In this document: one piece after another, positions 1 through 64,000 of the stretch
Layout of the letters: the number at the start of each line of letters is the position of its first letter
How positions within the stretch are numbered: the stretch's first letter is position 1
IMG/VR virus record: IMGVR_UViG_2690316311_000019
Length of the DNA stretch: 64,000 nt
Origin: a virus
Lineage: Duplodnaviria > Heunggongvirae > Uroviricota > Caudoviricetes
Direction: 5' to 3' (one strand)
The notes under the pieces: model-generated
What the model was told of the DNA's origin: nothing
The model's input: the letters and a program-made list of their open reading frames with translations, nothing else
The model's database searches: none
Position numbers and translations under genes: made by a program

Positions 1-195
1 CCACGATGCCTCATCACTGTTGAAAACGGCCACGAAGCCAGCCGGAATATCTGGCGGGGCAATATCGGTACTGTTTGCAGGCAGACCTGTATGAGGTGGA
101 ATGTATGCATCACCTTCACCAATAAACTCATTGGTTCCAGCCAGTAGATTATAAATTTTTATGGTCCGTGATTGTTCACTCATTCTGAATGTCAT
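1..195 (-). CDS. U: Tail fibre assembly protein, N-terminal fragment; gene runs off the window start
   Basis: Reverse-strand ATG at 195..193 overlaps the tail fibre stop (TAATG); translation [51 protein letters not shown] matches the N-terminus of phage Tfa/U tail fibre assembly proteins. Confidence 0.65.
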
Positions 196-3044
196 TATGC
201 AAGCCTCACAATATAGTTAAATGCGATGTTTTTTACGGTGTTTTCTTCGTTACCCGTAGCGTTAACGGTGATGGTGTGTCCGTGGGGACCAATAATGACA
301 GAATGGGCATGAGCACCAATGCCGATAGTGTGGTTATGGGCACCGATATATACATTGTGAGCATGCCCGCCTGCGCTCGACGTGGTACCAGTACCTAACG
401 CAGCGTTAAAACCGGCTGATACACCATTCCCCGCGCCAGTGTGACCAACAGGTATATTGTGTGAATGATTTCCAGCGCTATTCGTAGTTTTTGTGCCGTA
501 ATCAAATGAACTGGTCGTTTTAGTACCGTAATCAAACGACGATGTGGTTTTCGTCCCCAAATCCGTACTGGATGCGCTGGCGCTGTGGGTGTGCGATTTA
601 ATGCCGTCCTGTTCCTGAGACAATACGGCACGACCACTGCCGGGCTTGCCCTTAATCGTCCAGCCACGCATATCAGGAATAACGCCTGACGGATAAGCCG
701 CTGCAAGTTTCGGGTATGCAGATTTGTCAAAAGTCTGCCCCTGCATCAGGGCATAACCAGACGGAACGGTATCTGATGGCCACGGGATTGGTGCGCCGAC
801 TGGGTAGCTTTCTGGTGGAAGATTTTTCGAGGTATAAACTTCTGCCCAGTCTTCCTCAAAACCATAACCGTCTCTTGAAGAACGGTAGAACAGACCACCA
901 TTTCTGTAATGCGCCTTCATCTGCAAGGTCGGGCAACTTCCGACTCCGGTATAGAAGTTAACCAGAATATAGCTGTCGGCAGAGCGAATGACATTGTAAG
1001 CGCCTGATTCGGCATTCCAGGGAACGCCCCCATCCGCATCGGCATACGTATCCGTTGCTCTTCTGGCAAAAGCAGCAACATGCGCAGCGGTTAAAGTGAT
1101 ATCAGTAGAACCATCAAACGAGACGCCATTGATAGTACATGCTGTCTGCAACTTGGTCGCTGTAGCCGCATTACCAGAGGTGTCCTGATCCCCTTTGGCA
1201 TTGACGCCGGGAATTGAATCTTTTGACGTATAGACCTGCGCCCATTCAGACCAGTTGGCAGAATCAGTATCACGCCGCGAACGGATATGTACGGGCGCAT
1301 GGTCACCGCTCGTGCCACTCCAGCCAATGAATAACTCACCTTCGCCAGCAGCGGTGGCACCTTTAAGGTGAAGCACATTGCCATAGGTGGAAGGGTAGCC
1401 ATTGTTGTATGCCTCATACAGCTGAATCCCGGATGTTCCCTGTGCATTCGCCTCTAGGGCCGTTACGCGACCGCGAGATACCAGAGTATTGATATTAATG
1501 TCAGCCGAACCATCGAATCTGACGCCATTAATGTTTATGGCTGTTTTTAATTTCGTCGCGGTGTCGGCGTTCCCTGTCAGCGCCCCGGTGATCCCACCGT
1601 TGAAAGTCTGGCGTGCACTCCATTTGTTAGCCGTGCTCAACAGGGGGATCTTTTCACCGCTTGTGCCAAGTTCTCTTAAATCAAGGTATTGGATAACAGC
1701 AAGGACGCTTGTTTTGGCCAGAATATCGCGACCGACTGACGTTAAGTCAGTCTGAGAAATAGTGTCTGTACCGGTAAAGTACGGCAATTTATTTGCGCCT
1801 GTAGCAAGACCAGCAAGCGCGGTTAAAGTTGCATCCAGAGGCTGTTTGCCTGCCAGCGCATTTGTCATTGTTGTCGCAAAGTTCGGGTCATTACCAAGTG
1901 CTGCGGCAAGCTCATTCAGGGTATCAAGAGCTTCTGGTGATGAACCAACCAATGCGGATATGGCAGCTCTTACATAAGCGGTCGTAGCAATCTGCGTGTT
2001 ATTCGTACCCTGTGCAGCGGTAGGCGCAGTAGGTATTCCCGTTAATGCAGGACTTGCTAAAGGAGCTTTAAGAGCCAGAGCATTGTTGATAGTTGTGCTG
2101 AAATTCGGGTCGTTATTGATCGCAGCAGCTATTTCTTTAAGCGTATCCAGTGTGCCAGGTGCACCGTTGATAAGTGCCGTTATAGCTGCCTTAACAAAGG
2201 CTGTATTTGCGATCTGCGTGCTATTTGTACCTTGCGCTGCCGTCGGCGCGGTTGGCGTTCCTGTCAGACTCGGGCTTTCTATTGGCGCTTTGGTATCAGC
2301 AAGATCTTTTACAGACTTAACGGCTTTAGGGGTAGCCGCCATTGTTTCGCTGTCGCTGTTAGTTTCGCTACTGAGCTGAACTAATCCCTTTTGCGTTGTG
2401 CTTGCATCCTGCGCCGTATACTTACTGTTCGCCAGATCGTAGGCTTTTTTAACTGCCAGCGAACTTGCAGCAACATCACTTCTGCTACTGGTTACAGAGT
2501 CTGAAATATCAATGCCGATCGTGCGGTTAATACGCTCGGATGTATCAATCATCTCCTGGGTAATGGCTGATACTCCAGCAGGGATATTCACCGTACAAAC
2601 AAGCAGCTCCCCATCTCCTAACTGATATGAATCGGTATAGGTTCTGGTAACAAATTCAGCCGCATGAATATGTGACGCGGTATTAACCTGATAGGTATCC
2701 TCTCCAAGGAGGTATCTTCCCTTCAGCACAATTGCATATTTCTTGCCTGCACTAAGTGCAAGAGGAATATCCGTACATTGCTGAATAGTTACCTGGTAGA
2801 ATTCACCAATATCCACCGACGCCGCGCCTGCGGTTTTATCTCCATCCACTGAGGTGATTAACAGGTTCATCCCACCGCCAGGCTTAGGTAAGAAACCGGC
2901 ATAAAATCCCGGGTCAACAATCCCCCTGAATTTTCGGTTTAGCGCGGCTGACAGATATGGTTCGTGGTATTGCACATCAGCAACCAGAGCCAACGACTCG
3001 GGTGATGGGTAAGTAACCGATGTAACAACTGTAACGTCATTCAT
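195..3044 (-). CDS. S: Tail fibre protein (P1 S-like) with constant N-terminal part and variable His-rich C-terminal tip
   Basis: 978-aa ORF; internal duplicated [13 protein letters not shown]...DPNF segments, C-terminal HxH boxes ([32 protein letters not shown]) typical of long tail fibre tips; likely start MNDVT at 3044 with AGGA RBS (ORF-track start 3131 probably an extension). Confidence 0.8.
487..576. repeat. Tandem 3 x 30-bp repeat inside the tail fibre tip coding region
   Basis: Three consecutive 30-bp units beginning gtttt..., encoding repeated [10 protein letters not shown] peptide units. Confidence 0.7.
1671..1696. other. Cin/Hin/Gin-family crossover site (cix-like) at the constant/variable junction of the tail fibre gene
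   Basis: TTCTCTTAAATCAAGGTATTGGATAA closely resembles hixL/gixL 26-bp sites; lies in frame within S, encoding [10 protein letters not shown]. Confidence 0.65.
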
Positions 3045-3055
3045 CAAGCATATCC

Positions 3056-3490
3056 TTATGCTGTAGTCGTGTTTATGGCCATAACTGCGGTATATGTTTT
3101 GCCCACATACAGCGAGTCTTCCTGGACACAAATAATGGCGATTGGCTTGTTCTCGTTATCCAGAACAACCAGAGTGTTGAATGGGTAGTTTTTCCCTTCC
3201 TGCAACTGGCTTTGATCAAGGTCCATTCGGACAGTAATTATCCCACCTGAGTAGGTTGGCACGAGGTTGATGGTACAAAATTGGCTGGTCAGTTCTGCCA
3301 GATCGAAAGCCTTTGGCAGTTCTCCAATCTCATAAGTGCCATCTCCTTTCTTAGTAACCAGAGAACTGGTACCGAAAACGGCCTTGCTGATTAAAAATCG
3401 AGAGCCTTTGTTAATGGACGATTCAGCGCGCCGCTGATAGTAATAGTCCAACAACTGACTCTTATAGAGGTTTGTTGAGACGTCAGACAT
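3056..3490 (-). CDS. R: Tail fibre accessory/structural protein (P1 R-like)
   Basis: 144-aa ORF immediately upstream of S on the same strand; assignment by position. Confidence 0.45.
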
Positions 3491-3568
3491 GATTTTCCCT
3501 AATCACTGTTGTGAAGCCTCATTGTAAGAGAAGTAACTTGTCACCCCGCCCTGCGGACGGGGTGATTG

Positions 3569-4408
3569 TCAGGCGTCGCTATCCAGCAACAAATCATCTG
3601 CGCGGGTGCGATCAAACGTAGGTGTCGCTTTCACAATAGTGCCACCAGGCGTTGCGGTGATCGGGGCGCTAATCGACGTAACTCCAGTAAGCGAAGTTGT
3701 ATCCGAAGTTTCAAACCAGCAGAATGCTTTTTCGGTATCAGAAATCTCGTTCAAAGTGATCATGTCGGCCTGTTCATTTACAACAACCGACAAATAGAGC
3801 GTAAGCCCATCAAACACTATATGCAGTGGCAGTAGAGGCTTTACGAACTGATTAAACTTTCTGAGAATTTCTTCTGTAATTGCGGACTGATCTATCGTGC
3901 CAGTAATACCCATTGTCCGGGCCAGGTCGTTTATGGGAATACTGATCATCCCTCTGGAAGTCAGAAACATCTCGCCGAATGTGCCGCCGGTAGTCTCCAA
4001 TGTGCTTTCTGGTATTAGAACTGTGCCATAGGGATGACGCTCAAGGTCCACCGGTGCATATATCGGATCCCATAAAACAGAAATACCGTTAAATTCGCGG
4101 TAAATTGTCTGGTTTATAGGACGTTCAGTTCCCTTAAAGTGGATCTCATCAAGCCGCTGTTGTAACAACATCGGAACGGAAGATGAGTCCGAGGTTCTGA
4201 TAGTAAAGAACTGGCCAAGTTCATTTGTCCTGGTCTCCAGATCCTCCTTGCTCATGGAGAAAATAGACTTCCGGTTGGTAATTCGCTCCAACCATGGGTC
4301 AACAAAGGTGTCCATCATTGACTGAACCAAATCAGCCAATGATTTATAGAGCAATGACTTTTGCTTAGCTGATGTAAGCCGGTTATTAAACCAGGAACGC
4401 TGCATCAC
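3569..4408 (-). CDS. Baseplate/tail protein (hypothetical)
   Basis: 279-aa ORF in tail operon, translationally coupled to upstream gene. Confidence 0.4.
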   Translation of the reverse strand: MMQRSWFNNRLTSAKQKSLLYKSLADLVQSMMDTFVDPWLERITNRKSIFSMSKEDLETRTNELGQFFTIRTSDSSSVPMLLQQRLDEIHFKGTERPINQTIYREFNGISVLWDPIYAPVDLERHPYGTVLIPESTLETTGGTFGEMFLTSRGMISIPINDLARTMGITGTIDQSAITEEILRKFNQFVKPLLPLHIVFDGLTLYLSVVVNEQADMITLNEISDTEKAFCWFETSDTTSLTGVTSISAPITATPGGTIVKATPTFDRTRADDLLLDSDA

Positions 4409-5838
4409 TCCTCCTCATACGAAATATTAAAGGTGGAGTTTTCTGTATCCAGATAAACGAAATCGTAAAAGCCGTTGGACTCATTCCACTCGACAAATTC
4501 CAGATAAAAGTCGCGGAAATAACCCAGCGTTTCGATAAACGCCCAAACGTCTTTTTTCTTAATCAGGATGTACTTCCCGACGCGGTTCGGATCAAAGAAA
4601 GTTGAGTCGCGCCCAAATTTTGTTTCCAGTGCCGACTTCAGCTCATCGGTCACATTCTCAATGGTCAGGCTTGCCGATATCCGTCCGGTGATGGTTATCT
4701 TAAATGGTAGTTTTCTGACCTCTTTATACGAGAATTTCTTGTTCAACTCATTCGGCACCTTCTTAAAGGCAGCCAGGATCATTTCTTCAAGCTCTGACTG
4801 GCTTTTATTTGGATGCCACCCTGAAATAAATATCTTATTGATATTCCGAACATTATAAGCACCATCTAATTTCTCTTGCTGGCCTTCGCCCCATGCCTTT
4901 ACCCATGACAGTCCCGGGATGTTACGCACCAGAAAATACGTATAGTCCCCGCCCCATACGACCTGATCATCATAGGCAAGGTAATATTGTGCACGATTAC
5001 GTGTGATCTCCGTTGTTTCGGCATCGGTACCTGCGGTTATGGGTGTCGTTGTCTTAACTGAAATCAAATTAGCTAAATTAGCCGCAGAATCGACAGGCGT
5101 CAGATTTTGGCCAGCAACCAAGGTTATATCTCCGTTGGTGCACCATACCTTAAGTGTAATGGTCGAGCCTTCTGGCGGTATTTGCCCAATTAGCCCATCA
5201 CCGAATCGAACCCCCAACTGCTCGGATGGTTTATAAAACTCAACGTAGACTTGGCTTTTACTACCGGCTAACCGGAACATAGTGCTGGAAGACCACTGCG
5301 TGGTCTTACCATCGGTCGTCACGAATACTTCCAGCTTATAGCAGACAGCAGTGAGAGCCTTTGATAACACGACTTCCAGAAATTCTTTGGCTGCCGTAAC
5401 GGTATATGTCACCTCCTGGATTTCCAACTGTGCCACTTCTACCGTACCGGTGCCGTCAACCAACCTGCATACATCCATAGTCATGTAAGGGTACTGGTCG
5501 TCAGATATTAAAGGCATGTTTTTGGGGATTACCGCTGGGGCATCTTCACTTGTGGCGGTGATCTCAATCATCCCCGATGACGGTGTTGGCTTGGTACCAA
5601 CGTAACTATTCGTTTCTGCCGCTGCCAGGATAGAGGAACGCCGCGTCGCGGTCGATATAAAGCCTTCAGCCAGCGCCGCATCGGCATACTGAAAGCACCT
5701 GTAGACAATCTGGGTAATAAACAATGTCAGCATCGAGACAAATTGAGAGCCGACAAACTTCGACCAGAATGAATCTTTCTCGACAAGCTCTTCAAACTCT
5801 GCACGAATACTGTCTTTAGTCGGTGTTGTTTTACTCAT
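4405..5838 (-). CDS. Baseplate protein (hypothetical, BplA-like by position)
   Basis: 477-aa ORF, overlapping start/stop with neighbours in tail operon. Confidence 0.4.
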   Translation of the reverse strand: MSKTTPTKDSIRAEFEELVEKDSFWSKFVGSQFVSMLTLFITQIVYRCFQYADAALAEGFISTATRRSSILAAAETNSYVGTKPTPSSGMIEITATSEDAPAVIPKNMPLISDDQYPYMTMDVCRLVDGTGTVEVAQLEIQEVTYTVTAAKEFLEVVLSKALTAVCYKLEVFVTTDGKTTQWSSSTMFRLAGSKSQVYVEFYKPSEQLGVRFGDGLIGQIPPEGSTITLKVWCTNGDITLVAGQNLTPVDSAANLANLISVKTTTPITAGTDAETTEITRNRAQYYLAYDDQVVWGGDYTYFLVRNIPGLSWVKAWGEGQQEKLDGAYNVRNINKIFISGWHPNKSQSELEEMILAAFKKVPNELNKKFSYKEVRKLPFKITITGRISASLTIENVTDELKSALETKFGRDSTFFDPNRVGKYILIKKKDVWAFIETLGYFRDFYLEFVEWNESNGFYDFVYLDTENSTFNISYEEE

Positions 5839-6194
5839 AGCACCACGTCCTGTGTGATAGTTATATCCCTGATACGAATGGATATTTTCAACTTATCAAA
5901 AGCATCTCCCTCGGCTACTGACAAGCCAGAAATCGGTATGTCAGGTAAATCTACCGTCAGTTTTTGCAACAGCATTGCCTCAACCGCAATTTGAACATGC
6001 GACAAGTTGGTCGGTTCGTGTTTAAACTGCGGTAAAACATTGCCCCATGACGGATCTCCGTATACCTCACCCTGATAAGTGTTTAGCCACTCATATAAAC
6101 GAGCGCCCCAGGCCTCCTCCTGGGACTCATACGTTTTTACGCCGGATAACTCCAGCGTCAGCAAAGGATCAATTTCGTTATTGTTGGCCATCAA
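5835..6194 (-). CDS. Hypothetical tail-associated protein
   Basis: 119-aa ORF coupled between baseplate gene and sit. Confidence 0.4.
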   Translation of the reverse strand: MMANNNEIDPLLTLELSGVKTYESQEEAWGARLYEWLNTYQGEVYGDPSWGNVLPQFKHEPTNLSHVQIAVEAMLLQKLTVDLPDIPISGLSVAEGDAFDKLKISIRIRDITITQDVVL

Positions 6195-9100
6195 TCAACT
6201 CTCGCGTAGTCATTCATCAACGGATCATCAATTGACAGTGGTACCGAGCGCATAACGCCCGGCTGAGGCGTGCTGACCTTTACGACAGTTCCCTGGCCTT
6301 TCGCCGAGTCTTTAGTGTGCTCTTCAATCCTGGCAAGCAATGAGGTCATCTGCGCAAACAGCCGCTTCGTTTCACCATCAAGTGAAACGGTATTATCAGC
6401 CAACTGCATTGTCGGCTTGGCACCGGAACCGCCAAGGTCACTAATAACCTGCCCGTCTATCTGCATACGACCGGTTGGTTGCTGCAAATCGTTGGCGGCA
6501 GTCGTCACCTGGGACGTGGAGGCTGGTTCAGGCGCATTATTTTTCCGCATCCCCGGCGAGTTGCGGAGTTTATCGAATAGTCCATCAATCCCCATTTGTG
6601 CGCCGAGATGGTCAAAGTAACTTGAGTTGTTGGCCACCGGACGCGCCTCTTCAACTGGCATCGGAGTATCAACATACACATTGCCAGCTGCTGTTGCGGT
6701 CCCCTTCCCTCGTGCACGTTCTTCTAGCGTTCCCTGAACGACTTCCCGACGCATCCCCCGGCCATTCATGAATTTGTTGACCAGATCGTTAACGCCAACA
6801 GCATTGCCGATTTTGTCGACCAGACCGCCTTTCTCAAACGGGCTATCACCAGGGGTAAACGCCAGGCCAGTAGACTGATCGATAACGGCGTTATCAGGTA
6901 TCTTTTCGTAAATTGCTGGTGCGCTATGATCTACCTTAGAGCCATAAACGGCACCATTATTGAGCATCTGCTGATACCCTCTGACACGAGTAACATATTC
7001 GCCGGTACCTGCGACTACTCTCCCCTTATCAACATGCCCCATACCAGCATGATAGGCAGCTATTGCACGACCCTGGTCACCGTTATAACGGTTCATCAGC
7101 ATACTTAGGTATCTGGCGGCACCATCAGCTGCTTTTCGTGTATCCATGGCATCAGCATCGCTGAGTCCAAGATCCTCCCTTGTACCTTTAGTGATCTGAA
7201 AAGCCCCAAGGGCAGATGAAAGTTTGTTCCCGTTTTTGTCTACTGGATTTCCAGTTCTCTGGCCTGCACTAGACTCTGCGGATGCAACTGCTGACAGAAT
7301 CCCTTTTTCAAGCCCATACTTACGTTCAAGCTCATCAAAATAATCGGCATTGTCAGAAATCCATTGGTATCCGGCAGCATTTAATTTTGGCAAAGAAACA
7401 TCCTTGCCATTGTTAAATCGACGTTTATCTATCTCATATGCACTTAATGCTTCCTCCTTACCTGTAGCAGACTGGCCCAAGGCAGCATCAATTGTTTGTG
7501 CTGCTTTATTTCCTGTTTCTACGGCATTTGCATTGATAATCTGATTAGCAGTTTCTTTAACTGTTTTATTGCTATCTTTCGCCATATCCAGGGCCGCATA
7601 TATCACGCGGGCAGCAATATTAGTCTGTTTGGCATCGGATTCAGTTTTAGAATCAGATGTCCCCTGGTGGCTATTAACCGGAACTTTTGACTCTGGAGTG
7701 ATTTCTTTCGCATTAGCCTCGCCGATCGGATTGGGTATTTTTGATACAATCATTGCCGCAGGGGTATTTTTAACGGCATCAACCGCTGCATCTAATGCTT
7801 TACCTGGTAAATTTTTAACCCCATCCCAAATATTACCAGCCGCCTCTTTAATGTGTTTCCCTGGGTTCTTAATGAAATCAATTGCACTATCAATTGCATC
7901 ACTGAAAACCTGTTTCAGGTTATCGACAGTAAAGAAGTCTTTGATGGCATCCAGCTTTTCAAGCAGCTTATTAGATGTATCGCTAAACCATGCTGAAACA
8001 GCATCACCAATCTTTGCTGTGTAATCATCGAACTTGGTAGAAATGGTGTCGCCAAGGTTAGAAATATATGTTTCTAAGTTGGTAATCCCACTATCAATGG
8101 CCAGGGCAATACTTTCCGTCGAAAATGATTGCAACATATTGCCGATATCCTCAAATCCAAGTGATTTGAGAACCTCACCAATGGCGCTGCTAATACCAGA
8201 TACCAGTCCCCCCATATCAAGAACATTAGCTAACGTATAAGCGGCTTTTTGCTGGAATGATGGATCTTGTCCTGATTTAAGCCCAAACGCTCGACGTTGC
8301 GCTTCTGTATCATTCCAACCGGTTACCGCACCATAAATACCTCCAGCCACTGTGCCGACTAGGGGAATTGCGCGTAACGCCCCTTTACCAACTGCCTTTA
8401 ATCCAAGTTTACCTGCTGCCCGGGCAGCCAAATCTCCGCCTTCATGAGCGAGAGTCTTCTTGCCACCACCGCGTAGCATTCCTACAAGTTTCTTTGCCCC
8501 CAGAGCGCCAAAAGCGAGTGCTCCAGCTTTTTTCAGCATGCCACGCCCCATTAACAACGACGCGACGCCACCGGCCCCCTTCCCTAACAGGCTAAATAGT
8601 TTGGACAGCAAGCCGCCCTTCTTTTTACCGGTGTTTTTGGCTATCTGATCAAGGGCACGGAGAATCTTGTCATTGCCCTCTTTAATTTCGCTGGTCTGCT
8701 CCTGAAGTTCCTGAACCGTCCGTTTTTGGGTGTTAACCTGAACGACATCGGCACTATTTTGCGATTTACGCCTAAAAAAACCTTTTCTACGGCTGTTATC
8801 GTCATTGCCACGAATCACATCGGCAATAGACTTTCTGGCACCATTAAGCGATCCACCAACTTCTTTTGATATCCCGCCAAGCTCCTTCCCTGCTGCCCAC
8901 AATGGACCAGCAACGGCATAACCTAACGCATCGACGGCACGAGTCTCTGAAGGGTTACCTATGCCTTCAGCTACTTTTGACAGTTTTTTTAATAAACCTG
9001 ATTCAGCATTTAGACGCTCATCATCCTCTTTGCGCCTGGCCTTTTCAGCACGTTCAGCACGGGCATCTTCCGCTGCGGCCTTACTCCCTGACTTTCCAAT

Positions 9101-9565
9101 AAAACGACCACGCGCATCGCGTTGGTTTTGGCTTTTTTGCGCACCGCCTTTTTGACCGAACATTTCGCGAGCGTGTTCGGCTGCTTCGGTCCGTTGCGCC
9201 TTTACATCTTCTGTTATAGCCTTCTTGCGTCGTTTTTTACCCTTTCGCGTAGTTGATTTGGCCTGCGGTTCCTGTAGAGCAACATCCTCCTGAACTACAC
9301 GAGAAACGTCCCCTAAATTAAGCCGTTTCATTGCGTCAACAATAGGGTCTACTGATGGCGCATTGGCCACAAAGTCTGGCCGGGAATTTTCGATTGTGCG
9401 ATTTAATGCCGACACACTGCGAGAGACAGGATCAACAGTTGCAACTCGTTCCCCTTTCAAATCTTCAACAGCTTCCCGAATACCTGCAAGCTCTTCCAGC
9501 TCTTTCGCGCTGGCGGTTTCAACTGTCCTTATAACATCGTCAATATTGGCGTTTTTTCTTTCCAT
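6191..9565 (-). CDS. sit: Structural injection transglycosylase / tape-measure-like protein with soluble lytic transglycosylase domain
   Basis: 1124-aa ORF; SLT motif region ...AVASAESSAGQRTGNPVDKNGNKLSSALGAFQITKGT...AAYHAGMGHV; Gly/Lys/Ala-rich coiled central part. Confidence 0.8.
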   Translation of the reverse strand: MERKNANIDDVIRTVETASAKELEELAGIREAVEDLKGERVATVDPVSRSVSALNRTIENSRPDFVANAPSVDPIVDAMKRLNLGDVSRVVQEDVALQEPQAKSTTRKGKKRRKKAITEDVKAQRTEAAEHAREMFGQKGGAQKSQNQRDARGRFIGKSGSKAAAEDARAERAEKARRKEDDERLNAESGLLKKLSKVAEGIGNPSETRAVDALGYAVAGPLWAAGKELGGISKEVGGSLNGARKSIADVIRGNDDNSRRKGFFRRKSQNSADVVQVNTQKRTVQELQEQTSEIKEGNDKILRALDQIAKNTGKKKGGLLSKLFSLLGKGAGGVASLLMGRGMLKKAGALAFGALGAKKLVGMLRGGGKKTLAHEGGDLAARAAGKLGLKAVGKGALRAIPLVGTVAGGIYGAVTGWNDTEAQRRAFGLKSGQDPSFQQKAAYTLANVLDMGGLVSGISSAIGEVLKSLGFEDIGNMLQSFSTESIALAIDSGITNLETYISNLGDTISTKFDDYTAKIGDAVSAWFSDTSNKLLEKLDAIKDFFTVDNLKQVFSDAIDSAIDFIKNPGKHIKEAAGNIWDGVKNLPGKALDAAVDAVKNTPAAMIVSKIPNPIGEANAKEITPESKVPVNSHQGTSDSKTESDAKQTNIAARVIYAALDMAKDSNKTVKETANQIINANAVETGNKAAQTIDAALGQSATGKEEALSAYEIDKRRFNNGKDVSLPKLNAAGYQWISDNADYFDELERKYGLEKGILSAVASAESSAGQRTGNPVDKNGNKLSSALGAFQITKGTREDLGLSDADAMDTRKAADGAARYLSMLMNRYNGDQGRAIAAYHAGMGHVDKGRVVAGTGEYVTRVRGYQQMLNNGAVYGSKVDHSAPAIYEKIPDNAVIDQSTGLAFTPGDSPFEKGGLVDKIGNAVGVNDLVNKFMNGRGMRREVVQGTLEERARGKGTATAAGNVYVDTPMPVEEARPVANNSSYFDHLGAQMGIDGLFDKLRNSPGMRKNNAPEPASTSQVTTAANDLQQPTGRMQIDGQVISDLGGSGAKPTMQLADNTVSLDGETKRLFAQMTSLLARIEEHTKDSAKGQGTVVKVSTPQPGVMRSVPLSIDDPLMNDYARVD

Positions 9566-9646
9566 GATCTTATCGCCTACCGTTTCGGTTTAAGTTTTTC
9601 TTCCAGTTTCTCCAACAGGAAAAACGCATAGGATTCAGTAAGCCTT

Positions 9647-10528
9647 TCAGCGTCCTGAATCGGTATACCCCCATACAAAACCAGGTTGGACACTAAGGTC
9701 TGATAGCTTTTCAATCCCCACCTGTGGAATGAAGTCGGTAGCCCGAAAGGGCACCCACAGACGGGTGTACGCACCCTCTGTGGACTCCTTTGTATCCTGG
9801 TTTGGGCATTTGTGCGGCGGGAGACGAAGACGCATTTCGCCTTTATCGATGTAGCACGGTAAACCATGTTCGAGCTTTTCATGAGCCAGCCGGATGTGTG
9901 CCGCCAGCTTCATAAATTCAGTATCAATGGCCATCCGTTTGATCGTTTCATAACGACGCTCAGCCTGATCTTCACGAGTACCACTAACATCGTTATAAAG
10001 CTCACACTGATAAGCGAATTCCCAAAAACGCAAATCAACGATCGCTTCTTTGAATTCCGCGTCGTCTTCAGGTGGCAATGCTGCACGGCGCATCTCCAGC
10101 ATTTCCATTGCCCAACCATCAAGCGGCACGATACGCCATTGATAAGGTACTCCCTCTACAGACACCTCAATATCGTCAATGAAAGGTTCCACTTCCAGGA
10201 CCTGGATATCTTCAGCCAGAGCATTCATATCACAATCGTAATAATGCTCTTTACCGCAATGTTTACAGGTGTAGGTGAATGTCTCGACCGGTGTTTCACG
10301 GGAGCCAGTAAATATCCACCATAACGCGGTAATCCGGTCCTGCGCCGTCCATGTCAGGGGATCATATTTCGCGGGTTCAGCCAGCAAGGCTTTTAAATAC
10401 GCCGTTGTCTGTTGTTCTTGTTCCTCCGGTGTTATCGAGTTGAAACGCATCGCATCAGCAATATTTGGCTGACGGAACTGGATCAATTCAGTTGGCCGCG
10501 ATGGTAGCGGGAAAAGAGGTAAAAGCAT
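9647..10528 (-). CDS. Hypothetical tail-associated protein
   Basis: 293-aa ORF downstream of sit. Confidence 0.4.
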   Translation of the reverse strand: MLLPLFPLPSRPTELIQFRQPNIADAMRFNSITPEEQEQQTTAYLKALLAEPAKYDPLTWTAQDRITALWWIFTGSRETPVETFTYTCKHCGKEHYYDCDMNALAEDIQVLEVEPFIDDIEVSVEGVPYQWRIVPLDGWAMEMLEMRRAALPPEDDAEFKEAIVDLRFWEFAYQCELYNDVSGTREDQAERRYETIKRMAIDTEFMKLAAHIRLAHEKLEHGLPCYIDKGEMRLRLPPHKCPNQDTKESTEGAYTRLWVPFRATDFIPQVGIEKLSDLSVQPGFVWGYTDSGR

Positions 10529-10542
10529 CCTTGCTCCTTAAT

Positions 10543-11154
10543 TCAAAGAGAAAAGCTAAAGCCCAGAAGGGAAGCCAAAGAACTTGAGGATTGGTTAAAC
10601 GTGCTGTGCAATGCGAAGGTCATTGGGAATGACTTAAATTCCGTAACCTGATCCCGCGCATAGGTGACATCGCCGGTAGTAACCGGGAATACCGTCATCT
10701 CATTTTCCAGTTTGGTTAAACCGGAAGACAGCAACCGATAAATACGCACATTGAGCAAATATTTAGACGGTATGTTCACGGTGCCGTCAGGATTGATCAC
10801 CCGACTTTTTGCCGTCTTAAACCAGTCCAAAACGAGGCCATCACCGGTATCCCTGACCATCATTGTTATCTGCCCAGGCGAACGCTCCGTTGGCTGAAGG
10901 ATATTCCCTCCGCCGATTTTAATCGTTTCATATTCGATGCTGTAATCGTGGTAGGTAATGTCTTTGGCAAAGAAGTCTGCCCCCTCCAGCCCATCAACTT
11001 CGACAGAGAACTGCCATCCTTGCGCGAACAGCATTTTGTTCATGATGATTGACGTCAGCTTACCAACTTCCCGCTCACCAACGCCGGAGCCAAATAATGT
11101 CGTCGTTAATGCCGAAGATATATAAGACTTTACTGATGCAACATTAAGTCCCAT
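10543..11154 (-). CDS. Putative tail tube protein
   Basis: 203-aa ORF in tail operon; size and position only. Confidence 0.35.
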   Translation of the reverse strand: MGLNVASVKSYISSALTTTLFGSGVGEREVGKLTSIIMNKMLFAQGWQFSVEVDGLEGADFFAKDITYHDYSIEYETIKIGGGNILQPTERSPGQITMMVRDTGDGLVLDWFKTAKSRVINPDGTVNIPSKYLLNVRIYRLLSSGLTKLENEMTVFPVTTGDVTYARDQVTEFKSFPMTFALHSTFNQSSSSLASLLGFSFSL

Positions 11155-11164
11155 ATCAACGACC

Positions 11165-11755
<591 letters not shown>

Positions 11756-11885
11756 TTAACCGATTCTACGAGTTGTCATTTGTTACCGGTCAGTCTACAC
11801 ATTTCAGATACTACGTTAAAACAACTCAAGTGCTTCAAGTAGCACATCGTCATCAACACCCAATCCGAAGATGCGGAGATAAAAT

Positions 11886-13070
11886 TCAAGCCTTAAGAGG
11901 CTTTGTGTATGTTCGTGTAATCCAACCAGTAATAAACTCATCCCCTGATTTAACCTGCACGTAAAGCCATTGACGATCTTTCTTATCTAAAATAGCAACA
12001 ATTGTGTTTTTGCCAATGCATTCAATCACTTCACTATTTAAAGAAGGACTGACATGTAATCTTACGTTATCACCAGTTATAAACCTAAAACCATTGAGAT
12101 CTTCCCACTTAATTTCTGTGTTTTCTTTAATTAATTTTTGTTTTGATATTGGTGCATCCTCATATAGGGATACAGAATATGATTCTGTCTTGTGTATTTG
12201 CGATAAGATTTGTTCTTTTGCATAATCAGCAATAGCGCCAAGCACCACTTCTGTTAAAAGCCACATAATAATAAACTGAAGCGGGTGAGGGAGCGACTTA
12301 AATGAATCAATGAACGTCGGACTGGATTTATTTAATCCTTTGTCTTGAACATCACTTTCGTTGTGAGATGTTTCAATAGCACCTTCGACATAAGCCTGTG
12401 CAATTGATGAAAGACTTTGCTCCATTATTTGATGTAATGAAGCCTTTTGCGCTAGGGTATATTGTTTTAATGATTCTTTTATTTCATTGTTTAAATCTAT
12501 CTTATGACTTACATTTTGTCGCAATTCATTAAGTATTGCTTGCATGTTATTTAAACCAGCTTGCTTATTAAGCATCTCGAACTGGTTTCGTAACGGCATA
12601 GCAATTTCTGCCTGCTTCCTTAGCATTTGAATGTATTTATTTGCATCATGCGGGGGATAAACCTTGGCCTGTTTCTGTAGAATTTCAAGAAATTCACGAT
12701 GCTTGCTATTTATTCTTCTCAAGCTCGTCATGTTCGCAAGCTGTTTTTTAACAGAATCACTAAGTAACGATTGCAAATTCAATCTTGCTATTTGTTCTTG
12801 AGCTAGCCGCCCTATTCTTAACTGTTCTTGCAAGTTTGCCATATGTTCTCTATACGATGGAATGATTGCGTTTTTTTGCAGTTCTGCCAACTGTCTAACC
12901 AAATTATTAGAAGCATATTCTGATTTTAATAAATCACTTGCCGATGTATATCCTGGCATTTTGATTTTACTTAAATTATCACGCCAGGTAATATTTGAAT
13001 CTCTATTATAGAGATCGCTTACTGAGCCAAGTGCAAGTTTTTTAATATCCTTCACTTTATTCACCGTCAT
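11886..13070 (-). CDS. Membrane-anchored coiled-coil protein with C-terminal SH3b-like domain (AT-rich cassette gene 2)
   Basis: 394-aa ORF; Q/L-rich heptad N-terminal region, one TM segment (LQFIIMWLLTEVVLGAIADY), C-terminal SH3-like stretch GDNVRLHVSPSLNSEVIECIGKNTIVAILDKKDRQWLYVQVK; markedly AT-rich codon usage. Confidence 0.55.
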   Translation of the reverse strand: MTVNKVKDIKKLALGSVSDLYNRDSNITWRDNLSKIKMPGYTSASDLLKSEYASNNLVRQLAELQKNAIIPSYREHMANLQEQLRIGRLAQEQIARLNLQSLLSDSVKKQLANMTSLRRINSKHREFLEILQKQAKVYPPHDANKYIQMLRKQAEIAMPLRNQFEMLNKQAGLNNMQAILNELRQNVSHKIDLNNEIKESLKQYTLAQKASLHQIMEQSLSSIAQAYVEGAIETSHNESDVQDKGLNKSSPTFIDSFKSLPHPLQFIIMWLLTEVVLGAIADYAKEQILSQIHKTESYSVSLYEDAPISKQKLIKENTEIKWEDLNGFRFITGDNVRLHVSPSLNSEVIECIGKNTIVAILDKKDRQWLYVQVKSGDEFITGWITRTYTKPLKA

Positions 13071-13563
13071 CTTGTTTTAAACACCCGTCATTTTTAGCTT
13101 CTGTATAAATACTGGAAATACCATCCAGAGTGAATGATGTGATTCGACTCGAACCGATATATACATCTATTTTTTTTTCATTTGTAGATGACACTGCCTT
13201 CCAAAATGAATACCATCCCCTACGATTAGGAGCAGTGTTTTGCGTGCCAATATTAAAACTATCCGGGCCAACAATTAAAGTAATTACATCTGCTTTACGT
13301 GATATTGTGTCGCGTGTAGAAAAATCGGCATTCTCTTTTCCTCCGCTTACATACAAATTTCTTCCAGCGATATGATCTTCTGAACCTTCCCTTGCTCCAG
13401 CATCACAGGAAAAGTTAATTGTGTAACCATCGTCATTGGTTGCAGAGATTTCTCTCCACCCTTGCTCACCTCCTACCGTCCAAACGGTAGAACCTGCCAT
13501 TGCTGATAATGGCAGAAAAGAGAACATTAATAAAAAGCTATACAATGACTTATACAATTTCAT
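13057..13563 (-). CDS. Secreted protein with signal peptide (AT-rich cassette gene 1)
   Basis: 168-aa ORF, N-terminal MKLYKSLYSFLLMFSFLPLSAMA signal peptide, overlaps downstream gene by 14 nt; AT-rich. Confidence 0.55.
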   Translation of the reverse strand: MKLYKSLYSFLLMFSFLPLSAMAGSTVWTVGGEQGWREISATNDDGYTINFSCDAGAREGSEDHIAGRNLYVSGGKENADFSTRDTISRKADVITLIVGPDSFNIGTQNTAPNRRGWYSFWKAVSSTNEKKIDVYIGSSRITSFTLDGISSIYTEAKNDGCLKQDDGE

Positions 13564-13651
13564 ATTTTTATCCTTTTGTTTTTAGATATTATAGGCATAG
13601 TCCATATTGTTAGATCCACTATGCCCAGAGAATTTAATATTATTTATTAAA

Positions 13652-14143
13652 TTATGGGGCTACACCCGGCCCCCTGGCTCGTTCTTCAAGCGTACCCTGT
13701 ACGTTTTGATGGCGCATTCCTGGGGCATTTCTTATTGAGTCAATGCCATTTCTTCCAACATCTTCTTTATTAACGGCATTGCTCGCCACCAGCACACCCC
13801 AGCTAGGGATAGCAAAATCAGGAGCGGTTTCGCATGCCTTTACCATATAATCGAAAGTGCTTCGATTGATCTCGTTTGCGTCGGGATTTAATAGGCGAGA
13901 ATATTGATATTTAGCATTTTCGTTGGTTGCGACTTTATATAGTTCTTGCTGCACCATCGCTTCAGAAAGTTTAAGACGTTTCATATCTGACAGTAACTTC
14001 TTGCGCATGGATTCGTCTTGACTGACAGCAAAGCCGTAAACGTGCCCAAGGTATTTCGTATAATCGGTACAAATCTCCTTCACGCTTGATGCTGCATTAA
14101 CAGTCCCAGCCATAAATAATAACGGTAGTAATAGTTTTCTCAT
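13652..14143 (-). CDS. Secreted protein carrying a Sit-like C-terminal motif (possible superimmunity-type protein)
   Basis: Signal peptide MRKLLLPLLFMAGTVNA; C-terminus GMRHQNVQGTLEERARG matches Sit segment GMRREVVQGTLEERARG; start at 14143 preferred (GGTGAGG RBS). Confidence 0.5.
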   Translation of the reverse strand: MRKLLLPLLFMAGTVNAASSVKEICTDYTKYLGHVYGFAVSQDESMRKKLLSDMKRLKLSEAMVQQELYKVATNENAKYQYSRLLNPDANEINRSTFDYMVKACETAPDFAIPSWGVLVASNAVNKEDVGRNGIDSIRNAPGMRHQNVQGTLEERARGPGVAP

Positions 14144-14239
14144 TATAACCTCACCTGCCTTATAACTCATTTAGGGTACATATTTTCGCCTTTAAAAAAA
14201 AGAGGTTATTAGATCCAATTGTGCATTTATTAAACAAGC

Positions 14240-14256
14240 AATGCTCTAATAAATTT
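14240..14256 (+). promoter_or_regulatory. C1-type operator-like site upstream of the immI-like operon
   Basis: AATGCTCTAATAAATTT, one mismatch to recurrent ATTGCTCTAATAAATTT motif, followed by TTTTTAAG -10-like element. Confidence 0.55.
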
Positions 14257-14439
14257 GTATTTTTAAGTCGCGAATGCTATCTTTTCGCATCATATTGACC
14301 TTTTAATCGTTCAGGCTTATAGTTCCGCCGTCGTAGCAAATTCTGCGACCAGGTTTGACAGCCTGAATGATTGTGCGGACAACCGCAGATTTCCGATATT
14401 GCGGTATTTTTGTGTCCGTTAAACCGCGTTACGCCCAAA

Positions 14440-14520
14440 TTATGGTGGGGCGTGATGGGGAGGCTTCGGCCTGCTGGTTTCACAATCGCCAGTCTGTCAA
14501 CCCTGTCACGTCCTGCCACC
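14440..14520 (+). ncRNA. Candidate c4-like antisense regulatory RNA
   Basis: Hairpin-rich non-coding stretch (GGAGGC-TTCG-GCCTG stem with UUCG loop) containing CTGTCAA at 14494-14500, complementary to TTGACAG copies at 14355-14361 and 14524-14530 that flank it; boundaries approximate. Confidence 0.3.
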
Positions 14521-14570
14521 TGTTTGACAGCGGGTAGCAGGTTGTTAAACCTGATTGTGAGGCCGTAACT

Positions 14571-14792
14571 ATGGTTAATGCCAATCCTTGCGCACGCCAA
14601 GAATTCATCTGGCGTTTCTATTCCTGTAAAAAACACCACTATCACTTCGTTATCGCAGCAACAGAAGACGAAGCACGCTCTCAATTGCCTGATGGCCCCT
14701 GCATTTTCACTGCCCGTTTTTCAACTAACTCGCGCAATTCACTTAGTTACTGGAACCTCCCCTTCTCTGCCGACGTTCAGGGGGTTTTATGA
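14571..14792 (+). CDS. icd: Small protein overlapping ant start (Icd-like by position and size)
   Basis: 73-aa ORF ending in ATGA overlap with the ant start. Confidence 0.45.
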   Translation: MVNANPCARQEFIWRFYSCKKHHYHFVIAATEDEARSQLPDGPCIFTARFSTNSRNSLSYWNLPFSADVQGVL

Positions 14793-15832
14793 AAAAACCT
14801 CTCGTCACCCGTAATGAAATAGCCGAAGCGATCGCTTTGCATACAACCTGTATGCCGACACGGGAGATCCCCGGCGCAATTGCCAACTATTTCATGATAA
14901 CCAGACGTTTTTATACCCGAACAGATAAGGCTGTGATCAACAGGCTACTGATAGCCGAGATCAGGGATTATTTGATTGAACAAGGACGTCTACGTTACGC
15001 AACAGTGGCAGCAGAAATGAGAAAGGAGGCGCGCAGAATGACCGGTAATAATTTGAATGTTGAAAAAACAGCACCTGTTGCTTCAGCTACGCCATCACCA
15101 GCTGTGAATGTTATCTCCAACACTGGAGACACAATCGACAGCCAGACACTGTTAAAGATGGTCAATGAAGCGCGTAAGTTATGTGGGGAACCAGAGGTTC
15201 GGAACAACAAATTCATCGAAAAAATACTCGACGAATTAGAAGGTGAGGACGGTTACACAAAAAGTGCAACCGTGCCGCCAGGTGGCGGTACGCCTATGGT
15301 TGTCATAACCATGACCTACAAACAAGCCCTGCGAGTCGCCGCACGCGAATCAAAAGCCGTCCGCCGTTCGCTGATCGACAAACTGGAAGAATTGCAGCAG
15401 GCAAACTCCCCTACCCCATCGATCCCCCAAACATTACCAGAAGCTCTACGCCTGGCTGCCGAGTTGGCAGAACAGAAAATGCAGTTGGAACAACAGCTGG
15501 TGGCCGCAGCCCCTAAAGTCGATTTTGCCGACCGGGTATCAGCGGCTAATGGAATCCTGATCGGGAACTTTGCAAAGGTCGTTGGACTTAAGCAAAACGC
15601 CCTTTTCTCATGGTTGCGCCAGAACGGCATTCTCATGGCTTTTGGTGCGCGCAAAAACGTACCGCGCCAACAGTACATCAACGCCGGATATTTCACGGTG
15701 AAAGAAGTGGTGCTGGATGATGAAGATGGCTACCAGATACGGCTGACGCCCCAATTAACGGGTAAAGGCCAGCAGTGGTTAACTCGCAAGCTACTTGATG
15801 CTGGTTTGTTAAAACCAGTAGCAATAGGTTAA
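14789..15832 (+). CDS. ant1: Antirepressor with C-terminal KilA-C/Ant domain
   Basis: 347-aa ORF; C-terminal LPEALRLAAELAEQK...GKGQQWLTRKLLDAGLL shared with the kilA paralog. Confidence 0.7.
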   Translation: MKKPLVTRNEIAEAIALHTTCMPTREIPGAIANYFMITRRFYTRTDKAVINRLLIAEIRDYLIEQGRLRYATVAAEMRKEARRMTGNNLNVEKTAPVASATPSPAVNVISNTGDTIDSQTLLKMVNEARKLCGEPEVRNNKFIEKILDELEGEDGYTKSATVPPGGGTPMVVITMTYKQALRVAARESKAVRRSLIDKLEELQQANSPTPSIPQTLPEALRLAAELAEQKMQLEQQLVAAAPKVDFADRVSAANGILIGNFAKVVGLKQNALFSWLRQNGILMAFGARKNVPRQQYINAGYFTVKEVVLDDEDGYQIRLTPQLTGKGQQWLTRKLLDAGLLKPVAIG

Positions 15833-15910
15833 CAAAAGAAAAAAACCTGCCAGCAAACTGGCAGGTTTCTGAGCAGATCGACCAACCCGATCTGGATCGA
15901 GTCAGAAAAA

Positions 15911-15927
15911 TTTGCTCTAATAAATTT
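15911..15927 (+). promoter_or_regulatory. C1-type operator-like site upstream of kilA
   Basis: TTTGCTCTAATAAATTT followed by TTTCTAAG. Confidence 0.55.
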
Positions 15928-15996
15928 CGTTTTCTAAGTGCAAAGAATCACCATTTCGAGCTGGTGATTGAAGGTTGATGCAAATTTGGAGAAAAA

Positions 15997-16797
15997 ATGC
16001 AACAAACATTCAATGCGGATATGAATATATCAAACCTTCATCAAAATGTCGATCCTTCAACCACTCTGCCCGTTATTTGTGGTGTTGAAATTACGACCGA
16101 CCGCGCTGGCCGTTACAACCTTAATGCTCTACACAGAGCGAGCGGACTCGGTGCCCATAAAGCGCCAGCTCAATGGCTAAGAACGCTGTCAGCTAAACAG
16201 CTCATCGAAGAGCTTGAAAAAGAAACTATGCAGAATTGCATAGTTTCGTTCGAAGGCCGTGGCGGCGGCACTTTTGCCCATGAATTGCTCGCAGTGGAGT
16301 ACGCTGGTTGGATTTCTCCCGCGTTTCGGCTGAAGGTAAACCAGACATTTATCGACTATCGAGCTGGAAGATTACAACCTGCTATTCCGAAGAGCCTCCC
16401 AGAAGCTCTCCGTTTGGCTGCCGACCTGGCAGAGCAAAAGCAACGGCTGGAGCAAAAAATGCTGATGGATGCACCTAAAGTCGAATTCGCCGAACGCGTT
16501 GCTACCGCCAGCGGGGTTCTAATCGGCAACTATGCCAAAGTGCTCGGCCTGGGCCAAAACTATCTCTTCACCTGGTTGCGTGATAACGGAATTCTGATCG
16601 CAACCGGTGAACGCAGGAACGTCCCCAAACAAGAATACATATCCCGTGGGTATTTCACCCTTAAAGAAACCGTGATCGATACAAGCAATGGAAGCAGGAT
16701 TTCTTTCACGACTCGTATAACCGGCAAAGGTCAGCAGTGGCTGATGAAGCGATTGCTTGATGCTGGTGTGCTGGTACCTGTCGCGGCAGCGCGCTAA
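15997..16797 (+). CDS. kilA: KilA-N plus KilA-C domain protein
   Basis: 266-aa ORF; KilA-N-like N-terminal region (GRYNLNALHRASG...FEGRGGGTFAHELLAVEYAGWISPAF) and Ant-like C-terminus paralogous to 14789..15832. Confidence 0.7.
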   Translation: MQQTFNADMNISNLHQNVDPSTTLPVICGVEITTDRAGRYNLNALHRASGLGAHKAPAQWLRTLSAKQLIEELEKETMQNCIVSFEGRGGGTFAHELLAVEYAGWISPAFRLKVNQTFIDYRAGRLQPAIPKSLPEALRLAADLAEQKQRLEQKMLMDAPKVEFAERVATASGVLIGNYAKVLGLGQNYLFTWLRDNGILIATGERRNVPKQEYISRGYFTLKETVIDTSNGSRISFTTRITGKGQQWLMKRLLDAGVLVPVAAAR

Positions 16798-16826
16798 CAG
16801 ACGTAGTAAGAACCACCAGCATTGTA

Positions 16827-17672
16827 ATGCTGGCTAAAGTCACTTTCCTGAGCTGTATAACGATGAGCGATTTTACTTTTTCTGGCTATGAATTGGCCTG
16901 CTTTGTAACACACTCCGGTCTATCCCGTAGCGCCGGGCATATCCTGTCGCAATGTGCAAATCTCGCGGCAACAACCAGTGAATACTTCATTCACAAGCCT
17001 CACCGCCTGATCGCGGCAGAAACTGGTTATAGCCAATCAACCGTCGTTCGTGCATTCCGTGAAGCTGTAAACAAAGGAATCCTGTCAGTAGAGATTGTTA
17101 TCGGCGATCACCGTGAACGTCGCGCTAACCTGTACCGGTTTACACCATCCTTTTTGGCCTTCGCACAACAAGCAAAAAATGCGCTGATTGAAAGCAAATT
17201 AAAGATCTCTTCAGCGGCAACCAAGGTTAAAGCTGTTCTCGCTAAGACATTGGCTTTATTTAATTTTTTATCCACACCCCCATGTCAAAATGATACCCCC
17301 TCCCCCTGTCAGGATGACGTGGCAATAAAGAATAAGAAGTCACAATTTAAAAAAACAAAAAGATCAGTTTCCGGCGCTGCCGGAACGACCAAACTCAAAA
17401 AATTGACTTCATGGATCGCTGAGGCAAAAGCAAAGGCTGACAATCTGCGGTTATCCAAAAAACGCGCTCAAAAACATGAGTTCAAGCAGAAAGTAGAGGC
17501 GGCAGCGCGGAAATATGCTTACCTGAAGAACAAGCGTTCTCCTGATATTGGCGGGGTATCAAACTTCGATAATCTGCCGCATTGCATGACGGTAAACGAA
17601 GCTCTTAATGCGGTTTTAGCCAAAAATAAAGATAACGAACAATGGGGTATACCGGCAGGATTCAGAGGGTGA
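16827..17672 (+). CDS. repL: Putative lytic replication protein (RepL-like by position)
   Basis: 281-aa ORF following kilA; HTH-like segment ETGYSQSTVVRAFREAVNKGIL. Confidence 0.45.
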   Translation: MLAKVTFLSCITMSDFTFSGYELACFVTHSGLSRSAGHILSQCANLAATTSEYFIHKPHRLIAAETGYSQSTVVRAFREAVNKGILSVEIVIGDHRERRANLYRFTPSFLAFAQQAKNALIESKLKISSAATKVKAVLAKTLALFNFLSTPPCQNDTPSPCQDDVAIKNKKSQFKKTKRSVSGAAGTTKLKKLTSWIAEAKAKADNLRLSKKRAQKHEFKQKVEAAARKYAYLKNKRSPDIGGVSNFDNLPHCMTVNEALNAVLAKNKDNEQWGIPAGFRG

Positions 17673-17722
17673 TAGATTGCTCTAATCTGGAGTCACCTGG
17701 CGTTTTCAGTTTGAGGTCGGAG

Positions 17723-17968
17723 ATGCAATCTGATTTTTTACAGTTAGCGATCGCTTTTGCAGGATATGTTTGTATTGGCTTCTGTGTATACATGATCAGC
17801 CGAAAAATGCTTGTCGATATCGACCGCAAAGAACAAGCAGAGGAGATCTTAGTATGGATTTTCTTTGGCGCGGTCTGGCCATTAGGGATCATGTTTGCTG
17901 CAACATTTCTTCTGATGTGGATATTCACCCTTCCAGGTGATTTCTATAGAAAAAAAGCCAGACATTGA
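17723..17968 (+). CDS. Small membrane protein
   Basis: About 81 aa with two hydrophobic segments; GAGG RBS before ATG at 17723. Confidence 0.4.
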   Translation: MQSDFLQLAIAFAGYVCIGFCVYMISRKMLVDIDRKEQAEEILVWIFFGAVWPLGIMFAATFLLMWIFTLPGDFYRKKARH

Positions 17969-18091
17969 TACAATCGTTGCGGGTGCTTGAGGCTATCTGC
18001 TTCAGGCATTACCCGAAAAGCAGATAGAAGAAAGCCCCAGATAACATTACGCGTCCTGCAAGACGCTTAACATTAATCTGAGGCCACATCT

Positions 18092-18298
18092 ATGCTTAGC
18101 ATACGTAGATTAGCCTCTTACCGACCAAAAGGTCAAGGAGAAGCAGGCTATGAAGCAGCAAAAAGCGATGTTAATCGCTCTGATCGTCATCTGTTTAACC
18201 GTCATTGTGACGGCACTGGTAACGAGGAAAGACCTCTGCGAGGTACGAATCCGAACCGGCCAGACGGAGGTCACTGTCTTCACAGCCTACGAATCTGA
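18092..18298 (+). CDS. mok-like overlapping reading frame of the hok-type locus
   Basis: 68-aa ORF in a different frame overlapping almost the whole hok-like gene, as in hok/mok loci. Confidence 0.35.
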   Translation: MLSIRRLASYRPKGQGEAGYEAAKSDVNRSDRHLFNRHCDGTGNEERPLRGTNPNRPDGGHCLHSLRI

Positions 18299-18305
18299 AA
18301 GGTAA
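18150..18305 (+). CDS. hok: Hok/Gef-family type I toxin
   Basis: 51-aa MKQQKAMLIALIVICLTVIVTALVTRKDLCEVRIRTGQTEVTVFTAYESER matches Hok signature (TRKSLCEIRYRDG..EVAAFMAYES); GGAG RBS. Confidence 0.8.
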   Translation: MKQQKAMLIALIVICLTVIVTALVTRKDLCEVRIRTGQTEVTVFTAYESER

Positions 18306-18312
18306 GAGACCT

Positions 18313-18332
18313 GGCGGGGAGAGATCCCCGCC
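18313..18332 (+). other. Stem-loop at the 3' end of the hok-like mRNA
   Basis: GGCGGGG-AGAGAT-CCCCGCC hairpin directly after the hok stop. Confidence 0.35.
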
Positions 18333-18378
18333 ACTCTTCGTGTGTCAGGTATCCTCAATGCACCCTTTCCTCTCCAAA

Positions 18379-18400
18379 TAAAAAAGCTCCCGAAGGAGCT
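18379..18400 (-). terminator. Rho-independent terminator after the leftward virion operon
   Basis: AGCTCC-CGAA-GGAGCT hairpin followed by a T-run on the minus strand, just downstream of the gene ending at 18422. Confidence 0.5.
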
Positions 18401-18421
18401 TTAAAATACAAGGGATTACTA

Positions 18422-18931
18422 TTAATCCCACTCAATCCAGTTGTAGACGATACGAAGTGACGGGCGCACAGCGGCAGTCACATCTTCGGTACTAAAGTCG
18501 ATTGCATCACTGTAGATTTTGCAGTCCAACATTTCAATTGTTGTAGCAGCTTTTGTCACAGCGTTAACCCCGGAAGATTTGGATTCAGGGGTAGCAGCCA
18601 TCGTGATATCAACATAGTCCTTCGCCGCAATGCGATCCTTGATGAACTGAAGAATATCGCCTTCGATAGTCTCCACGCACTGGACCTGGATTTCCCCAGA
18701 GTTTCGAATTGGTCCGTGCTGGTTGAACTTCACACCATTCGGACCATAGTCCTCCACATCCTCGCGGGTCATTTCAGGAATTTGCGACGTGCGAACCAGT
18801 ACGCTGATATCTTCATGGCCTGCAACAGTGAGCTGGAATTCAGAAGATACCAGTCGTTCGCCTTTGGCCGCGTTGGCAGTATAGCGGCCCTTAATAAATT
18901 TACGGTTTCCCTTAGTGTTATTGTGCCCCAT
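18422..18931 (-). CDS. Virion structural protein (hypothetical)
   Basis: 169-aa ORF, last gene of the leftward structural operon. Confidence 0.4.
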   Translation of the reverse strand: MGHNNTKGNRKFIKGRYTANAAKGERLVSSEFQLTVAGHEDISVLVRTSQIPEMTREDVEDYGPNGVKFNQHGPIRNSGEIQVQCVETIEGDILQFIKDRIAAKDYVDITMAATPESKSSGVNAVTKAATTIEMLDCKIYSDAIDFSTEDVTAAVRPSLRIVYNWIEWD

Positions 18932-18942
18932 ATAAAATCCTT

Positions 18943-19524
18943 TTACTGGAACGCCCGAACAATATCGGAGCTGTTATATATCGAAGAACCGGTCAACTGG
19001 AGGTTGACGGTGTTTTTCAGGAAATGCCCATTGCTGTCCCTGGGCGCATCGAGATCGAAACTTATGTCCTGGATAGCGACATCAATGATGTTGATCTGGC
19101 GACCAATGTTTAGCGTCACACGCTCCGGGATTCGACCACCAATACTGGCATCTTTAAGTTCCGGGCTAATCATCGCTGACAATGCGGCGATAGCTCCTGA
19201 AACCTCCGTGAATGGATCAAACAAAGCGATGAAAGTTACTGGCAGCGTGAAAGTTGGCGGTGTTCCCCCCTCCCAAACCATTAAGCTGTTCCAACGGGCC
19301 ACCGACGTTGTTTCAGTACCAACCTGCGCAAAACCACTGAAGGCACCAGCAACAGACCCCATGGACATACCGGTAAACGGCGCTTCCCAATTCTGGGCCA
19401 TGTTCATTGCTGCCCCCTGGCTGATATATCCGGTAACCTGGTACTGAGAGTTCGTTAAAGTAACTTTCAGAAATGGCGATACACCGTCAGCCTGGCTGTA
19501 AACCCCATAAGGTATAGGTGCCAT
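18943..19524 (-). CDS. Virion structural protein (hypothetical)
   Basis: 193-aa ORF. Confidence 0.4.
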   Translation of the reverse strand: MAPIPYGVYSQADGVSPFLKVTLTNSQYQVTGYISQGAAMNMAQNWEAPFTGMSMGSVAGAFSGFAQVGTETTSVARWNSLMVWEGGTPPTFTLPVTFIALFDPFTEVSGAIAALSAMISPELKDASIGGRIPERVTLNIGRQINIIDVAIQDISFDLDAPRDSNGHFLKNTVNLQLTGSSIYNSSDIVRAFQ

Positions 19525-19559
19525 TCAAGTTAAAGGCCGGAGTTCTCCGGCCTCCTCCT

Positions 19560-20375
19560 TTAGCCAAGGCGCTTACGGCGCAGTTTCATTGACTTTTTGC
19601 GGGCAAGTTTTGCCGCACCCGTCTGGGCTTTTCGACGCGCTTTTTTCAGCGCCGATTTTTGAGCCGCAGTCAGACGTTTTTTACGCAGGCGTTTACGGAT
19701 GAGTTTGATCTCACCGTTACGAACAACCTTCTTAAATGCTTCAGTCAGCATTTCATCAGAAGTGCCAGCAACAACAAACGCCGCTTCCAGTTCGTCACGG
19801 TCGTCGCTATCTAAACCAGCGATAGAGGCACCAACATCAGCAGCTGCGTCGTCGTCTTCATCGTCAGCCAGTGCTTCGATCAGGTCATCATCTACACCGC
19901 ATGCTGCGAGGAAGTCAGCAACATTTGCCCATGCTTCGTTATAGGCATCGTCCTGTTCTTCTGTAACTTCGGAGTCGTCGTCATCAGAGATACCAGCGAT
20001 AGCCTGAACGAAACCATCAAGGGAGTCGAAAGTCAGATCACCGCTATCAGCCCAGGCGAAAACGGCGTCGGCCGCATCACTCAACGCATTCTGCATAGCA
20101 CTTCTATTTGCAGCTTCCAGAATCATCTGGTGCGCCTGTTCGACGGTCCATTCTTTACCGTCTTTCCCTTCCAGGATTTGCTCAGGAGCCGGGGCAGATG
20201 GAACGTTATCGTTAGTCTGTGCCGCCGGTTCCGGATTATTATTAATAACCGGATCTGTTGGCTGTTCGGCGCTTGCTCGGGCAGACTCCATCAGCTGCAC
20301 AGGATCAGAGTTCAAAGCGAAACGAGACAGTCCATTCCCCAAAAATGCCCCGGATTGAAAAAAGTTTTTGCTCAT
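19560..20375 (-). CDS. Acidic protein with highly basic C-terminal tail (scaffold or internal protein candidate)
   Basis: 271-aa ORF; D/E-rich centre, C-terminal KRLRKKRLTAAQKSALKKARRKAQ. Confidence 0.4.
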   Translation of the reverse strand: MSKNFFQSGAFLGNGLSRFALNSDPVQLMESARASAEQPTDPVINNNPEPAAQTNDNVPSAPAPEQILEGKDGKEWTVEQAHQMILEAANRSAMQNALSDAADAVFAWADSGDLTFDSLDGFVQAIAGISDDDDSEVTEEQDDAYNEAWANVADFLAACGVDDDLIEALADDEDDDAAADVGASIAGLDSDDRDELEAAFVVAGTSDEMLTEAFKKVVRNGEIKLIRKRLRKKRLTAAQKSALKKARRKAQTGAAKLARKKSMKLRRKRLG

Positions 20376-20384
20376 TGTATTCCC

Positions 20385-21974
20385 TTACTTAATAAGCAGC
20401 GGTACGCCCTGGATACGACGGGCTACGCCAGTCGGGCAGCAGGCCCAGACTACTTCCCATTTATCGAATTCCGCCTGCGTAACTTTCAGCACATACGGTT
20501 CTGTACCGTCAGCATCAGGATCACGAGGAGCCACCAGAGCGCCGGAGGCGACAAAGCGATCTAAAAGTTTGGTCATCCCTTTAGTCAGGCCAGCCGCAGT
20601 AATACCGTCCGGGCTATGCTTCATCTGTCGGGCTAACTGGACAAAGAAACGGCTGATTGCATTCATCAGGGATGGGACGTGCTGGAAGTGCAGATAGTTA
20701 TCCTGCGTGCAGCAAGTTAAAGCATCGTCGATGATCATCTGGCCAGAGGTGCCAACAGATACTTTATTGAGACGGCCCTTGACCATTGCTTCTTCGTCCG
20801 GGGTATCTTCCGGATACAGCGGTTGAATTGACGCACGAGCAATGACGGCACGTTCTTCACCAGCCGGTGAGTAATGCCAACCGCCGACATCAGAGTTTTT
20901 CTTGACGCCACGAGCTTTCGCCGCATACGCCACGCCAGACAGACCAAAGACCACACGGGATTGGGTCCATTTGTCTTTGCAGGAGAACGGGTAGTGATAG
21001 ACAGCACAGCTTACATAATCGGTACCAAGTAAACCGGTATCTTCAACAGCAGAGAGCGCTTCCGTATACGTCAATGTCGGTTTGACATCAAAGAAGCCAT
21101 CAATCAGGCGATCAGAACAGATATTACCTAACGCGGTGATCGCCGCATTGTCATAGCAACCCAGGCCGAGAACAGCGGTGTACATGTACGGCGCATTGTT
21201 CAGCACCTTAACCGCACGCAGGTACGCAGCGGTTGAGATTTTCGACTGATCACCGTTGGTACCACCAGTGAACGCCAGCGATTTTTTATTTGTTACTTTC
21301 GCCGTCGAAATCAGCTCTTCATTAACAACCGCGCGCAGATATTTAGAACGGGCTTCCAGAGCCGTAGGCAGATAACACAAGCGGCCCATGTCATCTTTCG
21401 CTTCTTCCGCCAAAGACACAGTGTGTGTCTCCAGGGTCGTTACCACGCCGAGCGAAGTCGTCTGGGTCAGTTTTAAGAGGAAGCGTTCATTACCCGCGCT
21501 GTCCGCTGTTGCCGTTTCGATGGTTAACTCACGGGTAGGTGAAATACACGGATCACCATCATCAACGTAGATAGCAAAGGCTTCGCCACTATCAAGTTCA
21601 ATTTCAGAACCGTATGGCAACGCACTGTAAGCCGGTTCGCCTGATTCATCGAACATAATAATCGGGAACTTCGCATCATCCGGAACAGCACGAACAACAT
21701 AACCTGACGTTTGCTGAATAGCTTCGTATACATGGCGAATTGGTTCGAACTGTGAGCCGGAAGACGGCTTCAGCGGTTCGCCGAGAACATCTTTGTAATT
21801 GGACTCAGTAACCGCAAGAACAGTAAACGGCTTGCCACGCGCAAATACGCCAATACCAGCCCACAAGCTGCTATTTAATGCAACACCGGTAGATAACGTC
21901 GCATCGGCATTGATCGGGCTAACCGCGACGCCGGATGCATTACCTAATGACTGTTGAATTGAATATTGAGACAT
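20385..21974 (-). CDS. Large virion protein, candidate tail sheath
   Basis: 529-aa ORF with AGGGAA RBS; assignment from size and position next to the putative head gene. Confidence 0.4.
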   Translation of the reverse strand: MSQYSIQQSLGNASGVAVSPINADATLSTGVALNSSLWAGIGVFARGKPFTVLAVTESNYKDVLGEPLKPSSGSQFEPIRHVYEAIQQTSGYVVRAVPDDAKFPIIMFDESGEPAYSALPYGSEIELDSGEAFAIYVDDGDPCISPTRELTIETATADSAGNERFLLKLTQTTSLGVVTTLETHTVSLAEEAKDDMGRLCYLPTALEARSKYLRAVVNEELISTAKVTNKKSLAFTGGTNGDQSKISTAAYLRAVKVLNNAPYMYTAVLGLGCYDNAAITALGNICSDRLIDGFFDVKPTLTYTEALSAVEDTGLLGTDYVSCAVYHYPFSCKDKWTQSRVVFGLSGVAYAAKARGVKKNSDVGGWHYSPAGEERAVIARASIQPLYPEDTPDEEAMVKGRLNKVSVGTSGQMIIDDALTCCTQDNYLHFQHVPSLMNAISRFFVQLARQMKHSPDGITAAGLTKGMTKLLDRFVASGALVAPRDPDADGTEPYVLKVTQAEFDKWEVVWACCPTGVARRIQGVPLLIK

Positions 21975-22034
21975 AACTTTCCCTGTTATGCGCCCCGCAC
22001 GGGGGCGCTATGTTAAACGGAGAACTTCCCCTGA

Positions 22035-23741
22035 TTACTCAGAGTCACCGGCATCAATCGTGTCGCCGCTTATGAAGTTAAGCCCGCCTTTTTTGGCCAT
22101 TGTCAGCGTTACACGAGTGAAGTAATCAGCGCCGTTGCGTGGGTGCATATCGTTGATAGCCGAACCCCACAGTGTGGTACGGTTGACCAGCGCCGGAGTG
22201 GTCGGATGCTGGAACGGGATAGCCGGGACAGCATCACCAGTCACGAAGCCTGCTTTACCCGGATTTTCATCACGGACGTAGCACAGCACATCCATCGAGC
22301 TGAACTGAATGTTCTCTGTCGTTAAGTTCTTACAAATACCAGCAGGTACTTCGTACACTTTCACGTTACCGAACAGGGTACCGATGTAGTGAACATACGG
22401 AGTCTGGATATAGTCTTCGGCTGGCTGGAAGAAATCCTTCGGCAACTGTTTGAAGAAAGATGCTGCATCAGCACCAGCAAACATCCCCATCGCACCAGAA
22501 GATTTAACGCGCTCAATAATGTCGCGATATACAGTCTGGAATTTGCCACGAATGATGGTTGCCCATACATTAAAGGACTGGTTAACCGGCAGAGCGATGT
22601 CAAAGGTGTCGGTCGCAAGAGTACGCCAGATCATGATGCGAAGACGCAGCATATCCTGTTCATGAGACAGGTATTCCTTCAGGGTGCGGAACTGTAGGGA
22701 ACCCAGGTCCAGACCAAATTCACGCTGTGCTTCATACGCCGCCTGTACCGTGTGCTCAGCCGCGATAACGAACTGACTTGGGAACAGGGTGTATTTCTTC
22801 ATTTCGTGGTTGATCAGCGGGATCAGCTCAGGTGCGGCTTCAATATTGATTTCCGTCTCAATTGCGATCTCAGTGCCTTTATCCGGCGCTTTGGAGAACG
22901 ACAGGGCAATCTGACCAATGTTGTAGTTCAGAGAGCAGGTAACAGTGATTTGCTCACCAGCAGCATTAGTAAACGAGTGAAGTAGGCTGCCGGAACCGTT
23001 ATCAACAACAGACTTAATACGGTTAACGTAGATGTTAGTGCGACCTTTTCGGATTGGTACATTCTGGCCTTCGAAGTCTTCCATCTTGAAGGTTGCGGTT
23101 TTGCTGGTGCCATCGGAGCTTGCCACCAGCACATAGCGGCGACGTAACTGGCTGTACACACCAACGGATTGCATGTCCAGAACATCACCAGCAGCATAAG
23201 AACCAAAAGAGGAACCTGCCACGTTAAAGACTTCATAGATGTCGGACTGGTCACGCGTAACCGGAATGAAGGTACACGCATCAGCGGTAGCTGCCCCCAA
23301 CTGAACAGGCAGGATCATCGCGAGGAATAAAGGCAGACGCATAACACCGTCAGAAACGCTCATCATCTCTGCTGCGACGGATTCCAGCATCGCTTTATTA
23401 GTGGCATCCATGCTATTGCGGGTGGACTCAATCAGGCAGTTTTCCAGCGTCTGGTGGCAGGAGGCCAGAATTTCCGGACGCGGCATAGATTTATGTGCTG
23501 CGGCGTAGTCAGCCAGTGCACTTGCCCACGCTGTAGCGATTTGAGCGGTGGCATTATCAGAGATACCCGCAAAAACCGGGTCTTTACGTGCAGCTTCAAG
23601 GATAGATGCGGCACGCGCGGCATCATCTTTAATGAATTGGTTATCAGTACCGAACTGCGCAGTGCTTGCCCAGCCAAGCACAGCTTTAGAGCGTTTTGCG
23701 ATATCTGCAATACGATTCTGGTATTCGCGTAAGTTACTCAA
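22035..23741 (-). CDS. Large virion protein, candidate major head protein
   Basis: ORF 22035..23762; probable TTG start at 23741 after AGGAAG RBS; assignment by size and position adjacent to par. Confidence 0.4.
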   Translation of the reverse strand: MSNLREYQNRIADIAKRSKAVLGWASTAQFGTDNQFIKDDAARAASILEAARKDPVFAGISDNATAQIATAWASALADYAAAHKSMPRPEILASCHQTLENCLIESTRNSMDATNKAMLESVAAEMMSVSDGVMRLPLFLAMILPVQLGAATADACTFIPVTRDQSDIYEVFNVAGSSFGSYAAGDVLDMQSVGVYSQLRRRYVLVASSDGTSKTATFKMEDFEGQNVPIRKGRTNIYVNRIKSVVDNGSGSLLHSFTNAAGEQITVTCSLNYNIGQIALSFSKAPDKGTEIAIETEINIEAAPELIPLINHEMKKYTLFPSQFVIAAEHTVQAAYEAQREFGLDLGSLQFRTLKEYLSHEQDMLRLRIMIWRTLATDTFDIALPVNQSFNVWATIIRGKFQTVYRDIIERVKSSGAMGMFAGADAASFFKQLPKDFFQPAEDYIQTPYVHYIGTLFGNVKVYEVPAGICKNLTTENIQFSSMDVLCYVRDENPGKAGFVTGDAVPAIPFQHPTTPALVNRTTLWGSAINDMHPRNGADYFTRVTLTMAKKGGLNFISGDTIDAGDSE

Positions 23742-23874
23742 TTTACTCTTCCTTAAACACAAGGCACTTGTGTGAATCCCTTTTCGGAAGAGATTTTATT
23801 GAAAGTCACTTGTTGACTTTCTCGTGACAAGCAATTTTTTTATTTTTTCGGGAGTAGGGGAGGAAGGTAAAATC

Positions 23875-23968
23875 CAAGGTGAAATCGTGGCGATTTCACC
23901 TTGAAATTTTAGATGGATTTACTTTAAAAACAGTAGGTTAATAGTGAAATTTGAATGGCGAAAGTTTA
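23875..23968. other. parS: P1-type parS centromere
   Basis: Immediately downstream of parB: heptamer ATTTCAC/GTGAAAT boxes and hexamer TCGCCA/TGGCGA boxes (palindrome GGTGAAATCGTGGCGATTTCACC at 23878-23900; second box pair at 23945-23961) separated by an AT-rich putative IHF site. Confidence 0.6.
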
Positions 23969-24967
23969 AGGCTTCGGCTTTTTATCGAGGCTCTTTCTAA
24001 GGATATGCCCAATCATCCTGTCGAGTTCTTCCTGTAGCTCTTTTGAAAGTCGATTAAACTCATAAGAAAATGCACGGCCTTTCACGCGCTTCCTTGCAAA
24101 GCGATCCTTGTCCTCAAATTTCCATAATTCAGTAACTACGGACTTATCTTTAGAACCTTTATCCGTGAGTAGTGAGGCTTCCTTTGTTATCAAGCGCAGG
24201 ATTTTATTTTTAACTTCATCTTCGGCCATTTCTTCAATGGATAAGATGTCGTTTATTTCCGGGGATATGTTTTGAATAAGCTGATCAAACTCTAAATTCT
24301 TGTTCCCCATTTCGTCGCCAACAGCACAAAGCGTTTTGTAGTCCGAAAAGGTTAATTCCGACTGCACAGGGAAAAGGGCGACTAATTCTTCCGGAGCACT
24401 CGCTGCCTGGAGAGCACGCGTGACCTTAGCCTGAGACAGCCCTTCTTTGGCTGCAATATCCTTCTGACTCATCCCATCATTTTTCATTCGCATCAAACGC
24501 AGACCTATTTCTCGAATGCTGTGCTGCAATGCTGTCTGAACGTCTTTCGCTAAATTTTGCGCTTCCTGAACGCTGATCTCCTGGTCCGTGACTAAAACCC
24601 GCAACCCTACGTTCTCTAAGATGGCAGAAGCTCGACGCCGGGAACCATCCAAAATTTCAATTTTCCCTGTACCCCGTCTAACACCTATTGCAGGGTAAAA
24701 TTGCTGATGCTTAATAGTGCTTCGGATACTTTTTAATGATTTTGGCGTAAGAGATGCCTGGTCACGCCCGTTGTTATGCTGATCAACAAAGGTATCGCTT
24801 TCTACCTGGTTCGGAGGTATTACCTCTTCAATAAATGTGGCCTGGCGACCAGTTGATAACTTGAATACCTGCTCGACTCGATCGCCAGAGGCTGAAGAAC
24901 TATCAAATCCGCTTAATATTGAAGGATTAAGGGTTCGCCCAATTGTTGGTCTGTTTTTCTTTGACAT
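23966..24967 (-). CDS. parB: Partition protein ParB
   Basis: 333-aa ORF directly downstream of parA; ParB-like HTH region; P1 ParB-like length. Confidence 0.85.
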   Translation of the reverse strand: MSKKNRPTIGRTLNPSILSGFDSSSASGDRVEQVFKLSTGRQATFIEEVIPPNQVESDTFVDQHNNGRDQASLTPKSLKSIRSTIKHQQFYPAIGVRRGTGKIEILDGSRRRASAILENVGLRVLVTDQEISVQEAQNLAKDVQTALQHSIREIGLRLMRMKNDGMSQKDIAAKEGLSQAKVTRALQAASAPEELVALFPVQSELTFSDYKTLCAVGDEMGNKNLEFDQLIQNISPEINDILSIEEMAEDEVKNKILRLITKEASLLTDKGSKDKSVVTELWKFEDKDRFARKRVKGRAFSYEFNRLSKELQEELDRMIGHILRKSLDKKPKP

Positions 24968-24983
24968 GGGGGTTTCTTACTCC

Positions 24984-26180
24984 TCAGTTAGATCTGATAA
25001 ATTCAATACGGTCAAAAACTGCTTTAGCAAAATCTTCCGCGGCAATTCGCGCGTTCTTCAATGCATCAGCACTACCAACATACGTTGCCGGGTTAGCTGA
25101 AATAACAGTGTCAAAAGACTCGCCGCAACGTTCAAAACCGTCAAGGCGAGGGAGGACGACATCGAGCATATCCCCACCGAACACTTCTTTAGCCAGGCTA
25201 TGGCAATACTTATGATCTGCCTTGTTACTCAACTTGGACATAAAACCAATGTTAGTCGCAAGCTGGCACTCGCAGCCTTCATCCGAAATGAGTTTCACCA
25301 ACTCAGGAAGGCGGGCAACGTATTTAAGCGATGAGTGGAAATCGACAGTTGCTGGCGGCAGAGGTGTAAACAGTATATTGGCCGAGGCCAAAGCATTTTT
25401 CAGGAAGGCGTCAAGGTGAGGACCACTATCAACGAGGATAAAGTCATAATCGCTCTTCAGCTTATCAATCACATTTTCTTTCAGGACAGCATGGATGTTC
25501 TGACCCGGTAGATGCTCATTGCACAGCTCTCTCCAATCGGATGCAATAAAGGCATCGTCAATCGACGCAGGCATAACGTCAACCCCAGGTACAACAGAAG
25601 GAACAATAAACTCCTCTAACAGCTCTTCACGGCTTACATTCTGCAACATAGCCTGTGCAGATGTTGCGTTTACGATACCAATAGAGTGTTTATGGCTTAA
25701 AAACATCGTTGCTGAAGATTGCGGATCAAGGTCAATAACCAGAATCCTTAAATCTTCCATCAGAAGATGAGGGTGAGCACGCATTGCATGCGCCAGAGAA
25801 ACCGTCGATACAGTTTTTGACACACCGCCTTTAAGATTGGAGATGAAAATCACATACGCTTCGCTGTAGCGATCCCGGTATTTTGGCACTCCGCGATGTT
25901 CATATATGTCAATGATGTTCTGAATTGACATCGCATATTTCATTGAAGAGCCAGCAGGGCGTTTATCGAAAACATAACCCTTTTCTTCCATTTCACTTAC
26001 GGCATAGTCAACGTTCGCTCGAGTCAGTAGAGGCAATTTTGCCAGTGCCGCTTTCGCATAGACCTGGTAAAACTCGTTCGCGTGTAGCTCATCCTTTTGC
26101 AACTGTACTTGTTCAGTCAGAACATTGAGCATTCTGTTTGCTCTTTGAGCAACCTTGTGAAGCTGGCTGGAATCACTCAT
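24984..26180 (-). CDS. parA: Partition ATPase ParA (type Ia, with N-terminal regulatory domain)
   Basis: 398-aa ORF; deviant Walker A NLKGGVSKT, long N-terminal extension. Confidence 0.9.
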   Translation of the reverse strand: MSDSSQLHKVAQRANRMLNVLTEQVQLQKDELHANEFYQVYAKAALAKLPLLTRANVDYAVSEMEEKGYVFDKRPAGSSMKYAMSIQNIIDIYEHRGVPKYRDRYSEAYVIFISNLKGGVSKTVSTVSLAHAMRAHPHLLMEDLRILVIDLDPQSSATMFLSHKHSIGIVNATSAQAMLQNVSREELLEEFIVPSVVPGVDVMPASIDDAFIASDWRELCNEHLPGQNIHAVLKENVIDKLKSDYDFILVDSGPHLDAFLKNALASANILFTPLPPATVDFHSSLKYVARLPELVKLISDEGCECQLATNIGFMSKLSNKADHKYCHSLAKEVFGGDMLDVVLPRLDGFERCGESFDTVISANPATYVGSADALKNARIAAEDFAKAVFDRIEFIRSN

Positions 26181-26320
26181 CGAAAGTCATCCTTTATGCT
26201 GTATTTTTGAATTTAATTAAAAATGCTGCATAAAATAATAATGTATGCGTAGATGCTTGTACATGGCATTCTCTGCATGTTTTGTTCATTTTGCACGATT
26301 GAGAGTTACAAGAAAGGCAC

Positions 26321-26341
26321 AAAAAAGCCCCGTTCAGGGGC
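26321..26341 (-). terminator. Rho-independent terminator between upstream insert and the par promoter region
   Basis: GCCCC-TGAAC-GGGGC hairpin followed by TTTTTT on the minus strand, just after the stop of ORF 26349..26753. Confidence 0.5.
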
Positions 26342-26348
26342 ATCAGTG

Positions 26349-26753
26349 TTATTTGCTAAGAGCAGCGAATAATCGTTCGAAATCGATAGTATCTATAGCA
26401 CGCGTAAGCGCCGGAAGTTCAGCCTCAAAGTACCCGTGTCGATCGTAAAAGAAGGGACCGAAGAGCGAGGCATGTTGGATTCTACTTCGCCCCAGCCCGG
26501 ACACACAGTTAAGCCCATTACCGGCTAAAAGGCTAAAAAACTTCTCTGGATTATCGTGGTAAAGCTGAGAATCAATGGTGGCGGTTAACTCTTCCATAGG
26601 GAAGCACACCCGCCCTGTCTCCCAGGGATATTTAGTCCGAAGCATAAACATTGCTTTCAGCAATTCACATTGAGCGCGGATCGCGTCCGGTTCATAGCCA
26701 GATATGGAGACATAAGCCACGTCCCTCATTCCTGCGTCATCTTTGAAAGTCAC
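26349..26753 (-). CDS. Hypothetical protein (gene 2 of the incA-par insert)
   Basis: 134-aa ORF, no recognised domain. Confidence 0.45.
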   Translation of the reverse strand: MTFKDDAGMRDVAYVSISGYEPDAIRAQCELLKAMFMLRTKYPWETGRVCFPMEELTATIDSQLYHDNPEKFFSLLAGNGLNCVSGLGRSRIQHASLFGPFFYDRHGYFEAELPALTRAIDTIDFERLFAALSK

Positions 26754-26822
26754 GATAGAAGTAACATCCAGTTCTTTTTCGAAAGAGCGAGCAGCATCTA
26801 CTGGACGCTGAAGTAAATCATT

Positions 26823-27158
26823 CTACTTAATGCGCTCGAGAATCCCTCCCCACATATCATTTAGATATTCGATATGAGCCAAAACCTTATCAAGACACTC
26901 TCGTGTAAACCATTCAGTATGCCCGCCACCGGCGCTTTTCTCCCACGGCGCATTCCAGGGGAAAAAGGTTGCGTGTAAAGCCCGCTCAAGATTAACCATT
27001 GCCAAACGCGTACCACGATAGACCCGTGAAAGCGCAAAATCGGGACTCACTTGTAGCCCTTTAAACCGTGCCAATGGACCACATGAAATGCCGATTTTAA
27101 AAGTATCTCCGTTCTCCGGCACCAGAACGTAGAGGTAGTGTTGTTTCTCTTCTTGCAT
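26823..27158 (-). CDS. T5orf172/GIY-YIG-like domain protein (gene 1 of the incA-par insert)
   Basis: 111-aa ORF; YLYVLV...KIGIS...R...LERALHATF...TEWF resembles the T5orf172 (GIY-YIG-like) motif pattern. Confidence 0.5.
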   Translation of the reverse strand: MQEEKQHYLYVLVPENGDTFKIGISCGPLARFKGLQVSPDFALSRVYRGTRLAMVNLERALHATFFPWNAPWEKSAGGGHTEWFTRECLDKVLAHIEYLNDMWGGILERIK

Positions 27159-27184
27159 ATCAATACCACTGCTTGATGAGAACC

Positions 27185-27445
27185 GCGCAAATGTTGACTA
27201 TGCGCGAAAGTTAATGTGAATAGTTGACTATGCGCGATGTGACTACAGTCAAAAGTTGACTGTAGTCGATTTAACTCCACCAAAGATCGACTATGTAAGA
27301 TATTGTCGGGAGAAACGTTGACTATACGCGATGAAATGACCCTAAAAGCCATCTCAATAGCGACTTGCAGAATATTGACGCCAGCAAAAATCCACCAGCG
27401 TCAACGAATGTCGCCTATAGTCAACTTCTCGCTATCGCATATAGT
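27185..27445. repeat. incA-like iteron array downstream of repA
   Basis: About nine copies of GTTGACTATRCGCGA-type iterons in both orientations. Confidence 0.7.
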
Positions 27446-27450
27446 CAATA

Positions 27451-28335
27451 TTATGGATTGCGCTTATGGATCTGAAAGCCGATTTTCCTGCCGTTTTTTA
27501 TCTCTGAAAATTTAAGATATTCAATAGCTTCCAAATCTTTCATGGCTTTTCTGATAACGCTATTTTGCACGCTAACGGATGATTTGAGATTAAGCCTTGC
27601 TCTAAGGCGCTCAATGCTGACAGGTGCCGGGTTGGCGGGTAGAGCCTCAAAGAATGTATACAGTACCTTGGCCGTCTCTTTGCGCCCGAGCTTATCCAGC
27701 ATCTTCAGCTTCAGGATTCGCTTATAGTCAACATAGTAAAGTTCAGATAGCTGTTTCTGCGGCTGGATCTCGATAACATCAAGCTCGGTATTCAGGCTGC
27801 TATATGCCAACAAGTTGACGTTAATGTTATTGAGATGACCTTTTGCCGCCGGGAAGCGGAATTTGACAACTGTCTGCTGAATGCGTGTCAGAGAGTCATC
27901 AATACTTTTACGGAACGCCTTTGAAAGGCGCTTACGTGGATAGCCGCATCGATCGGCAAACTCGGAGAATGGCAGGGTGATTATGCCGTCATCATCAGGT
28001 GCGTAGTCAAACAACGCGGAGGTTATGCCCACCCACACCTTAAAATCAGTATCCATATCCAGGCGTGGACCATGAATTTCAATTCCCTCATAGCCTTCCT
28101 GCTCAACAATTTTGAGGCTTGATAGTTCTTCGGTTGCGTTCGTTGTGTTTGTAGTAACTGACGATCCGCGACGTAGTGCCACATTGGTAGATTTTAAGGT
28201 TGGCACAAACACACCTAAGCGCAACAAAGCAATGGGTTGTATAGTGCTATTGTTATTGGGTTTCAGGCTGTGGATTTCTCCTGTATTTCCTGCAACTTCT
28301 TCAACGCTAAGGAAGCCTTTATTTTCTTCCAGCAT
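27451..28335 (-). CDS. repA: Iteron-binding replication initiator RepA (P1 RepA-like, divergent)
   Basis: RepA-like motifs (QPIALLRLGVFVP, GPRLDMDTDFKVWVGI); flanked by iterons on both sides; start MLEENKG at 28335 preferred because the upstream extension overlaps the iterons. Confidence 0.8.
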   Translation of the reverse strand: MLEENKGFLSVEEVAGNTGEIHSLKPNNNSTIQPIALLRLGVFVPTLKSTNVALRRGSSVTTNTTNATEELSSLKIVEQEGYEGIEIHGPRLDMDTDFKVWVGITSALFDYAPDDDGIITLPFSEFADRCGYPRKRLSKAFRKSIDDSLTRIQQTVVKFRFPAAKGHLNNINVNLLAYSSLNTELDVIEIQPQKQLSELYYVDYKRILKLKMLDKLGRKETAKVLYTFFEALPANPAPVSIERLRARLNLKSSVSVQNSVIRKAMKDLEAIEYLKFSEIKNGRKIGFQIHKRNP

Positions 28336-28393
28336 CGTGGTTTCTCCATATGTGGCGCGGCCTGGCGTCATCTGGATTGCAGTTATCAACAAC

Positions 28394-28515
28394 TGTGAAT
28401 AGTCAGGCTCTAAAATCGCGTACAGTCAATGTTTCTGTCGCATATAGTCAACAATAAATCGCGTGCAGTCAACAATAAATCGTGCACAGTCAACATAAAA
28501 TCGCGTATAGTCAAT
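28394..28515. repeat. incC-like iteron array in the replication origin
   Basis: Five to six direct repeats of AATCGCGTRCAGTCAAC upstream of repA. Confidence 0.7.
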
Positions 28516-28517
28516 GT

Positions 28518-28626
28518 TGATCCCATTTCAGGCCAGAAATGGCGCGGCTTACAGCGATCCGGGATCTTCTTTGGATCTTCCTGGGTTCTCTTTAGGATCT
28601 GTTTATTGGATCTATGCTGTGGATAA
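28518..28626. other. oriR-like origin elements: GATC cluster and DnaA box
   Basis: GATC sites at 28518, 28555, 28563, 28574, 28596 and 28609; perfect DnaA box TTATCCACA (reverse) at 28618-28626. Confidence 0.65.
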
Positions 28627-28668
28627 GTTGAATAAACCGGCCAACATAGCCGGTTGGAAGGAAGGGTA

Positions 28669-29061
28669 TTATTCTACGCTTTCGATAAGAAGACCATGTT
28701 CATAACATTTAAGCTCATCGCCTTCGTACAGGAATTGGTATCCAATACCACCATTTTCATGGACATTAGGGAATAACTCATAACTCACTGAAGAGCAAAT
28801 CACACCAATGCAGCGATCAACGCCTTCTCGTTCTTCAGTGCTGAAAAAATCCTCTTCGGTAAGAACATGAGTACATTGCTCATCAGCATAGGTCGGAAAT
28901 ACATGCTCGATGCAATCCGGGTGTTTTAAACCAAGCTGATCGGCAAGCTCGAAAGCATGACGGTATTGTTCAGATCCTGGCTTGCCAACAGTGATGTGCT
29001 CAATTTTGTAGATTGAAGTCGCTTTGTTGATAGTTTGCTTTACTGTTACTTTATCAGACAT
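28669..29061 (-). CDS. Hypothetical protein
   Basis: 130-aa ORF. Confidence 0.45.
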   Translation of the reverse strand: MSDKVTVKQTINKATSIYKIEHITVGKPGSEQYRHAFELADQLGLKHPDCIEHVFPTYADEQCTHVLTEEDFFSTEEREGVDRCIGVICSSVSYELFPNVHENGGIGYQFLYEGDELKCYEHGLLIESVE

Positions 29062-29072
29062 AAAAATCCCTT

Positions 29073-29324
29073 TTAGTTACCGCTGATAGCGCGGTTGTAA
29101 TCATTAACGTTGCGATTCTTCCTGTTAATCCCCATCAGCATCGTTTCTGTATCGAGGATATACGCTGGCAGATCATCAAAATATTCACTGCTAAACTCTG
29201 GCATCCTGCACATAAACGCACTTTTGGGGGCAGGGTGGTTAACCTTTGTCGGCGTCGGCGTTAAATTCGCTGATCGACTCCCGGAGCAACCGCTGAGTGT
29301 CAGCAGGAATGCGCTGGCGAACAT
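29073..29324 (-). CDS. Small lipoprotein
   Basis: Lipobox LTLSGC; start uncertain (ORF extends to 29405). Confidence 0.45.
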   Translation of the reverse strand: MFASAFLLTLSGCSGSRSANLTPTPTKVNHPAPKSAFMCRMPEFSSEYFDDLPAYILDTETMLMGINRKNRNVNDYNRAISGN

Positions 29325-29688
29325 TACCCGCCGCAACCAGTTGTTTCTGAACTTCAGCTTTTCGTTCCATTTGCCTGTCAGCATATTTGGCTTGTTCTGA
29401 TTCATTTTTCACTTCCTGGCTGTGAAAATGTTGCTCTGCTTTGTTCATCGTCTCAATGGTCTGGTTAAGATCCATTATTGACTTATCACGTTCCTTAACA
29501 GCCTGATCAAGACTGCCAATTTTCTCCATGGCTTGCTTTAGCTGATGACGTTCCCATGCAAACCCAGCACCAACAAGTGCGCAAATCAGAACAAGAACAC
29601 CAGTAGCAGCAAGTTTCTCCTTCAAAGACAAAGCTGTTTTTAACGTAGAAAAGAATGACATGTCTTCCTCCTGAAGAAAAATTATCAA
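29239..29688 (-). CDS. Membrane-anchored coiled-coil protein
   Basis: 149-aa ORF with N-terminal TM segment; overlaps the lipoprotein ORF in another frame. Confidence 0.4.
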   Translation of the reverse strand: MIIFLQEEDMSFFSTLKTALSLKEKLAATGVLVLICALVGAGFAWERHQLKQAMEKIGSLDQAVKERDKSIMDLNQTIETMNKAEQHFHSQEVKNESEQAKYADRQMERKAEVQKQLVAAGNVRQRIPADTQRLLRESISEFNADADKG

Positions 29689-29700
29689 TGAAGTCCTTTG

Positions 29701-30489
29701 TTACCGTGCCGCTTTGTTTAATTCATCAAGAACAGAATCAGGAACCAAAGCGGCGACTGCGCTGGCTGTGCTGGCCTTATTTGCTGATGCTTCCGCAAGC
29801 GCGGTACCGATAGCATGGTTATAAGCAGTTATGGCTACGTTGGCGCTTTCATTCGCTCGTTCATACTGCTGTTGTAACGCAGTTGTGGGTGCTGTTGTCT
29901 GGTTGAAAACAACCCCAAACTGTTCAGTTGCTACTTTCAGAGATTCAATTTGCTCTTCTGTTAGTGCTGGTGGGGGAGTGGCAGTGCCGCCGCCTGAACC
30001 AGAGCCTGACGAGCTTTCTGAGCCAGTGTTAAGGGCCTGGTTAATCTCCCCCATTGCAGCGACTAAACTTGATGTATTAAGCGCGTTAACAGCGTCCTCA
30101 AGCGATTTAGTAATATTCACATCACCAATGGCAATAGAGATCGGCAGTTCTGAAACTTCTCGCTCATTAGCACGGCAGTAAACATCCCAACCAATATCGA
30201 GTTGAAGCAGCATTGACAGATCTGCATAACCAGCCAACAGGTCCGCGTGCTTAGTTGCCAGTTCTCCAATGTTCGTTAAGCCGGTTGTGGTTGTTCTGAT
30301 CGTTGAAACATAGCTGGTAATAGTGTCGGGATAGACAATTGTATCCAGAATTAATCCGGTCAATTCTTCTGCAAGCAGTTTTGCTGTGTTAGCACTGTTT
30401 CGTGCCGATGTTATGGCACCAGGTGTTTTCATCCCACCGGCGGCGGCCAATTTTTTATATGCGGATAACTGGTAGTCTTTTTCCAGCAT
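29701..30489 (-). CDS. Hypothetical protein
   Basis: ATG at 30489 with GGAGA RBS; Ser/Gly-rich linker. Confidence 0.45.
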   Translation of the reverse strand: MLEKDYQLSAYKKLAAAGGMKTPGAITSARNSANTAKLLAEELTGLILDTIVYPDTITSYVSTIRTTTTGLTNIGELATKHADLLAGYADLSMLLQLDIGWDVYCRANEREVSELPISIAIGDVNITKSLEDAVNALNTSSLVAAMGEINQALNTGSESSSGSGSGGGTATPPPALTEEQIESLKVATEQFGVVFNQTTAPTTALQQQYERANESANVAITAYNHAIGTALAEASANKASTASAVAALVPDSVLDELNKAAR

Positions 30490-30497
30490 GATATCTC

Positions 30498-30782
30498 CTA
30501 ACTTACCTGAACCAGGCCGTCTCCGGACGCTACGGTAGATCCGCATGAAACAGGGTCACCAACGCATACGATCCCTTTACCATTGACGGTAAACCATGCC
30601 CTGGTTGATATAGCTTGCCCACCGTGCGTACTGTTTCCATCGGTATGCTGTGCATATTGCTTACCATCAACTAACACTTCGACTCCGTTGACTTTAAGTA
30701 GTGGTTCACTCTCTACAGGAGGCCTGGATGGGAATCCTCCGTGCCCCGAACAAATGCTGTCTTTTGTTGCAATGCTTGCCAC
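30498..30782 (-). CDS. PAAR-like domain protein
   Basis: 94-aa ORF with GHGG, HGG and VNGKGIVCVGDPVSCG motifs resembling PAAR spike-tip proteins; GTG start. Confidence 0.45.
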   Translation of the reverse strand: MASIATKDSICSGHGGFPSRPPVESEPLLKVNGVEVLVDGKQYAQHTDGNSTHGGQAISTRAWFTVNGKGIVCVGDPVSCGSTVASGDGLVQVS

Positions 30783-30863
30783 GCCATCACCAATTATTTG
30801 CTCTGATTTTCGTTATTTTAACTTAGGTTATTTGTGGTCTGTATGGCGTTTACTTATCGCAAA

Positions 30864-30880
30864 ATTGCTCTAATAAATAT
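30864..30880 (+). promoter_or_regulatory. C1-type operator-like site upstream of the rdgC-dmt operon
   Basis: ATTGCTCTAATAAATAT. Confidence 0.55.
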
Positions 30881-30951
30881 TGTTTTTTATGTCGTATTTT
30901 CGGTACCATTCAGCCATCGCCCTTCAATGGGCATTTGTTTGGAGTCGTCAG

Positions 30952-31236
30952 ATGCAGATGGAGCTAATAAGCCGCAAAGAGTTCGATAGCCGTGTAACCA
31001 GCGGTGAACTCGACAACTTGCAGGCTATCAAGGTGAAAGAAGGCTTTTGCCTCATTGGGAATCAGAGCGGAATAAATCGCGTTTTTATGCTTCGCCGTAC
31101 GGATTTGAAGCCATTTGTCTGGAAGAACGAAATTGGTCCCAGCTCATACGCTCAAACGAGGGGGTGCCACAACCTGGCCTTTTTCTACAAAGACGAGCTT
31201 TCTGTGGTTGATATTCAAGGGTTACAACATGTTTAA
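30952..31236 (+). CDS. Hypothetical protein
   Basis: ATG at 30952 after GGAG; ORF-track TTG start at 30880 lies inside the operator. Confidence 0.45.
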
Positions 31237-32134
31237 GCACTGGAAAAACATTACTATTTATAAACTTTCTCGTGAGGCGGATCTGACCGACTTAGAAGAT
31301 AAAAAGAAAATGATCCTTTTCACGCCATGCGGTAGTCAGGATATGGCCAAGTTCGGTTTTGTATCGCCATTTGGTGATAATTCTGAAGTTATCGCTATGC
31401 ATGGAAATGGTTTTATCCTTGTTGAAGCAAAGCGCGAAACAAAAATTCTTCCCCCGCCGGTTATCCAGCGAGCTATTCAAGAAAAAATTGAAAAACTTGA
31501 GCAAGAACAAGCGCGTAAACTGAAGAAAACAGAGAAGGACTCCCTGAAAGACGAAGTTCTGCATTCTCTTCTGCCACGGGCTTTTTCAAAGTTTTCTGTT
31601 ATCCAGGCGATCTACGACGGTTCAACTAAACGTATCTATATCAATGCCAGCGCGCGGCAGGCAGAGGATATGCTCGCGCTTATGCGTAAGTCTCTGGGTT
31701 CTCTTCCTGCTGTTCCCCTGAGTGTTGAAAATCCCATTGAATTAACGCTGACCGACTGGGTACGTGATGGTAGTGCTCCACAGGGATTTCAAATGGGGGA
31801 TGCGGCAGAACTTAAGGCAGTGCTTGAGGATGGCGGTATTGCCCGAGTGAAAAAGCAGGATTTGGGAAGCGATGAAATTTCCACACACCTGGAAGCTGGC
31901 AAGCTCGTCACTAAGTTGGCACTCGACTGGCAGAACCGCATTAAATTTACACTGGACCATAACTTCAGCCTTACCAGCGTCAAATTTGCGGATGAATTGC
32001 TTGAGCAGAACTCTGATATTGATAGTGAAGATGTTGCGCAGCGACTGGACGCAGATTTCTTCCTGTTGACCAGTGAAATTTCGTGCCTGGTTGATGCTCT
32101 GGTAAATGCCCTTGGCGGAGAGGCTAAGCAGTGA
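31229..32134 (+). CDS. rdgC: Recombination-associated protein RdgC homolog
   Basis: Strong similarity to E. coli RdgC along the length ([45 protein letters not shown]); start MFKHW at 31229. Confidence 0.85.
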
Positions 32135-35100
32135 AAGAGCTGTGCTATGGATCTGTTTGCAGTGGAATTGAAGCCGCGAGTATTGCCTGGGAACCGTTGG
32201 GTATGCGTCCGGCGTGGTTTGCTGAAATCGAGCCTTTTCCATCGGCCGTTCTTGCGCTCCGCTGGCCCCATGTTGCCAACCTTGGCGACATGAAAAAACT
32301 TGCCAAAAAAGTCTTGGCTGGGGAAATCGAATCCCCTGACGTGCTCGTCGGGGGAACACCATGTTTTACCGCGGGGCATATGGTTCTTTGTAAAAATGGC
32401 TATAAACCAATAGAAAATGTTTGCCCTGGTGATTACGTAGTCAGTCATCTCGGGCGGTTACAACAAGTAAAAAGAGTTGGTTCAAAAATAGCTAATACGG
32501 GGTTACTTAATGCCGTTGGGCAGCCTTTAGGTATAAGAACAACCAATGACCATCCCTTCCTGGCTGTTCGGTGGAAAGCCCAAAACACCCGGAAAAATGG
32601 CACATATTTTAAGAGAGAGTTGTTGTCTGAACCGGAATGGCGAGCAGCATGTGATATGCCGGGATATCAATGGTGCGCTCTAACTAATTTCAATATTGCA
32701 TTTCCAGATATTTGTTCTCGGTTCTTGTCTGAAGAACAGGCTATGTATCTTGCGGGCGCTTATGTTGGCGATGGATATATTAGGAGATGGAGAGGTAAAT
32801 CTAAGAAGGCGGTTGTTTTTGGCATAAATTGCCAGAAATTGAGAAAGTTTCATTGCCGCATACCAGAAAACATATTTTCCGTGGCAAGCGAAATCCGAGG
32901 GAGCATCAAAGTAACCTTGAATGATACGTGTTATGCCAATTGGCTTAATGAACATTTTGGCGAGTTAAGCCATGCTAAGCGTATCCCTGCATGGGTGATG
33001 TCGCATCCATTGCGTCATGTGTTTTTACAAGGCTATCTTGATACTGATGGGACACCAAGTGGTAAAGCGGGATTTAGAATTAATAGTGTTAGTTCTGCGC
33101 TTGCTTGGGGCGTTGCGGGGTTGTCACAGACTTGTGGTTATGTTTCTTCGGTCAGCTTTATTGAAGTTGAGCCCAAAAAAGTGATCGAGGATCGCGTGGT
33201 AAATCAACGGAATTATTATCAGGTAACAATCTGCCCGCAGAAATTGTCACGTAAATCAAGATTGGCTCATGGAATGCTTTTACGAACAGTCAAAGAGTTT
33301 AAATCGGTAGGCCTAGATACTGTATACAACATAGAAGTCGAAGGTGATCATTCCTATATCCTCAATGGTGCGGTGGTCCATAACTGTCAGGCATTCAGTA
33401 TCGCGGGATTACGTGGTGGGCTTGATGATGAGCGTGGCGCGCTAACTTTAAAGTATGTGGAGTTTGCAAATGCAATTGACGACAAACGGGCTGAGTCATT
33501 TCTCAAACCAGCCGTTATCGTCTGGGAAAATGTCCCAGGAGTCTTGTCATCGGCAGATAACGCCTTCGGATGTTTCCTTGCCGGATTGGCTGGAGAAGAT
33601 GTGCCATTTGAACCAGGTGATCGACCTGAATCAGGAAAAAGCAACGCGTTCTGGCGGTGGGATGGCAAAACCGGTTGCCATGTTCCAAAGTGGCCGCAGT
33701 GTGGTTGTATTTATGGACCGCAGCGAAAAGTGGCCTGGAGAATCCTTGATGCCCAATACTTCGGAGTGGCACAACGACGCCGACGCGTGTTTGTTGTCGC
33801 AAGTGCTCGAACAGATCTCGATCCCGCAACGGTACTTTTTGAGTTCGAAGGCGTGCGCCGGAATATTGCGCCGAGCAGAGGCGAGGGGAAGGAAACTACC
33901 AGATATACTTCAAACATCGCTATCAGAACTTGCGATGATACAAACATAATTGCCATGGCACATGGGCAAGGAGGGGCTGAGATAAAAACCGATAATTCGG
34001 CACCAACTTTGACATGTAACCATGAAGCACCAATTGTATTGCTCGGCGACGGTAGAATGCGCCGTCTTACCCCTGTCGAATGTGAAAGGCTGCAAGGTTT
34101 TCCTGATTGGCATACGTTGATCCCTACGGAAAAGCGTAAAAAAGTTAATTCAGATGAACTGGCATATCTGCACAATCACTATCCAGATTTAAGCGAAGAA
34201 GAGGCCGCAATGCTTGCAGCTGACGGACCGCGTTACAAAGCGATCGGCAATAGTATGGCAATACCAGTAATGCGCTGGATTGGCGATCGGATTACTAAGG
34301 CCGTATGTCGGCAGAAAGAAGGAAGTGAAACAAAAGAGCGAAAAGTTAAACCAGCGGCAGAATTCGAACGGTCCATATTCAAATGGGCTGGTGGAAAATT
34401 TGGTGTTCTGGAACAAATCTTTCGCTATTTGCCAGAAGGGAAGCGCCTGATTGAACCTTTCGTTGGTGGCGGAGCTGTCTTCATGAATGCCGGATACCAG
34501 GAAAATCTGCTAAATGATGTGAATGCTGACCTGATTAACTTTTACAAGACTCTGCAACGCGAGGCGCATTCACTTATCACTCTGGCACATCGTTTCTTCC
34601 AGGACTACAACACACAGGAAGGATACCTGGCAGTACGGAATGCGTTTAACAAACAAGTCTATGATGATTTACATCGCGCAGCGGCGTTTTTGTTCCTGAA
34701 CCGACATTGTTTTAACGGATTGACGCGTTACAACCAGGCCGGTGAGTTCAATGTCGGTTATGGGAAGTATAAAACTCCGTATTTCCCATTACAGGAGATG
34801 GAAGCCTTCCTCGGTGCGGAAGGGCGGTCTGAGTTTGTATGCGGTGATTTTGCAGCGGTGATTGAAGCTGCCGGAGAAGGAGATGTCATCTTTTGCGATC
34901 CGCCGTATGAACCGCTTCCAAATACAGAGGGATTCACGAACTATTCCGGTCATGACTTTAAGTTTGAAGAGCAAAAACGCCTGGTGTCTCTGTTGACGGA
35001 TGCTCATCGTCGAGGTGCAAAGGTTCTCATTACTAACAGTGGCGCGCCAAACATCAGAGAGCTTTATCATGACAGTGGCTTCAGAGTGGAACCTCTTTTT

Positions 35101-35172
35101 GCCAGACGTTCTGTGTCTTGTAAGGGGGACACTCGAGGTGTAGCTCATGACGTTTTGGGTATATTGCTCTAA
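32131..35172 (+). CDS. dmt: Bifunctional DNA methyltransferase (C5-cytosine domain interrupted by an intein, then Dam-like N6-adenine domain)
   Basis: GTG start coupled to the rdgC stop; C5-MTase motifs (GGTP / CQAFS split by insert, [26 protein letters not shown]) then Dam motifs (KWAGGK, DPPY). Confidence 0.85.
32362..33384 (+). other. Intein with LAGLIDADG homing endonuclease domain inserted in C5-MTase motif IV
   Basis: 341-aa insert: starts CFTAGHMV, block B TTNDHPFL, two LAGLIDADG-like motifs ([19 protein letters not shown]), terminal [21 protein letters not shown] followed by +1 Cys; removal restores GGTPCQAFS. Confidence 0.85.
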
Positions 35173-35189
35173 TAAATTTATTAGTGTAA
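35163..35189 (+). promoter_or_regulatory. Overlapping pair of C1-type operator-like sites ahead of the tRNA/helicase operon
   Basis: Perfect ATTGCTCTAATAAATTT at 35163-35179 overlapping an inverted AAATTTATTAGTGTAAT; overlaps the dmt stop codon. Confidence 0.6.
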
Positions 35190-35353
35190 TATCACCTCAA
35201 TGAATCGTGATTTATAGAGCGATTTAGCTGTTAGCCGCGACAGGCGCGGCGGTAAGCATGGCTGGGCCTAGTCCTCCCAGACAAACCACCGAGTTGCCAG
35301 GTTGACCATGCGCCTAAGTGGCAACGCCGAAGTGCGTTACGAGCGTCCAGTTT

Positions 35354-35380
35354 GCCCATCTTCGGGTGGGCGTTTTTTTC
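35354..35380 (+). terminator. Rho-independent terminator/attenuator in the leader
   Basis: GCCCATC-TTCG-GGTGGGC hairpin followed by GTTTTTTTC. Confidence 0.5.
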
Positions 35381-35844
35381 AGGGTTTTCGTCATGGTTAG
35401 CGACTTTGCGGCGGTTTAGAAACTGACCATTAAAGTAAATGCAAACGATGATCTGATGATGGTAGCGGCCTAAGAAGCCAGATGCCATGGGGTATGAGTC
35501 GTCCCCCGTCAAAAAATCGACCGCAGAGTGTCCCCGTCTGTGTATTAGGGAACGGGGAGGCACAACAGGTAAGGGCGCTGGTGTGATTAACCAGATGAAC
35601 GAGAAGGGGCCATCTGTTGGTCAGCGTCCTTTCCTGTTGCGTTTTCTTTTCAGCGTAACAGCGGTGCTTAACAGCACTTTGGGTACAGTTCCACGAATTT
35701 ACGGGTATATCCCGTCATGCTGAAGGCGCTAATCACGCTGGAAGCCAGGGTTATGCATCCCCTGTTACCGAATTGCAGCCAGGGCGCGGTGCGCCGAAAA
35801 GCATACGGAGGTGGAAGCCCTCGCCGGAGACGTACCCGGCAAGT

Positions 35845-35919
35845 GATGGTGTAGCTCAGCGGTAGAGCAGTTGGCTGTTAACCAACTGGTCGGTAGTTCG
35901 AATCCACCCACCATCGCCA
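35845..35919 (+). tRNA. tRNA-Asn (GTT)
   Basis: Acceptor GATGGTG/CACCATC, D-arm GCTC/GAGC, anticodon loop CTGTTAA, T-loop TTCGAAT, encoded CCA. Confidence 0.8.
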
Positions 35920-35924
35920 CTTTA

Positions 35925-36011
35925 GGGGAGTTAGTCCGTAGGGGTAGCGGGGTAGACTGTAAATCTACTGTCATTGCGACTCGGGTGGTTCGACTCCATC
36001 ACTCCCCACCA
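35925..36011 (+). tRNA. tRNA-like element with Tyr (GTA) anticodon loop and long variable arm; non-canonical D-arm region
   Basis: Acceptor GGGGAGT/ACTCCCC, anticodon arm GTAGA-CTGTAAA-TCTAC, T-arm GGTGG-TTCGACT-CCATC, CCA; four nt instead of two between acceptor and D-stem. Confidence 0.35.
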
Positions 36012-36015
36012 CATT

Positions 36016-36091
36016 GCCGATTTAGCTCAGTTGGTAGAGCAGTCGCTTTGTAAGCGAATGGTCAGCGGTTCGATCCCGTTAATCGGCACCA
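36016..36091 (+). tRNA. tRNA-Thr (TGT)
   Basis: Acceptor GCCGATT/AATCGGC, D-arm GCTC/GAGC, anticodon loop TTTGTAA, T-loop TTCGATC, CCA. Confidence 0.8.
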
Positions 36092-36096
36092 ACATA

Positions 36097-36170
36097 ACAG
36101 GTAAGAGCATTCTCCCTTATGGGGCCTGGCTTAAATGCATCGAGTGCTCTTACCGTTGTGATGAAGTGCA
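36097..36170 (+). repeat. Structured repeat element A (long hairpin plus conserved 3' tail)
   Basis: GGTAAGAGCA...TGCTCTTACC stem followed by GTTGTGATGAAGTGC. Confidence 0.5.
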
Positions 36171-36460
36171 GATCTTAGAAGCAACCAGAAGATAAGCATC
36201 TGGCTTCACAACATAAACCGCAGGAACGACCAATAAACGGTAGTCCGTATGGAGAACACCCCGTTGAGGAAGAGGCCTGGCCGGAACCGTAACCGGCGAC
36301 TGGTAATGTGTGTAAATGGAGCGAAATATGTGGGCGTTTAACGGGATACGGGTTGTAACAGCGATTATTAACGGCGAACTTAAGTATTCACGTTTCGAGA
36401 CAAATGAACGTGATGGGAAATGTATTGGTGTGCGGTTAGTAAGAGAATACGCATAACAAC

Positions 36461-36563
36461 TACAACGTTGAGAACACTGGCGTAACGGGGTCATATCCCA
36501 ATCTACGAATAAATGTTGCGTTGCCGCGTGACAACCAGTGTTCTCAACATTGTGGTGAATGCA
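36461..36563 (+). repeat. Structured repeat element B
   Basis: 14-bp stem GTTGAGAACACTGG/CCAGTGTTCTCAAC enclosing inner hairpin CGTA-ACGGGGTCATATCCCAATC-TACG, followed by ATTGTGGTGAATGC. Confidence 0.5.
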
Positions 36564-36737
36564 CAGGCTGATGTGCCGCAACTACAGTAGTGCGCGCTTT
36601 GCGGGGCTTGCTACAACCCTGTGTCGGAGTTCAGCACCGACCATCACAGTTTGATTCTCTGGCATGAGCATAACGCTGAAATAAGTCCAGTCTGGTGCGG
36701 TCTGATCACCCGCCGTTAGCTCCACGAAACGGAGCAC

Positions 36738-36825
36738 GTAACAGGTAAGAGCATTCTCCTGTAACGGGTTCATATCCCAATCTACAGGTCCACCAAGAAT
36801 GCTCTTTCCGTTGCGGTGAATGCGG
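36738..36825 (+). repeat. Structured repeat element C
   Basis: Outer stem GGTAAGAGCATTCT/AGAATGCTCTTTCC (as element A), inner hairpin CCTGTA-ACGGGTTCATATCCCAATC-TACAGG (as element B), followed by GTTGCGGTGAATGC. Confidence 0.5.
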
Positions 36826-36964
36826 CTAAGCGCACGCGGGGAAATGGTTATATCTGTCCATTATTTCTCCTTGTTTCCACGTCCACGGTGGATAACCAGC
36901 CAAAGGACACCGGGAGGAACCCGGCACCGCAGCTTTTTTATTCGTTAAATAATGGAGTGAGAGG

Positions 36965-37201
36965 ATGCAGAACAATCCGAACAAATGTCGAACGCTATGG
37001 GTGCGGTTATATATTTATGCCGTCCTCTGTTTGATTGTGTCACTGGTTCTGTATGTTTGGCTTTTGCCAAATATGATCTCATCTAACAGCACAATACTTG
37101 TATTGTTGGGAGTCCTTCTCGCGCTCATTTACCCGGCTTTCGCAGTAGTCTTTTTTCGTGAAAAAACCAGGAAATTAATTAATGAAAAAAACGTTGATTA
37201 G
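36965..37201 (+). CDS. Small two-TM membrane protein upstream of the SPFH gene
   Basis: 78-aa hydrophobic ORF overlapping the start of the SPFH lipoprotein gene. Confidence 0.45.
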   Translation: MQNNPNKCRTLWVRLYIYAVLCLIVSLVLYVWLLPNMISSNSTILVLLGVLLALIYPAFAVVFFREKTRKLINEKNVD

Positions 37202-38009
37202 TGCAGCGATTATTTTGGGTTCTTTATGTCTGACCGGATGCGATCGGGTAGAGCCAGGTAACGTAGGGATCAAAGTAAATAAGCTGGGGGATGATAAAGG
37301 TATCGGTGAAGTAGTTGGCGTTGGTCGCTACTGGACAGGCTTGAATACTGAAGTTTATATCTTCCCGACCTTTAAGCAAATGAAGACATACGATGAGCCG
37401 TTCAGCTTCCAGATGAGCGACGGAACAACCATTGGTTACCACATCGGCGTAGCCTACAAGGTTGATCCAGCAAAAGTCACAACGGTATTTCAGACCTATC
37501 GCAAAGGTGTAGATGATATTACTGATACCGATCTACGCCAGAAGGTTGCAGATGCTCTGAACCGATTAGCCAGCAAAATGACCACCGACAAATTTATCGA
37601 CGGTGGCAAATCTGAATTGCTTGATGCAGCCCTTAAAGACATTCAGGAAGAAATGACGCCAATCGGCATTCAGGTGATGAGCCTCTCTTATGTAGGTAAG
37701 CCAGAATACCCGCCAACAGTTATTGACAGTATTAACGCCAAAGTCACGGCAAACCAAAAAACCCTGCAACGCGAGCAAGAGGTCAAACAACGTGAAGCAG
37801 AGGCCAACATGCTGCGCGCGGAAGCTGCCGGACAGGCTGATGCTATTCGCACAAAAGCCCAGGCCGAAGCTGATGCCATTCGTTTACGTGGTGAAGCTCT
37901 GCGCCAGAACCCCGGTGTTATGGACTTGGAAGCGATCAACAAATGGAACGGTACATTACCGCAGTATATGACCAGTAATACCGCTGTTCCGTTTGTTCCG
38001 GTGAAATAA
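37182..38009 (+). CDS. SPFH/band-7 (HflC/stomatin-like) lipoprotein
   Basis: Lipobox LCLTGC at the N-terminus; SPFH-like core and Ala/Glu/Gln-rich coiled-coil C-terminus. Confidence 0.7.
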   Translation: MKKTLISAAIILGSLCLTGCDRVEPGNVGIKVNKLGDDKGIGEVVGVGRYWTGLNTEVYIFPTFKQMKTYDEPFSFQMSDGTTIGYHIGVAYKVDPAKVTTVFQTYRKGVDDITDTDLRQKVADALNRLASKMTTDKFIDGGKSELLDAALKDIQEEMTPIGIQVMSLSYVGKPEYPPTVIDSINAKVTANQKTLQREQEVKQREAEANMLRAEAAGQADAIRTKAQAEADAIRLRGEALRQNPGVMDLEAINKWNGTLPQYMTSNTAVPFVPVK

Positions 38010-38036
38010 AAGCGTAAGCAAAATTGGCAGTAATCC

Positions 38037-38112
38037 GGCCCTTTAGCTCAGTGGTTAGAGCTGGCGACTCATAATCGCACGGTCACCGGTTCAAGTCCGG
38101 TAGGGGCCACCA
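38037..38112 (+). tRNA. tRNA with CAT anticodon, most similar to the lysidine-type tRNA-Ile2 (ileX-like)
   Basis: Resembles the remembered E. coli ileX sequence (GGCCC..TTAGCTCAGTGGTTAGAGC..GGCGACTCATAATCGC...GGTTCAAGTCC...GGGGCCACCA); acceptor GGCCCTT/AGGGGCC. Confidence 0.75.
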
Positions 38113-38392
38113 TATTTGGTTGTAACACGGCGTCTGGCACATGCGTCGTTAGCGGTCTGGTGACGTTAAAGGGGTAACCTTTCCCCTAGCTCAGGCAACA
38201 AACCAGGTAGCCGGAATGTGCAAGCCCCGTTCATAGCGTCGGACTGCGGATTCACCATCCTGGCGATTCGGTGTGACAACCGGGAAGAGTCCGGCGCATT
38301 AATCCTGATTTTCTGGTGATGACTCATATCGTTAGGAGTGATTTGAGTATGCCGATTATATCTGACATTCAGCACGCCTGGGTGGAGTGCTA

Positions 38393-39757
38393 ATGTCTGC
38401 ATCCCCTCTTGAATCCATGCCAAATTCCCTTAGTGCAGAACAAGCTGTACTTGGTGGCTTAATGCTTGATAACTGCCGCTGGGATGAAGTTGCAGATCGT
38501 ATAGTTGCTGATGATTTTTATACCAGTGCTCATCGTGAAATTTTCAGTGAGATGGAGAGGTTATTAAGTCATGGCAAACCGATTGATTTGATAACACTTG
38601 CTGAAGCACTTGAACAGAACGGTAAATTAGAACGCGCCGGTGGTTTTGCGTACCTTGCGGAGATGTCAAAGAACACGCCCAGCGCGGCAAATATTTGTGC
38701 TTATGCGGATATCGTTCGTGAACGCGCGGTTGTTCGTGAAATGATTTCCGTCGCAAATGAAATAGCTGAAGCTGGATATGCGCAGGATGGCAGGGGCAGC
38801 AATGAATTGCTGGATATGGCCGAGCGCCGCGTTTTTGAAATAGCTGAAAAACGACAAAAGAGCGGTAGTGGTCCAAAAGATATCGCCAGCATTCTCGATG
38901 CAACGGTATCTCGCATAGAAGAGTTGTTTCAGCGACCGCATGATGGTGTAACGGGGCTTGATACCGGATTTACCGATCTCAATAAGAAGACGGCAGGACT
39001 TCAGGCGTCCGATCTCATTATTGTCGCCGCCCGCCCATCGATGGGGAAGACTACGTTTGCGATGAATCTCGTCGAAAATGCCGCAGTCCGTAACGATAAG
39101 CCCGTATTGGTTTTTAGCCTTGAGATGCCGAGCCACCAACTGATGATGCGCTCACTGGCTTCTCTTGCACGCGTTGATCAGACTCGTATTCGAACAGGGC
39201 AACTTAACGACGAGGATTGGGCGCGGGTTTCTGGCGCAATGGGGATTCTGTTGGACAAGCAGAATATTTTTATTGATGACTCAAGCGCCCTGACACCTAC
39301 AGAGCTTCGTTCCCGCGCTCGTCGTGTTTATAAAGAAAATGGTGGTTTGAGCATGATTATGATCGACTACCTGCAACTTATGCGCGTCCCCGAGCTGCAA
39401 GATAACCGAACGCTGGAAATTGCCGAGATTTCTCGCTCACTGAAGGCTTTGGCGAAGGAATTACAAGTACCGGTGGTGGCATTGTCACAACTTAATCGAT
39501 CGCTTGAACAGCGTGCGGACAAACGACCGGTAAATTCAGATTTACGTGAATCAGGAGCAATTGAGCAGGACGCAGACCTGATCATGTTTCTGTATCGCGA
39601 CGAAGTTTATCACCCGGATAGCGAAATGAAGGGCATTGCCGAGGTAATTATCGGAAAGCAACGAAATGGCCCAATTGGCACGGTGAGATTGGCTTTTAAC
39701 GGCCAATACTCACGGTTTGATAACTATGCTGGTGCTGACTGGCAAGAGGATTATTAA
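38393..39757 (+). CDS. ban: Replicative DNA helicase, DnaB family
   Basis: DnaB-like N-terminus (AEQAVLGGLMLDN), Walker A ARPSMGKTTFAMNL, RecA-like helicase core; ATG at 38393 with GGAG RBS. Confidence 0.9.
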   Translation: MSASPLESMPNSLSAEQAVLGGLMLDNCRWDEVADRIVADDFYTSAHREIFSEMERLLSHGKPIDLITLAEALEQNGKLERAGGFAYLAEMSKNTPSAANICAYADIVRERAVVREMISVANEIAEAGYAQDGRGSNELLDMAERRVFEIAEKRQKSGSGPKDIASILDATVSRIEELFQRPHDGVTGLDTGFTDLNKKTAGLQASDLIIVAARPSMGKTTFAMNLVENAAVRNDKPVLVFSLEMPSHQLMMRSLASLARVDQTRIRTGQLNDEDWARVSGAMGILLDKQNIFIDDSSALTPTELRSRARRVYKENGGLSMIMIDYLQLMRVPELQDNRTLEIAEISRSLKALAKELQVPVVALSQLNRSLEQRADKRPVNSDLRESGAIEQDADLIMFLYRDEVYHPDSEMKGIAEVIIGKQRNGPIGTVRLAFNGQYSRFDNYAGADWQEDY

Positions 39758-52825: not shown

Positions 52826-53523
52826 GCGAAATTAATTACCGGGCACTGCGTGAGATAGCAAAACAGGCAACACAGGGCGAATGGGTCGCATTTATTTCGC
52901 CGGGTACTGGTACGTATGCGGTGCACACGCCCGGTGATGAACGATGTGAAGACGTTATCAAATGGACCGGCTTTGATGGACAGAAAAATGCAGAGAACAA
53001 CGCTCGTCATGTTGCCGCGTTCAACCCAAAGGTTGCACTGGAGCTGCTTGGTGAAATTAAGTGCTTGGAGGACACAAATATTGATGCCACGTGCCGAATT
53101 TCAGAGCTTGAGACTAATCTCGCGGCGCTGGTGGCAGAGAACGCCGGGCTGAAACACGCAATGGCCGTAACTCTTGAGCATGTGTCGGTCACGGATGCAG
53201 GGCAGGCTGGTGTTGCTGCAATGATTATCAACGATGCCCTACACCACAGCGAAACTCCAGCTACCGATGCTTTTCTGGCTGAAATTCGTGCGGAAGCACG
53301 CAACGAGGGGATTAACTATACCGCCAGCCGTCTTGCTGCTGCGTTCAATCACGGATTTATCAATAAGTCTTTGCGTGAAGTTTTCGACGTTACACGCATG
53401 ATTTTGTCAGCGAAAGAAGAGTTGGCTAATGAACCGTACCCGATTGATGGCCTGTCTGGTGAATATGCGGAGAAATCCCTTGAAGAATGGGCGGAACAGA
53501 TTAGCAAAGGAGGCAACCAGTGA
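52822..53523 (+). CDS. Ead/Ea22-like hypothetical protein (paralog 1)
   Basis: GTG start in GTGA overlap; N-terminus SEINYRALREIAKQATQG paralogous to 54002..54772. Confidence 0.5.
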   Translation: MSEINYRALREIAKQATQGEWVAFISPGTGTYAVHTPGDERCEDVIKWTGFDGQKNAENNARHVAAFNPKVALELLGEIKCLEDTNIDATCRISELETNLAALVAENAGLKHAMAVTLEHVSVTDAGQAGVAAMIINDALHHSETPATDAFLAEIRAEARNEGINYTASRLAAAFNHGFINKSLREVFDVTRMILSAKEELANEPYPIDGLSGEYAEKSLEEWAEQISKGGNQ

Positions 53524-54005
53524 CTTTACATGCAGCAATCCTCGACATGTGCTGTGGCAGTCGCATGTTCTGGTTCGATAAGAAGGACGACCGGGCGATA
53601 TTTAGCGATATCAGAAAGGAAGAGCACACATTGTGTGATGGACGACGGCTGATAATTAGCCCTGACCTGATAGCAGATTTTCGTGCATTACCATTTGCAG
53701 ACGCATCGTTTCCGATTGTTGTATTCGACCCTCCGCATCTTGAGCGTGTTGGTGATAACGCCTGGATGGGAAAGAAATATGGACGGCTGAATAAAGATAC
53801 CTGGCGTGATGATTTGCGGCAGGGATTTAAAGAAGCCTTTCGTGTGTTGTGGCCATACGGCGTTCTGATTTTTAAATGGAATGAAACGCAAATACCTGTT
53901 CGCCAAATATTGGCACTGACCGACAGAAAGCCTGTTATCGGTCAACGAACAGGAAAGGGTGACAAGACCCACTGGATTATTTTTATGAAGGAGGGCAACC
54001 AGTGA
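53520..54005 (+). CDS. Small SAM-dependent methyltransferase-like protein (possible DNA N6-adenine/N4-cytosine MTase)
   Basis: Motif I-like ILDMCCGS and motif IV-like VVFDPPH in a 161-aa protein; GTG start after AAGGAGG. Confidence 0.5.
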   Translation: MTLHAAILDMCCGSRMFWFDKKDDRAIFSDIRKEEHTLCDGRRLIISPDLIADFRALPFADASFPIVVFDPPHLERVGDNAWMGKKYGRLNKDTWRDDLRQGFKEAFRVLWPYGVLIFKWNETQIPVRQILALTDRKPVIGQRTGKGDKTHWIIFMKEGNQ

Positions 54006-54772
54006 GCGAGATTGACTATCAGGCGCTGCGTGAAGCAGCAGAGAAAGCAACTAAAGGATGCTACATCGTAGGGCATACATCGGGCAATCAGCATGAGAAT
54101 ATAACAGGAGTTTTTGTTTGTCAAAAATGGAAAGGAGAACCCGGTGGCGTAATTGCAGAATGTCATGTTAACTGCCTGGTTGAAACAGATGCTCAGGCTT
54201 ACGCAAACGCTGAATTTATTGCTGCCTTTAATCCAAATGTTGCGCTGGTGCTTCTGGATGAACGGGAAAGAAACCAGCAATACATCAAACGCCGCGACCA
54301 GGAGAACGAGGAGATTGCGCTTACGGTTGGGAAGCTGCGTGTTGAGCTTGAAGCAGCAGAGAACAACCTTATTGATAGTGAATGCCATGTTGCTGAACTG
54401 GAAGAAGCTCTACGCGATAAGCAGGCGTTACTTGAAGCCTCAGAAAAGCGCAACGCAAAATTACAAAGCGAGAATGCATACATCCGCAACCGGTACAAAG
54501 AACTGGACCTATTAATCGGGAAAAACATTCTGGTCATGCAGGCTGCCATTATCGAATGGCAGGCAACTGGCGACGCTAAGAGCGGACTAGCATGGATTTA
54601 TAACACACTGTTTGGCCCTGGCGAATTACCGGACGAATCTGAGAAAGATGCTCAGGCCTACTTTAATCGCAAATATGCACCGATTGACGAAAAGCTTATG
54701 GCGCTTCACAAGTGGTTTTGGGAACAAAGTGAAGCCGAGCGCGCCGCTGGCATTCGCATCAAAGGAGAGTGA
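54002..54772 (+). CDS. Ead/Ea22-like hypothetical protein (paralog 2) with coiled-coil
   Basis: N-terminus SEIDYQALREAAEKATKG; GTG start in GTGA overlap. Confidence 0.5.
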   Translation: MSEIDYQALREAAEKATKGCYIVGHTSGNQHENITGVFVCQKWKGEPGGVIAECHVNCLVETDAQAYANAEFIAAFNPNVALVLLDERERNQQYIKRRDQENEEIALTVGKLRVELEAAENNLIDSECHVAELEEALRDKQALLEASEKRNAKLQSENAYIRNRYKELDLLIGKNILVMQAAIIEWQATGDAKSGLAWIYNTLFGPGELPDESEKDAQAYFNRKYAPIDEKLMALHKWFWEQSEAERAAGIRIKGE

Positions 54773-54773
54773 G

Positions 54774-55289
54774 ATGGCGTTAACACACCGAGAACTCTGT
54801 CAGATTGCGTACAAGTTCCTTAAGCGCAACGGGTTCAAGGTTTGCTTTCATGACCGCTTTATAGCTGTAACCAGTACCGGAGAACAGCCAGATGCTATGG
54901 GATTCAGAAATTCAGCATCATGCCTGATAGAGGCGAAGTGTTCTCGTGCTGACTTGTTGGCAGATAAAAAAAAGCGTTTCCGTAAAAATCCGTCTCTTGG
55001 AATGGGCGACTGGCGATTCTTTATTAGTGAGCCGGGAATTATTTCAATTGAGGATTTACCACCTGGCTGGGGATTACTTCACGTTGTTAACGGAAGAGTA
55101 CGGAAAGTACATGGGTGGCCCAAGGGTAATTGCTGTTGGGGTAACCCTGAAGATAAACCTTTTATTGGGAATAAGCAGGTTGAATGCGATTACATGTTAT
55201 CTGCATTAAGGCGCATGGAGTTGAGAGGGCACCTTAATGAAATATATGACGGTGTAATTGTTAATAAGAAAGAAGGAAACGCGGCATGA
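54774..55289 (+). CDS. PD-(D/E)XK nuclease-like protein
   Basis: GEQPDAMGF ... LIEAKCS (D...ExK) pattern; ATG at 54774 after AAAGGAG. Confidence 0.45.
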   Translation: MALTHRELCQIAYKFLKRNGFKVCFHDRFIAVTSTGEQPDAMGFRNSASCLIEAKCSRADLLADKKKRFRKNPSLGMGDWRFFISEPGIISIEDLPPGWGLLHVVNGRVRKVHGWPKGNCCWGNPEDKPFIGNKQVECDYMLSALRRMELRGHLNEIYDGVIVNKKEGNAA

Positions 55290-56143
55290 TCACTATTACC
55301 AAAGAGCGACTGCTGACAATCAAGCAGTGGCGCGAAACATACGGACCTGATAGCAACGTTGTACTGCCAGCAGAAGAAGCGGAAGAACTGGCGCGTATCG
55401 TGCTGGCATCGCTGGAAGCAGAGCCTGTTCTGTATCAGTCCTGCACTCGCCCCACCTGGAATAGCGGTGTTCCGTGGACGGAATGGAAAGAACGTAGTCG
55501 TGAGTGCTACGAAGACGATTTGCGTTTTACAGACACGCCTGACCATGCCGGTTGGATATACAAATGTCGAAAACTATATACCACTCCGCCAGCGCCGATA
55601 GCGTTAGAGGCCATTGAAAACGCAATTGAATACATTCGTAGTATCGCTTTTCACATCGATGAAGACGATTACCACGGCAAACATATTGCGTATTTCATGC
55701 GACAAGCATTGGCCTGGCTGGAAGGGCATTCATGCAGCGACGACAGACTGGGTAAAGCCGACAATCAGCCAGCATCTGGCAACCAGGCTGCCGAATCCAA
55801 TCGCGGTAATGAGTGGACCGGCAATCCTGATATTGATAACGCCATCATCATGCTCGACCGCATAGATACGCTGGAAAATTGCGATGATGACCGTATTGAG
55901 GCTGTTAAGGCTGTTTTGCGTAGACTGGCAGGCAACTCTCCGGTAACTCCGGATGGTTGGATAAGCTGTAGTGAGCGAATGCCACCTCAAGATGATTGGA
56001 TTTTAATTTATTCAAAGCACGGCGAGTATATGGCAGGACAGGTACAAGGGGAATACGTGGAGTTGAGCGACGGCACTTTATCGTGGTTAGGGAACGCCTT
56101 GTTCTGGATGCCGCTACCAGAACCGCCGCAGGAGGCGAAATGA
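55286..56143 (+). CDS. Hypothetical protein with DUF551-like C-terminus
   Basis: C-terminal WISCSERMPPQDDWILIYSKHGEYMAG...LFWMPLPEPP. Confidence 0.45.
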   Translation: MITITKERLLTIKQWRETYGPDSNVVLPAEEAEELARIVLASLEAEPVLYQSCTRPTWNSGVPWTEWKERSRECYEDDLRFTDTPDHAGWIYKCRKLYTTPPAPIALEAIENAIEYIRSIAFHIDEDDYHGKHIAYFMRQALAWLEGHSCSDDRLGKADNQPASGNQAAESNRGNEWTGNPDIDNAIIMLDRIDTLENCDDDRIEAVKAVLRRLAGNSPVTPDGWISCSERMPPQDDWILIYSKHGEYMAGQVQGEYVELSDGTLSWLGNALFWMPLPEPPQEAK

Positions 56144-56400
56144 TGGATGTAAAAGAGAAGGTTTTGCAGGTGATGCGTTCCCGGGCTGCCCTGCAAGATA
56201 AAGCTCTCGGCGGGGAATATCCATTCAGGATGGCAACCTGGAATCTGCGGTTGGCAATGGAGAAGGAATTTCCTGATGAAGAATGGCGTTCGGCAGATTT
56301 GCGCAAAATTCTTATGGAGCTGGCTAAAGACGGAACAGTATCCAAAGATACCCATGCCAGCCGGATTGGTCAGGCGGTATGGAGACTGGAGGTGAGGTAA
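56140..56400 (+). CDS. Hypothetical small protein
   Basis: About 86 aa, coupled start. Confidence 0.35.
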   Translation: MMDVKEKVLQVMRSRAALQDKALGGEYPFRMATWNLRLAMEKEFPDEEWRSADLRKILMELAKDGTVSKDTHASRIGQAVWRLEVR

Positions 56401-56681
56401 TGGCTAACCTGCAACTTGCCGTTAAAGGTGAATACTTCGATGCCATGATTCGCGGGGAGAAAACGGAAGAGTATCGCCTGTGTAATGACTACTGGAATAA
56501 GCGCCTCGTTAACTGTAAGTATGACCGCCTGATTATCACAAAGGGATATCCGAAGCGCGAAGACTTCAGTCGCAGAATTGACGTCCCGTATAACGGATAT
56601 GAAATAAAAACAATCACACATCCACACTTCGGTGATAAACCGGTAAAGGTGTTCGCGATAAAAGTGAAGATTAATAGCTAA
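56400..56681 (+). CDS. ASCH domain protein
   Basis: IRGEKTEEYR matches the ASCH GxKxxExR motif. Confidence 0.5.
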   Translation: MANLQLAVKGEYFDAMIRGEKTEEYRLCNDYWNKRLVNCKYDRLIITKGYPKREDFSRRIDVPYNGYEIKTITHPHFGDKPVKVFAIKVKINS

Positions 56682-56704
56682 ATTTCAATTAACACGGAGT
56701 AATT

Positions 56705-56998
56705 ATGTGGCGCGGTAATAATCATGGCGGAAGTCAGATGATACTTACCGAATATACGTTCGACCACAAAACCAATAAATCACGTTCAGTATATTTGCTT
56801 CGGCACAATAGCCGCGTAAGAAATACCGTTCTGGAGCAAAATCTGACCGTTGAAATGGATAATTTGGGAAACTTCAAGCCAACAATATCGCTTGATGATT
56901 TTCCGTGTGGTTTAAGCGAAAGAGAAGCAATGCTGAAATTAGCAGAATGGCTACAAAGATTAAGCATTGCTATTGAAGATAACTGGCCTGAACCTTAA
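56705..56998 (+). CDS. Hypothetical protein
   Basis: 97-aa ORF. Confidence 0.35.
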   Translation: MWRGNNHGGSQMILTEYTFDHKTNKSRSVYLLRHNSRVRNTVLEQNLTVEMDNLGNFKPTISLDDFPCGLSEREAMLKLAEWLQRLSIAIEDNWPEP

Positions 56999-57004
56999 AT
57001 TAAT

Positions 57005-57379
57005 ATGATGACACTAAAACATTTTCTTGACCGCCCATTATGGGCGGCAGCCGCAGGCTATGACTTTAATTATATGGATTGCATGTCTTATACTGCCAAT
57101 GCATACGACCATTCGTTCAGCCTGCTGTTTAATTCTTTAAGAATATTGCCGGAAACAGAAGTTGGAGAGCTTCATTTATGGATATTGGGCTTTATCGCGG
57201 CTGGAGTTGGTATTGCCGTATGGCCTTTTATTTTCTGGCTGGTGGCTGTTGTAGTGTGGTTTAAGTGCAAGACGTACCGGAAAAAGTATTTCTTAGGTGA
57301 TGGAATGACTGATATTGCCAAAATGAACATTGAAAAATGGACTAAGGAATGTGAAAAGAAATGGCGCAAAAAGAAATGA
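57005..57379 (+). CDS. Hypothetical membrane protein
   Basis: 124-aa ORF with hydrophobic segment. Confidence 0.35.
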   Translation: MMTLKHFLDRPLWAAAAGYDFNYMDCMSYTANAYDHSFSLLFNSLRILPETEVGELHLWILGFIAAGVGIAVWPFIFWLVAVVVWFKCKTYRKKYFLGDGMTDIAKMNIEKWTKECEKKWRKKK

Positions 57380-58050
57380 CTACTCTAACGACAGCATACT
57401 TACAGCAATTGGTATTTTTTGCAGGCGAGGCTACTTGTCATCCTGACGCAAACTATTTATTGGAATTTGAGAGGTTAGCGTCACCCGGTATCGTTCTGGA
57501 ACTGGCCCAACAGGTGCTGGCCTTGAGACAAAAAGAGCAACATGAAAGTAATACGTGTAGATTGAATTTTGAGCAGTGGCTGGAACAGCAACGCGGAAAA
57601 ATCGATGTGGACTGTGGTTGTGTGTCCACTGAAACATTCATGCACTGGCTGCGGGTAGCTTACGAGGCTGGCAACTATCCGGATATTCCGGATATTCCGG
57701 ATAGTTCGGTGCCAGCGCCAGGAAAGGGCGTCACAGGTGAACGTATCCGCATTAAGCCGCATGTTTATCGCGAACTGGTTAACCGTCTCCACGATACAGC
57801 GATCAAGTGTGCAGGCACCCAGCAATTACGAGAAAGAATTAGCCGTGTTTTGGGCGACGTTATTACGCCAGACCATCATAAACAAGCCGAGAAAAGTGAC
57901 CTGGAAAGGTGTCACCTTGAGGCGGCATTAAACATTAAGCCGGGGCATACGCTTGGCATTATCGATGCTCTGTTGGTTCATAAGATGGCCAGGGCTTTAT
58001 TGCCGCTGGTGGCTGAAAAGCATGAGGCGGACCATGCCAACGAAAGCTGA
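57361..58050 (+). CDS. Hypothetical protein
   Basis: 229-aa ORF. Confidence 0.4.
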   Translation: MAQKEMTTLTTAYLQQLVFFAGEATCHPDANYLLEFERLASPGIVLELAQQVLALRQKEQHESNTCRLNFEQWLEQQRGKIDVDCGCVSTETFMHWLRVAYEAGNYPDIPDIPDSSVPAPGKGVTGERIRIKPHVYRELVNRLHDTAIKCAGTQQLRERISRVLGDVITPDHHKQAEKSDLERCHLEAALNIKPGHTLGIIDALLVHKMARALLPLVAEKHEADHANES

Positions 58051-58318
58051 GTTACAGGCGCGCATAGATATTCTTGAAAAAGAGAATGCGAGTCTAAAAG
58101 GAATGCTGGCGCGGGCGGAAAGGGAATTATCAGGCAAATTATTGCCAGAAGAGCTGCCACCAGCAGATATACCTGATCGAGTGTCCTGGTGGATGAAGTA
58201 TTTCCGTGCACCGTGGGAGGCGTTTTGGTGCTACGACCATCGCAGATGGTGTGATGAGCTTGATAGCAGTTTCCCCTATTTTGCGGAAGGGAACTCTTGC
58301 CCTGAATGTAGGAGTTAA
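58034..58318 (+). CDS. Hypothetical protein with C-terminal Cys motif (paralog 1)
   Basis: C-terminus PWEAFWCYDHRRWCDELDSSFPYFAEGNSCPEC; start MPTKAEL at 58034. Confidence 0.45.
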   Translation: MPTKAELQARIDILEKENASLKGMLARAERELSGKLLPEELPPADIPDRVSWWMKYFRAPWEAFWCYDHRRWCDELDSSFPYFAEGNSCPECRS

Positions 58319-58623
58319 TGATGACCGGAGAGCTTTATTTTAAAATGGCACGGGAGCGGCGTGTGCATCTGGATCGGATATTTCATCTCCAGAAGAGAGT
58401 AGAAGAACTGGAACGTCGTCTGAACTGTTATCCTGTTGATATGGTGTCTGCAATACCGCCGATTCCAATAGAAATGCAGATCCGCCTATGGATGGAAGAA
58501 TATGGAATGCCGTGGGAGATATTTTTCTGCTTCGACCATAAACAGTGGGTAGATGAGCTGGATAATAGTTTCCCATATTTCACAGAGAACACATGCCCAG
58601 TATGCAGGAAGAACGGAATATGA
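58318..58623 (+). CDS. Hypothetical protein with C-terminal Cys motif (paralog 2)
   Basis: C-terminus PWEIFFCFDHKQWVDELDNSFPYFTENTCPVC, tandem paralog of the previous gene. Confidence 0.45.
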   Translation: MMTGELYFKMARERRVHLDRIFHLQKRVEELERRLNCYPVDMVSAIPPIPIEMQIRLWMEEYGMPWEIFFCFDHKQWVDELDNSFPYFTENTCPVCRKNGI

Positions 58624-59144
58624 CAAAATTTGGAAAGCTGGAAGCTCATTTGCTAACTCGTAACTACCGCCATGATATACACCCATATAGACAGTGGATC
58701 GATGAAAGTGAAGGAGTAGTTACATTCCCTCTATACAGGTTTGATGGGATGTTGGCTGGGTATCAGACATATAGACCAGGTGCTCCTAAGCAGCATAGCA
58801 ATCCGAAGATGGCCCGGTATTTCACGCGATCACATGGCAGACAGTTACTTTGGGGAACCTATCTTCCTTTAAAAGATGGCCCAATATGGATAACTGAGTC
58901 TATTTTTAAGAGCGCAGCTGTACACAACGCGGGCGGCAATTCGTGGGCGCTGTTAGGTTCGACTTTCTCCGCAGGATTACGCCGTCAACTTGCGATGCTG
59001 CCGTATGACTTTCGTGTAATAGGTGACAATGATGCGGCTGGTGAATTACTTGTGAAGTCTTTCGGAAAAGGTTTTGTGGCCCCGGATCTTGACGAGCTAC
59101 AACCACATGAAGTGTCTCATTTGATTTTTAGCCATAGCCAATAA
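58593..59144 (+). CDS. Hypothetical protein, possible Toprim-like fold
   Basis: GDNDAAG motif; weak. Confidence 0.3.
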   Translation: MPSMQEERNMTKFGKLEAHLLTRNYRHDIHPYRQWIDESEGVVTFPLYRFDGMLAGYQTYRPGAPKQHSNPKMARYFTRSHGRQLLWGTYLPLKDGPIWITESIFKSAAVHNAGGNSWALLGSTFSAGLRRQLAMLPYDFRVIGDNDAAGELLVKSFGKGFVAPDLDELQPHEVSHLIFSHSQ

Positions 59145-59204
59145 GCATCTCTCCCCTTTGAGGCCACAATTAGTGGCCTTAAACAATGTGTTTTCTACCT
59201 CGAT

Positions 59205-59420
59205 TTAGCCTCTATTATCGTTTTGCATTTCTCTAATCCGGTTCAGAACTACTTCATGCTGGGCTTGGATAGCGGCTTTTTCGTTTTCAAGTCGGGCAAT
59301 AGACATCTCTAATTCTTTGCTGTACCAGGCGAGTTGGGCCAGGTTCATCCGGTTGTGGTCGAGAGTTGGAGACACTTCGACGCGATCCCTTTCTTCCTGC
59401 TTTAATGAGAAGAGATTCAT
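59205..59420 (-). CDS. Hypothetical small coiled-coil protein
   Basis: 71-aa ORF. Confidence 0.35.
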   Translation of the reverse strand: MNLFSLKQEERDRVEVSPTLDHNRMNLAQLAWYSKELEMSIARLENEKAAIQAQHEVVLNRIREMQNDNRG

Positions 59421-59450
59421 CTCATCCCTTGAGGAAAATTCAGCAACAAT

Positions 59451-59786
59451 TTATTGTTGATGATCCGGTCGCTGCGGCATCCTCGCCAGTATAAATGGCG
59501 GTTCTTTTGAAAACATGAATGTCGGTTCAGACCGTGTTTTTACCCAGCTTGCCTGCTGTCTTTCGGCAAGTTCACAGGCTTCATCATAGTTATTTGCCAA
59601 ACCAAGCACGGATGGACGGTCCCACGCGCCACCATTCAGACAATAAACAACAATTTTCCCGTCATGTTCTGTAACCCCATAGGGATGGTCCCACCAGGCG
59701 TCCAGCTGAGCTTTAGAGCGTCTCTCGTTAGGAGTGCAGTCAAAATTTTTGGGCAATACAGGATCGAGAGGAATGCGATTAGGCAT
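59451..59786 (-). CDS. Hypothetical protein
   Basis: 111-aa ORF. Confidence 0.35.
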   Translation of the reverse strand: MPNRIPLDPVLPKNFDCTPNERRSKAQLDAWWDHPYGVTEHDGKIVVYCLNGGAWDRPSVLGLANNYDEACELAERQQASWVKTRSEPTFMFSKEPPFILARMPQRPDHQQ

Positions 59787-59922
59787 AGCTAATTCCTTAT
59801 TAACTGATTGGCAATGAGGTTACGCTGATCCGTTGGTGATGAATAGTAGCAAAGCGCACAAAATCATCTGCGGTGGTTGATGTACATAACGCGTTTGCAC
59901 CAAAGGTGTCTCTTTAATGTAT

Positions 59923-59942
59923 ACTGTATAAATGAACAGTAT
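59923..59942. promoter_or_regulatory. LexA (SOS) box upstream of the umuD-like gene
   Basis: TACTGTATAAATGAACAGTA fits CTGT-N8-ACAG consensus, about 20 bp upstream of the start codon. Confidence 0.7.
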
Positions 59943-59960
59943 TATTGAGGTGAAAACGCT

Positions 59961-60350
59961 ATGGGCTTCCCTTCTCCTGCGGCGGATTATGTTGAAAGCA
60001 GAATTTCTCTTGATCAGCAACTAATCAGGCATCCATCAGCGACCTACTTCATGCGGGCGGCAGACAGCCATCACCGTGAGGGAATATTGCAGGGTGCTTT
60101 GCTGGTGGTTGATTCCTCGCTTACTCCGGTTGATGGTTCGCTGCTTGTCTGCGCTATGGAGGGTGAATATCGCATAAAGAGATACCGAAAGTATCCGCGC
60201 CAGCACCTGGAGGATTTAAGCACCGGGAAGAAAGAGGCGTTACCAGTAGATGACGATGGTTACACGGGTAGTAATGCTGTTTTTGGTGTGATCACTCATG
60301 TCATCAATGATGCCCGATGTGGGGAGTTTGATGATTGTCCGATCATTTAA
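59961..60350 (+). CDS. humD: UmuD-like protein (S24 peptidase-fold homolog)
   Basis: Near-collinear similarity to UmuD (CGFPSPAADYVE.RI.L.Q.LI.HPSATYF, FGVI.HV). Confidence 0.8.
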   Translation: MGFPSPAADYVESRISLDQQLIRHPSATYFMRAADSHHREGILQGALLVVDSSLTPVDGSLLVCAMEGEYRIKRYRKYPRQHLEDLSTGKKEALPVDDDGYTGSNAVFGVITHVINDARCGEFDDCPII

Positions 60351-60422
60351 GCTGCAAAGTGCTGGTGCTTTATGCCTGTGAAGTTTATAATTGTGTACAC
60401 ATAACGAGTACACGAGGTGTTT

Positions 60423-60644
60423 ATGCAATCCATTAACTTCCGTACCGCGCGTGGCAACCTTTCTGAAGTGCTTAACAATGTTGAAGCCGGGGAAGAGGTT
60501 GAAATCACCCGCAGAGGCCGTGAGCCAGCAGTAATTGTCAGCAAGGCTACTTTCGAAGCCTACAAAAAAGCGGCGCTGGATGCTGAATTTGCATCCCTGT
60601 TTGACACCCTGGACTCCACCAACAAGGAACTGGTTAACCGATAA
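60423..60644 (+). CDS. phd: Phd antitoxin (Phd/YefM family)
   Basis: 73-aa [39 protein letters not shown]; palindrome GTGTACAC in the promoter region; coupled to doc. Confidence 0.85.
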
Positions 60645-61024
60645 TGAGGCATATATCACCGGAAGAACTTATTGCGCTTCATGATGCGAATATAAGCCGC
60701 TACGGCGGCCTGCCGGGAATGTCAGATCCGGGTAGGGCAGAGGCCATTATCGGGAGAGTTCAGGCCAGAGTTGCCTACGAAGAGATCACCGACCTTTTCG
60801 AAGTCTCCGCCACCTACCTGGTGGCTACGGCGAGAGGGCATATATTCAATGATGCCAATAAGCGTACCGCGCTAAACAGTGCGCTGTTATTTCTACGCCG
60901 TAACGGGGTGCAGGTATTTGATTCACCTGAACTGGCAGACCTTACCGTAGGGGCTGCGACTGGCGAGATATCTGTATCTTCTGTCGCCGCCACGTTACGT
61001 AGATTGTATGGTTCTGCGGAGTAG
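60644..61024 (+). CDS. doc: Doc toxin (Fic-fold kinase)
   Basis: 126-aa ORF with the Doc/Fic motif [12 protein letters not shown]. Confidence 0.9.
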
Positions 61025-61028
61025 ATTA

Positions 61029-61208
61029 ATGGCACGCAAATACAACAAATTGTCCCGTGAAGCGTTAAAGATGCTTCTTGATGGCGTGAGTCGCCGCGAG
61101 GTAAAGCAATACCTGGTTGGTAAGCAAATTAGAGCCAGGACTGCTATTGCTGTGTTATGCCGTCAGGAAATGGTTGTGCTTAAACAGAGAATGCCGGGCA
61201 GCAGATAA
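61029..61208 (+). CDS. Hypothetical small protein
   Basis: About 59 aa starting MARKYNKL after GGAG RBS. Confidence 0.35.
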   Translation: MARKYNKLSREALKMLLDGVSRREVKQYLVGKQIRARTAIAVLCRQEMVVLKQRMPGSR

Positions 61209-61235
61209 AGCCCAATCAGTGATGAAAGGTGTGAT

Positions 61236-62279
61236 GTGAAAGCCGTAATTACTCCCTTTGTACAAAAAGAGCTTGGCGTCGCCACATTCAAAGTGGATCA
61301 GGAAGTCAGAAAGCTGGTGGAGGCTGGCCGTAAATTTATTATGGAGCCGGTGCCGCGTGAGTTAATCGAGCACATGGACGACGGCCTCGTTGTTTCCGAG
61401 CAAACTATGGCAACAAATGAGGCGTTGCAGCCGTTTTTTAACAGCGATGAACTGTTTCGCCGTATTGGTGGAATTGACGCGCTGGTGGCGTGGTTGCGCA
61501 GGAAAGAGGGGCAATGCCAGGCCGCAGATCGTAGCTGGTGTGACAACCATATTGTCCACGCAGAACGAGACAATAGCGCGGTGTTGTTGTGCTGGCATCA
61601 CGATAACCATTACCGGATGCGTGGTTTTAATGAGCTGAAAGAAACGCTGCATAATAATCGCGTTAACTGGATACTGGATGTCGCCCGTCAGGAAATGGGG
61701 CTTTCAGATGGCCATGATTTAAGTATTCAGGAACTGTGCTGGTGGGCTTTCATGCGCAACATGATGCACCTGATGCCGGAAGAAGTTTGCCGCATATCAA
61801 TAAATAAGATGAAGGCTGCTCCGCAGGATAGCGGACCTTTGAAAGAGGCGGATATTCGCCCGTACGACGATCGTGCTACAGCATATGTTCAGATGATGGA
61901 AGAACGCGCCGCGCCGATGCGTGCAAAAGTATGCCCTGTGGATGTTGACTCCGACCCTGGCATGGCGCATTTCAAAATACCAAAACTGCAATCGCTAAAA
62001 TTACCCGAGTACATGGACTTTGTTGCTTCCCGTCCGTGCTGTGGATGTGGAGCTGCGGGAGCTGGCGCTCGCATTACGCCTTATATCGTTCGTCATAGTC
62101 GATTATGCGCGCATGACATTTACGCAATTCCTCTGTGCCAGTCATGCCAGCGTGATATTGAGCGTGACCGCGATAATTGGGAGAAGACGCACGGCAGGCT
62201 GGCGATGCATCAACGATTGTTCTTTGATTACGCGCTTGGAGTCGGCGCTATCACAAGTCACTCGTCGAGCGTTAGATAA
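61236..62279 (+). CDS. Hypothetical protein with Cys-rich C-terminus
   Basis: 347-aa ORF, GTG start. Confidence 0.4.
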
Positions 62280-62280
62280 A

Positions 62281-62297
62281 ATTGCTCTAATGTATTG
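62281..62297 (+). promoter_or_regulatory. C1-type operator-like site
   Basis: ATTGCTCTAATGTATTG. Confidence 0.45.
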
Positions 62298-62367
62298 CTA
62301 TTTCTTTAATCGAGGGTATTATATTCCACGTTGATTAGTTGACATGGGCTAATCAGTAGGTGACAGG

Positions 62368-62820
62368 ATGTTACTTAACTGGCAGGGACGCCACTTCATG
62401 GAAATAAATCACTCACGAATAACATCGTACGAGATTGCGGATTACATGATCCGCACTAAATCTCTTCTATCAGCGAAAGAACTCGCAGCAATTCTTGAAA
62501 AGGAATACCCGCATCTGGATGTCGATAAGCGCGATGTTTATCTGCGCTTAAAGGCTATCGCTGTGTCTAAGTATTCGTCTGTTTTGATTGATGACAGTAC
62601 ACGCCCACGTAGATTTCAGATCCACTCTCTGAATCCTGAATTCTTTCGCCGTAGCCGCGCTCCGCGCCGGTTTGATGAAAAACTCCAGAACGAACTCTAT
62701 ATGACGCAGGACGAAAAGGAACGCCGGGAGCACCAGCCTTGGGTAATGGCGCGTCAACTTTTCAATAAGGTGGCCCGTCAGCACCGTCATTACGGTAATG
62801 CCACATCCGCACGTATCTGA
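62368..62820 (+). CDS. lpa: Putative late gene regulator (Lpa-like by position)
   Basis: 150-aa ORF between doc and pacA, preceded by an operator-like site. Confidence 0.4.
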   Translation: MLLNWQGRHFMEINHSRITSYEIADYMIRTKSLLSAKELAAILEKEYPHLDVDKRDVYLRLKAIAVSKYSSVLIDDSTRPRRFQIHSLNPEFFRRSRAPRRFDEKLQNELYMTQDEKERREHQPWVMARQLFNKVARQHRHYGNATSARI

Positions 62821-62905
62821 TTGATTGCTTGCCCGTTCCGGGCCTTTTGACATGTGACTTTCGTTACCCTCGCGTCAAAAAGAGTTTTTACGAAAGGAAG
62901 CATAA

Positions 62906-64000
62906 GTGACCTGGGACGATCACAAGAAGAATTTTGCTCGCCTGGCGCGAGATGGTGGTTACACCATCGCACAGTATGCCGCCGAGTTTAATCTTAACCC
63001 TAATACTGCACGTCGTTATCTCCGTGCCTTCAAAGAAGACACCAGGACAGCGGACAGCCGCAAGCCAAATAAGCCAGTCAGGAAGCCACTAAAAAGCATG
63101 ATCATTGATCACTCTAATGATCAACATGCAGGTAATCACATTGCGGCTGAAATAGCGGAAAAACAAAGGGTTAATGCCGTTGTCAGTGCCGCAGTCGAGA
63201 ATGCGAAGCGCCAAAATAAGCGCATAAATGATCGTTCTGATGATCATGACGTGATCACCCGCGCCCACCGGACCTTACGTGATCGCCTGGAACGCGACAC
63301 CCTGGATGATGATGGTGAACGCTTTGAATTCGAAGCTGGCGATTACCTGATAGATAACGTTGAAGCGCGGAAGGCCGCGCGCGCTATGTTGCGTCGGTCC
63401 GGGGCCGATGTTCTGGAAACCACTCTTCTGGAAAAGTCTCTTTCTCATCTCCTTATGCTGGAGAACGCCAGGGATACGTGTATTCGTCTGGTGCAGGAAA
63501 TGCGCGATCAGCAAAAAGACGATGATGAAGGGACTCCGCCTGAATATCGTATCGCGAGCATGCTAAACAGCTGTTCCGCGCAGATAAGCAGCCTGATCAA
63601 CACCATTTACAGCATCCGGAATAACTATCGAAAAGAAAGCCGGGAGGCGGAAAAGCACGCTTTATCTATGGGGCAAGCTGGCATTGTTAAGCTGGCATAC
63701 GAACGAAAGCGTGAAAATAACTGGTCAGTGCTGGAAGCAGCTGAATTCATCGAGGCGCATGGCGGGAAAGTGCCGCCCCTGATGCTGGAGCAAATCAAAG
63801 CCGATCTGCGTGCTCCTAAGACCAATACCGATGATGAGGAAAGGCAAACAGCCGTCGGTGGCCCTTCTCTTGAAGATCTGGACAAAGTTGCGCGAGAACG
63901 GGCCGCCAACCGCCGCGCGGATGCCGCATTGTGGATTGAGCAGCGTAGGGAAGAAATCGCCGATATCGTTGATACAGGCGGTTATGGAGATGTTGATACT
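62906..64000 (+). CDS. pacA: Terminase small/pac-recognition subunit PacA-like, 3'-partial (runs off window end)
   Basis: Open frame from GTG 62906 (AAGGAAG RBS) to the window end without stop; contains the pac repeat cluster. Confidence 0.6.
63099..63257. other. pac packaging site (TGATCA/TGATCG hexamer clusters)
   Basis: Four hexamer copies at 63099-63125 and three at 63229-63257, each containing a GATC, inside pacA. Confidence 0.7.

What the first reader, a model, noticed from the sequence alone, without database searches (positions are those of the whole stretch)
11886..13651. AT-rich two-gene cassette (secreted protein plus membrane SH3b coiled-coil protein) between tail genes and immI
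ORFs 13057-13563 (signal-peptide protein) and 11886-13070 (coiled-coil, single TM, C-terminal SH3b-like domain) overlap by 14 nt and are far more AT-rich than the flanking backbone, the signature of recently acquired cargo. An envelope-located pair at the locus where P1-type phages carry superimmunity functions suggests a superinfection-exclusion or envelope-targeting module of uncharacterised type.
Basis: partly seen in the sequence, partly recalled or inferred. Interest (0 to 1): 0.6.

Follow-up and report, generated by a model that had tools for sequence, protein, structure and literature searches.

The report
Envelope-protein cassette at P1 sim locus
This is one common allele of an already-known hypervariable accessory locus in P1-type phage-plasmids; it encodes a periplasmic YfjT-family protein and a membrane-anchored SH3 protein of untested function, which plausibly block infection by related phages.

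Summary
Two tightly coupled minus-strand genes (13057-13563 and 11886-13070) lie in the most AT-rich stretch of the window: 35.5% GC against a mean of 47.4% (SD 2.6%). They sit between pmgC-tub-pmgB-sit and immI (C4 RNA confirmed by Rfam), exactly where P1 carries simABC.

The "recently acquired two-gene cargo" reading is only half right. The secreted protein belongs to the YfjT family (PF27224). A YfjT-type gene preceded by a long form of SimA is ancestral at this position in Salmonella and Enterobacter P1 relatives. P1's 52-aa SimA is a remnant of that upstream gene.

The SH3 gene is a separate, mobile, AT-rich single gene. It stands alone at another locus in Citrobacter elements. It encodes a hypervariable helical N-terminus, one hydrophobic helix and a nearly invariant SH3b domain.

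Both genes are under purifying selection (dN/dS 0.14 and 0.45). Synonymous divergence is mostly 3-7 times that of the flanks, so old alleles are being shuffled.

About 14% of E. coli P1-type elements match the cassette query and 5% carry this exact cassette. There is no homology to SimC, PADLOC defence proteins or known inhibitor folds.

Superinfection exclusion at the envelope is the best guess (about 0.4) but is untested. Interest is moderate.

The parts
11763..11781 (-). Late promoter LPsit (-22 box AAATGACAA, -10 TAGAAT) driving pmgC-tub-pmgB-sit. It lies downstream of the cassette, just inside the conserved left flank.
   Evidence: Homology to the annotated P1 LPsit. Exact pattern match in the window. 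No such motif lies upstream of the cassette.
11793..13663 (.). AT-rich replaced block, the allele-specific DNA of this sim-locus variant.
   Evidence: Breakpoints against P1 and Ro157c2. GC 0.355, the lowest in the window. No terminal repeats.
11886..13070 (-). SH3 protein gene, 394 aa from ATG 13070 or 389 aa from GTG 13055. Predicted bitopic inner-membrane protein with a cytoplasmic N-terminus and a periplasmic SH3b domain.
   Evidence: PHROG 7086, unknown function. dN/dS 0.45.
12285..13070 (-). N-terminal ~260 aa: helical, Q/K/L/N-rich, five degenerate L-x-K/E-Q/N-A/L units, net charge +8 over the first 245 aa. Hypervariable in sequence and length across the family (9-84% identity).
   Evidence: (secondary structure only). 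dN/dS 0.49.
12222..12284 (-). Single hydrophobic helix (aa 263-283, LQFIIMWLLTEVVLGAIADYA), the predicted transmembrane anchor.
   Evidence: Kyte-Doolittle 19-mer 1.83. Hydrophobicity is conserved while the sequence varies.
11907..12071 (-). SH3b (SH3_3) domain, aa 334-388. It is 69-99% identical across the family and ends in the invariant RTYTKP.
   Evidence: Weak match to the C-terminal domain of the phage amidase PHROG 1794. dN/dS 0.21.
11888..11903 (-). Weak terminator-like hairpin (6-bp stem, -7 kcal/mol, then GAAUUUUAU) overlapping the SH3 gene stop codon.
13057..13563 (-). YfjT-family periplasmic protein gene (168 aa). Signal peptide aa 1-23 (nt 13495-13563). Invariant Cys53 and Cys161.
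   Evidence: PF27224 'YfjT' on homologs. Family profile against K-12 YfjT 47.5 bits. AlphaFold pLDDT 82. dN/dS 0.135.
13582..13637 (-). Intergenic hairpin (10-bp stem, about -13 kcal/mol) next to a TATAAT hexamer and the AAAAGGA ribosome-binding site upstream of the YfjT-type gene. Function unknown.
13652..14170 (-). Upstream operon partner: the long form of SimA (172 aa from ATG 14170; PGAP start Met10 at 14143). It has a signal peptide and is C-terminally truncated by the AT-rich block compared with the 215-aa Ro157c2 gp35.
   Evidence: PHROG 3933.
13661..13756 (-). Sit-like motif in long SimA (aa 139-170, GIDSIRNAPGMRHQNVQGTLEERARGPG).
6677..6805 (-). Corresponding conserved segment of Sit (aa 921-963, ...KFMNGRGMRREVVQGTLEERARGKGT...).
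14317..14523 (+). immI start: the c4 a1/b1 target element (14317-14369) and C4 antisense RNA (14438-14523), transcribed divergently from the cassette operon.
   Evidence: Rfam RF03163 at 56 bits and RF01695 at 68.4 bits. P1 annotation.

Best explanation
Description (confidence about 0.9).
- The region is one allele of the multi-allelic sim accessory locus of P1-type phage-plasmids.
- It combines two separable parts. The first is a divergent AT-rich allele of an ancestral locus resident, a secreted and probably disulfide-bonded periplasmic YfjT-family protein. The second is an added mobile single-gene 'moron' for a bitopic inner-membrane protein.
- That membrane protein has a fast-evolving cytoplasmic helical N-terminus and a nearly invariant periplasmic SH3b domain.
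- The SH3b domain is inferred to bind peptidoglycan, as SH3b domains of phage and bacterial cell-wall enzymes do.
- Together with the upstream long-SimA gene, the two genes form a leftward operon. It starts in the P1-conserved PsimA/PsimB region next to the C1 operator of c4.
- The operon lies upstream of the late promoter LPsit and outside its control. Expression from the prophage, like sim, is therefore inferred but not shown.

Function (confidence about 0.4).
- The products act in the envelope of the lysogen to block genome delivery by incoming P1-type or other phages. This would be a Sim-like exclusion achieved with unrelated proteins.
- The two genes may well contribute independently and need not form a complex.
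For: - Same position, orientation and upstream control region as P1 simABC.
- The locus is accessory: P1 sim genes are non-essential while the adjacent tail genes are essential (PMC10695390).
- All alleles examined at the site encode exported proteins.
- Predicted envelope location of both products.
- No late-promoter motif lies upstream, and LPsit lies downstream.
- The genes are real and under selection, with dN/dS 0.135 and 0.45.
- Multi-allelic locus: P7 type 164, simC type 128, Ro157c2-type YfjT gene 84 and cassette-query matches 73, out of 509 E. coli genomes with a P1-type pmgC. Deep allelic dS of 0.31-0.67 against about 0.10 in the flanks. This fits balancing or diversifying selection, typical of exclusion and defence loci.
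- The long-SimA + YfjT pair is syntenic with pmgC-tub-pmgB-sit across genera. Long SimA carries a copy of a conserved Sit segment that partly tracks the cognate Sit.
- Characterised injection-blocking exclusion proteins are likewise envelope proteins, and escape from several of them (HK97 gp15, TP-J34 Ltp, P22 SieA) maps to tape-measure or ejection proteins (PMC10883804).
Against: - No phenotype data exist.
- No homology to SimC or SimB, to PADLOC models or to any named PHROG or NCBIfam family.
- YfjT homologs also occur in the K-12 CP4-57 element and in 300-kb jumbo phages that lack a P1-type Sit, so the family is not tied to P1 injection.
- In the SH3 protein the periplasmic part is the conserved part and the cytoplasmic part is the variable part. 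This is the opposite of what a periplasmic arms race with incoming virion proteins would predict.
- The SH3 gene is found away from the sim locus in Citrobacter elements, so position-based inference does not apply to it.
- The promoter assignments are consensus or homology inferences only.
Confidence: 0.4

Rival explanations
1. Lysogenic-conversion genes that change host envelope physiology (adhesion, stress or serum resistance, protection against colicins or peptidoglycan-targeting effectors) and have no role in phage exclusion.
For: AT-rich moron signature in two different genomic contexts. YfjT homologs occur in the non-P1 element CP4-57 beside the envelope genes ypjK and yfjS. The best viral structural neighbour is annotated 'putative adhesin'. 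There is a marginal fold resemblance to the Bartonella invasion-associated protein IalB. The hosts are mostly O157, O103 and O145 or animal-derived E. coli.
Against: The YfjT-type gene is syntenic with the tail and injection genes across P1 relatives in several genera. That is hard to explain by a host-niche function. The annotation and fold hits are weak. YfjT has no reported phenotype.
Confidence: 0.2
2. Accessory functions in the phage's own lytic cycle. Examples are periplasmic or membrane factors that tune lysis timing, protect the infected cell envelope, or assist Sit-dependent penetration or release.
For: The genes are co-directional with the tail operon and immediately upstream of it. 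In the Enterobacter element the long-SimA + YfjT pair is embedded between two blocks of tail genes on the same strand. An SH3b domain related to those of phage amidases is present. The terminator after the SH3 gene is weak, so transcription may read through into pmgC.
Against: P1 lacks both genes and a full-length long SimA, yet it is fully viable, and its locus is non-essential. Exported proteins cannot be cytoplasmically assembled virion parts. No late promoter motif lies upstream. P1 lysis genes are elsewhere (own knowledge of the P1 map).
Confidence: 0.15
3. The SH3 protein is an envelope-anchored sensor or abortive-infection effector. The periplasmic SH3b domain monitors peptidoglycan, for example damage by an incoming transglycosylase. 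The variable cytoplasmic domain triggers or targets a response.
For: The architecture is a conserved periplasmic wall-binding domain plus a hypervariable, repeat-expanding cytoplasmic domain. This places the variability on the cytoplasmic side. The gene works as a stand-alone moron.
Against: No effector domain is recognisable. No PADLOC match. The N-terminal variability may simply reflect low constraint on a spacer, since dN/dS of 0.49 is still below 1.
Confidence: 0.1
4. Decaying or neutral hitch-hiking DNA with no current function.
For: AT-rich DNA. The neighbouring long-SimA gene is truncated by the insertion.
Against: The reading frames are intact in dozens of plasmids. dN/dS is 0.135 and 0.45, and the SH3 domain is nearly invariant.
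Confidence: 0.03

Closest known systems
P1 simABC (SimC superimmunity / superinfection exclusion)
   Same: Identical genomic position and orientation between LPsit/pmgC and Oc4/c4. Shared upstream region and shared SimA N-terminus (94% over 50 aa). Low GC. Non-essential. Signal-peptide products.
   Different: No sequence similarity of either cassette protein to SimB or SimC. The cassette adds a membrane-anchored SH3b protein that P1 lacks. The exclusion phenotype is known for Sim (own knowledge: Devlin 1982; Kliem & Dreiseikelmann 1989) and untested here.
E. coli K-12 YfjT (CP4-57 cryptic prophage; Pfam PF27224)
   Same: The 168-aa protein is a family member: profile 47.5 bits over nearly the full length, similar size, signal peptide, two conserved Cys, and neighbouring small envelope-protein genes.
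   Different: About 27% identity. The P1-group members form their own narrow clade (17 representative clusters in 1.84 billion proteins). YfjT itself has no known function.
Injection-blocking exclusion proteins: HK97 gp15, P22 SieA, T4 Imm, TP-J34 Ltp
   Same: Prophage or moron-encoded envelope proteins. The model proposed here would block DNA delivery in the same way. Escape from HK97 gp15, P22 SieA and TP-J34 Ltp maps to tape-measure or ejection proteins (PMC10883804). That parallels the Sit-like motif in the adjacent long SimA.
   Different: No homology. None of these has an SH3b domain or a ~260-aa cytoplasmic helical domain. Function here is not shown.
T4 Spackle and Ivy/MliC/PliC periplasmic lysozyme or transglycosylase inhibitors
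   Same: Small secreted periplasmic proteins. Inhibiting the incoming Sit transglycosylase would be an attractive mechanism for the YfjT-type protein.
P7 Upf50.0/Upf50.5 and Ro157c2 gp34/gp35 (alternative alleles of the same locus)
   Same: Same site, and exported products. Ro157c2 gp34 is a 29%-identical YfjT-type homolog, and gp35 is the full-length version of the upstream gene here.
   Different: The P7 proteins are unrelated: a DUF5384 protein and a glycine-rich lipoprotein. Ro157c2 lacks the SH3 gene.
SH3b cell-wall-binding domains of phage amidases (PHROG 1794) / Pfam SH3_3
   Same: The C-terminal ~55 aa match SH3_3 in all 28 family members. There is a weak match to the C-terminal domain of phage amidases.
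   Different: No catalytic domain. The domain is membrane-tethered through an upstream helix. Peptidoglycan binding is inferred only.

Membership tests
P1 Sim (SimC) superimmunity proteins | Sequence homology to SimC | tested here: not met
   BLASTP of both cassette proteins against P1 SimC and SimB gave no hit with E < 0.9.
P1 Sim (SimC) superimmunity proteins | Encoded between pmgC/LPsit and Oc4/c4, transcribed towards pmgC | tested here: met
   Breakpoint mapping and P1 annotation. C4 RNA confirmed by Rfam.
P1 Sim (SimC) superimmunity proteins | Signal-peptide-processed periplasmic product | tested here: inconclusive
   The YfjT-type protein has a conserved SPase I-type signal peptide. The SH3 protein has none. 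No localisation experiment was possible.
P1 Sim (SimC) superimmunity proteins | Excludes superinfecting P1 after adsorption | not testable with these tools
   Needs plaque, transduction and adsorption assays.
YfjT family (Pfam PF27224) | Match to the family model or founding member over the full length | tested here: met
   PF27224 is precomputed on the 93%-identical P0048 and on 20 or more homologs. The A2 profile against K-12 YfjT scores 47.5 bits over profile positions 4-136. The local Pfam copy lacks the model.
YfjT family (Pfam PF27224) | About 150-170 aa secreted protein with two conserved cysteines | tested here: met
   Alignment A2 has invariant C53 and C161 and the signal-peptide cleavage Ala. 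K-12 YfjT has Cys at the corresponding positions.
Bacterial SH3 domain (Pfam SH3_3, PF08239) | Score at or above the Pfam gathering threshold | tested here: inconclusive
   This copy scores 26.0 bits against a cutoff of 27, E 1e-5. All 28 aligned family members match, best E 2.3e-9. PF08239 is precomputed on most homologs.
Bacterial SH3 domain (Pfam SH3_3, PF08239) | SH3 beta-barrel fold | tested here: inconclusive
   The AlphaFold model of the full protein has pLDDT 36 and is not interpretable. PDB sequence and profile searches found nothing.
Injection-blocking inner-membrane exclusion proteins (HK97 gp15 / P22 SieA / T4 Imm type) | Inner-membrane localisation | tested here: inconclusive
   One conserved hydrophobic helix, a positively charged N-terminus and no signal peptide. 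This is prediction only.
Injection-blocking inner-membrane exclusion proteins (HK97 gp15 / P22 SieA / T4 Imm type) | Sequence or profile homology to a characterised member | tested here: not met
   PHROG hits are only to unknown-function families 7086 and 23259. No PADLOC, Pfam or NCBIfam match.
Injection-blocking inner-membrane exclusion proteins (HK97 gp15 / P22 SieA / T4 Imm type) | Blocks DNA entry; escape maps to tape-measure or ejection proteins | not testable with these tools
   Requires phage challenge and escape-mutant mapping.
Periplasmic lysozyme / lytic-transglycosylase inhibitors (Spackle, Ivy, MliC/PliC) | Fold similarity to a known inhibitor | tested here: not met
Known anti-phage defence systems (PADLOC-DB v2) | Match to any defence-protein model | tested here: not met
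   The only hit is a spurious Csx1 match at E 0.086.
Phage 'moron' (independently acquired accessory gene) | Deviant composition and variable presence between otherwise collinear genomes | tested here: met
Phage 'moron' (independently acquired accessory gene) | Own promoter and terminator; expression from the prophage | tested here: inconclusive
   Only consensus-level promoter matches, no more than in shuffled sequence. Weak hairpin terminator at -7 kcal/mol. No expression data.

The most novel reading that the evidence does not exclude
The long-SimA, YfjT-type and SH3 proteins together form a previously undescribed periplasmic 'gate' against P1-type injection. Long SimA displays a decoy copy of a conserved segment of the Sit tape-measure/transglycosylase (GMRxxxVQGTLEERARG) that co-varies with the cognate Sit. 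It titrates a host or phage partner needed for Sit to cross the periplasm. The peptidoglycan-anchored SH3 protein and the YfjT-type protein position or reinforce the block. This would be exclusion by molecular mimicry of the injection protein. It would also reinterpret P1 simA as a relic of the ancestral system.
Probability: 0.12. Interest if true: 0.7.

Novelty: new variant of a known kind. Interest (0 to 1): 0.4.

Why it matters
P1 is a classic model phage, and P1-type phage-plasmids are present in about 9% of complete E. coli genomes (509 of 5,426). The mechanism of its sim exclusion locus has never been resolved.

This work shows three things. The locus is a multi-allelic hotspot. P1's own simA is a remnant of a conserved ancestral periplasmic gene. 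That gene is paired with a YfjT-family gene.

That gives a cheap experimental entry point: clone four or five alleles and challenge them with P1, P7 and a coliphage panel. It would address both the Sim mechanism and the function of the orphan K-12 gene yfjT.

If exclusion is confirmed, the SH3b-anchored bitopic protein would be a new architecture among exclusion proteins. If not, this is simply another uncharacterised lysogenic-conversion cassette.

Tried and rejected
1. Full-length AlphaFold of the SH3 protein gave pLDDT 36, so it was unusable and no fold search was run on it.
2. PDB sequence and profile searches with the conserved C-terminal module found nothing.
3. The AFDB50 fold library was unavailable.
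5. PADLOC and NCBIfam gave no hits.
6. No tandem DNA repeats were found and protein internal repeats are only weak, so 'repeat protein' holds only for distant homologs.
7. A transposon or IS origin was rejected because there are no terminal direct or inverted repeats at the borders.
8. Mimicry of virion proteins by the SH3 or YfjT-type proteins was rejected. No similarity to any other window ORF was found; only the upstream long SimA resembles Sit.
9. Relatedness of the P7 locus proteins to YfjS, YfjT or the cassette was rejected.
10. The first ungapped dN/dS estimate for the SH3 gene was wrong because compensating indels shifted the register. It was redone with a protein-guided codon alignment.
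11. Literature searches found no functional study of yfjT, of this SH3 family, or of non-P1 alleles of the sim locus. The P1 genome paper was not held in the library.
Full report
**What the window is.**
- The region is 100% identical to plasmid pF1273-3 of E. coli O157:H7, a P1-type phage-plasmid.
- On the minus strand lie sit (6191-9565), pmgB, tub and pmgC (11165-11731). Then come the three ORFs of interest.
- On the plus strand follow the immI genes c4, icd and ant1, then kilA and repL.
- Rfam confirms the C4 antisense RNA at 14438-14523 and its a1/b1 element at 14317-14369.

**Check of the observation.**
- Both ORFs exist as described.
- The 14-nt overlap depends on using ATG 13070. PGAP uses GTG 13055, 1 nt after the upstream stop. 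Either way the genes are tightly coupled.
- GC over 11886-13651 is 35.5% against a window mean of 47.4% (SD 2.6% for same-size windows). This is the minimum in 64 kb. GC3 is 0.28-0.29 against 0.41-0.53 in neighbours.
- P1 homology (about 97%) stops at 11784 and resumes at 14004, inside simA. Homology to phage Ro157c2YLVW stops at 11792 and resumes at 13664.
- No terminal repeats flank it.

**The secreted protein (168 aa).**
- It has a conserved SPase I-type signal peptide (AMA|G, with the -1 Ala invariant) and two invariant cysteines.
- Homologs carry Pfam PF27224 'YfjT'.
- A profile of the P1-group family hits E. coli K-12 YfjT, from the CP4-57 cryptic prophage, at 47.5 bits over nearly the full length.
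- The family is narrow: 17 representative clusters among 1.84 billion proteins. It also occurs in 300-kb Klebsiella jumbo phages.
- The AlphaFold model is confident (pLDDT 82, pTM 0.76): a beta-sheet-rich fold with two helices.
- No function is published for yfjT.

**The SH3 protein (394 aa).**
- It has no signal peptide. The N-terminal ~245 aa are predicted helical, Q/K/L/N-rich and carry net charge +8.
- One hydrophobic helix (aa 263-283) keeps its hydrophobicity but not its sequence across the family.
- The C-terminal SH3_3 domain scores 26.0 bits against a cutoff of 27 in this copy. It matches in 28 of 28 family members, best E 2e-9.
- The inferred topology is a cytoplasmic N-terminus with a periplasmic SH3b domain.
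- Across 47 clusters, all in Enterobacteriaceae and mostly on contigs of about 90-100 kb, identity to this copy varies by region. The SH3 domain is 69-99% identical, the helix-linker 28-99%, and the N-terminus 9-84%. The N-terminus also shows repeat expansions in Citrobacter and Salmonella.
- The full-length AlphaFold model is unusable at pLDDT 36, so 'coiled-coil' remains unverified.

**Selection.**
- Against an 87%-identical allele (NZ_CP009051), dN/dS is 0.135 for the YfjT-type gene.
- For the SH3 gene it is 0.45 overall: N-terminus 0.49, helix-linker 0.38, SH3 domain 0.21.
- The backbone values are 0.057 for long SimA, 0.069 for pmgC and 0.089 for tub.
- dS is 0.31-0.67 in most of the cassette, though only 0.14 in the SH3-domain segment, against about 0.10 in the flanks.
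- The alleles are therefore much older than the backbones they sit in. This points to allelic shuffling and not to a single recent import.

**Comparative context changes the picture.**
1. The third ORF (13652-14170) is the long form of SimA. P1's 52-aa SimA is 94% identical to its N-terminus and is a truncated remnant. Ro157c2 gp35 (215 aa) is the full-length form. Here the AT-rich block cuts off about 45 C-terminal residues.
2. Long SimA (189-194 aa), a 4-nt gap, a YfjT-type gene, about 60 nt, then pmgC-tub-pmgB-sit: this arrangement is conserved in Salmonella and Enterobacter P1 relatives. There pmgC is only 75% identical to the window's copy.
   - In the Enterobacter element the pair has backbone-like GC (0.54 and 0.51 against 0.55) and sits between two tail-gene blocks.
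   - The pair is therefore ancestral at this site. P1 simB/simC and the P7 upf50.0/50.5 genes are replacements.
3. The SH3 gene is separable.
   - It is absent from Ro157c2 and from the Salmonella and Enterobacter elements.
   - In E. coli it accompanies at least two different YfjT alleles and two different upstream genes.
   - In Citrobacter P1 relatives it is a solitary AT-rich island (34-37% GC against 45-52%). There it lies on the opposite strand between a PmgS-like block and an HNH gene.
4. Allele counts among 509 complete E. coli genomes with a P1-type pmgC are as follows.
   - P7 type: 164.
   - simC type: 128.
   - Ro157c2-type YfjT gene: 84.
   - Any match to the SH3-cassette query: 73.
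   - This exact cassette: 24.
5. The sim region is already published as one of eight low-GC hypervariable regions of P1-like phage-plasmids (PMC9603915).

**Expression signals.**
- The late promoter LPsit (11763-11781) is conserved downstream of the cassette. No other late-promoter motif lies nearby.
- The region homologous to P1's predicted PsimA/PsimB lies upstream of long SimA, from 14004 onward.
- Sigma-70 consensus matches are no more frequent than in shuffled sequence.
- A weak hairpin followed by a U-run overlaps the SH3 stop codon (-7 kcal/mol). A 10-bp hairpin sits in the gap between long SimA and the YfjT-type gene.
- Prophage-state expression is therefore an inference by analogy with sim.

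**Mechanism.**
- Shown: the position, the composition, the predicted envelope targeting, purifying selection, the multi-allelic nature of the locus and the separability of the two genes.
- Inferred: peptidoglycan binding by the SH3b domain, prophage expression and an exclusion function.
- I rank Sim-like envelope-level exclusion first, at about 0.4. The reasons are as follows.
   - The locus is accessory (PMC10695390).
   - All its alleles examined encode exported proteins.
   - The ancestral pair is linked to the injection genes.
   - Characterised injection blockers are envelope proteins, and escape from several maps to tape-measure or ejection proteins (PMC10883804).
- Against this reading:
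   - There is no homology to any characterised exclusion or defence protein.
   - YfjT homologs occur outside P1-type phages.
   - In the SH3 protein the variable part is cytoplasmic, not periplasmic.
- The rivals are host-physiology conversion (0.2), a lytic-cycle accessory role (0.15), an envelope-anchored sensor or abortive-infection role for the SH3 protein (0.1) and junk DNA (0.03).

**Side lead.**
- The C-terminus of long SimA (GIDSIRNAPGMRHQNVQGTLEERARGPG) resembles two segments of the phage's own Sit (aa 925-957 and 997-1010). BLASTP gives E 1e-6, and the Sit PHROG matches at E 3e-5.
- DNA identity is only 74% over 53 nt, so this is not a recent recombination scar.
- The Sit segment KFMNxRGMRxExVQGTLxxRAxG is conserved even though Sit overall is only about 50% identical between lineages.
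- The long-SimA copies partly track their own Sit.
   - EERARG appears in both proteins here, against AERAYG and ADRAYG in the other Sit proteins.
   - FMNSRGMRH matches 9 of 9 in the Salmonella element.
   - Only GMR is kept in the Enterobacter element.
- This suggests a periplasmic decoy of a Sit epitope. It rests on three lineages and is untested.

**Verdict.**
- This is a new variant of a known kind, namely accessory or exclusion-type alleles at a known hypervariable phage locus. Interest is moderate and the experiments needed are cheap and decisive.

Noticed in passing
window 13652-14170 (-), motif at 13661-13756; Sit motif at 6677-6805 (-): The ORF upstream of the cassette is the long form of P1 SimA, which means P1 SimA is a truncated remnant. 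Its C-terminus carries a copy of a conserved segment of the phage's own Sit tape-measure/transglycosylase (GMRxxxVQGTLEERARG). The copy partly co-varies with the cognate Sit in Salmonella and E. coli lineages, so it may be a periplasmic decoy.
   Followed up: partly
L016 8428-9477; L017 8412-9507; L013 3412-4507: In Enterobacter and Salmonella P1 relatives, the long-SimA + YfjT-type pair lies directly upstream of pmgC-tub-pmgB-sit. In the Enterobacter element no immI or lytic replicon intervenes, and the pair lies between two tail-gene blocks. This suggests immI, kilA and repL were inserted at this junction in the P1 lineage.
   Followed up: partly
L004 5077-5427 (also L005-L007): Another E. 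coli allele of the locus replaces long SimA with a 116-aa multi-pass membrane protein upstream of a 158-aa YfjT-type gene and a 344-aa SH3 gene. This echoes the K-12 arrangement ypjK (small membrane protein), yfjS (lipoprotein), yfjT.
   Followed up: no
window 13582-13637 (-): A 10-bp hairpin (about -13 kcal/mol, z -2.5) lies in the 88-nt AT-rich gap between long SimA and the YfjT-type gene, next to a TATAAT hexamer. It could be a processing or regulatory element, or an internal promoter region.
   Followed up: partly
L008 5001-6362; L009 5001-6446: Citrobacter homologs of the SH3 protein carry expanded N-terminal tandem peptide repeats (for example SVSLSERITKLAQGSTIAD, and KQAGF/GG-type units). 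Protein length ranges from 318 to 481 aa among the full-length or nearly full-length family members, while the SH3 domain stays nearly invariant.
   Followed up: partly
window 45583-45601 (-): This is a second perfect match to the P1 late-promoter pattern (AAATGACTAGCGGTAGAAT), presumably another Lpa-dependent late promoter of the backbone.
   Followed up: no
window 14277-14684 (-): A 135-aa TTG-initiated ORF lies antisense to the c4 a1/b1-C4 RNA region. It is almost certainly spurious, because it overlaps conserved RNA elements and is not annotated in P1 or RefSeq.
   Followed up: no

Follow-up and report, generated by a model that had tools for sequence, protein, structure and literature searches.

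A predicted secreted protein of the sim locus of P1-like phage-plasmids shares a conserved C-terminal segment with the tape-measure protein Sit

Analysis of a P1-like phage-plasmid (IMG/VR virus record IMGVR_UViG_2690316311_000019; the whole stretch of 64,000 nt that was analysed is called the window below) showed that the C-terminal 35–48 residues of SimA-long, a protein with a Sec-type signal peptide encoded in the sim locus, are homologous to residues 915–965 of Sit. Sit is regarded as the P1 tape-measure protein (PMC9024508); in the window it is a protein of 1124 aa encoded on the minus strand (6191..9565), and its assignment as tape-measure protein and injection transglycosylase follows from the ORF list, its SLT domain and the same paper. 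SimA-long, with 172 aa as listed (13652..14170, minus strand), is a member of the existing family phrog_3933 (E=2e-114), and its novelty among envelope exclusion candidates is the Sit-derived tail. The literature that we searched makes no mention of a similarity between SimA and Sit or of a truncation of P1 SimA; the 2004 P1 genome paper may hold one.

A sequence-only reading of the window had claimed that the C-terminus of the signal-peptide protein nearly duplicates a segment of Sit and that a weaker second match lies nearby, and both observations were borne out by alignment. SimA-long aa 151–167 (GMRHQNVQGTLEERARG, nt 13670-13720) and Sit aa 937–953 (GMRREVVQGTLEERARG, nt 6707-6757) agree at 14 of 17 positions, and BLASTP aligns SimA-long aa 131–171 with Sit 921–957 (21/41 identical, E=9e-8). 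The second match pairs SimA-long aa 143–156 with Sit 997–1010 (IDSIRNAPGMRHQN and FDKLRNSPGMRKNN, respectively; E=0.006). The similarity stands clear of a shuffled background: the Smith-Waterman score was 90, whereas 2000 shuffled sequences scored 38 on average (sd 5.3) and 69 at most (Gumbel p ~3e-6), and the best of the 89 other window ORFs scored 70 against Sit. In addition, positions 928–963 of the PHROG Sit profile, phrog_2533, match SimA-long aa 137–171 (E=3e-5), and the pattern [NSTQ][AGS][PR]G[MV]R is confined, across all six reading frames of the window, to three places, namely the SimA-long site and the two Sit sites. When the unique non-Sit ORFs of ~160 P1-like loci were searched (2582 ORFs of at least 50 aa, all frames), only SimA-long proteins matched any Sit C-terminus at E<1e-3.

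The Sit-like tail of SimA-long comprises aa 131–172 (13655..13780, minus strand) and includes the core RNAPGMRHQ (13706-13732, minus strand), which is universal in the family, and a second half, VQGTLEERARG (13670-13702, minus strand). The best pair across lineages was formed by the tail of the type found in phage vB_EcoM-Ro157c2YLVW (Ro157 type) and a Salmonella-type Sit (25/48 identical, E=4e-10), in which the alignment runs on through G-T-x-x-x-MGN-x-x-P. Since the Ro157-type tail matches Sit over 48 residues, the window allele is a shortened version of a longer Sit-derived tail. Directly after the motif the tails diverge, continuing as either GPG|VAP* or GPG|TNSPMGN..., and the window allele has a recombination joint right after ...ARGPG.

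In Sit, the matching segment falls within a conserved block (aa 895–957, TGLAFTPGDSPFEKGGLVDKIGNAVGVNDLVNKFMNGRGMRREVVQGTLEERARGKGTA; 6695..6883, minus strand) that is preceded by the SLT lytic transglycosylase domain (aa 742–847; 7025..7342, minus strand; Pfam PF01464, E=2e-14) and holds a first copy of the motif, GMR...ARG (6707-6757, minus strand). In an alignment of 19 Sit C-termini representing two SLT alleles that differ at roughly half their residues, 32 of the 36 invariant columns fall in this block, which has the consensus TGLAFTPG-SPF-KGGLVDK-G--VGVNDL--KF---GMR--VVQGTL-ERA-G-G and is constant even where the neighbouring SLT domain is swapped. The extreme C-terminus of Sit is also well conserved in those aligned sequences that reach that far. 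The two very different SLT alleles (GAFQITKGTREDLGL... versus GMFQFTxIAREETGL...) occur among otherwise similar P1-like Sit proteins, and because the tape-measure flank and the downstream block are conserved while the alleles differ, the lytic domain appears to be exchanged as a module.

A second copy of the motif in Sit (aa 992–1010, GIDGLFDKLRNSPGMRKNN; 6536..6592, minus strand) resembles a partial tandem duplicate of the first (GVNDLVNKFMNGRGMR) and sits in an insertion of ~55 residues (window 6536-6700) that is found only in E. coli P1-type Sit; the Salmonella, Klebsiella and Cronobacter-type proteins are without it. This insertion comes as two alleles, FDKLRNSPGMRKNNAPEPAS and YDKLINARGMRSNNSPQPAS, which assort independently of the SimA type. 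An exhaustive profile search of 1.84 billion representative proteins recovered the conserved block only in P1-like Sit and frameshifted fragments of it, the one further match being a spurious RCC1-repeat protein, and a word-index search with a 153-aa Sit fragment returned fragments only. P0067, one of the Sit proteins recovered, shares only ~40% identity with Sit of the remaining P1-like loci fetched; its motif reads RNAPGMRHQVATGSMADRAYG and keeps RNAPGMRHQ. Locus L082, which belongs to the P0067 lineage, has no sim locus next to pmgC, and since it nevertheless carries the Sit motif, the copy in Sit appears to be the older of the two. L082 (1-10000) is deep-branching, with tail and head genes directly upstream of pmgC and neither a sim locus nor immI there, and its DNA is visibly richer in G+C, as judged by reading rather than by computed composition. 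Sit was not resolved in P1 cryo-EM structures (PMC12810830).

Within the sim operon simA-long comes first, and it is divergent from c4-icd-ant (immI). Its translation probably starts at M10 (14143), because the Shine-Dalgarno sequence GGTGAGG precedes that ATG, and would yield a precursor of 163 aa. The predicted Sec-type signal peptide (MRKLLLPLLFMAGTVNA; 14093..14143, minus strand), with putative cleavage before ASSVKE, was read from the sequence and points to a periplasmic location. The mature N-domain (aa 27–135; 13766..14092, minus strand) is predicted to be all-helical, is unrelated to Sit, and contains two cysteines, C34 and C113, that are invariant in the alignment. Searches with SimA-long gave no matches in the PDB and sub-threshold matches only in Pfam. 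One of these, PTP-like phytase (PF14566), was rejected: the score of 26.8 bits lies below the cut-off of 27, the match covers only the helical part of the profile, and the CX5R loop is absent, the sole candidate cysteine reading CETAPDF without an arginine at +6. SimA-long also lacks similarity to SimC (phrog_14355), and simC is missing from the sim locus of the window.

Comparison with P1 indicates that the SimA of the classic phage is a shortened protein. In a megablast search with 11800-14300, P1 and its relatives match only the right-hand end (14004-14300; 95% identity to P1 47904-48200), and the whole ORF 13652-14170 on the minus strand was matched by phage vB_EcoM-Ro157c2YLVW only. The matching stretch of P1 holds simA, the C1 operator Oc4 and the c4 promoters, and is flanked by the simABC superimmunity operon and immI (c4-icd-ant). 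The region upstream of simA-long is 95% identical to P1 48070-48200; the window likewise has a C1 operator-like sequence, with icd and ant downstream on the opposite strand. A promoter and terminator scan of 11700-14400 found no promoter above shuffle expectation. P1 SimA consists of 52 aa, ends in AFAINDY* and lacks the Sit-like motif. When window 14004-14170 was compared with P1 (L001, 4009-4167), the two proteins were about 88% identical at the N-terminus (87.7% over aa 1–57), including the signal peptide and the segment ICTDYTKYLGHVY, and homology stops at ~aa 45, where the simB-simC cassette begins. P1 SimA is therefore a truncated remnant of SimA-long, the simB-simC cassette having taken the place of the 3′ part, and 'SimA' of P1 is probably not a functional protein in itself; simA is non-essential in P1 (PMC10695390).

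Eight hypervariable regions have been listed in P1-like plasmids, the sim region among them (PMC9603915). We tallied sim-locus architectures across the fetched P1-like loci: SimA-long followed by a YfjT-like secreted protein was found in 49 loci, the P1 type with SimA (52 aa), SimB and SimC in 27, the window type with SimA-long, a YfjT-like protein and a 394-aa SH3-domain protein in 24, and SimA-long together with a SimC-like protein (L046 type) in 4. SimA-long is thus the intact form and the commonest among the loci sampled, and since many lineages carry it, we suggest that it is ancestral, the original sim operon probably beginning with SimA-long and then the YfjT-like secreted protein. In the window, the latter is a protein of 168 aa with its own signal peptide (13057..13563, minus strand; phrog_3429), the counterpart of the gene that follows simA-long in divergent P1-like elements of the Salmonella and Klebsiella type and carries Pfam PF27224 there (YfjT, an E. 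coli prophage protein family). Because the phrog_3429 protein is nearly always found with SimA-long, the two may act as a pair. The third gene (11886..13070, minus strand; phrog_7086) encodes the 394-aa protein, whose C-terminus matches a bacterial SH3 domain just under threshold (PF08239). This gene overlaps the stop of the preceding one, occurs in no more than roughly one in four of the sampled sim loci, encodes a hydrophobic segment near aa 265–290, and contains a terminator-like hairpin at 11888-11903. None of the three sim-locus proteins of the window had a match in PADLOC or NCBIfam.

Searches for homologs of SimA-long retrieved 267 plasmid records, 126 of which cover at least 80% of the query, together with 69 IMG/VR loci and 23 protein clusters, some of them labelled 'simA domain protein'. 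Several of the matched database entries (P0003, P0004, P0007, P0008, P0016, P0019, P0024, P0028 and P0029) proved to be translations of simA-long or sit with frameshifts, most of which stem from read-archive (Logan) and ENA assemblies; they inflate the apparent diversity of the tails and are best disregarded. The family alignment has three parts: the conserved N-domain (aa 27–135), the motif Φ-x-N-(A/S)-(P/R)-G-(M/V)-R-x-Q, and variable C-terminal modules. The sequence-only reading had made its proposal depend on the motif being present in homologs, and this holds for one half of the tail. All full-length homologs found (Escherichia, Salmonella, Klebsiella and a Cronobacter phage) retain the core N-x-(P/R)-G-(M/V)-R-x-Q, even where the N-domain is ~60% identical. 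In contrast, the second half, VQGTLEERARG, is kept in three lineages, the window type (NVQGTLEERARG), L046 (NTQGALERRALG) and Salmonella L077 (KVEGTLESRARGNGVSP), and is replaced in others: JK004, L045, L079, L050/52 and L080 carry an unrelated C-x30-C module in its place, and L046 has both. Thus, only the short core appears to be universally required.

The Cys-pair module ends many SimA-long proteins and consists of ~35 residues enclosed by a pair of cysteines (F-K-x-C ... P-G/S ... C); examples are L003 9433-9567, L050 4897-5187 and L046 10547-10660. It is duplicated in L050/L052 and persists as an out-of-frame or decayed remnant past the stop codon in L077/L048. Neither this module nor the Ro157-type and L077 extensions matched anything else in the fetched loci, virion proteins included.

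The sequence-only reading had also described the two nucleotide sequences as related, which stood only as far as the shared peptide imposes it: identical residues mostly use different codons. Over VQGTLEERARG, SimA-long and Sit of the window differ at 7 of ~9.3 synonymous sites and at 0 of 23.7 non-synonymous sites; pS is 0.71–0.75 and pN is 0.15 over 19 codons and 0 over the 11-residue core. This saturation of synonymous sites rules out a recent copying of the DNA, by duplication or gene conversion. The SimA-long tail and the Sit segment are old paralogs, and we infer that the tail derives from a sit gene by capture. In 24 distinct SimA-long haplotypes of the E. coli type, the tail (29 codons) has 12 synonymous and 2 non-synonymous polymorphisms, compared with 33 and 10 in the N-domain (115 codons). 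The tail is thus at least as constrained as the folded domain and is held by purifying selection.

This constraint argues against a functionless relic, i.e., a piece of sit that was fused to simA during cassette shuffling, in a gene that may itself be dispensable. The sim region is indeed a hotspot of recombination, in which at least four cassette arrangements occur, the breakpoint lies immediately after the motif, and P1, with its non-essential simA, has lost the whole tail without obvious harm. However, a relic would fit poorly with saturated synonymous sites next to zero amino-acid change in VQGTLEERARG, with the excess of synonymous over non-synonymous polymorphisms in the tail, or with the retention of the core across lineages that are ~60% identical. 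Moreover, no decayed tail was found in the ~48 full-length loci that were read residue by residue, a reading that covered these loci and not the 126 plasmid records mentioned above. We therefore regard a relic as improbable.

In AlphaFold2 predictions, SimA-long forms a helical bundle (helices 30–129, pLDDT ~90 in the best model; the other four models were poor) followed by a tail with pLDDT below 50 (residues 140–172). For Sit 701–1124, the SLT domain was predicted with confidence; the conserved block and all that follows had low confidence, with residues 234–284 of the modelled segment below 50. In this model the motif docks on the SLT domain without any confidence (pLDDT <50), so that no intramolecular partner can be named from it. 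Both motif copies are thus probably located in disordered regions, and would act as linear motifs that become ordered only upon binding a partner.

A motif in exposed, disordered sequence of both proteins could also be a shared site for processing or a chaperone, with N-x-(P/R)-G-M-R being recognised by a periplasmic protease or chaperone that acts on ejected Sit. SimA-long would then be a competing substrate or inhibitor, or would itself be cleaved there, releasing its variable C-terminal module. The motif lies where the constant N-domain gives way to the highly variable modules of the C-terminus, which fits with this explanation, and a precedent exists in HK97, where a periplasmic chaperone is needed for tape-measure-dependent genome injection. 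On the other hand, since only 19 residues follow GMR in the window allele, cleavage would release nothing of obvious use, and the P1 virion proteomics paper reports no processing of Sit. Overall, we consider a processing or chaperone site unlikely.

A shared linear motif could act in at least three ways: as a decoy for a host factor, as a poison subunit that binds Sit, or as a shared address label. Our preferred, still tentative interpretation covers the first two, namely that SimA-long acts in the periplasm as a competitor or poison and excludes superinfecting phages by means of a linear motif derived from Sit. According to this model, SimA-long would be exported to the periplasm as a small helical domain with a disordered tail of ~40 residues. 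Once an infecting P1-like phage has contracted its tail and released Sit into the periplasm, the tail of the resident SimA-long would engage whatever partner the Sit block must bind, which would be another Sit chain or a component of the virion tip in the poison-subunit version and a host envelope factor in the decoy version. As a consequence, no channel would form and no DNA would enter, so that the superinfecting phage would be excluded. Both the binding and the exclusion phenotype of SimA-long are predictions from sequence. The data do not discriminate between poisoning of Sit or the tail tip and saturation of a host factor; the poison subunit is somewhat more likely, because few Sit chains enter per infection and the C-termini of tape-measure proteins are homo-oligomeric. 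A more pointed proposal, which we put forward with considerable doubt, is that SimA-long is a self-mimic: a segment that Sit cannot change, mounted on a periplasmic carrier, would act as a dominant-negative and jam the assembly of the trans-envelope conduit by Sit of any incoming P1-like phage.

The role of decoy or competitor in exclusion had already been proposed in the sequence-only reading, and the evidence now points both ways. In favour are the position of the gene at the head of the sim operon next to immI, the signal peptide together with the two invariant cysteines, a disordered tail under purifying selection, a near-invariant block in Sit, and the fact that SimA-long alone among the 2582 non-Sit ORFs resembles the Sit C-terminus. 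Against it, the residues flanking the motif in SimA and in Sit of the same genome do not covary (permutation p=0.34, 7 lineages), several lineages do without the second half of the motif, and P1 SimA lacks the motif. The Sim phenotype of P1 was mapped to the processed simC product. In some genomes the flanks do match, e.g., FMNSRGVRH in SimA and FMNSRGMRH in Sit of L080, or APGMRHQ in both proteins of L050.

The shared address label is the third of the possible actions of the motif, and one that we think rather unlikely, if well worth keeping in mind. The motif would anchor both proteins at peptidoglycan, an outer-membrane lipoprotein or another envelope landmark, so that Sit would place its SLT domain by means of the motif and SimA-long would bring its helical N-domain to the same site. 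The N-domain rather than the tail would then be the effector, for example as an inhibitor of the Sit transglycosylase comparable to T4 Sp or to periplasmic immunity proteins.

The P1 sim locus was described in 1982, and the shared motif links the question of how it works with a second one in P1 biology, how the phage DNA crosses the periplasm and the inner membrane. The motif singles out ~60 residues of Sit as critical for function and supplies a natural competitor peptide for probing them. The annotation of a classic phage also changes, in that P1 SimA is read as a truncated remnant. If the mimicry is functional, it would represent a compact and portable block against phage-plasmids that spread resistance genes, and would supply a search rule for other phages, namely to look among the secreted proteins of a prophage for pieces of its tape-measure protein. 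Should the self-mimic reading be true, target-derived linear-motif mimicry would be a new principle of exclusion, and a functional hot spot of the Sit C-terminus would have been identified.

Among known systems, P1 SimA (phrog_3933) shares the locus, promoter region and signal peptide with SimA-long and lacks its helical domain and Sit-like tail. P1 SimC is encoded in the same operon and is likewise exported by a signal peptide, but has no sequence similarity to SimA-long and no Sit-like motif. It is processed, periplasmic and presumed to act after adsorption. SimC and SimA-long are alternative cassettes that occasionally occur together (L046 type). The tape-measure helices, the SLT domain and the C-terminal end of the Sit family (phrog_2533) are all missing from SimA-long, which is not a tape-measure protein. 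Searches of PADLOC, NCBIfam and the PDB revealed no homology of SimA-long to described exclusion or defence families, and those of Pfam gave sub-threshold matches only. HK97 gp15 and the Ltp lipoprotein of Streptococcus and Lactococcus are prophage-expressed envelope proteins that block DNA entry with a specificity that depends on the tape-measure protein. Their families are unrelated to SimA-long, and to our knowledge none of them contains a segment derived from a tape-measure protein. T4 Imm, the precedent for our preferred interpretation, excludes superinfection by direct binding of the tape-measure protein (bioRxiv 10.64898/2026.03.06.709160). Like Imm, SimA-long is phage-encoded, and it is a putative envelope protein that is proposed from its sequence to act at the tape-measure step of delivery; Pfam, PHROG and PADLOC/NCBIfam searches gave no sequence or family relationship between the two. 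However, whereas Imm is a polytopic inner-membrane protein that binds gp29 without any target-derived sequence, SimA-long is, by prediction, a soluble protein of the periplasm, and its tail reproduces a segment of the tape-measure protein itself.

Follow-up and report, generated by a model that had tools for sequence, protein, structure and literature searches.

The locus at positions 17947-18402 of the window, the 64,000-nt stretch of viral DNA analysed here, is very probably a complete, intact and ordinary hok/mok/sok type I toxin–antitoxin locus of the hokW/hokD subgroup. All of its sequence elements are present, intact and conserved, and the fold of its mRNA is backed by covariation. It departs nowhere from the definition of the hok/sok family; the kind of locus is already known, and this copy is already annotated. 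The element that carries it is a P1-like (Punavirus) plasmid prophage, and the nearest relative that has been tested is hokW-sokW of the Stx phage Sp5/933W. Since hok/sok is a textbook system, and hundreds of public records of P1-like plasmids and phages already list the copy as HokD or MokW, it means little as a discovery. Nevertheless, the reference P1 carries the minority allele at the repL-bplB site, and about 80% of natural P1-like plasmids in PLSDB possess what would be a fast type I addiction module beside the slower phd-doc. This is relevant both to the persistence of resistance-spreading P1-like phage-plasmids and to attempts at curing P1-like plasmids.

The hok toxin gene and the mok frame

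The hok toxin gene (18150-18305, plus strand) encodes 51 amino acids from ATG to TAA and is preceded by the Shine–Dalgarno sequence AAGGAG at 18135-18140. The original prediction had assigned its product to the Hok family, and the protein is indeed a full-length Hok/Gef toxin according to Pfam. It matches PF01848 (HOK_GEF) with 78.7 bits (2.4e-22; cut-off 22 bits) over 42 of the 42 model positions, and phrog_251 (“MokW-like host killing”) with 4.9e-32, while the NCBIfam Hok models scored under their cut-offs (49.5 bits against 73 and 38.1 against 89). The toxin is 92% identical to HokW, 92% to Rac Hok and 43% to R1 Hok. Rather than being disrupted, conserved Hok residues are retained, with 20 residues invariant between the window protein and R1 Hok, HokW and Rac Hok. 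Taken together, Pfam, Rfam and covariation rule out a chance open reading frame.

The mok reading frame (18092-18298, plus strand; 68 aa) overlaps hok in a different frame, as had been proposed. Its Shine–Dalgarno sequence GAGG (18080-18083) lies 8 nt before the ATG at 18092. The frame is co-linear with the annotated mokW of phage 933W and mok of Rac; in this co-linear alignment the mokW start corresponds to window position 18092, and hokW of 933W spans 18150-18305. The mok product matches phrog_37205, and a Pfam search of mok, the upstream ORF81 and the flanking tail genes returned no match.

Putative promoter, leader and 3′ elements of the hok mRNA

A consensus scan placed a hok promoter-like site at 17947-17974 (plus strand), composed of the −35 hexamer TAGAAA (17947-17952), a 16-nt spacer and the TG-extended −10 hexamer TACAAT (17969-17974). 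The −10 hexamer has TAGAAT as its aligned counterpart in the hok loci of 933W and Rac, and the TG motif is overlapped by the stop codon of ORF81 (17966-17968). The predicted 5′ end of the hok mRNA is formed by tac (17981-17992, plus strand; GGGTGCTTGAGG), which would pair in the full-length transcript with its complement fbi (18353-18365, plus strand; CCTCAATGCACCC). The two elements are complementary at 12 of 13 nt and are paired in the minimum-energy fold (17981-17992 with 18353-18365). Homology to other hok loci stops at fbi.

The leader stem (17993-18027, plus strand) consists of an inverted repeat, CTATCTGCTT (17993-18002) and AAGCAGATAG (18018-18027). This 10-bp repeat had been noticed beforehand and proves to be perfect; by a rough estimate, about 0.02 perfect 10-mer inverted repeats with such short spacing are expected by chance in a 480-bp region. 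It corresponds to the conserved helix adjoining tac, whose pairs form in 94.7% of cells in an alignment of 38 hok loci, with compensatory changes in four of the ten pairs. Further downstream, ucb (18115-18122, plus strand; CTCTTACC) is a perfect 8-bp complement of dcb (18301-18308, plus strand; GGTAAGAG), which overlaps the hok stop codon; these elements would pair with one another in the full-length mRNA. Next to ucb, the motif TAGCCTC (18111-18117) is complementary over 7 nt to GAGGCTA of the tac region (17989-17995).

Stable hairpins downstream of hok, also anticipated, are found at two places. The first (18312-18333, plus strand; TGGCGGGGA-GAGA-TCCCCGCCA) has a 9-bp GC-rich stem and, by analogy with R1, would form the 3′ end of the processed, active mRNA. 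The second (18383-18402; AAAGCTCC-CGAA-GGAGCTTT), detected by a scan, belongs to the P1 backbone, where it serves as the bplB terminator on the minus strand; reference P1 has an identical hairpin between bplB and pmgF. Being the only terminator-like structure 3′ of fbi, it may also end the hok mRNA, a reading that we keep conditional because only three U follow the stem on the plus strand.

The leader is recognised by the Rfam model RF01794 (‘sok’) with 114.8 bits at 17981-18155 of the plus strand, almost twice the gathering score of 59, and the match begins at tac. The match falls on the plus strand because the model was built in the hok-mRNA sense, with a consensus that ends at the hok AUG. 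It therefore certifies a conserved leader, not the direction of transcription, and was rejected as proof of an antisense Sok RNA. Although named ‘sok antitoxin’, RF01794 reports the strand opposite to the real Sok RNA, so that automated annotation with this model would put sok on the wrong strand. Rfam matches to ceN48, CRISPR-DR46 and sbrA in the region were far under their gathering scores and were dismissed.

The predicted Sok antisense RNA

An antisense Sok-like RNA had been expected opposite the mok start, and the annotated SokW RNA of phage 933W maps to window positions 18100→18030 in a co-linear alignment. The Sok RNA predicted there (minus strand, about 71 nt) begins at its 5′ end with 15 single-stranded nt, continues with a long terminator hairpin (18085→18033) and ends in a stretch rich in U. 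It would span, as their complement, both the mok Shine–Dalgarno sequence and the mok start codon, and its predicted fold reaches −29.1 kcal/mol (z = −4.8). The sokW RNA has been detected and acts as an antitoxin (PMC8621323).

The putative Sok promoter was located by homology to sokW and R1 together with conservation. This promoter-like site (18107..18136, minus strand) comprises the −35 hexamer TTGACC (18136→18131), an 18-nt spacer and the −10 hexamer TAATCT (18112→18107), with a predicted +1 at 18100, which is also the mapped 5′ end of SokW. The original prediction had pointed to 18040-18120 as the place for a minus-strand promoter; promoter-like hexamers do exist, and their position has to be shifted slightly further right, to 18107-18136. 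The TTG of the −35 hexamer and the A2 and T6 of the −10 hexamer are invariant in 38 of 38 aligned hok loci. The consensus promoter scan listed the hok promoter-like site and not the Sok site, because the −10 hexamer TAATCT matches at only three of six positions.

Fold of the mRNA and covariation

The full-length transcript (17981-18405) is predicted to fold with −168.7 kcal/mol (z = −8.75 against dinucleotide shuffles), with tac-fbi and ucb-dcb both paired. A scan of one genome per species gave 79 hok loci. In the 39 non-identical loci with a tac core, a strong complement to the opening 12 nt of the mRNA lies at a fairly constant distance, 340-389 nt further downstream; a GGGUGC start is accompanied by GCACCC, and a GGCGC start by GCGCC. 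The fourth tac-fbi pair switches in step, being U-A in 24 and C-G in 14 of 38 loci.

The minimum-energy structure of the window was mapped onto an alignment of 38 hok loci from Escherichia, Kluyvera, Enterobacter, Buttiauxella and others, and controls were made by sliding the 3′ partners by 1-3 columns. A standard pair is formed in 81.7% of cells, compared with 38-44% in the slid controls, a percentage inflated because the structure comes from a member of the alignment itself. Changes on both sides of a pair, which are less affected by this, number 46, compared with 18-31 in the controls. The covariation score is 0.187, compared with 0.06-0.07. The tac-fbi pairing, the inverted-repeat stem, the Sok-terminator stem, the ucb-dcb pairing and the 3′ hairpin are each supported by covariation in the 38 loci; the ucb-dcb helix (helix 11) pairs in 80.9% of cells, and four pairs of the 3′ hairpin (helix 22) show compensatory changes.

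In the predicted fold of a 3′-truncated RNA (17981-18337), the 5′ end refolds into a local hairpin. The segment at about 18100-18113, just 3′ of the mok ATG and opposite the Sok 5′ end, is then unpaired, and the ATG itself stays paired; in the full-length fold, the same segment pairs with one just upstream of fbi. According to Thisted et al. 1994, as cited in PMC10899753, Sok and the 3′ end of the mRNA compete for the mok initiation region, which agrees with this pairing in the full-length fold. The tac-ucb helix of the R1 model is absent from the minimum-energy fold of the 3′-truncated mRNA, its counterpart being only the 7-nt complementarity of GAGGCTA and TAGCCTC.

Relation to known hok systems

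The hokW-mokW-sokW locus comes from the lambdoid Stx2 phage Sp5/933W of E. coli O157:H7. Its DNA is about 87-88% identical to the window over 17969-18365, its mok/hok/Sok layout is the same, and its tac and fbi (GGGUGC and GCACCC) match those of the window in type. hokW-sokW is a proven type I toxin–antitoxin system, in which the toxic HokW is neutralised by sokW and which needs RNase III and Hfq; after induction it speeds lysis and doubles phage release (PMC8621323). The two loci differ in their settings, as 933W/Sp5 is an integrated lambdoid phage whereas the window is a P1-type plasmid prophage. They differ also in the −35 region of hok and in the terminator, and the Sok −35 hexamer is TTGACC with an 18-nt spacer in the window and TTGCCT with a 17-nt spacer in sokW. 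Moreover, the 5′ tail of the window Sok and its target differ from those of SokW at several positions, which makes cross-protection doubtful.

A comparison with plasmid R1 hok/sok had also been proposed, and the architectures prove to be alike, even though the Hok proteins are only 43% identical. The R1/IncF locus (parB) shares with the window tac, the leader stem, Sok opposite the mok start, ucb/dcb, the 3′ hairpin and fbi. It likewise resides on low-copy plasmids and acts there as an addiction module. In contrast to R1, the leader of the window is about 20-25 nt shorter, and the tac-fbi helix has U-A where R1 has C-G.

A further relative, K-12 HokD (relF, Qin prophage), has almost the same protein sequence as the window toxin, at 96% identity, and several 96%-identical Hok genes occur at chromosomal sites in E. 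coli and Shigella. The PGAP name HokD follows from this near-identity of the proteins and expresses protein similarity only. In three of the chromosomal 96%-identical copies (L020-L022), no tac motif was found within 215 nt upstream. Pedersen and Gerdes reportedly described hokD in 1999 as leaderless, without mok and sok, and the tac-less copies fit that description. The window copy is different from this hokD/relF-type leaderless state, as its leader, mok and Sok are complete.

The P1-like setting and the repL-bplB interval

The flanks of the locus are 96-99% identical to P1. In addition, the window holds 11 C1 operator cores (1.45 expected by chance), C4 RNA and C4 targets, and repA. It also carries phd (60423-60641) and doc (60644-61021), together with parB (23966-24967, minus strand), parA (24984-26180, minus strand) and the parS core (23879-23900). 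Both the proposed P1-like backbone and the count of at least three maintenance systems are thereby upheld, since the sequences of phd-doc, parA-parB-parS and hok/sok are all present. A separate observation concerns the tRNA genes: an 87-nt tRNA-Tyr (GUA) gene at 35925-36011 (plus strand), between tRNA-Asn and tRNA-Thr, is the fourth tRNA gene of the window, and reference P1 presumably has only three (Asn, Thr and Ile).

The interval between repL and bplB that holds the hok/sok locus is variable. The window is homologous to P1 up to 17686, where a C1 operator core ends, and again from 18380 onwards, where the bplB terminator hairpin lies. Both reference P1 (NC_005856) and P7 have these flanks, formed by repL plus the C1 operator core to the left and by the bplB hairpin to the right. 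Between them, reference P1 has rlfA-rlfB-pmgF (about 1.8 kb), whereas the window has ORF81 and hok/sok (about 0.7 kb, 17687-18379). This agrees with the earlier remark that a hok locus is not known at this position in P1. Lambdoid hok loci are homologous to the window only over 17969-18365, from the −10 hexamer to fbi, so the −35 region and terminator of hok come from the P1 setting.

ORF81 (17723-17968, plus strand; 81 aa) belongs to phrog_3772, a family of unknown function, and is found only in P1-like phages. Its protein looks, by eye, to hold two hydrophobic helices, and the version of phage SJ46 is 44% identical. The left junction with reference P1 lies directly after the C1 operator core ATTGCTCTAAT (window 17676-17692), at the position of the P1 operator Op55/Orlf, of whose 17 bp only the first 11 remain. 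C1 could still control ORF81 and, through read-through, perhaps hok. At the right-hand boundary of the interval, the hairpin AAAGCTCC-CGAA-GGAGCTTT is kept in all alleles (window 18383-18402; P1 L002 4013-4040). It seems to be a fixed recombination boundary as well as the bplB terminator, and is probably the hok terminator in the window allele.

Three other P1-like phages, vB_EcoM-673R5 (L008 2458-2700), RCS47 (L007 3540-3890) and SJ46 (L009 2981-3320), keep ORF81 and the hok leader (window 17853-18115). Their leader remnants reach window positions 18112-18115 and include tac, the leader stem, the Sok body and the Sok −10 hexamer, with mok and hok missing. Each remnant is abutted by a minus-strand gene of 171-210 aa without a Pfam match, and in RCS47 ORF81 is cut by ISEc46. 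These toxin-less remnants suggest that hok/sok is old at the repL-bplB site. The Sok remnants retained there might serve, for example, in anti-addiction or as a borrowed terminator.

Proposed mechanism and role

We infer the transcription, processing, toxicity and biological role of the window locus by analogy, and the mechanism proposed here is modelled on two homologous systems, hok/sok of plasmid R1 and hokW-sokW of Sp5. Transcription from a weak promoter (−10 at 17969-17974) would yield a stable hok mRNA from about 17981. In the full-length RNA, tac would pair with fbi and ucb with dcb, and the mok start region would pair just upstream of fbi; with its ends paired in this manner, the mRNA would be neither translated nor bound by Sok. 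Slow 3′ trimming to the hairpin at 18312-18333 would then remove fbi and free the mok start region. As long as the plasmid is present, the short-lived Sok (18100→18030) would pair with the mok Shine–Dalgarno sequence and start codon, thereby blocking the translation of mok, and hence of hok, and the duplex would be destroyed. If the plasmid is lost, or Sok is otherwise gone, Sok would decay first, Mok and Hok would be translated, and Hok, a small inner-membrane protein, would kill the cell.

The most likely role, by analogy, is post-segregational killing as a backup to parABS and phd-doc. In single-cell assays, segregants that lack the plasmid are killed by R1 hok-sok as well as by P1 phd-doc; Hok takes effect within about 30 min, type II systems after hours (PMC10899753). 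Still, where phd-doc is already present, a low-copy plasmid may profit little from another addiction system. A second role compatible with post-segregational killing would be to assist lysis once the prophage is induced, as hokW-sokW is known to do.

That help with lysis or induction is the main role, and not addiction, is possible but doubtful. Hok would in that case permeabilise the membrane early, so that more phage is released, and Sok would vanish after induction or be swamped by sense read-through from the C1-controlled kilA-repL operon and ORF81. In the tested relative, mitomycin C makes sokW disappear, HokW is seen about 1 h ahead of the endolysin, and loss of hokW-sokW halves the phage yield (PMC8621323). 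The layout of the window is consistent with such a role as well: the module stands directly downstream of repL, a C1 operator core lies at 17676-17686 with only a weak terminator-like hairpin (17925-17940) between it and hok, and the ORF81 stop codon overlaps the −10 region of hok. However, laboratory P1 and P7 lyse well without the module, and the element is kept as a plasmid, the setting in which hok/sok addiction was first shown; the two roles do not exclude one another.

A related proposal, which we consider rather unlikely, is that hok/sok in P1-like phage-plasmids is wired to the lytic switch, instead of or besides plasmid loss. The locus stands immediately 3′ of the C1-repressed kilA-repL operon and ORF81, with the C1 operator core before ORF81. 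Upon induction, read-through would overload the locus with hok-sense RNA and run head-on into the convergently oriented Sok promoter, and Hok would be released early as an accessory lysis or abortive factor. If this were true, laboratory P1 and P7, which lack the module, would be atypical models for the maintenance and lysis of natural P1-like elements.

Phage exclusion by abortive infection is a quite improbable main role. It assumes that shut-off of host transcription lets Sok decay, so that Hok kills the cell before progeny mature. R1 hok/sok is said to exclude T4, a finding attributed to Pecota and Wood in 1996, but the effect reported for R1 is modest. The repL-bplB interval is also a swap site whose cargo differs in P1, RCS47, SJ46 and 673R5, and variable sites are typical of defence hotspots.

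Finally, it is very unlikely that the locus is an inactive relic carried without function, of the kind that most hok loci on the E. coli K-12 chromosome represent. Inactivation is reportedly common among hok loci, and 673R5, RCS47 and SJ46 have lost mok and hok and kept the leader only, so loss is tolerated. Here, however, hok and mok are full length, tac complements fbi and ucb complements dcb, the hexamers of the Sok promoter have been retained, the Rfam match scores nearly double the threshold, the locus is free of IS elements, and it is near-identical in 415 plasmids. Pedersen and Gerdes are said to have found in 1999 that many chromosomal hok loci are inactive, so an intact sequence is no proof of activity.

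Frequency and existing annotation

PLSDB contains 507 records with P1 repL. The 521-bp hok locus, counted with both junctions included and a coverage of at least 80%, occurs in 415 records, and the reference-P1 allele rlfA-rlfB-pmgF in 99. The hok allele is the common one, found in roughly four fifths of P1-like plasmids in PLSDB. The original prediction of a hok locus inside a P1-like backbone was correct, with the nuance that the locus is nothing peculiar to the present element: most natural P1-like plasmids carry it. Hundreds of plasmids of 90-100 kb share the 521-bp locus with at least 99% identity, which argues for purifying selection or recent spread. The complete locus is also present in six phage records, including vB_EcoM-Ro157c2YLVW, phi456 and three named P1.

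The existing names are not uniform: PGAP calls the plasmid toxin HokD, and MH422554 names the same gene MokW. In the literature on hok in P1-like elements, only a passing mention was found. A 2026 preprint mentions type I and type II toxin–antitoxin modules on the P1-like plasmid of an O111:H8 strain (PMC13596339).

Near-identical enterobacterial hok loci additionally occur in assemblies labelled Veillonella, Acinetobacter, Xanthomonas, Streptomyces, Ferruginibacter and Oscillibacter (L013, L023, L038, L077-L079). These loci are probably contamination or mis-binned contigs. The contigs concerned are mostly short, from 275 bp to about 5 kb, and the one labelled Veillonella is a scaffold of 22.9 kb.

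Follow-up and report, generated by a model that had tools for sequence, protein, structure and literature searches.

Two small open reading frames that separate the control iterons of a P1-like phage-plasmid from its par promoter are, as judged by sequence comparison, the two halves of a single 269-codon gene for a T5orf172 (GIY-YIG-type) nuclease. They lie in a window of 64,000 nucleotides from a virus of the Caudoviricetes (IMG/VR record IMGVR_UViG_2690316311_000019), and all coordinates given below are positions in this window. On balance, we lean towards the view that the gene is a single accessory targeted nuclease, homing-endonuclease-like or Odn-like, which ends a self-contained, exchangeable replicon cassette and which would be inactive in this copy. 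The replicon itself is of the p0111 type, which is already known from P1-like phage-plasmids, and the replacement of the IncY repA by repA' together with an unknown gene has already been published for P1-like elements (PMC9603915). The papers on P1-like elements that we retrieved contain no mention of 'GIY-YIG' and do not discuss the gene or its nature. What is new here is that its slot is conserved in four lineages, that it lies at the edge of the cassette, what domains it is made of, and that it evolves fast with repeated knock-outs.

Evidence for a single interrupted gene

On the minus strand the window contains gene 23, parB, parA (24984–26180), the region studied here and repA (27451–28335), followed by upfA with the remainder of the P1 backbone. 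A first-pass annotation of this DNA had described two co-oriented genes between the iterons and parA. Both frames are present on the minus strand, one of 111 residues (26823–27158) and one of 134 residues (26349–26753), the latter being the stretch that starts from an internal GTG at 26753, and they share a common frame with 69 in-frame bases between them. The PHROG 2876 profile, which has 269 positions, is covered by the first at positions 1–111 and by the second at 136–269. In RCS47 the same stretch is annotated in RefSeq as a single 810-bp CDS ('GIY-YIG nuclease family protein'), and in pO111_2, whose DNA is 100% identical to the window there, it is annotated as two CDSs. The intact gene of RCS47 differs from the window at 10 of 810 bases, including a C to A change on the coding strand (position 26824) that turns TCG into TAG at codon 112 (26823–26825, minus strand). 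The shared frame, the single TCG-to-TAG change that divides the two frames and the extension of PHROG 2876 over both halves thus argue for one gene of 269 codons (26349–27158, minus strand), which a lineage-specific amber codon has made to look like two.

The amber site falls in a predicted disordered linker between the domains (residues 113–127, pLDDT below 50). The 111-residue frame holds the complete T5orf172/GIY-YIG-like domain and is the sole part still translated from the native start, and the linker and C-terminal winged-helix domain (26349–26822, minus strand) now lie 3′ of the stop codon. The mutation would leave a nuclease domain of 111 residues without its targeting domain, and because of this loss the locus in the window is most likely a recent pseudogene of the pO111_2 lineage. 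Over positions 25900–27600 the window is 100% identical to pO111_2 and 98.9–99.4% identical to RCS47, SJ46 and JL22; most members of this group of p0111-type P1-like phage-plasmids are without the amber codon, whereas the window carries the amber allele of the pO111_2 lineage. When counted through an exact 86-mer containing the TAG, the allele is found in 11 of 400 PLSDB records, 27 of 411 gene-positive complete E. coli genomes and 5 of 44 IMG/VR loci, and about 93–97% of relatives with the gene are free of the amber mutation at S112. Among the matches listed, the carriers are plasmids identical to pO111_2 in this region, and come from human stool, cattle and beef isolates.

Domain composition of the predicted protein

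The T5orf172/GIY-YIG-like identity proposed for the 111-residue frame holds when it is searched against Pfam, where it matches T5orf172 (PF10544) with an E-value of 6e-7 and 30.3 bits, the cutoff being 20. All four deep homologues also match this family, and the matches in BFVD are to T5orf172, CapR-homology and homing-endonuclease proteins. The AF2 model, built on an alignment of the four lineages (mean pLDDT 73; an earlier model from a two-sequence alignment had a pLDDT of 52 and was unusable), consists of an N-terminal alpha/beta domain (residues 7–102) with the alpha/beta fold of GIY-YIG domains, the disordered linker, and a C-terminal domain at about residues 128–269. Residues Y8, Y10, F20, K21, G23, R31, E58, H62 and E82 are invariant in the four lineages, which share only 25–44% identity, and Y8, Y10, K21, G23, R31, E58, H62 and E82 are unchanged in 42 of 42 population alleles checked. 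In a weak match (E-value 0.23) to the GIY-YIG protein 1ywl, Y8/Y10 and F20/G23 fall on its GIY and YIG motifs and R31 on its Arg motif. By profile, fold and motif residues (GIY-like and YIG-like strands, the catalytic Arg and the metal-binding Glu) the protein is a member of the T5orf172 domain family, and is a predicted nuclease.

The C-terminal domain is predicted to fold as a winged helix, and two independent methods place the WH1 domains of iteron initiators among its best matches. These WH1 domains are the nearest solved folds, with weak scores. In the remote homology search that the first-pass annotation suggested for both proteins, the N-terminal half matches T5orf172, but the C-terminal half has no family in Pfam, NCBIfam, PADLOC or the PDB sequence profiles, and matches only PHROG 2876, which is this same protein. 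Comparison of the C-terminal domains with five Reps, by BLASTP and hhalign, gave no sequence or profile similarity, and we thus rejected a recent capture of the domain by which the neighbouring Rep binds DNA, as in Odn, as the origin of this domain.

The gene at the edge of an exchanged replicon cassette

When compared to P1 by blastn, the window is 99.3% identical over 22001–26282, on the par side, and 94.7% identical over 28532–31000, on the upfA side, and the sole match between them is a stretch of 59 bp at 76% identity inside repA (28013–28071). A block of 2,249 bp (26283–28531) stands in place of 1,491 bp of P1 that hold the incC iterons, repA and incA. This cassette contains origin iterons, a p0111-type repA, control iterons, the nuclease gene and a terminator, and its order is that of the P1 IncY replicon (DnaA box and GATC repeats, five origin iterons, repA, control iterons and Ppar-parA-parB), though the iterons differ in sequence and P1 has neither the gene nor a remnant of it between incA and Ppar.

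The five origin iterons (28411–28518; repeat families D1 and D5), at a spacing of 21–22 bp, are specific to the cassette and differ from those of P1, while oriR keeps the P1 DnaA box (TTATCCACA) and GATC repeats (28556–28625, minus strand); these were recognised by sequence and from the DnaA box and Dam sites listed for P1, and belong to the P1 backbone outside the cassette. The repA gene, on the minus strand, encodes a Rep3-family initiator of 294 residues (Pfam Rep3_C and Rep3_N; named 'RepB family plasmid replication initiator' in RefSeq) that is 43% identical to P1 RepA, and a figure of 42% has been given for the RepA of SJ46 (PMC5241659). Downstream of repA are six control (incA-like) iterons (27189–27449; repeat families D2 and D4) with the consensus TCGCGYATAGTCAAC, which differs from the P1 19-mer; four of them (27189–27331) lie in one orientation and two (27409–27449) in the opposite one. 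The last copy (27189–27207) ends about 30 bp ahead of the ATG of the nuclease gene. The first-pass annotation had put the last incA iteron at about 27185, and an iteron does end at about 27189, but by its consensus and by the identity of its RepA the array is not of the P1 incA type.

At the other end of the cassette is an intrinsic-terminator-like hairpin with a T-run (GCCCC-TGAAC-GGGGC; 26317–26341, minus strand), some 55 bp upstream of the −35 element of Ppar. The terminator had been noticed before, and its GC hairpin (26341–26327) with the tail has a folding energy of −11.9 kcal/mol (z −2.2 compared to shuffles); over 26341–26317 it would insulate Ppar. A comparable hairpin with a T-run is also found 3′ of the homologue in lineage L009, and the terminator is part of the exchanged unit in at least two lineages. 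The P1-type par promoter, Ppar, identified by a promoter scan (26235–26263, minus strand), lies just outside the cassette in P1-homologous DNA, where it maps onto the annotated −10 and −35 of P1 Ppar in the alignment at 99% identity, which extends to 26282; the junction on this side is 19 bp upstream of the −35. The promoter scan found no sigma-70-like minus-strand promoter and no terminator between repA and the ATG, and there is no strong ribosome-binding site between repA and the nuclease gene, the sites being weak in all four lineages. From these missing signals we infer that transcription is probably low and stems from repA transcripts that read through the iterons to which RepA is bound.

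As the first-pass annotation had stated, P1 has no gene between incA and par, but only about 190 bp, and tblastn found no degraded copy of the gene in this spacer. The gene had accordingly been viewed as accessory cargo wedged into the maintenance region, with an alignment to P1 proposed as a way of confirming an indel. There is indeed extra, non-housekeeping coding sequence relative to P1, and it is dispensable (see below); however, it is the end part of a whole cassette that replaces incC-repA-incA, and there is no simple insertion. Nor is its base composition foreign, the GC content of the gene being equal to the window average of 0.475.

A second comparison gives the same boundaries. Contigs L004 and L007 have backbone proteins that are 98–100% identical and flanking DNA at 96–99% identity, yet their RepA proteins are only 41% and their nuclease proteins 29% identical, and their homology is lost at the two points where the window and P1 also part. 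Because the two pairs share breakpoints, the unit of exchange can be delimited as origin iterons, rep, control iterons and the nuclease gene. On the evidence of these alignments, the cassette was exchanged on at least two occasions, each time with identical boundaries and with the nuclease gene at the edge of the unit; in the two independent exchanges the gene and its terminator end 40–110 bp from the breakpoint. The cassette is swapped whole among P1-like phage-plasmids, and the exchange has a fixed point on either side, immediately past the DnaA-box/GATC portion of oriR and immediately upstream of Ppar.

A slot conserved in four lineages

Of 5,426 complete E. coli genomes, 411 carry the gene. 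A tblastn search of PLSDB finds only copies of at least 90% identity, in about 400 P1-like plasmids, together with one unrelated match to the N domain from Cupriavidus; GTDB genomes contain one additional p0111-type copy, and IMG/VR and metagenomes contain the p0111 clade only. There are five clusters of the nuclease protein in a collection of 5.8 billion proteins, and an exhaustive HMMER search of 1.84 billion representative proteins found three further full-length lineages and no more, namely P0004 (44% identity), P0009 (27%) and P0011 (about 28%). Around 150 other proteins were matched by this search in the N-terminal domain alone. The P0009 type was not found in PLSDB, nor the P0011 type in INPHARED.

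All three further lineages are found in P1-like contigs with the order rep, control iterons, gene, Ppar-parA-parB and gene 23, and in all four lineages the ATG is some 15–30 bp past the last iteron. The first-pass annotation had reasoned that P1-family genomes carrying the same genes at this position, with a known housekeeping role, would speak against accessory cargo; hundreds do carry the gene here, though it is not known to have such a role. The IncY-like Salmonella contig L007 has P1-type iterons and a RepA 83% identical to that of P1, and has the gene where P1 has its spacer of about 190 bp, though in DNA the two are only 71–76% identical. No gene-less copy was seen among p0111-type elements, nor did any version of this cassette without the gene turn up at high nucleotide identity, whereas a classical homing polymorphism would show presence and absence at one locus of near-identical genomes. 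The nuclease proteins group as window with L004 and L007 with L009, which differs from the grouping of the Reps, where L009 is slightly nearer to the window and L004; this mismatch hints, weakly, at some shuffling within cassettes.

Rapid evolution and repeated loss

Polymorphism was measured on 39 unselected IMG/VR loci, since alleles picked for protein divergence gave a biased dN/dS of 0.44. In the unselected sample the nuclease gene has a pN/pS of 0.30, with 23 distinct proteins, and amino-acid changes in 35 codons against synonymous changes only in 28. The corresponding figures are 0.02 for repA (4 distinct proteins; 3 codons with amino-acid changes and 44 with synonymous changes only) and 0.00 for parA (2 distinct proteins; 1 and 68 codons). 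A similar picture emerges between lineages, where the window and L004 share 83% identity in RepA and only 44% in the nuclease protein (60% in the N domain and 32% in the C domain).

An intact gene was found at 64 of 78 fetched loci, and about 87% of sampled copies are intact, with about 13% of the complete ones disrupted. There are at least five independent lesions (S112*; Q228*, which includes SJ46; W68*; a 1-bp indel; and a truncation), and these knock-out alleles persist in plasmids that are otherwise complete. As P1 is without the gene, and at least five independent knock-out alleles persist, the gene is evidently dispensable. Long-term upkeep yet frequent loss is a pattern typical of conflict or selfish genes, while simple relaxed constraint in a decaying gene would also account for a pN/pS of 0.30 in which most amino-acid variants are singletons.

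Comparison with known T5orf172 systems

Proteins with a T5orf172 domain are known as free-standing homing endonucleases, as the domesticated repressor CapR and as Odn (PMC8263062; PMC10448857). Odn (ICP1 gp88) is a T5orf172 nuclease whose DNA-binding domain derives from an initiator and which cleaves a rival element's iteron origin (PMC8263062). Like Odn and the Odn-like T5orf172/RepA_N proteins of the coliphages Inny, Muut and Mt1B1_P17, the predicted protein has a nuclease domain and a separate DNA-binding domain (PMC8263062; PMC10448857). It also resembles Odn in being tied to iteron-type replicons that are exchanged as modules, in being accessory and often inactivated in natural isolates, and possibly in the initiator-like (WH1-like) fold of its C-terminal domain, for which the scores are weak. 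T5orf172 genes are reported to sit at the boundaries of genetic exchange, and the Odn-like gp5 is frameshifted in more than half of ICP1 isolates (PMC10448857). However, the DNA-binding domain of Odn has clear sequence similarity to its target RepA_N, whereas we found none between the predicted protein and any Rep. In addition, the catalytic Glu of Odn is residue 180 (E180A), its nuclease domain being further in, whereas here the nuclease domain is N-terminal; and Odn is the gene of a lytic phage directed at a satellite, whereas the present gene lies inside the replicon cassette of a phage-plasmid, beside its own rep.

ICP1 and other phages have free-standing T5orf172 homing endonuclease genes, which belong to the same nuclease family (PMC10448857). 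As with homing endonuclease genes, the gene occupies an intergenic slot beside essential maintenance genes, lies at the edge of an exchanged tract and has a fast-evolving DNA-binding part, and in two exchanges its location is where recombination or co-conversion tracts end. A broader comparison set is formed by the free-standing GIY-YIG endonucleases of the Seg type in T4. Among surveyed phage T5orf172 homing endonucleases, 87% have CapR, DUF723 or DUF4397 zinc-finger domains, whereas the predicted protein is without these motifs and has a winged helix in their place (PMC10448857).

Possible roles of the intact protein

The catalytic motifs are conserved, the targeting domain evolves fast and diverges independently of iteron identity, and the gene is dispensable and placed at the edge of the cassette; these four points lead us to propose, with moderate confidence, that the intact protein is a DNA-targeted nuclease that would serve the spread of the cassette or competition, and not replication. 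By analogy to phage T5orf172 proteins such as the ICP1 homing endonucleases and Odn, the winged helix would place the nuclease on a specific site of a competing or cognate element, and not of the host. The benefit would be selfish or competitive, in that a rival P1-type plasmid would be eliminated or its replicon region converted, and the gene would be unnecessary for replication or partition.

A more specific proposal, which we put forward only tentatively and consider unlikely to hold as it stands, is that the intact protein is a replicon-linked nuclease, origin-directed or homing, which its initiator-like winged helix would aim at the replication/partition region of rival P1-type plasmids without the same cassette. 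A cut would then cause the competitor to be lost or, following repair from the resident copy, would install the nuclease-bearing cassette in it. This would explain the exchange of whole cassettes at fixed boundaries, why the p0111-type cassette is common, and the fast diversification of the gene and its decay once fixed.

It is rather improbable that the protein is instead a domesticated, non-cutting regulator, which would use its winged helix to bind oriR, Ppar or the control iterons and so adjust the replication, copy number or par expression of its own cassette. The position would suit regulation, as the gene always directly follows the control iterons ahead of Ppar and is inherited within the rep cassette; the C-terminal fold resembles the WH1 of iteron-binding initiators, and CapR of PLE is a precedent for a repressor related to T5orf172 homing endonucleases, so that co-option is likewise conceivable here (PMC10448857). 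In contrast to CapR, however, the nuclease motifs are fully kept, strictly so across lineages of 25–44% identity and in 42 alleles, and a pure binder would not need them. Nor does the divergence of the C-terminal domain track iteron identity: the window and L004 have the same iteron consensus and 83% identical RepA proteins, yet their C domains are only 32% identical, and the figure for L007 and L009, which have different iterons, is 28%. P1 and at least five knock-out alleles are maintained without the gene, and its pN/pS is 15 times that of repA.

We regard it as quite improbable that the gene is a functionless relic, for example a one-time homing endonuclease that became fixed in the cassette and is carried along as it decays, with the amber codon as one step of its erosion. 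At least five inactivating lesions of independent origin, disruption of about 13% of complete copies, a pN/pS of 0.30 with many singleton replacements and weak ribosome-binding sites are what such decay would produce. Against this, the reading frame is open and all motif residues are kept across four lineages down to 25–44% identity, about 87% of sampled copies are intact, and pN/pS is well under 1.

Lastly, a cargo defence effector that attacks incoming DNA or triggers abortive infection to protect the lysogen, a link that the first-pass annotation had raised, is also quite improbable, for although GIY-YIG/T5orf172 domains do occur in conflict nucleases of mobile elements (PMC8263062; PMC10448857), many defence genes also evolve fast and are frequently lost, and phage-plasmids often bear defence genes (PMC13221032), neither half matches any PADLOC model (no family in PADLOC-DB v2 at an E-value of 1 or better), and the gene is small and alone, without a sensor or partner gene, has the GC content of the backbone, and is confined to one slot of P1-like replicon cassettes and not spread over defence islands.

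Implications

For the pO111_2 lineage the analysis gives a corrected annotation, one nuclease gene in place of two small ORFs, and as a local finding this is modest, since the copy in the window is most likely a nonsense pseudogene. More generally, the nuclease gene is an integral, fast-evolving component of an exchangeable replicon module. P1-like phage-plasmids are widespread carriers of resistance genes, and the p0111 and IncY replicons are used for typing. If the intact protein targets rivals or drives conversion of the cassette, it would represent a mechanism of competition, and of module exchange, between phage-plasmids that parallels the Odn/PLE arms race, and the proposed targeting of rival replicons, if true, would amount to nuclease-driven plasmid incompatibility and replicon replacement.

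Results

The origin-side junction of the replicon cassette (26283-28531), which stands in place of the P1 incC-repA-incA block, falls inside oriR. The DnaA box and five GATC repeats of P1 are retained at about 95% identity (window 28532-28633), whereas the five adjoining origin iterons (28411-28518) are exchanged relative to P1. When L004 and L007, two P1-like loci with near-identical backbones and different cassettes, are compared with each other, the breakpoint in oriR is identical to that between the window and P1. Flanking identity to P1 is only 94.7% on the upfB side of the cassette and 99.3% on the par side.

The replicon of the L007/L008 locus (Salmonella enterica GCA_007478465, contig AAIBNK010000009.1; locus positions 6813-8882) is IncY-like, with a RepA 83% identical to that of P1 and P1-type iterons, and it carries a 293-aa homologue of the 269-codon nuclease gene (26349-27158, minus strand) between incA and Ppar. 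This variant was absent from PLSDB.

The 269-codon gene has been inactivated independently among the relatives L033 (SJ46), L077, L052, L083 and L055. The lesions are Q228*, present in SJ46 and one metagenome contig; W68*; an indel of 1 bp; and a truncation, with unrelated sequence taking over beyond nt 294. In L041 (IMGVR_UViG_2703718869_000013) the amber-112 allele lies beside a repA allele (MPEESK...) other than that of the window (MLEENK...).

The homologue of the 269-codon gene is unannotated in several GenBank P1-like records, and in phage phi456 (OR339795.1, 39530-41227) it is labelled "terminase small subunit", which looks like a mis-annotation. Labelling of mlp and ppfA (29073-29405 and 29239-29688; also loci L001 and L003) varies from record to record; in the window and P1 the mlp ORF encodes 110 aa, but the CDS annotated in RCS47 and pO111_2 spans just 132-141 bp.

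Elsewhere, non-P1 DNA replaces the P1 sim (superimmunity) region at 11784-14004 and holds ORFs of 394 aa (11886-13070) and 168 aa (13057-13563), the latter with a signal-peptide-like N-terminus. The replaced stretch matches one described in the literature on P1-like elements as a "highly variable region". Megablast against P1 gave no match for 17686-18380, where rlfA/rlfB occupies about 0.7 kb compared with 1.8 kb in P1, or for 6898-7507, within sit.

Discussion

The pairing of amber-112 with a different repA allele in L041 suggests that the cassette has recombined internally or else that the mutation has arisen more than once. At the sequence level, retention of the DnaA box and GATC repeats beside replaced iterons argues that the host-factor and initiator-specific parts of the origin behave as separate modules.

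Follow-up and report, generated by a model that had tools for sequence, protein, structure and literature searches.

The 94-amino-acid (94-aa) protein considered here is almost certainly UpfC of a P1-type phage-plasmid, the PAAR-type tip of the gp5 tail spike, encoded in an operon of late virion and lysis genes. UpfC is already known from an annotation of 2004 that linked it to T4 gp5.4, from an HHpred assignment as a spike tip in 2022 and from cryo-EM models of 2025-2026. The sections below set out the identity of the protein, its fold and metal site, its place in the virion, and the position of its gene beside a plasmid origin of replication.

Identity of the 94-aa protein

The window, i.e. 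the whole 64,000-nucleotide stretch of viral DNA that was analysed, belongs to a P1-type phage-plasmid (Punavirus). By megablast, window positions 27400-32200 (4.8 kb) are matched over their full length by P1-type phages, with 99.9% identity to Escherichia phage vB_EcoM-Ro157c2YLVW and 96-98% identity to P1, P7, RCS47 and SJ46. The upfC gene lies on the minus strand at 30498-30782, with a GTG start codon and a TAG stop codon at 30498-30500. A first-pass annotation made from the sequence had described a 94-aa minus-strand open reading frame (ORF) with the motifs GHGG, HGG and VNGKGIVCVGDPVSCG; the ORF is exactly as described, and the motifs occupy residues 13-16, 53-55 and 66-81, respectively.

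The window protein is identical to P1 UpfC (AAQ14038) at 93 of 94 positions, the sole change being A86S, and it is likewise 93/94 identical to chain A of PDB 9VYI, the UpfC chain of the P1 baseplate solved by cryo-EM. The curated P1 record AF234172 has upfC at the corresponding position, and this annotation (2004) mentions a similarity to T4 ORF 5.4. Orthology to P1 upfC is indicated by the near-identical sequence (99%) together with the flanks, which are those of AF234172: upfC-upfB-ppfA-mlp-upfA run in the same order on one side, and Op68/Pdmt-uhr-hrdC-dmt lie on the other. The window differs from P1 in its RepA type and in an intein-like insert in dmt, neither of which affects UpfC. Relatives of UpfC are encoded at 330 IMG/VR loci, and there are 71 homologue clusters, the majority with a precomputed match to PF05488 (PF05488.19). 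Judged by its near-identity to P1 UpfC and by the number of these loci and clusters, the upfC ORF is a real gene and not a chance ORF.

Database names for this protein call for some care. Many UpfC homologues in NCBI/UniRef carry the name "alanine racemase" (clusters P0005, P0007, P0009, P0011, P0015, P0028, P0038 and P0042), and the SJ46 record (KU760857) lists an "alanine racemase" among the genes of the upfC region. The name is evidently a legacy misannotation of the 94-aa PAAR protein.

PAAR fold and metal site

A phmmer search of PDB with UpfC as the query retrieved the tip protein of Klebsiella phage KP1 (9F4B_BA, 5e-10), T4 gp5.4 (5IV5/4KU0, ~1e-7) and the Vibrio cholerae type VI secretion system (T6SS) protein VCA0105 (4JIV_D, 3.7e-4). 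PHROG 281, "PAAR motif", matches residues 1-93 at 2e-30. The Pfam PAAR_motif profile covers residues 51-91 only and reaches 26.4 bits (E=8.5e-6), just short of its gathering score, 27. NCBI names several homologues "PAAR domain-containing protein". The literal PAAR motifs of T6SS proteins are degenerate in UpfC: the P-A-A-R tetrapeptide is absent, and the equivalent positions read NGVEVLVDG and NGKGIVCVGD. T4 gp5.4 likewise lacks the literal tetrapeptide and is still accepted as a PAAR-repeat protein (PMC12407873).

The AlphaFold2 model of UpfC, built from a 22-sequence alignment, is all-beta with a mean pLDDT of 96.5, and it is predicted to form the cone of three intertwined beta-hairpins by which the PAAR-repeat family (PF05488/cd14671) is recognized. 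In Foldseek searches the model superimposes on 9VYI with a TM score of 0.96 and an rmsd of 0.7 A, and on T4 gp5.4 (4KU0_D, 0.87), VCA0105 (4JIV_D, 0.88) and Escherichia coli c1882 (4JIW_D, 0.87), these last three with a probability of 1.00. A further match is phiKZ gp163.1 (6P1Z_D, TM 0.69); beyond these five, Foldseek gave no significant match for the model.

Across 22 homologues, at identities down to 40%, four residues of UpfC do not vary: H14, H46, H53 and C80. They align with H14, H46, H56 and C83 of gp5.4. In gp5.4, the three histidines and the cysteine form a tetrahedral Fe site that is required for folding and spike binding, and an H14A mutant is defective (PMC12407873). Going by the conserved ligands, the 3-His/1-Cys metal site of PAAR tips is kept in UpfC. 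The proposal of a PAAR-like spike tip had been offered together with a profile search and a structure prediction as checks, and with the proviso that it should fall if sensitive profile methods returned no PAAR-fold hit. Both analyses returned PAAR proteins, and the sequence profile, the predicted fold, the metal ligands and the published cryo-EM all agree with the proposal.

Place in the virion and function

The gene for the spike itself lies at 40802-41434 on the minus strand and encodes a trimeric beta-helical protein that matches PDB 9VZK_q, "Gp5" (E=7e-136), and phrog_430, "baseplate hub subunit". What had been reported as a spike-like gene far from the 94-aa ORF is P1 gene 5, 10.0 kb from upfC. 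According to the cryo-EM structure of the P1 baseplate, the spike consists of trimeric gp5 and monomeric UpfC, and UpfB forms three trimers, a "tripod" anchored to the UpfC tip (PMC12810830). A second cryo-EM study also models a UpfC monomer on the gp5 trimer (bioRxiv 10.1101/2025.07.21.665459). The earlier identification of UpfC as a gp5.4-like spike tip was made by HHpred (Gonzales et al. 2022, PMC9024508). Virion proteomics, which had been suggested as a further check, is already published: LC-MS/MS of P1 virions did not detect UpfC, for which one copy per virion is expected (PMC9024508). The protein was later detected in the particle by cryo-EM (PMC12810830).

Taken with the model and the metal site, these structures give a picture of how UpfC acts. 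UpfC is very probably a monomeric PAAR-repeat cone whose three beta-hairpins are joined by the 3-His/1-Cys metal site. Seated on the blunt end of the gp5 trimer's beta-helix, it gives the tail spike a sharp tip, and sheath contraction would then drive the UpfC-tipped spike through the host outer membrane.

A functional parallel is offered by T4. Among the tail proteins of T4 and P1, gp5.4 and UpfC are the only pair that matches by BLAST (Mattenberger et al., PMC12407873). Like UpfC, gp5.4 is a monomeric PAAR-repeat cone on a gp5 beta-helix (~29-31% identity, TM 0.87), with the same His14/His/His/Cys site, and it too is dispensable for plaques on standard hosts. The two systems differ in that the T4 gp5.4 gene lies in the baseplate-hub cluster near gene 5, unlike upfC in P1, and in that T4 gp5 has a lysozyme domain, which P1 gp5 lacks, whereas in P1 the tip also bears the UpfB tripod (PMC12810830).

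Tip proteins of the same fold also serve the T6SS, and a host or plasmid cargo gene for a T6SS PAAR protein, one that sharpens a VgrG spike or carries an effector and lies on the phage-plasmid by chance, would look similar in several respects. Some homologues are named [quoted passage not shown], and the fold of UpfC is indistinguishable from those of VCA0105 (4JIV) and c1882 (4JIW), which share its metal site, cap a trimeric beta-helical spike and superimpose at TM 0.87-0.88. These proteins are, however, only 14-22% identical to UpfC, cap the VgrG of a secretion system and often carry or recruit effectors, whereas UpfC is a minimal protein of 94 aa with no effector or adaptor extension. VgrG, Hcp and TssB/C are absent from the vicinity of upfC, which is surrounded by genes of phage P1. 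Most homologues with at least 50% identity come from contigs of ~80-100 kb, the size of P1-like phage-plasmids, and distant homologues sit between the phage baseplate genes gpV and gpW. Since cryo-EM locates UpfC on the phage spike (PMC12810830), a T6SS role is refuted in practice and retains only a very slight probability.

If UpfC is the tip of the P1 spike, it could still be a vestige, conserved and no longer important to the phage. Deletion of upfC produces neither a plating defect nor a plaque phenotype (PMC9024508), genome-wide CRISPRi scored upfC, upfB, ppfA, mlp and upfA all as non-essential (PMC10695390), and both studies concern plating on laboratory E. coli. Against a vestigial tip stand its presence in the virion (PMC12810830) and its conservation, with UpfC remaining 55-66% identical where UpfB has fallen to 27-30% and gp5 to 44-52%. 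The T4 counterpart also speaks against it: loss of gp5.4 gives no plaque defect on wild-type hosts, and the protein is dispensable for assembly, yet it is needed for fitness and for infection of deep-rough lipopolysaccharide (LPS) mutants (PMC12407873). A vestigial role is accordingly held to be improbable. The more attractive reading is a working spike tip whose function, by analogy with gp5.4, is probably related to host range or fitness.

The upfC operon and the adjoining replicon

Five minus-strand genes, upfC, upfB, ppfA, mlp and upfA, run from 30782 to 28669, with upfC first. The second gene, upfB (29701-30489, minus strand, in its 262-aa form), encodes the tip partner seen as the tripod by cryo-EM and matches phrog_1559 over positions 1-262 of 263 (E=1e-137). 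No solved structure is related to UpfB, and Pfam gives no convincing domain for it. Only 8 nt separate its ATG at 30489 from the upfC stop codon, and a GGAG Shine-Dalgarno sequence overlaps that stop, an arrangement that suggests translational coupling of the two genes. UpfB might conceivably serve as an adaptor or cargo borne by the tip, in analogy to the PAAR-associated proteins of the T6SS.

The start of UpfB deserves a separate remark. The annotated form of 281 aa, with its ATG at 30546 (29701-30546), shares 49 nt with upfC; phrog_1559 fits the shorter form of 262 aa end to end, and homologues start at the equivalent Met. From these alignments, the UpfB annotation in AF234172 is probably too long.

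The next two genes resemble a spanin pair. PpfA (29239-29661, minus strand) is an Rz-like spanin by P1 annotation and by its match to phrog_89 (E=1.5e-25; PMC9025707), and its sequence resembles an i-spanin in having a membrane anchor at the N-terminus and a coiled coil. Mlp (29073-29405, minus strand) is an Rz1-like lipoprotein spanin by P1 annotation and by its match to phrog_30284, "Rz-like spanin" (E=2e-77). Like an o-spanin it has a lipobox, LSGC, and mlp and the 3' end of ppfA share sequence in different frames. The last gene is upfA (28669-29061, minus strand), named from the P1 annotation and matching phrog_1453, a family of unknown function (E=2e-61). A terminator-like hairpin at 28641-28657 on the minus strand, found by pattern scan as a consensus match only, closes the operon just before oriR.

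Directly beyond the hairpin lies the origin of replication (28411-28630), which combines a DnaA box (TTATCCACA) and a cluster of GATC sites with five iterons at a spacing of 21 bp. It is followed by repA (27451-28392) and a second iteron field, so that these elements together span window positions 27189-28630. The five-gene leftward operon headed by upfC beside a replication origin, as set out in the first-pass annotation, could thus be located in full, with its gene run, its hairpin and the adjoining origin. Since its products include the UpfB tripod and the PpfA/Mlp spanins, the operon holds late virion and lysis genes rather than replicon genes; it is a unit beside oriR and outside the replicon.

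At most P1-type IMG/VR loci, RepA shares only ~40% identity with the window RepA; at a minority the figure is 98-100%. A homology breakpoint lies near window position 28530, where the megablast match to P1 and P7 begins. The upfC operon is 96-99% conserved despite the differing RepA. As read from these alignments, the replicon has been exchanged beside a conserved upfC operon. Some database records name the window RepA "RepFIB replication protein A".

The exchange bears on the idea that UpfC is a plasmid-maintenance or replication accessory in which the PAAR-like motifs are coincidental. That idea draws on the position of the operon next to oriR/repA and on one relative in which the tip gene lies beside the partition genes parM/stbB. 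It is hard to reconcile with an operon that stays constant while the replicon is swapped, with expression late in the lytic cycle, unlike that of repA and parAB (PMC8201110 Table S1), and with the spike-tip fold and metal site. Of the explanations weighed here, an accessory role is the one with the least to recommend it, and its probability is close to nil.

On the far side of upfC, the window dmt gene (32131-35172, plus strand) encodes a Dmt of 1013 aa, compared with 754 aa in reference P1. The extra ~259 aa interrupt the catalytic P-C-Q motif of the C5-methyltransferase domain (GGTPC | FTAGH...VVHN | CQAFS), and the insert matches Pfam Hint_2 (aa 77-126) and LAGLIDADG_3 (aa 298-361). These matches indicate a putative intein with a homing-endonuclease domain. 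Long and short forms of dmt both occur among P1-type IMG/VR loci, and the P1 isolate OP279344 has the 3042-nt form. A literature search on an intein in phage P1 dmt found nothing relevant.

Gene order in relatives

The distance between upfC and gene 5 had been remarked on, with a tip gene lying next to the replicon rather than in the tail modules. A comparison of relatives bears out the description, and within this lineage the location is not anomalous. The evolutionary comparison used a species-dereplicated genome collection; the best 80 of the 330 IMG/VR loci are near-identical P1 only. Among relatives in which UpfC is 56-66% identical, most have the order gp24-gp6-gp5-hrdC-(dmt)-upfC-upfB on one strand (12 loci with gene 5 within the fetched flank), and the shortest gap between gp5 and upfC at these 12 loci is 2.5 kb. 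The hosts of the 12 loci are Xenorhabdus, Serratia, Pantoea, Citrobacter and Buttiauxella, together with metagenomic elements; in the Xenorhabdus, Serratia, Pantoea and Citrobacter relatives, the order that places upfC next to hrdC-dmt and the spike genes is still intact.

At 14 of 17 divergent P1-like loci, the gene next downstream of the tip gene belongs to the UpfB family; there UpfB is 27-47% identical at UpfC identities of 56-73%. After the tip genes of L096, L105 and L109, UpfB is undetectable. In Xenorhabdus szentirmaii (L098, 10286-11033) two ORFs of 118 and 145 aa take the place of a single UpfB homologue, which reflects either a frameshift or pseudogene or a sequencing error. One 5.9-kb contig labelled "MAG: Bacillota bacterium" (L092, JAFAFU010000017.1) carries dmt-hrdC-upfC-upfB-ppfA-mlp-upfA with products 92-99% identical to those of the window (UpfC 99%). 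Mis-binning of an enterobacterial P1-like contig is the likeliest explanation.

Further afield, at less than 50% identity, the PAAR gene is immediately preceded by a spike gene in eight of ten sampled loci and also in L004, a P2-like myophage. In six of the eight the upstream gene is a Phage_base_V gene, and in L120 it has a weak tblastn match to P1 gp5 (25% identity). At L133 the upstream gene has a Pfam match that we take to be the phi92 gp138 spike N-domain. The L004 tip is 94 aa long, 43% identical to UpfC and matched by PF05488. Its gene is in the canonical place, in the order gpV-PAAR-gpW between gpV (Phage_base_V) and gpW/gp25, and unlike P1 it is not followed by UpfB. In a Synergistales MAG (L129, 9310-10017), a DNA methylase gene (N6_N4_Mtase) is directly upstream of the PAAR gene and there is no spike gene at that place; this recalls the dmt-upfC adjacency of P1-like elements and may be a coincidence.

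In the P1/P7 clade the hrdC-dmt block is on the opposite strand, and gene 5 shares its strand with upfC at a distance of ~8-10 kb. An inverted hrdC-dmt-ban block is shared with this clade by L094, in which gene 5 was not found within the 10-kb flank. Between dmt and gene 5, the P1 annotation lists tRNA genes, plp, upl, tciA-C, ban and dbn, of which ban and dbn were checked in the window. Given the gene order in relatives, the 10-kb separation of upfC from gene 5 in P1 looks like an inverted, expanded insert. Across the loci compared, upfC beside the plasmid origin is the normal and conserved order of P1-type phage-plasmids. An early hrdC-dmt-ban block was probably inserted between the spike and tip genes and then inverted and expanded in the P1 lineage. 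On the most economical reading, the insertion of early genes would have taken place in the common ancestor of P1-like elements, and the later inversion and expansion would have left upfC heading its own transcription unit beside oriR.

Late expression and promoter candidates

Published RNA-seq of P1vir infection gives log fold changes for these genes at two times, 10 and 30 min (PMC8201110 Table S1). Within the operon the values are 4.86/10.63 for upfC, 4.12/11.07 for upfB, 5.57/11.25 for ppfA, 4.15/10.53 for mlp and 5.21/11.24 for upfA. The structural late genes behave alike, with 4.23/9.90 for gene 5, 3.60/10.81 for gene 6 and 5.44/12.07 for gene 23. The divergent early neighbours differ in being high by 10 min (uhr 8.62, hrdC 9.40, dmt 8.85), with hrdC and dmt reaching 12.0 and 11.2 at 30 min, and parA and parB are also high already at 10 min (PMC8201110 Table S1). 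The upfC operon is thus late-expressed, with kinetics like those of the structural genes.

In the P1 record, no late promoter is annotated upstream of upfC, and an exact search for the canonical palindromic Lpa box, AAGTNACTT, finds none near the gene. In the whole window this box has 5 matches against 0.98 expected, at 3531, 6615, 16837, 19458 and 23803. At 3539(-) and 23811(-), a TANNNT -10 hexamer comes 4 nt after the box, and these two copies are therefore probably genuine late promoters.

A candidate late promoter for the upfC operon lies on the minus strand at 30815-30833. It consists of the box AAATAACCT, a 4-nt spacer AAGT and the -10 hexamer TAAAAT, the same layout as in the annotated P1 late promoters LP26 (AAATGACTA-GCGG-TAGAAT) and LPpac (ATGTGACTT-TCGT-TACCCT). 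The relaxed late-promoter pattern is weakly specific, with 12 matches in the window against 7.5 +/- 2.6 in shuffles. P1 itself has the box AAATAATCT at this place, with 3 mismatches. Among 83 P1-type loci the -10 hexamer and the spacing are nearly invariant and the box is variable, with variants nearer the consensus (AAGTAACCT, AAATAACTT) and farther from it (AAACAACCT). The candidate is absent from most divergent relatives, in which upfC is fused to the upstream operon. Two other relatives with a free intergenic region upstream of the tip gene have similar elements ~50 nt before the start codon, ATGTAACTA-TTAA-TAAACT in L109 and AAATGACTG-GATC-CATACT in L094. That an unannotated late promoter at 30833-30815 drives the operon is therefore put forward tentatively, as a candidate with somewhat less than an even chance of being correct.

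A sigma-70 promoter for upfC was considered and rejected: the best match, 9/12 (TTAAAA, 17 nt, AATAAT), has a -10 element that ends 11 nt before the start codon, and the total of the sigma-70 scan is no higher than in shuffles. The divergent intergenic region between upfC and uhr-hrdC-dmt also holds an operator of the C1 repressor (Op68/Odmt) at 30864-30880 on the plus strand, ATTGCTCTAATAAATAT, at the position of the annotated P1 Odmt.

The gene order and the promoter candidate can be joined into two linked proposals. The P1/P7 clade may have split an ancestral late operon, 26-25-7-24-6-5-(hrdC-dmt)-upfC-upfB, and the upfC-upfB-spanin genes may then have come under the unannotated and possibly Lpa-dependent late promoter described above. 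As a pair, these proposals are speculative and rather unlikely to hold in full.

Implications

A motif-level reading of the raw sequence identified the PAAR tip correctly, and this provides a useful calibration point. The location of the gene tells the complementary story: in mosaic phage-plasmids, position alone, here beside oriR, is a poor guide to function.

Follow-up and report, generated by a model that had tools for sequence, protein, structure and literature searches.

A predicted LAGLIDADG intein in the catalytic motif of the dmt methyltransferase gene, a common polymorphism of P1-like phage-plasmids

The dmt gene of the P1-like phage-plasmid analyzed here (IMG/VR virus record IMGVR_UViG_2690316311_000019; the whole stretch of 64,000 nucleotides is referred to as the window) carries an in-frame insert which is almost certainly a bifunctional intein of the class 1 type, i.e., a Hint splicing domain combined with a LAGLIDADG homing endonuclease. 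Judged from the sequence, the insert very probably still splices, and continued homing by its endonuclease is somewhat favored; the explanation that combines intein identity, splicing and homing is considered likely as a whole. The insert is a common polymorphism in P1-like plasmids and is not peculiar to the window.

Organization of dmt and site of the insert

All features described below are located on the plus strand. The dmt open reading frame (32131-35172, 1013 amino acids, ~113 kDa) encodes a precursor consisting of N-extein, intein and C-extein, with matches to the Pfam families DNA_methylase (split), Hint_2, LAGLIDADG_3 and MethyltransfD12. Directly upstream is hrdC (31229-32134), a gene of the RdgC family identified via the annotation of the collinear loci of P1, P7, OP279344 and Ro157; its end is that of the open reading frame, and its start coordinate was derived from the hrdC length of 906 nt in the records of these four. 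The two genes overlap by 4 nt at the dmt start and, according to the annotation of the collinear loci, belong to the C1-controlled operon uhr-hrdC-dmt, arranged as in P1 and P7. No sigma-70-like promoter was found by a consensus scan of the plus strand within dmt. The sequence of an internal late promoter predicted in the P7 record is largely conserved in the window; this promoter is putative.

The insert (32362-33384) comprises 1023 nt, or 341 codons, without a stop codon, begins with CFTAGHMV and ends with NGAVVHN. It is located between Pro77 and the catalytic Cys within motif IV of the C5-methyltransferase (GGTP/CQAFS, with the slash marking the point of insertion). The N-extein (32131-32361, 77 amino acids), whose limits follow from aligning the gene to P7 Dam and P1 Dmt, both devoid of an intein, contains C5-methyltransferase motif I (32149-32181) and ends with the initial half of motif IV (VLVGGTP). 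The C-extein (33385-35172, 595 amino acids plus the stop codon) holds the remainder of the C5-methylase (motifs IV to X), fused to a Dam-type N6-adenine methylase. The variable target-recognition region of the C5-methylase (33877-34059) lies between motif VIII (QRRRRVF) and motif IX and carries a short, P7-type cassette in the window; in the alignment the cassette of P1 and Ro157 is 82 residues longer, which represents a cassette swap, and at least four extein length classes are found in dmt. The Dam-like domain of the D12 class (34372-35157) matched MethyltransfD12 (PF02086) with E = 1.9e-56 and TIGR00571 (dam) with 249 bits (cut-off 114.85) over residues 748-1007; its DPPY motif is located at 34897-34908 (residues 923-926).

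Without the insert, the C5 motifs I, IV (PCQ), VI (ENV), VIII (QxRxR), IX and X are all present and in order. The match to PF00145 is in split pieces and resumes at profile position 71 immediately after the intein. The original prediction, made from the sequence alone, had described a 341-residue insert directly before the catalytic Cys, and the open reading frame, the upstream VGGTP and the quoted motifs were all recovered. It had further stated that excision would restore a contiguous GGTPCQAFS, which is the stretch found uninterrupted in P7 Dam. The alignment with intein-free homologs that it proposed gave the same picture, since P7 Dam (672 amino acids) and the reference P1 Dmt (754 amino acids) both align precisely without the insert and show a contiguous PCQ within an uninterrupted GTP/CQAFS. 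The distance from one extein half to the other was compared in 82 loci of the P1 family and was 0 nt in 57 of them and exactly 1023 nt in 25.

Splicing and endonuclease signatures

The assignment of the 341 residues (~38.3 kDa) to an intein in which a LAGLIDADG endonuclease domain is set inside a Hint splicing domain is based on profile searches, an AF2 model, structural comparison using Foldseek and the exact insert length of 1023 nt in all 25 carrier loci. Splicing block A (CFTAGH, 32362-32379) provides Cys1 as the first nucleophile, with Cys1 and Phe2 invariant in 48 homologs. In block B (TTNDHPF, residues 60-66, 32539-32559) the TxxH residues Thr61 and His64 are invariant in the same set. 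Block F (33322-33357) can be aligned with the C-terminal end of the mini-intein Spl DnaX, with Val321 and Asn323 invariant and Val326, Asp329 and Tyr332 nearly so. Block G (NGAVVHN plus Cys+1, 33364-33387) ends with the terminal pair His340-Asn341; Asn341 and Cys+1 are invariant. Cys1, Thr61, His64, Asn341 and Cys+1 thus do not vary among the 48 homologs, nor among 11 P1-family haplotypes. From the sequence, Cys+1 has a double role, as nucleophile of the splice junction and, within the PCQ motif of the methylase, as catalytic Cys.

Regarding the endonuclease, LAGLIDADG motif 1 (LAGAYVGDG, residues 129-139, 32746-32778) contains the presumed catalytic Asp137, which is conserved in at least 90% of the homologs, between the invariant Gly132 and Gly138; it shows no polymorphism across the 11 intein haplotypes. 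Motif 2 (LQGYLDTDG, residues 221-231, 33022-33054) contains the presumed catalytic Asp229, conserved at the same level as Gly230 (at least 90%), and an invariant Gly224. The 23 P1-family intein copies checked are all intact open reading frames, and each keeps the invariant Lys206 as well as both LAGLIDADG Asp residues.

In a search for Hint and LAGLIDADG profiles, also suggested in the original prediction, LAGLIDADG_3 matched residues 221-284 above its cut-off (E = 3e-8, 34.2 bits vs. 22.5), whereas Hint_2 (E = 3e-6, 28.1 bits) remained 0.3 bits below its gathering threshold of 28.4. The Pfam profile Intein_splicing gave a weak match below the gathering threshold, and NCBIfam TIGR01443 (intein_Cterm) matched with 30.8 bits (cut-off 15.6).

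Predicted structure

Sequence searches against PDB chains yielded weak matches, namely the Spl DnaX mini-intein (E = 0.0015) and PI-PkoII (E = 0.024), so that a structural comparison was needed. The model of the intein was built using AF2 from the 48-sequence alignment (pLDDT 96.2, pTM 0.92); a single-sequence AlphaFold model was unusable (pLDDT 30). The best Foldseek hit of the model was PI-SceI (E ~1e-16), followed by TliVMA, PhoVMA, PI-PfuI and PI-PkoII (down to 1e-9) and then by the free LAGLIDADG enzymes I-DmoI and I-SceI; I-DmoI, I-SceI and I-AniI were matched over ~180 columns. The order of secondary structures within residues 124-267 of the model fits the pseudo-dimeric alpha-beta-beta-alpha-beta-beta-alpha LAGLIDADG fold. 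A Hint fold is predicted for the dmt intein from the model and its matches to PI-SceI and other inteins.

PI-SceI (Saccharomyces VMA1), PI-PfuI, PI-PkoII, TliVMA and PhoVMA share with the dmt intein the Hint architecture with an inserted LAGLIDADG domain, Cys1, the TxxH motif, the terminal His-Asn and Cys+1. The dmt intein differs from PI-SceI and the archaeal inteins in its length (341 vs. at least 454 amino acids), its host protein and its native Pro at position -1; it is only 12-17% identical to them.

Relatives at the same insertion site

Much closer in context are the inteins in motif IV of phage C5-methylases, which share with the dmt intein the point of insertion (..P/C..HN/C(Q or T)..), the length and an end-to-end alignment. 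Their identities to the dmt intein are 48% (Mannheimia phage vB_MhS_587AP2), 30% (Propionibacterium phage B22), 27% (Escherichia jumbo phages A4, ph0011 and UE-S1) and 26% (Pseudomonas phage Lana). At least 186 C5-methylase clusters (50% identity clusters, E ≤ 1e-30) contain homologous inteins at the same site; the P1-family intein forms a cluster of its own and shares no more than 56% identity with any of the others. In all nine distant relatives sampled the intein precedes position 71 of the PF00145 profile, and among 47 homologs residue -1 is Pro in 45, with +1 being Cys followed by Q or T. The dmt intein is hosted by a fusion of C5-methylase and Dam, which only P0097 shares among the nine distant relatives; the host methylase of the Mannheimia vB_MhS_587AP2 intein is truncated, and in the Lana intein Asn replaces the first LAGLIDADG Asp. 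The insert is a selfish element of a real but ordinary kind, a kind already known because same-site homologs are widespread in phage C5-methylases.

Inteins with LAGLIDADG endonucleases have been described in orphan DNA methylases of actinobacteriophages, where they are patchily distributed and show signs of horizontal transfer (Kelley 2016, PMC5050341; Gosselin 2023, PMC9957025; bioRxiv 10.1101/2025.01.02.630785), and the 2025 survey lists the C-5 methylase (IPR001525) among known intein hosts (bioRxiv 10.1101/2025.01.02.630785). The characterized actinophage cases are mostly in N6/N4 methylases (PF01555), at other sites and in other exteins, whereas the dmt intein comes from an enterobacterial phage-plasmid. 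Mycobacteriophage matches obtained using tblastn (~27% identity) were considered as the same element and rejected; they are located in N6/N4 methylases and other proteins and represent generic intein relatives only.

The orthologous exteins closest at hand are P7 Dam (AAQ07538) and the reference P1 Dmt (YP_006537), which are 96% and 91% identical overall to those of the window and belong to the same operon with the same C5 plus Dam fusion, but lack the intein. In the reference P1 Dmt, moreover, the recognition cassette is of the long type and Trp replaces Gly in motif IV (VWGTPCQ).

Distribution and records

The insert was found in 129 of 498 dmt-bearing PLSDB plasmids (~26%); the carrier plasmids are from E. 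coli, E. albertii, Salmonella and Shigella. Among the complete E. coli genomes, 152 of 5,426 had it. Coverage of the intein reached 80% or more in 153 of 153 E. coli records and in 126 of 129 plasmid records, and neither shortened or mini-intein forms nor decayed copies were seen among ~300 copies. According to the original prediction, an intein is not known from characterized P1-family dmt genes; this holds for the reference P1 and P7, but the intein is present, although unannotated, in the deposited P1-family records of RCS47, vB_EcoM-Ro157c2YLVW and OP279344 ('P1 del res del mod'). Carrier records label the gene as Dmt or Dam-family methyltransferase and nothing more. No mention of an intein in the dmt gene of P1, P7 or P1-like plasmids came up in a full-text literature search of openly available papers other than the P1 genome paper; papers in which both terms occurred dealt with unrelated subjects.

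Sequence variation and constraint

The intein copies diverge by at most 1.1%, whereas the flanking exteins of intein-bearing alleles diverge by up to 4.9%, and an identical intein haplotype was found with both the 672-residue and the 754-residue extein types, which have different target-recognition domains. A near-uniform intein in diverged exteins and an identical copy across recognition types suggest that the intein has spread horizontally in recent times. Immediately before the junction, intein-bearing alleles without exception use the codon CCA and intein-less alleles use CCT, apart from a single CTT; the synonymous flank variant CTG GTG GGA GGG ACA CCA was seen next to inteins only. Association between the intein and single nucleotide polymorphisms (SNPs) peaks within about -120 to +170 nt (r2 0.25 vs. 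0.05) and declines with distance. This peak was considered as a co-conversion tract that would prove homing, an interpretation which was dropped when the control, the background SNP-SNP linkage within dmt, turned out to decay on a similar scale. Omega values were 0.11 for the Hint-N part, 0.18 for the exteins of intein-bearing alleles and ~0.63 for the endonuclease domain within the P1 family, the last value being calculated from just 13 changes and indicating weak constraint. The uniformity of the intein across diverged alleles, the flank variants restricted to inteins and the lack of decayed copies are compatible with homing, whereas linkage decays much as in the background and the endonuclease omega is ~0.63.

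The linkage decay is explained by ordinary homologous recombination among P1-like plasmids just as well as by homing. Together with the endonuclease omega, it is in line with a history in which the intein splices, its endonuclease no longer homes, and the element has persisted and spread only by such recombination and the clonal success of the carriers. With the linkage around the intein decaying as the background does, no separate homing signal is needed, and dmt is visibly mosaic, with target-recognition cassettes having been exchanged. This history has an appreciable, albeit clearly minor, chance of being correct. It is at odds with the retention of Lys206 and both LAGLIDADG Asp residues in all copies, with the lack of any mini-intein or shortened form among the ~300 copies, and with the low divergence of the intein relative to its carrier alleles; moreover, a costly passenger of 1 kb at a frequency of ~26% across plasmids of four host groups (E. 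coli, E. albertii, Salmonella and Shigella) is explained more easily by drive. A splicing intein whose endonuclease still homes is the preferred reading.

Proposed mechanism

In this preferred reading, the 113-kDa Dmt precursor would splice itself by the canonical four-step route, starting with an N-S acyl shift at Cys1 and trans-thioesterification to Cys+1, continuing with succinimide formation at Asn341 assisted by His340 and ending with an S-N shift. The predicted products are a Dmt protein of 672 residues (75 kDa), with an intact PCQ and the layout of P7 Dam, and a free endonuclease of 38 kDa. As the catalytic loop (motif IV) is split by 341 residues, the precursor is expected to have no C5 activity, which would thus require splicing; the Dam half, as a C-terminal domain of its own, could be functional in the unspliced precursor. 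When an intein-carrying P1-type genome encounters an intein-less one in the same cell, cleavage by the endonuclease would be expected in the uninterrupted GGTACGCCT/TGTCAGGC region, the predicted substrate in the P7-type intein-less site being GGTACGCCTTGTCAGGC (also written GTCGGGGGTACGCCTTGTCAGGCATTCAGTATC). Recombinational repair of the cut would then copy the intein and a short stretch of its flanks into the intein-less allele, and homing with such a short flank would explain the near-uniform intein in diverged dmt alleles.

A Pro at position -1 reportedly blocks or slows most of the inteins tested (PMC6486613), so splicing of the dmt intein could be slow or conditional. Splicing may accordingly be delayed or gated, via redox-sensitive Cys1 and Cys+1 or via the slow chemistry after Pro -1, in such a way that Dam acts first in pac methylation and C5 methylation follows later or under certain conditions. 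The cysteines at both junctions, the Pro expected to slow the first step and the presence of two enzyme activities in one polypeptide, only one of which is split, are in line with such a switch. It is nevertheless improbable, given that intein-less alleles are in the majority and evidently viable, so that a switch is not required, and that the pattern of presence and absence is that of a selfish element.

The same Pro, unfavorable to most inteins, might instead mark a relic which is dead for splicing, with the C5 half permanently disrupted and the Dam domain alone in use, as part of the unspliced fusion or through initiation at an internal start. Dam is indeed a separate domain, the internal late promoter predicted for P7 is largely retained in the window, and dmt is dispensable for P1 in a dam+ host (PMC10695390), which means that in many hosts there may be little selective pressure to maintain splicing. 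Yet none of the 23 copies has lost a splicing nucleophile or an assisting residue, the Hint-N part is under constraint (omega 0.11), and Pro is the residue that naturally precedes the insertion point throughout the family (45 of 47), which appears to be adapted to it; with C5 motifs I, IV, VI, VIII, IX and X intact and an extein omega of 0.18 in intein-bearing alleles, a relic of this kind is most improbable.

BIL domains are typically devoid of a terminal His-Asn and Cys+1. That the insert belongs to the methyltransferase as one of its own domains, or is a Hint module of the BIL type that does not splice, as the scores of Hint_2 and Intein_splicing below the Pfam gathering thresholds might suggest, is effectively refuted by its precise absence from P7 Dam and P1 Dmt (contiguous PCQ), by the presence of His-Asn and Cys+1 with TIGR01443 above its cut-off, and by the Foldseek match of the predicted fold to that of PI-SceI.

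Implications

P1 is a classic E. coli phage-plasmid and genetically tractable. Intein-bearing and intein-less dmt alleles occur at about 1:3 in nature and thereby offer a ready system in which homing, co-conversion and the cost of the intein can be measured in populations of a phage-plasmid, with P7, the reference P1, RCS47 and OP279344 as existing isogenic partners. On a second, more practical reading of the sequences, the dmt intein family would be naturally adapted to splicing after proline, a junction where most engineered inteins fail, and the intein, with its putative post-proline splicing, could serve as a scaffold in protein engineering. Proteins of 1013 and 1095 amino acids are at present recorded merely as Dmt or Dam-family methyltransferase, and their size differences may be misread.

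It is conceivable, but unlikely, that the intein acts as a post-translational gate which uncouples the two activities of Dmt, with the precursor providing Dam (GATC) methylation for pac cutting and C5 methylation arising only after slow or redox-sensitive splicing. If so, carriers would differ from the intein-less P1 and P7 in the timing or the conditions of their anti-restriction C5 methylation. Many P1-like plasmids carry resistance genes, and both the methylome and the restriction-evasion phenotypes of P1-like plasmids could be affected by the occurrence and timing of splicing.

Locus and host gene

The dmt precursor, a C5-methyltransferase fused to a Dam-type (D12) methylase, was called as an ORF of 1013 aa on the + strand (32131-35172), with hrdC upstream and genes for tRNA-Asn, tRNA-Tyr and tRNA-Thr downstream. 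Because of these neighbors and an identity of 99-99.7% between the locus and those of the Escherichia phages OP279344 ('P1') and vB_EcoM-Ro157c2YLVW, the gene is assigned as the dmt of a P1-like phage-plasmid. The tRNA-Tyr (GTA) gene (87 nt, 35925-36011) lies between the other two, as in Ro157c2YLVW, and is missing from the annotations of reference P1, P7 and OP279344. An ORF on the - strand (30498-30782), upstream of the uhr-hrdC-dmt operon, is the counterpart of P1 upfC, a PAAR-motif protein similar to T4 gp5.4 in the RefSeq annotation.

The insert and its position

Positions 32362-33384 (+ strand) encode 341 residues with no stop codon, starting with CFTAGHMV, ending with NGAVVHN and flanked by VLVGGTP and [12 protein letters not shown]. 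In an alignment of five P1-family proteins these residues are carried by OP279344, Ro157c2YLVW and the window and have no counterpart in P7 Dam (672 aa) and reference P1 Dmt (754 aa), both of which run on as ...GTP/CQAFS... (slash, junction), the contiguous motif anticipated for intein-free homologs. Across the window, 80 further IMG/VR loci and four phage records, the exteins were directly joined (0 nt apart) in 57 loci and separated by exactly 1023 nt in 25, no intermediate lengths occurring, which bears out the claim that the PCQ motif of dmt is split by an insert.

Profile searches for Hint and LAGLIDADG domains gave LAGLIDADG_3 above its threshold (34.2 vs. 22.5 bits), Hint_2 about at threshold (28.1 vs. 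28.4 bits) and a weak match to Intein_splicing in Pfam, as well as the NCBIfam intein C-terminal model (30.8 bits, cut-off 15.6). A structure predicted from a 48-sequence alignment (pLDDT 96.2, pTM 0.92) matched best PI-SceI (E about 1e-16), the TliVMA and PhoVMA inteins, PI-PfuI and PI-PkoII, followed by free single-chain LAGLIDADG enzymes such as I-DmoI and I-SceI. The set of signature residues is complete: Cys1, T61-x-x-H64, Asp137 and Asp229 ending the two LAGLIDADG motifs, His340-Asn341 and Cys+1. No variation was seen at C1, T61, H64, N341 and C+1 in 48 homologs; D137 and D229 are conserved in at least 90%. Profile matches, predicted fold and signature residues together mark the insert as a canonical class-1-type intein that includes a homing-endonuclease domain and whose +1 nucleophile is the catalytic PCQ cysteine of the methylase. 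The original prediction, a LAGLIDADG intein directly before the catalytic Cys, was correct in both observation and interpretation.

Consequences for the methylase

With the insert removed, the exteins show C5-methyltransferase motifs I, IV, VI, VIII, IX and X in order, then a D12/Dam domain with DPPY. The C5 profile (PF00145) resumes at position 71 directly after the intein; motif IV is thus split by 341 residues in the precursor (predicted mass 113.1 kDa; spliced Dmt 74.8 kDa, intein 38.3 kDa), from which it would follow that C5 activity needs splicing. The Dam half is a domain separate from the C5 half. LPdam2, an internal late promoter predicted in the P7 record, has a counterpart at 34113-34193 (five differences in 81 nt), which, if functional, could give rise to a transcript limited to the last part of the C5 domain plus the Dam domain; a consensus scan of the + strand within dmt gave no promoter.

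According to reviews (PMC12707154), pac of P1 has to be methylated at GATC, a function that dmt provides in dam- hosts; in a CRISPRi screen in a standard host dmt was non-essential (PMC10695390). The importance of the host gene thus depends on conditions, and the usual view that an essential gene shelters its intein carries less weight here. Occasional dmt pseudogenes fit dispensability in dam+ hosts: one intein-less IMG/VR allele has CTT (Leu) for CCT (Pro) at the -1 codon, breaking the PCQ motif, and one intein-bearing IMG/VR locus (L070) has a premature stop at N-extein codon 61.

A swappable cassette lies between C5 motifs VIII and IX (33877-34059, dmt residues about 583-643), and extein lengths in P1-family loci are 672, 754, 807 and 862 aa, with further spans in plasmids; this variation suggests a diversification of cytosine-methylase specificity that does not depend on the intein. 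Reference P1 (NC_005856) reads VWGTPCQ in place of VGGTPCQ, a Gly-to-Trp change at dmt codon 74 within catalytic motif IV (one of 75 loci). In the laboratory P1 enzyme the C5 half may be impaired by this change, which, if so, could account for the lasting uncertainty over its cytosine activity. The laboratory phage OP279344.1, deposited under the name P1 ('Escherichia phage P1 isolate del res del mod'), combines the intein with a short recognition cassette of the P7 type, whereas reference P1 has neither; at the dmt locus its origin is other than the sequenced P1 c1-100 lineage.

Inteins at the same site

In translated searches, homologous inteins turned up at this P/C...HN/C(Q or T) position in C5-methylases of Mannheimia phage 587AP2 (48% identity), Propionibacterium phage B22 (30%), the E. 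coli jumbo phages A4, ph0011 and UE-S1 (27%) and Pseudomonas phage Lana (26%). A profile search yielded about 55 relatives of full length, of which almost all contain PF00145. When 1.84 billion representative proteins were searched exhaustively, 186 clusters matched at E<=1e-30, the intein starting at residue 70-90 in most. All nine sampled relatives were C5-methylases interrupted before profile position 71, one being another C5+Dam fusion. The dmt intein is thus one of a large family that occupies this site in phage C5-methylases. Of 47 relatives, 45 have Pro at -1, which stands out because splicing after proline is poor or absent in most tested inteins (PMC6486613).

The nearest relative in a phage record (vB_MhS_587AP2, 1264-2583) lies within a Dmt-like gene; an ORF upstream of this gene, annotated as hypothetical only, has the length of hrdC (906 nt). 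There the intein is intact and the host gene broken: the C-extein stops 22 residues past the junction, the remaining methylase being out of frame. This protein cluster is present on 578 contigs. In Lana the first LAGLIDADG motif reads YYAGNGW, Asn replacing the catalytic Asp, and that endonuclease may be inactive.

Prevalence and annotation

Intein DNA (at least 95% identity) was present in 129 PLSDB plasmids (114 Escherichia, 14 Salmonella, 1 Shigella), about 26% of the 498 that carry dmt. Among 5,426 complete E. coli genomes, 152 carried it, for a total of 153 records (148 plasmid, five chromosome) with at least 80% query coverage each; the phage records with it were RCS47, Ro157c2YLVW and OP279344. 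The protein is labeled Dmt, DNA or cytosine methyltransferase, or 'Dam family ... methyltransferase'; no product name in the records listed mentions an intein, and for some protein fragments the automatic name is 'Hint domain-containing protein'.

Mobility and selection

The 23 intein copies analyzed represent 11 haplotypes, all intact. Among intein-bearing alleles the intein diverges by at most 1.1%, versus up to 4.9% in the surrounding 720 nt of extein. The exact haplotype of the window occurs in both short (672-aa) and long (754-aa) extein types, and both recognition-cassette types were seen with as well as without the intein, making four combinations. The pre-junction codon is CCA in all intein-bearing alleles and CCT (once CTT) in all intein-less ones, and a synonymous block, CTG GTG GGA GGG ACA CCA, adjoins inteins only (four loci), a pattern that would be expected from co-conversion by a foreign donor. 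Association between intein and SNPs is high up to about 170 nt and low farther out; it was rejected as a homing-specific signal, since ordinary SNP-SNP linkage in dmt decays over a similar distance, and shows a mosaic, recombining gene. Omega was 0.11 for the N-terminal splicing domain (strong constraint) and 0.63 for the endonuclease domain (weak constraint), the latter figure resting on only 13 changes. On balance we lean towards homing being active or recently active.

Significance

Phage DNA-methylase inteins are already known, chiefly from actinophage N6/N4 enzymes (PMC5050341, PMC9957025), and C-5 methylase is listed among previously reported intein hosts (bioRxiv 10.1101/2025.01.02.630785). 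Full-text searches, in a collection with few subscription journals, found no paper on an intein in dmt of P1, P7 or a P1-like phage, an absence that is weak evidence. The P1-like dmt intein is apparently undescribed in print, though of a well-known kind. It brings no new principle; its value is as a tractable homing and splicing model in P1, with a native proline junction.
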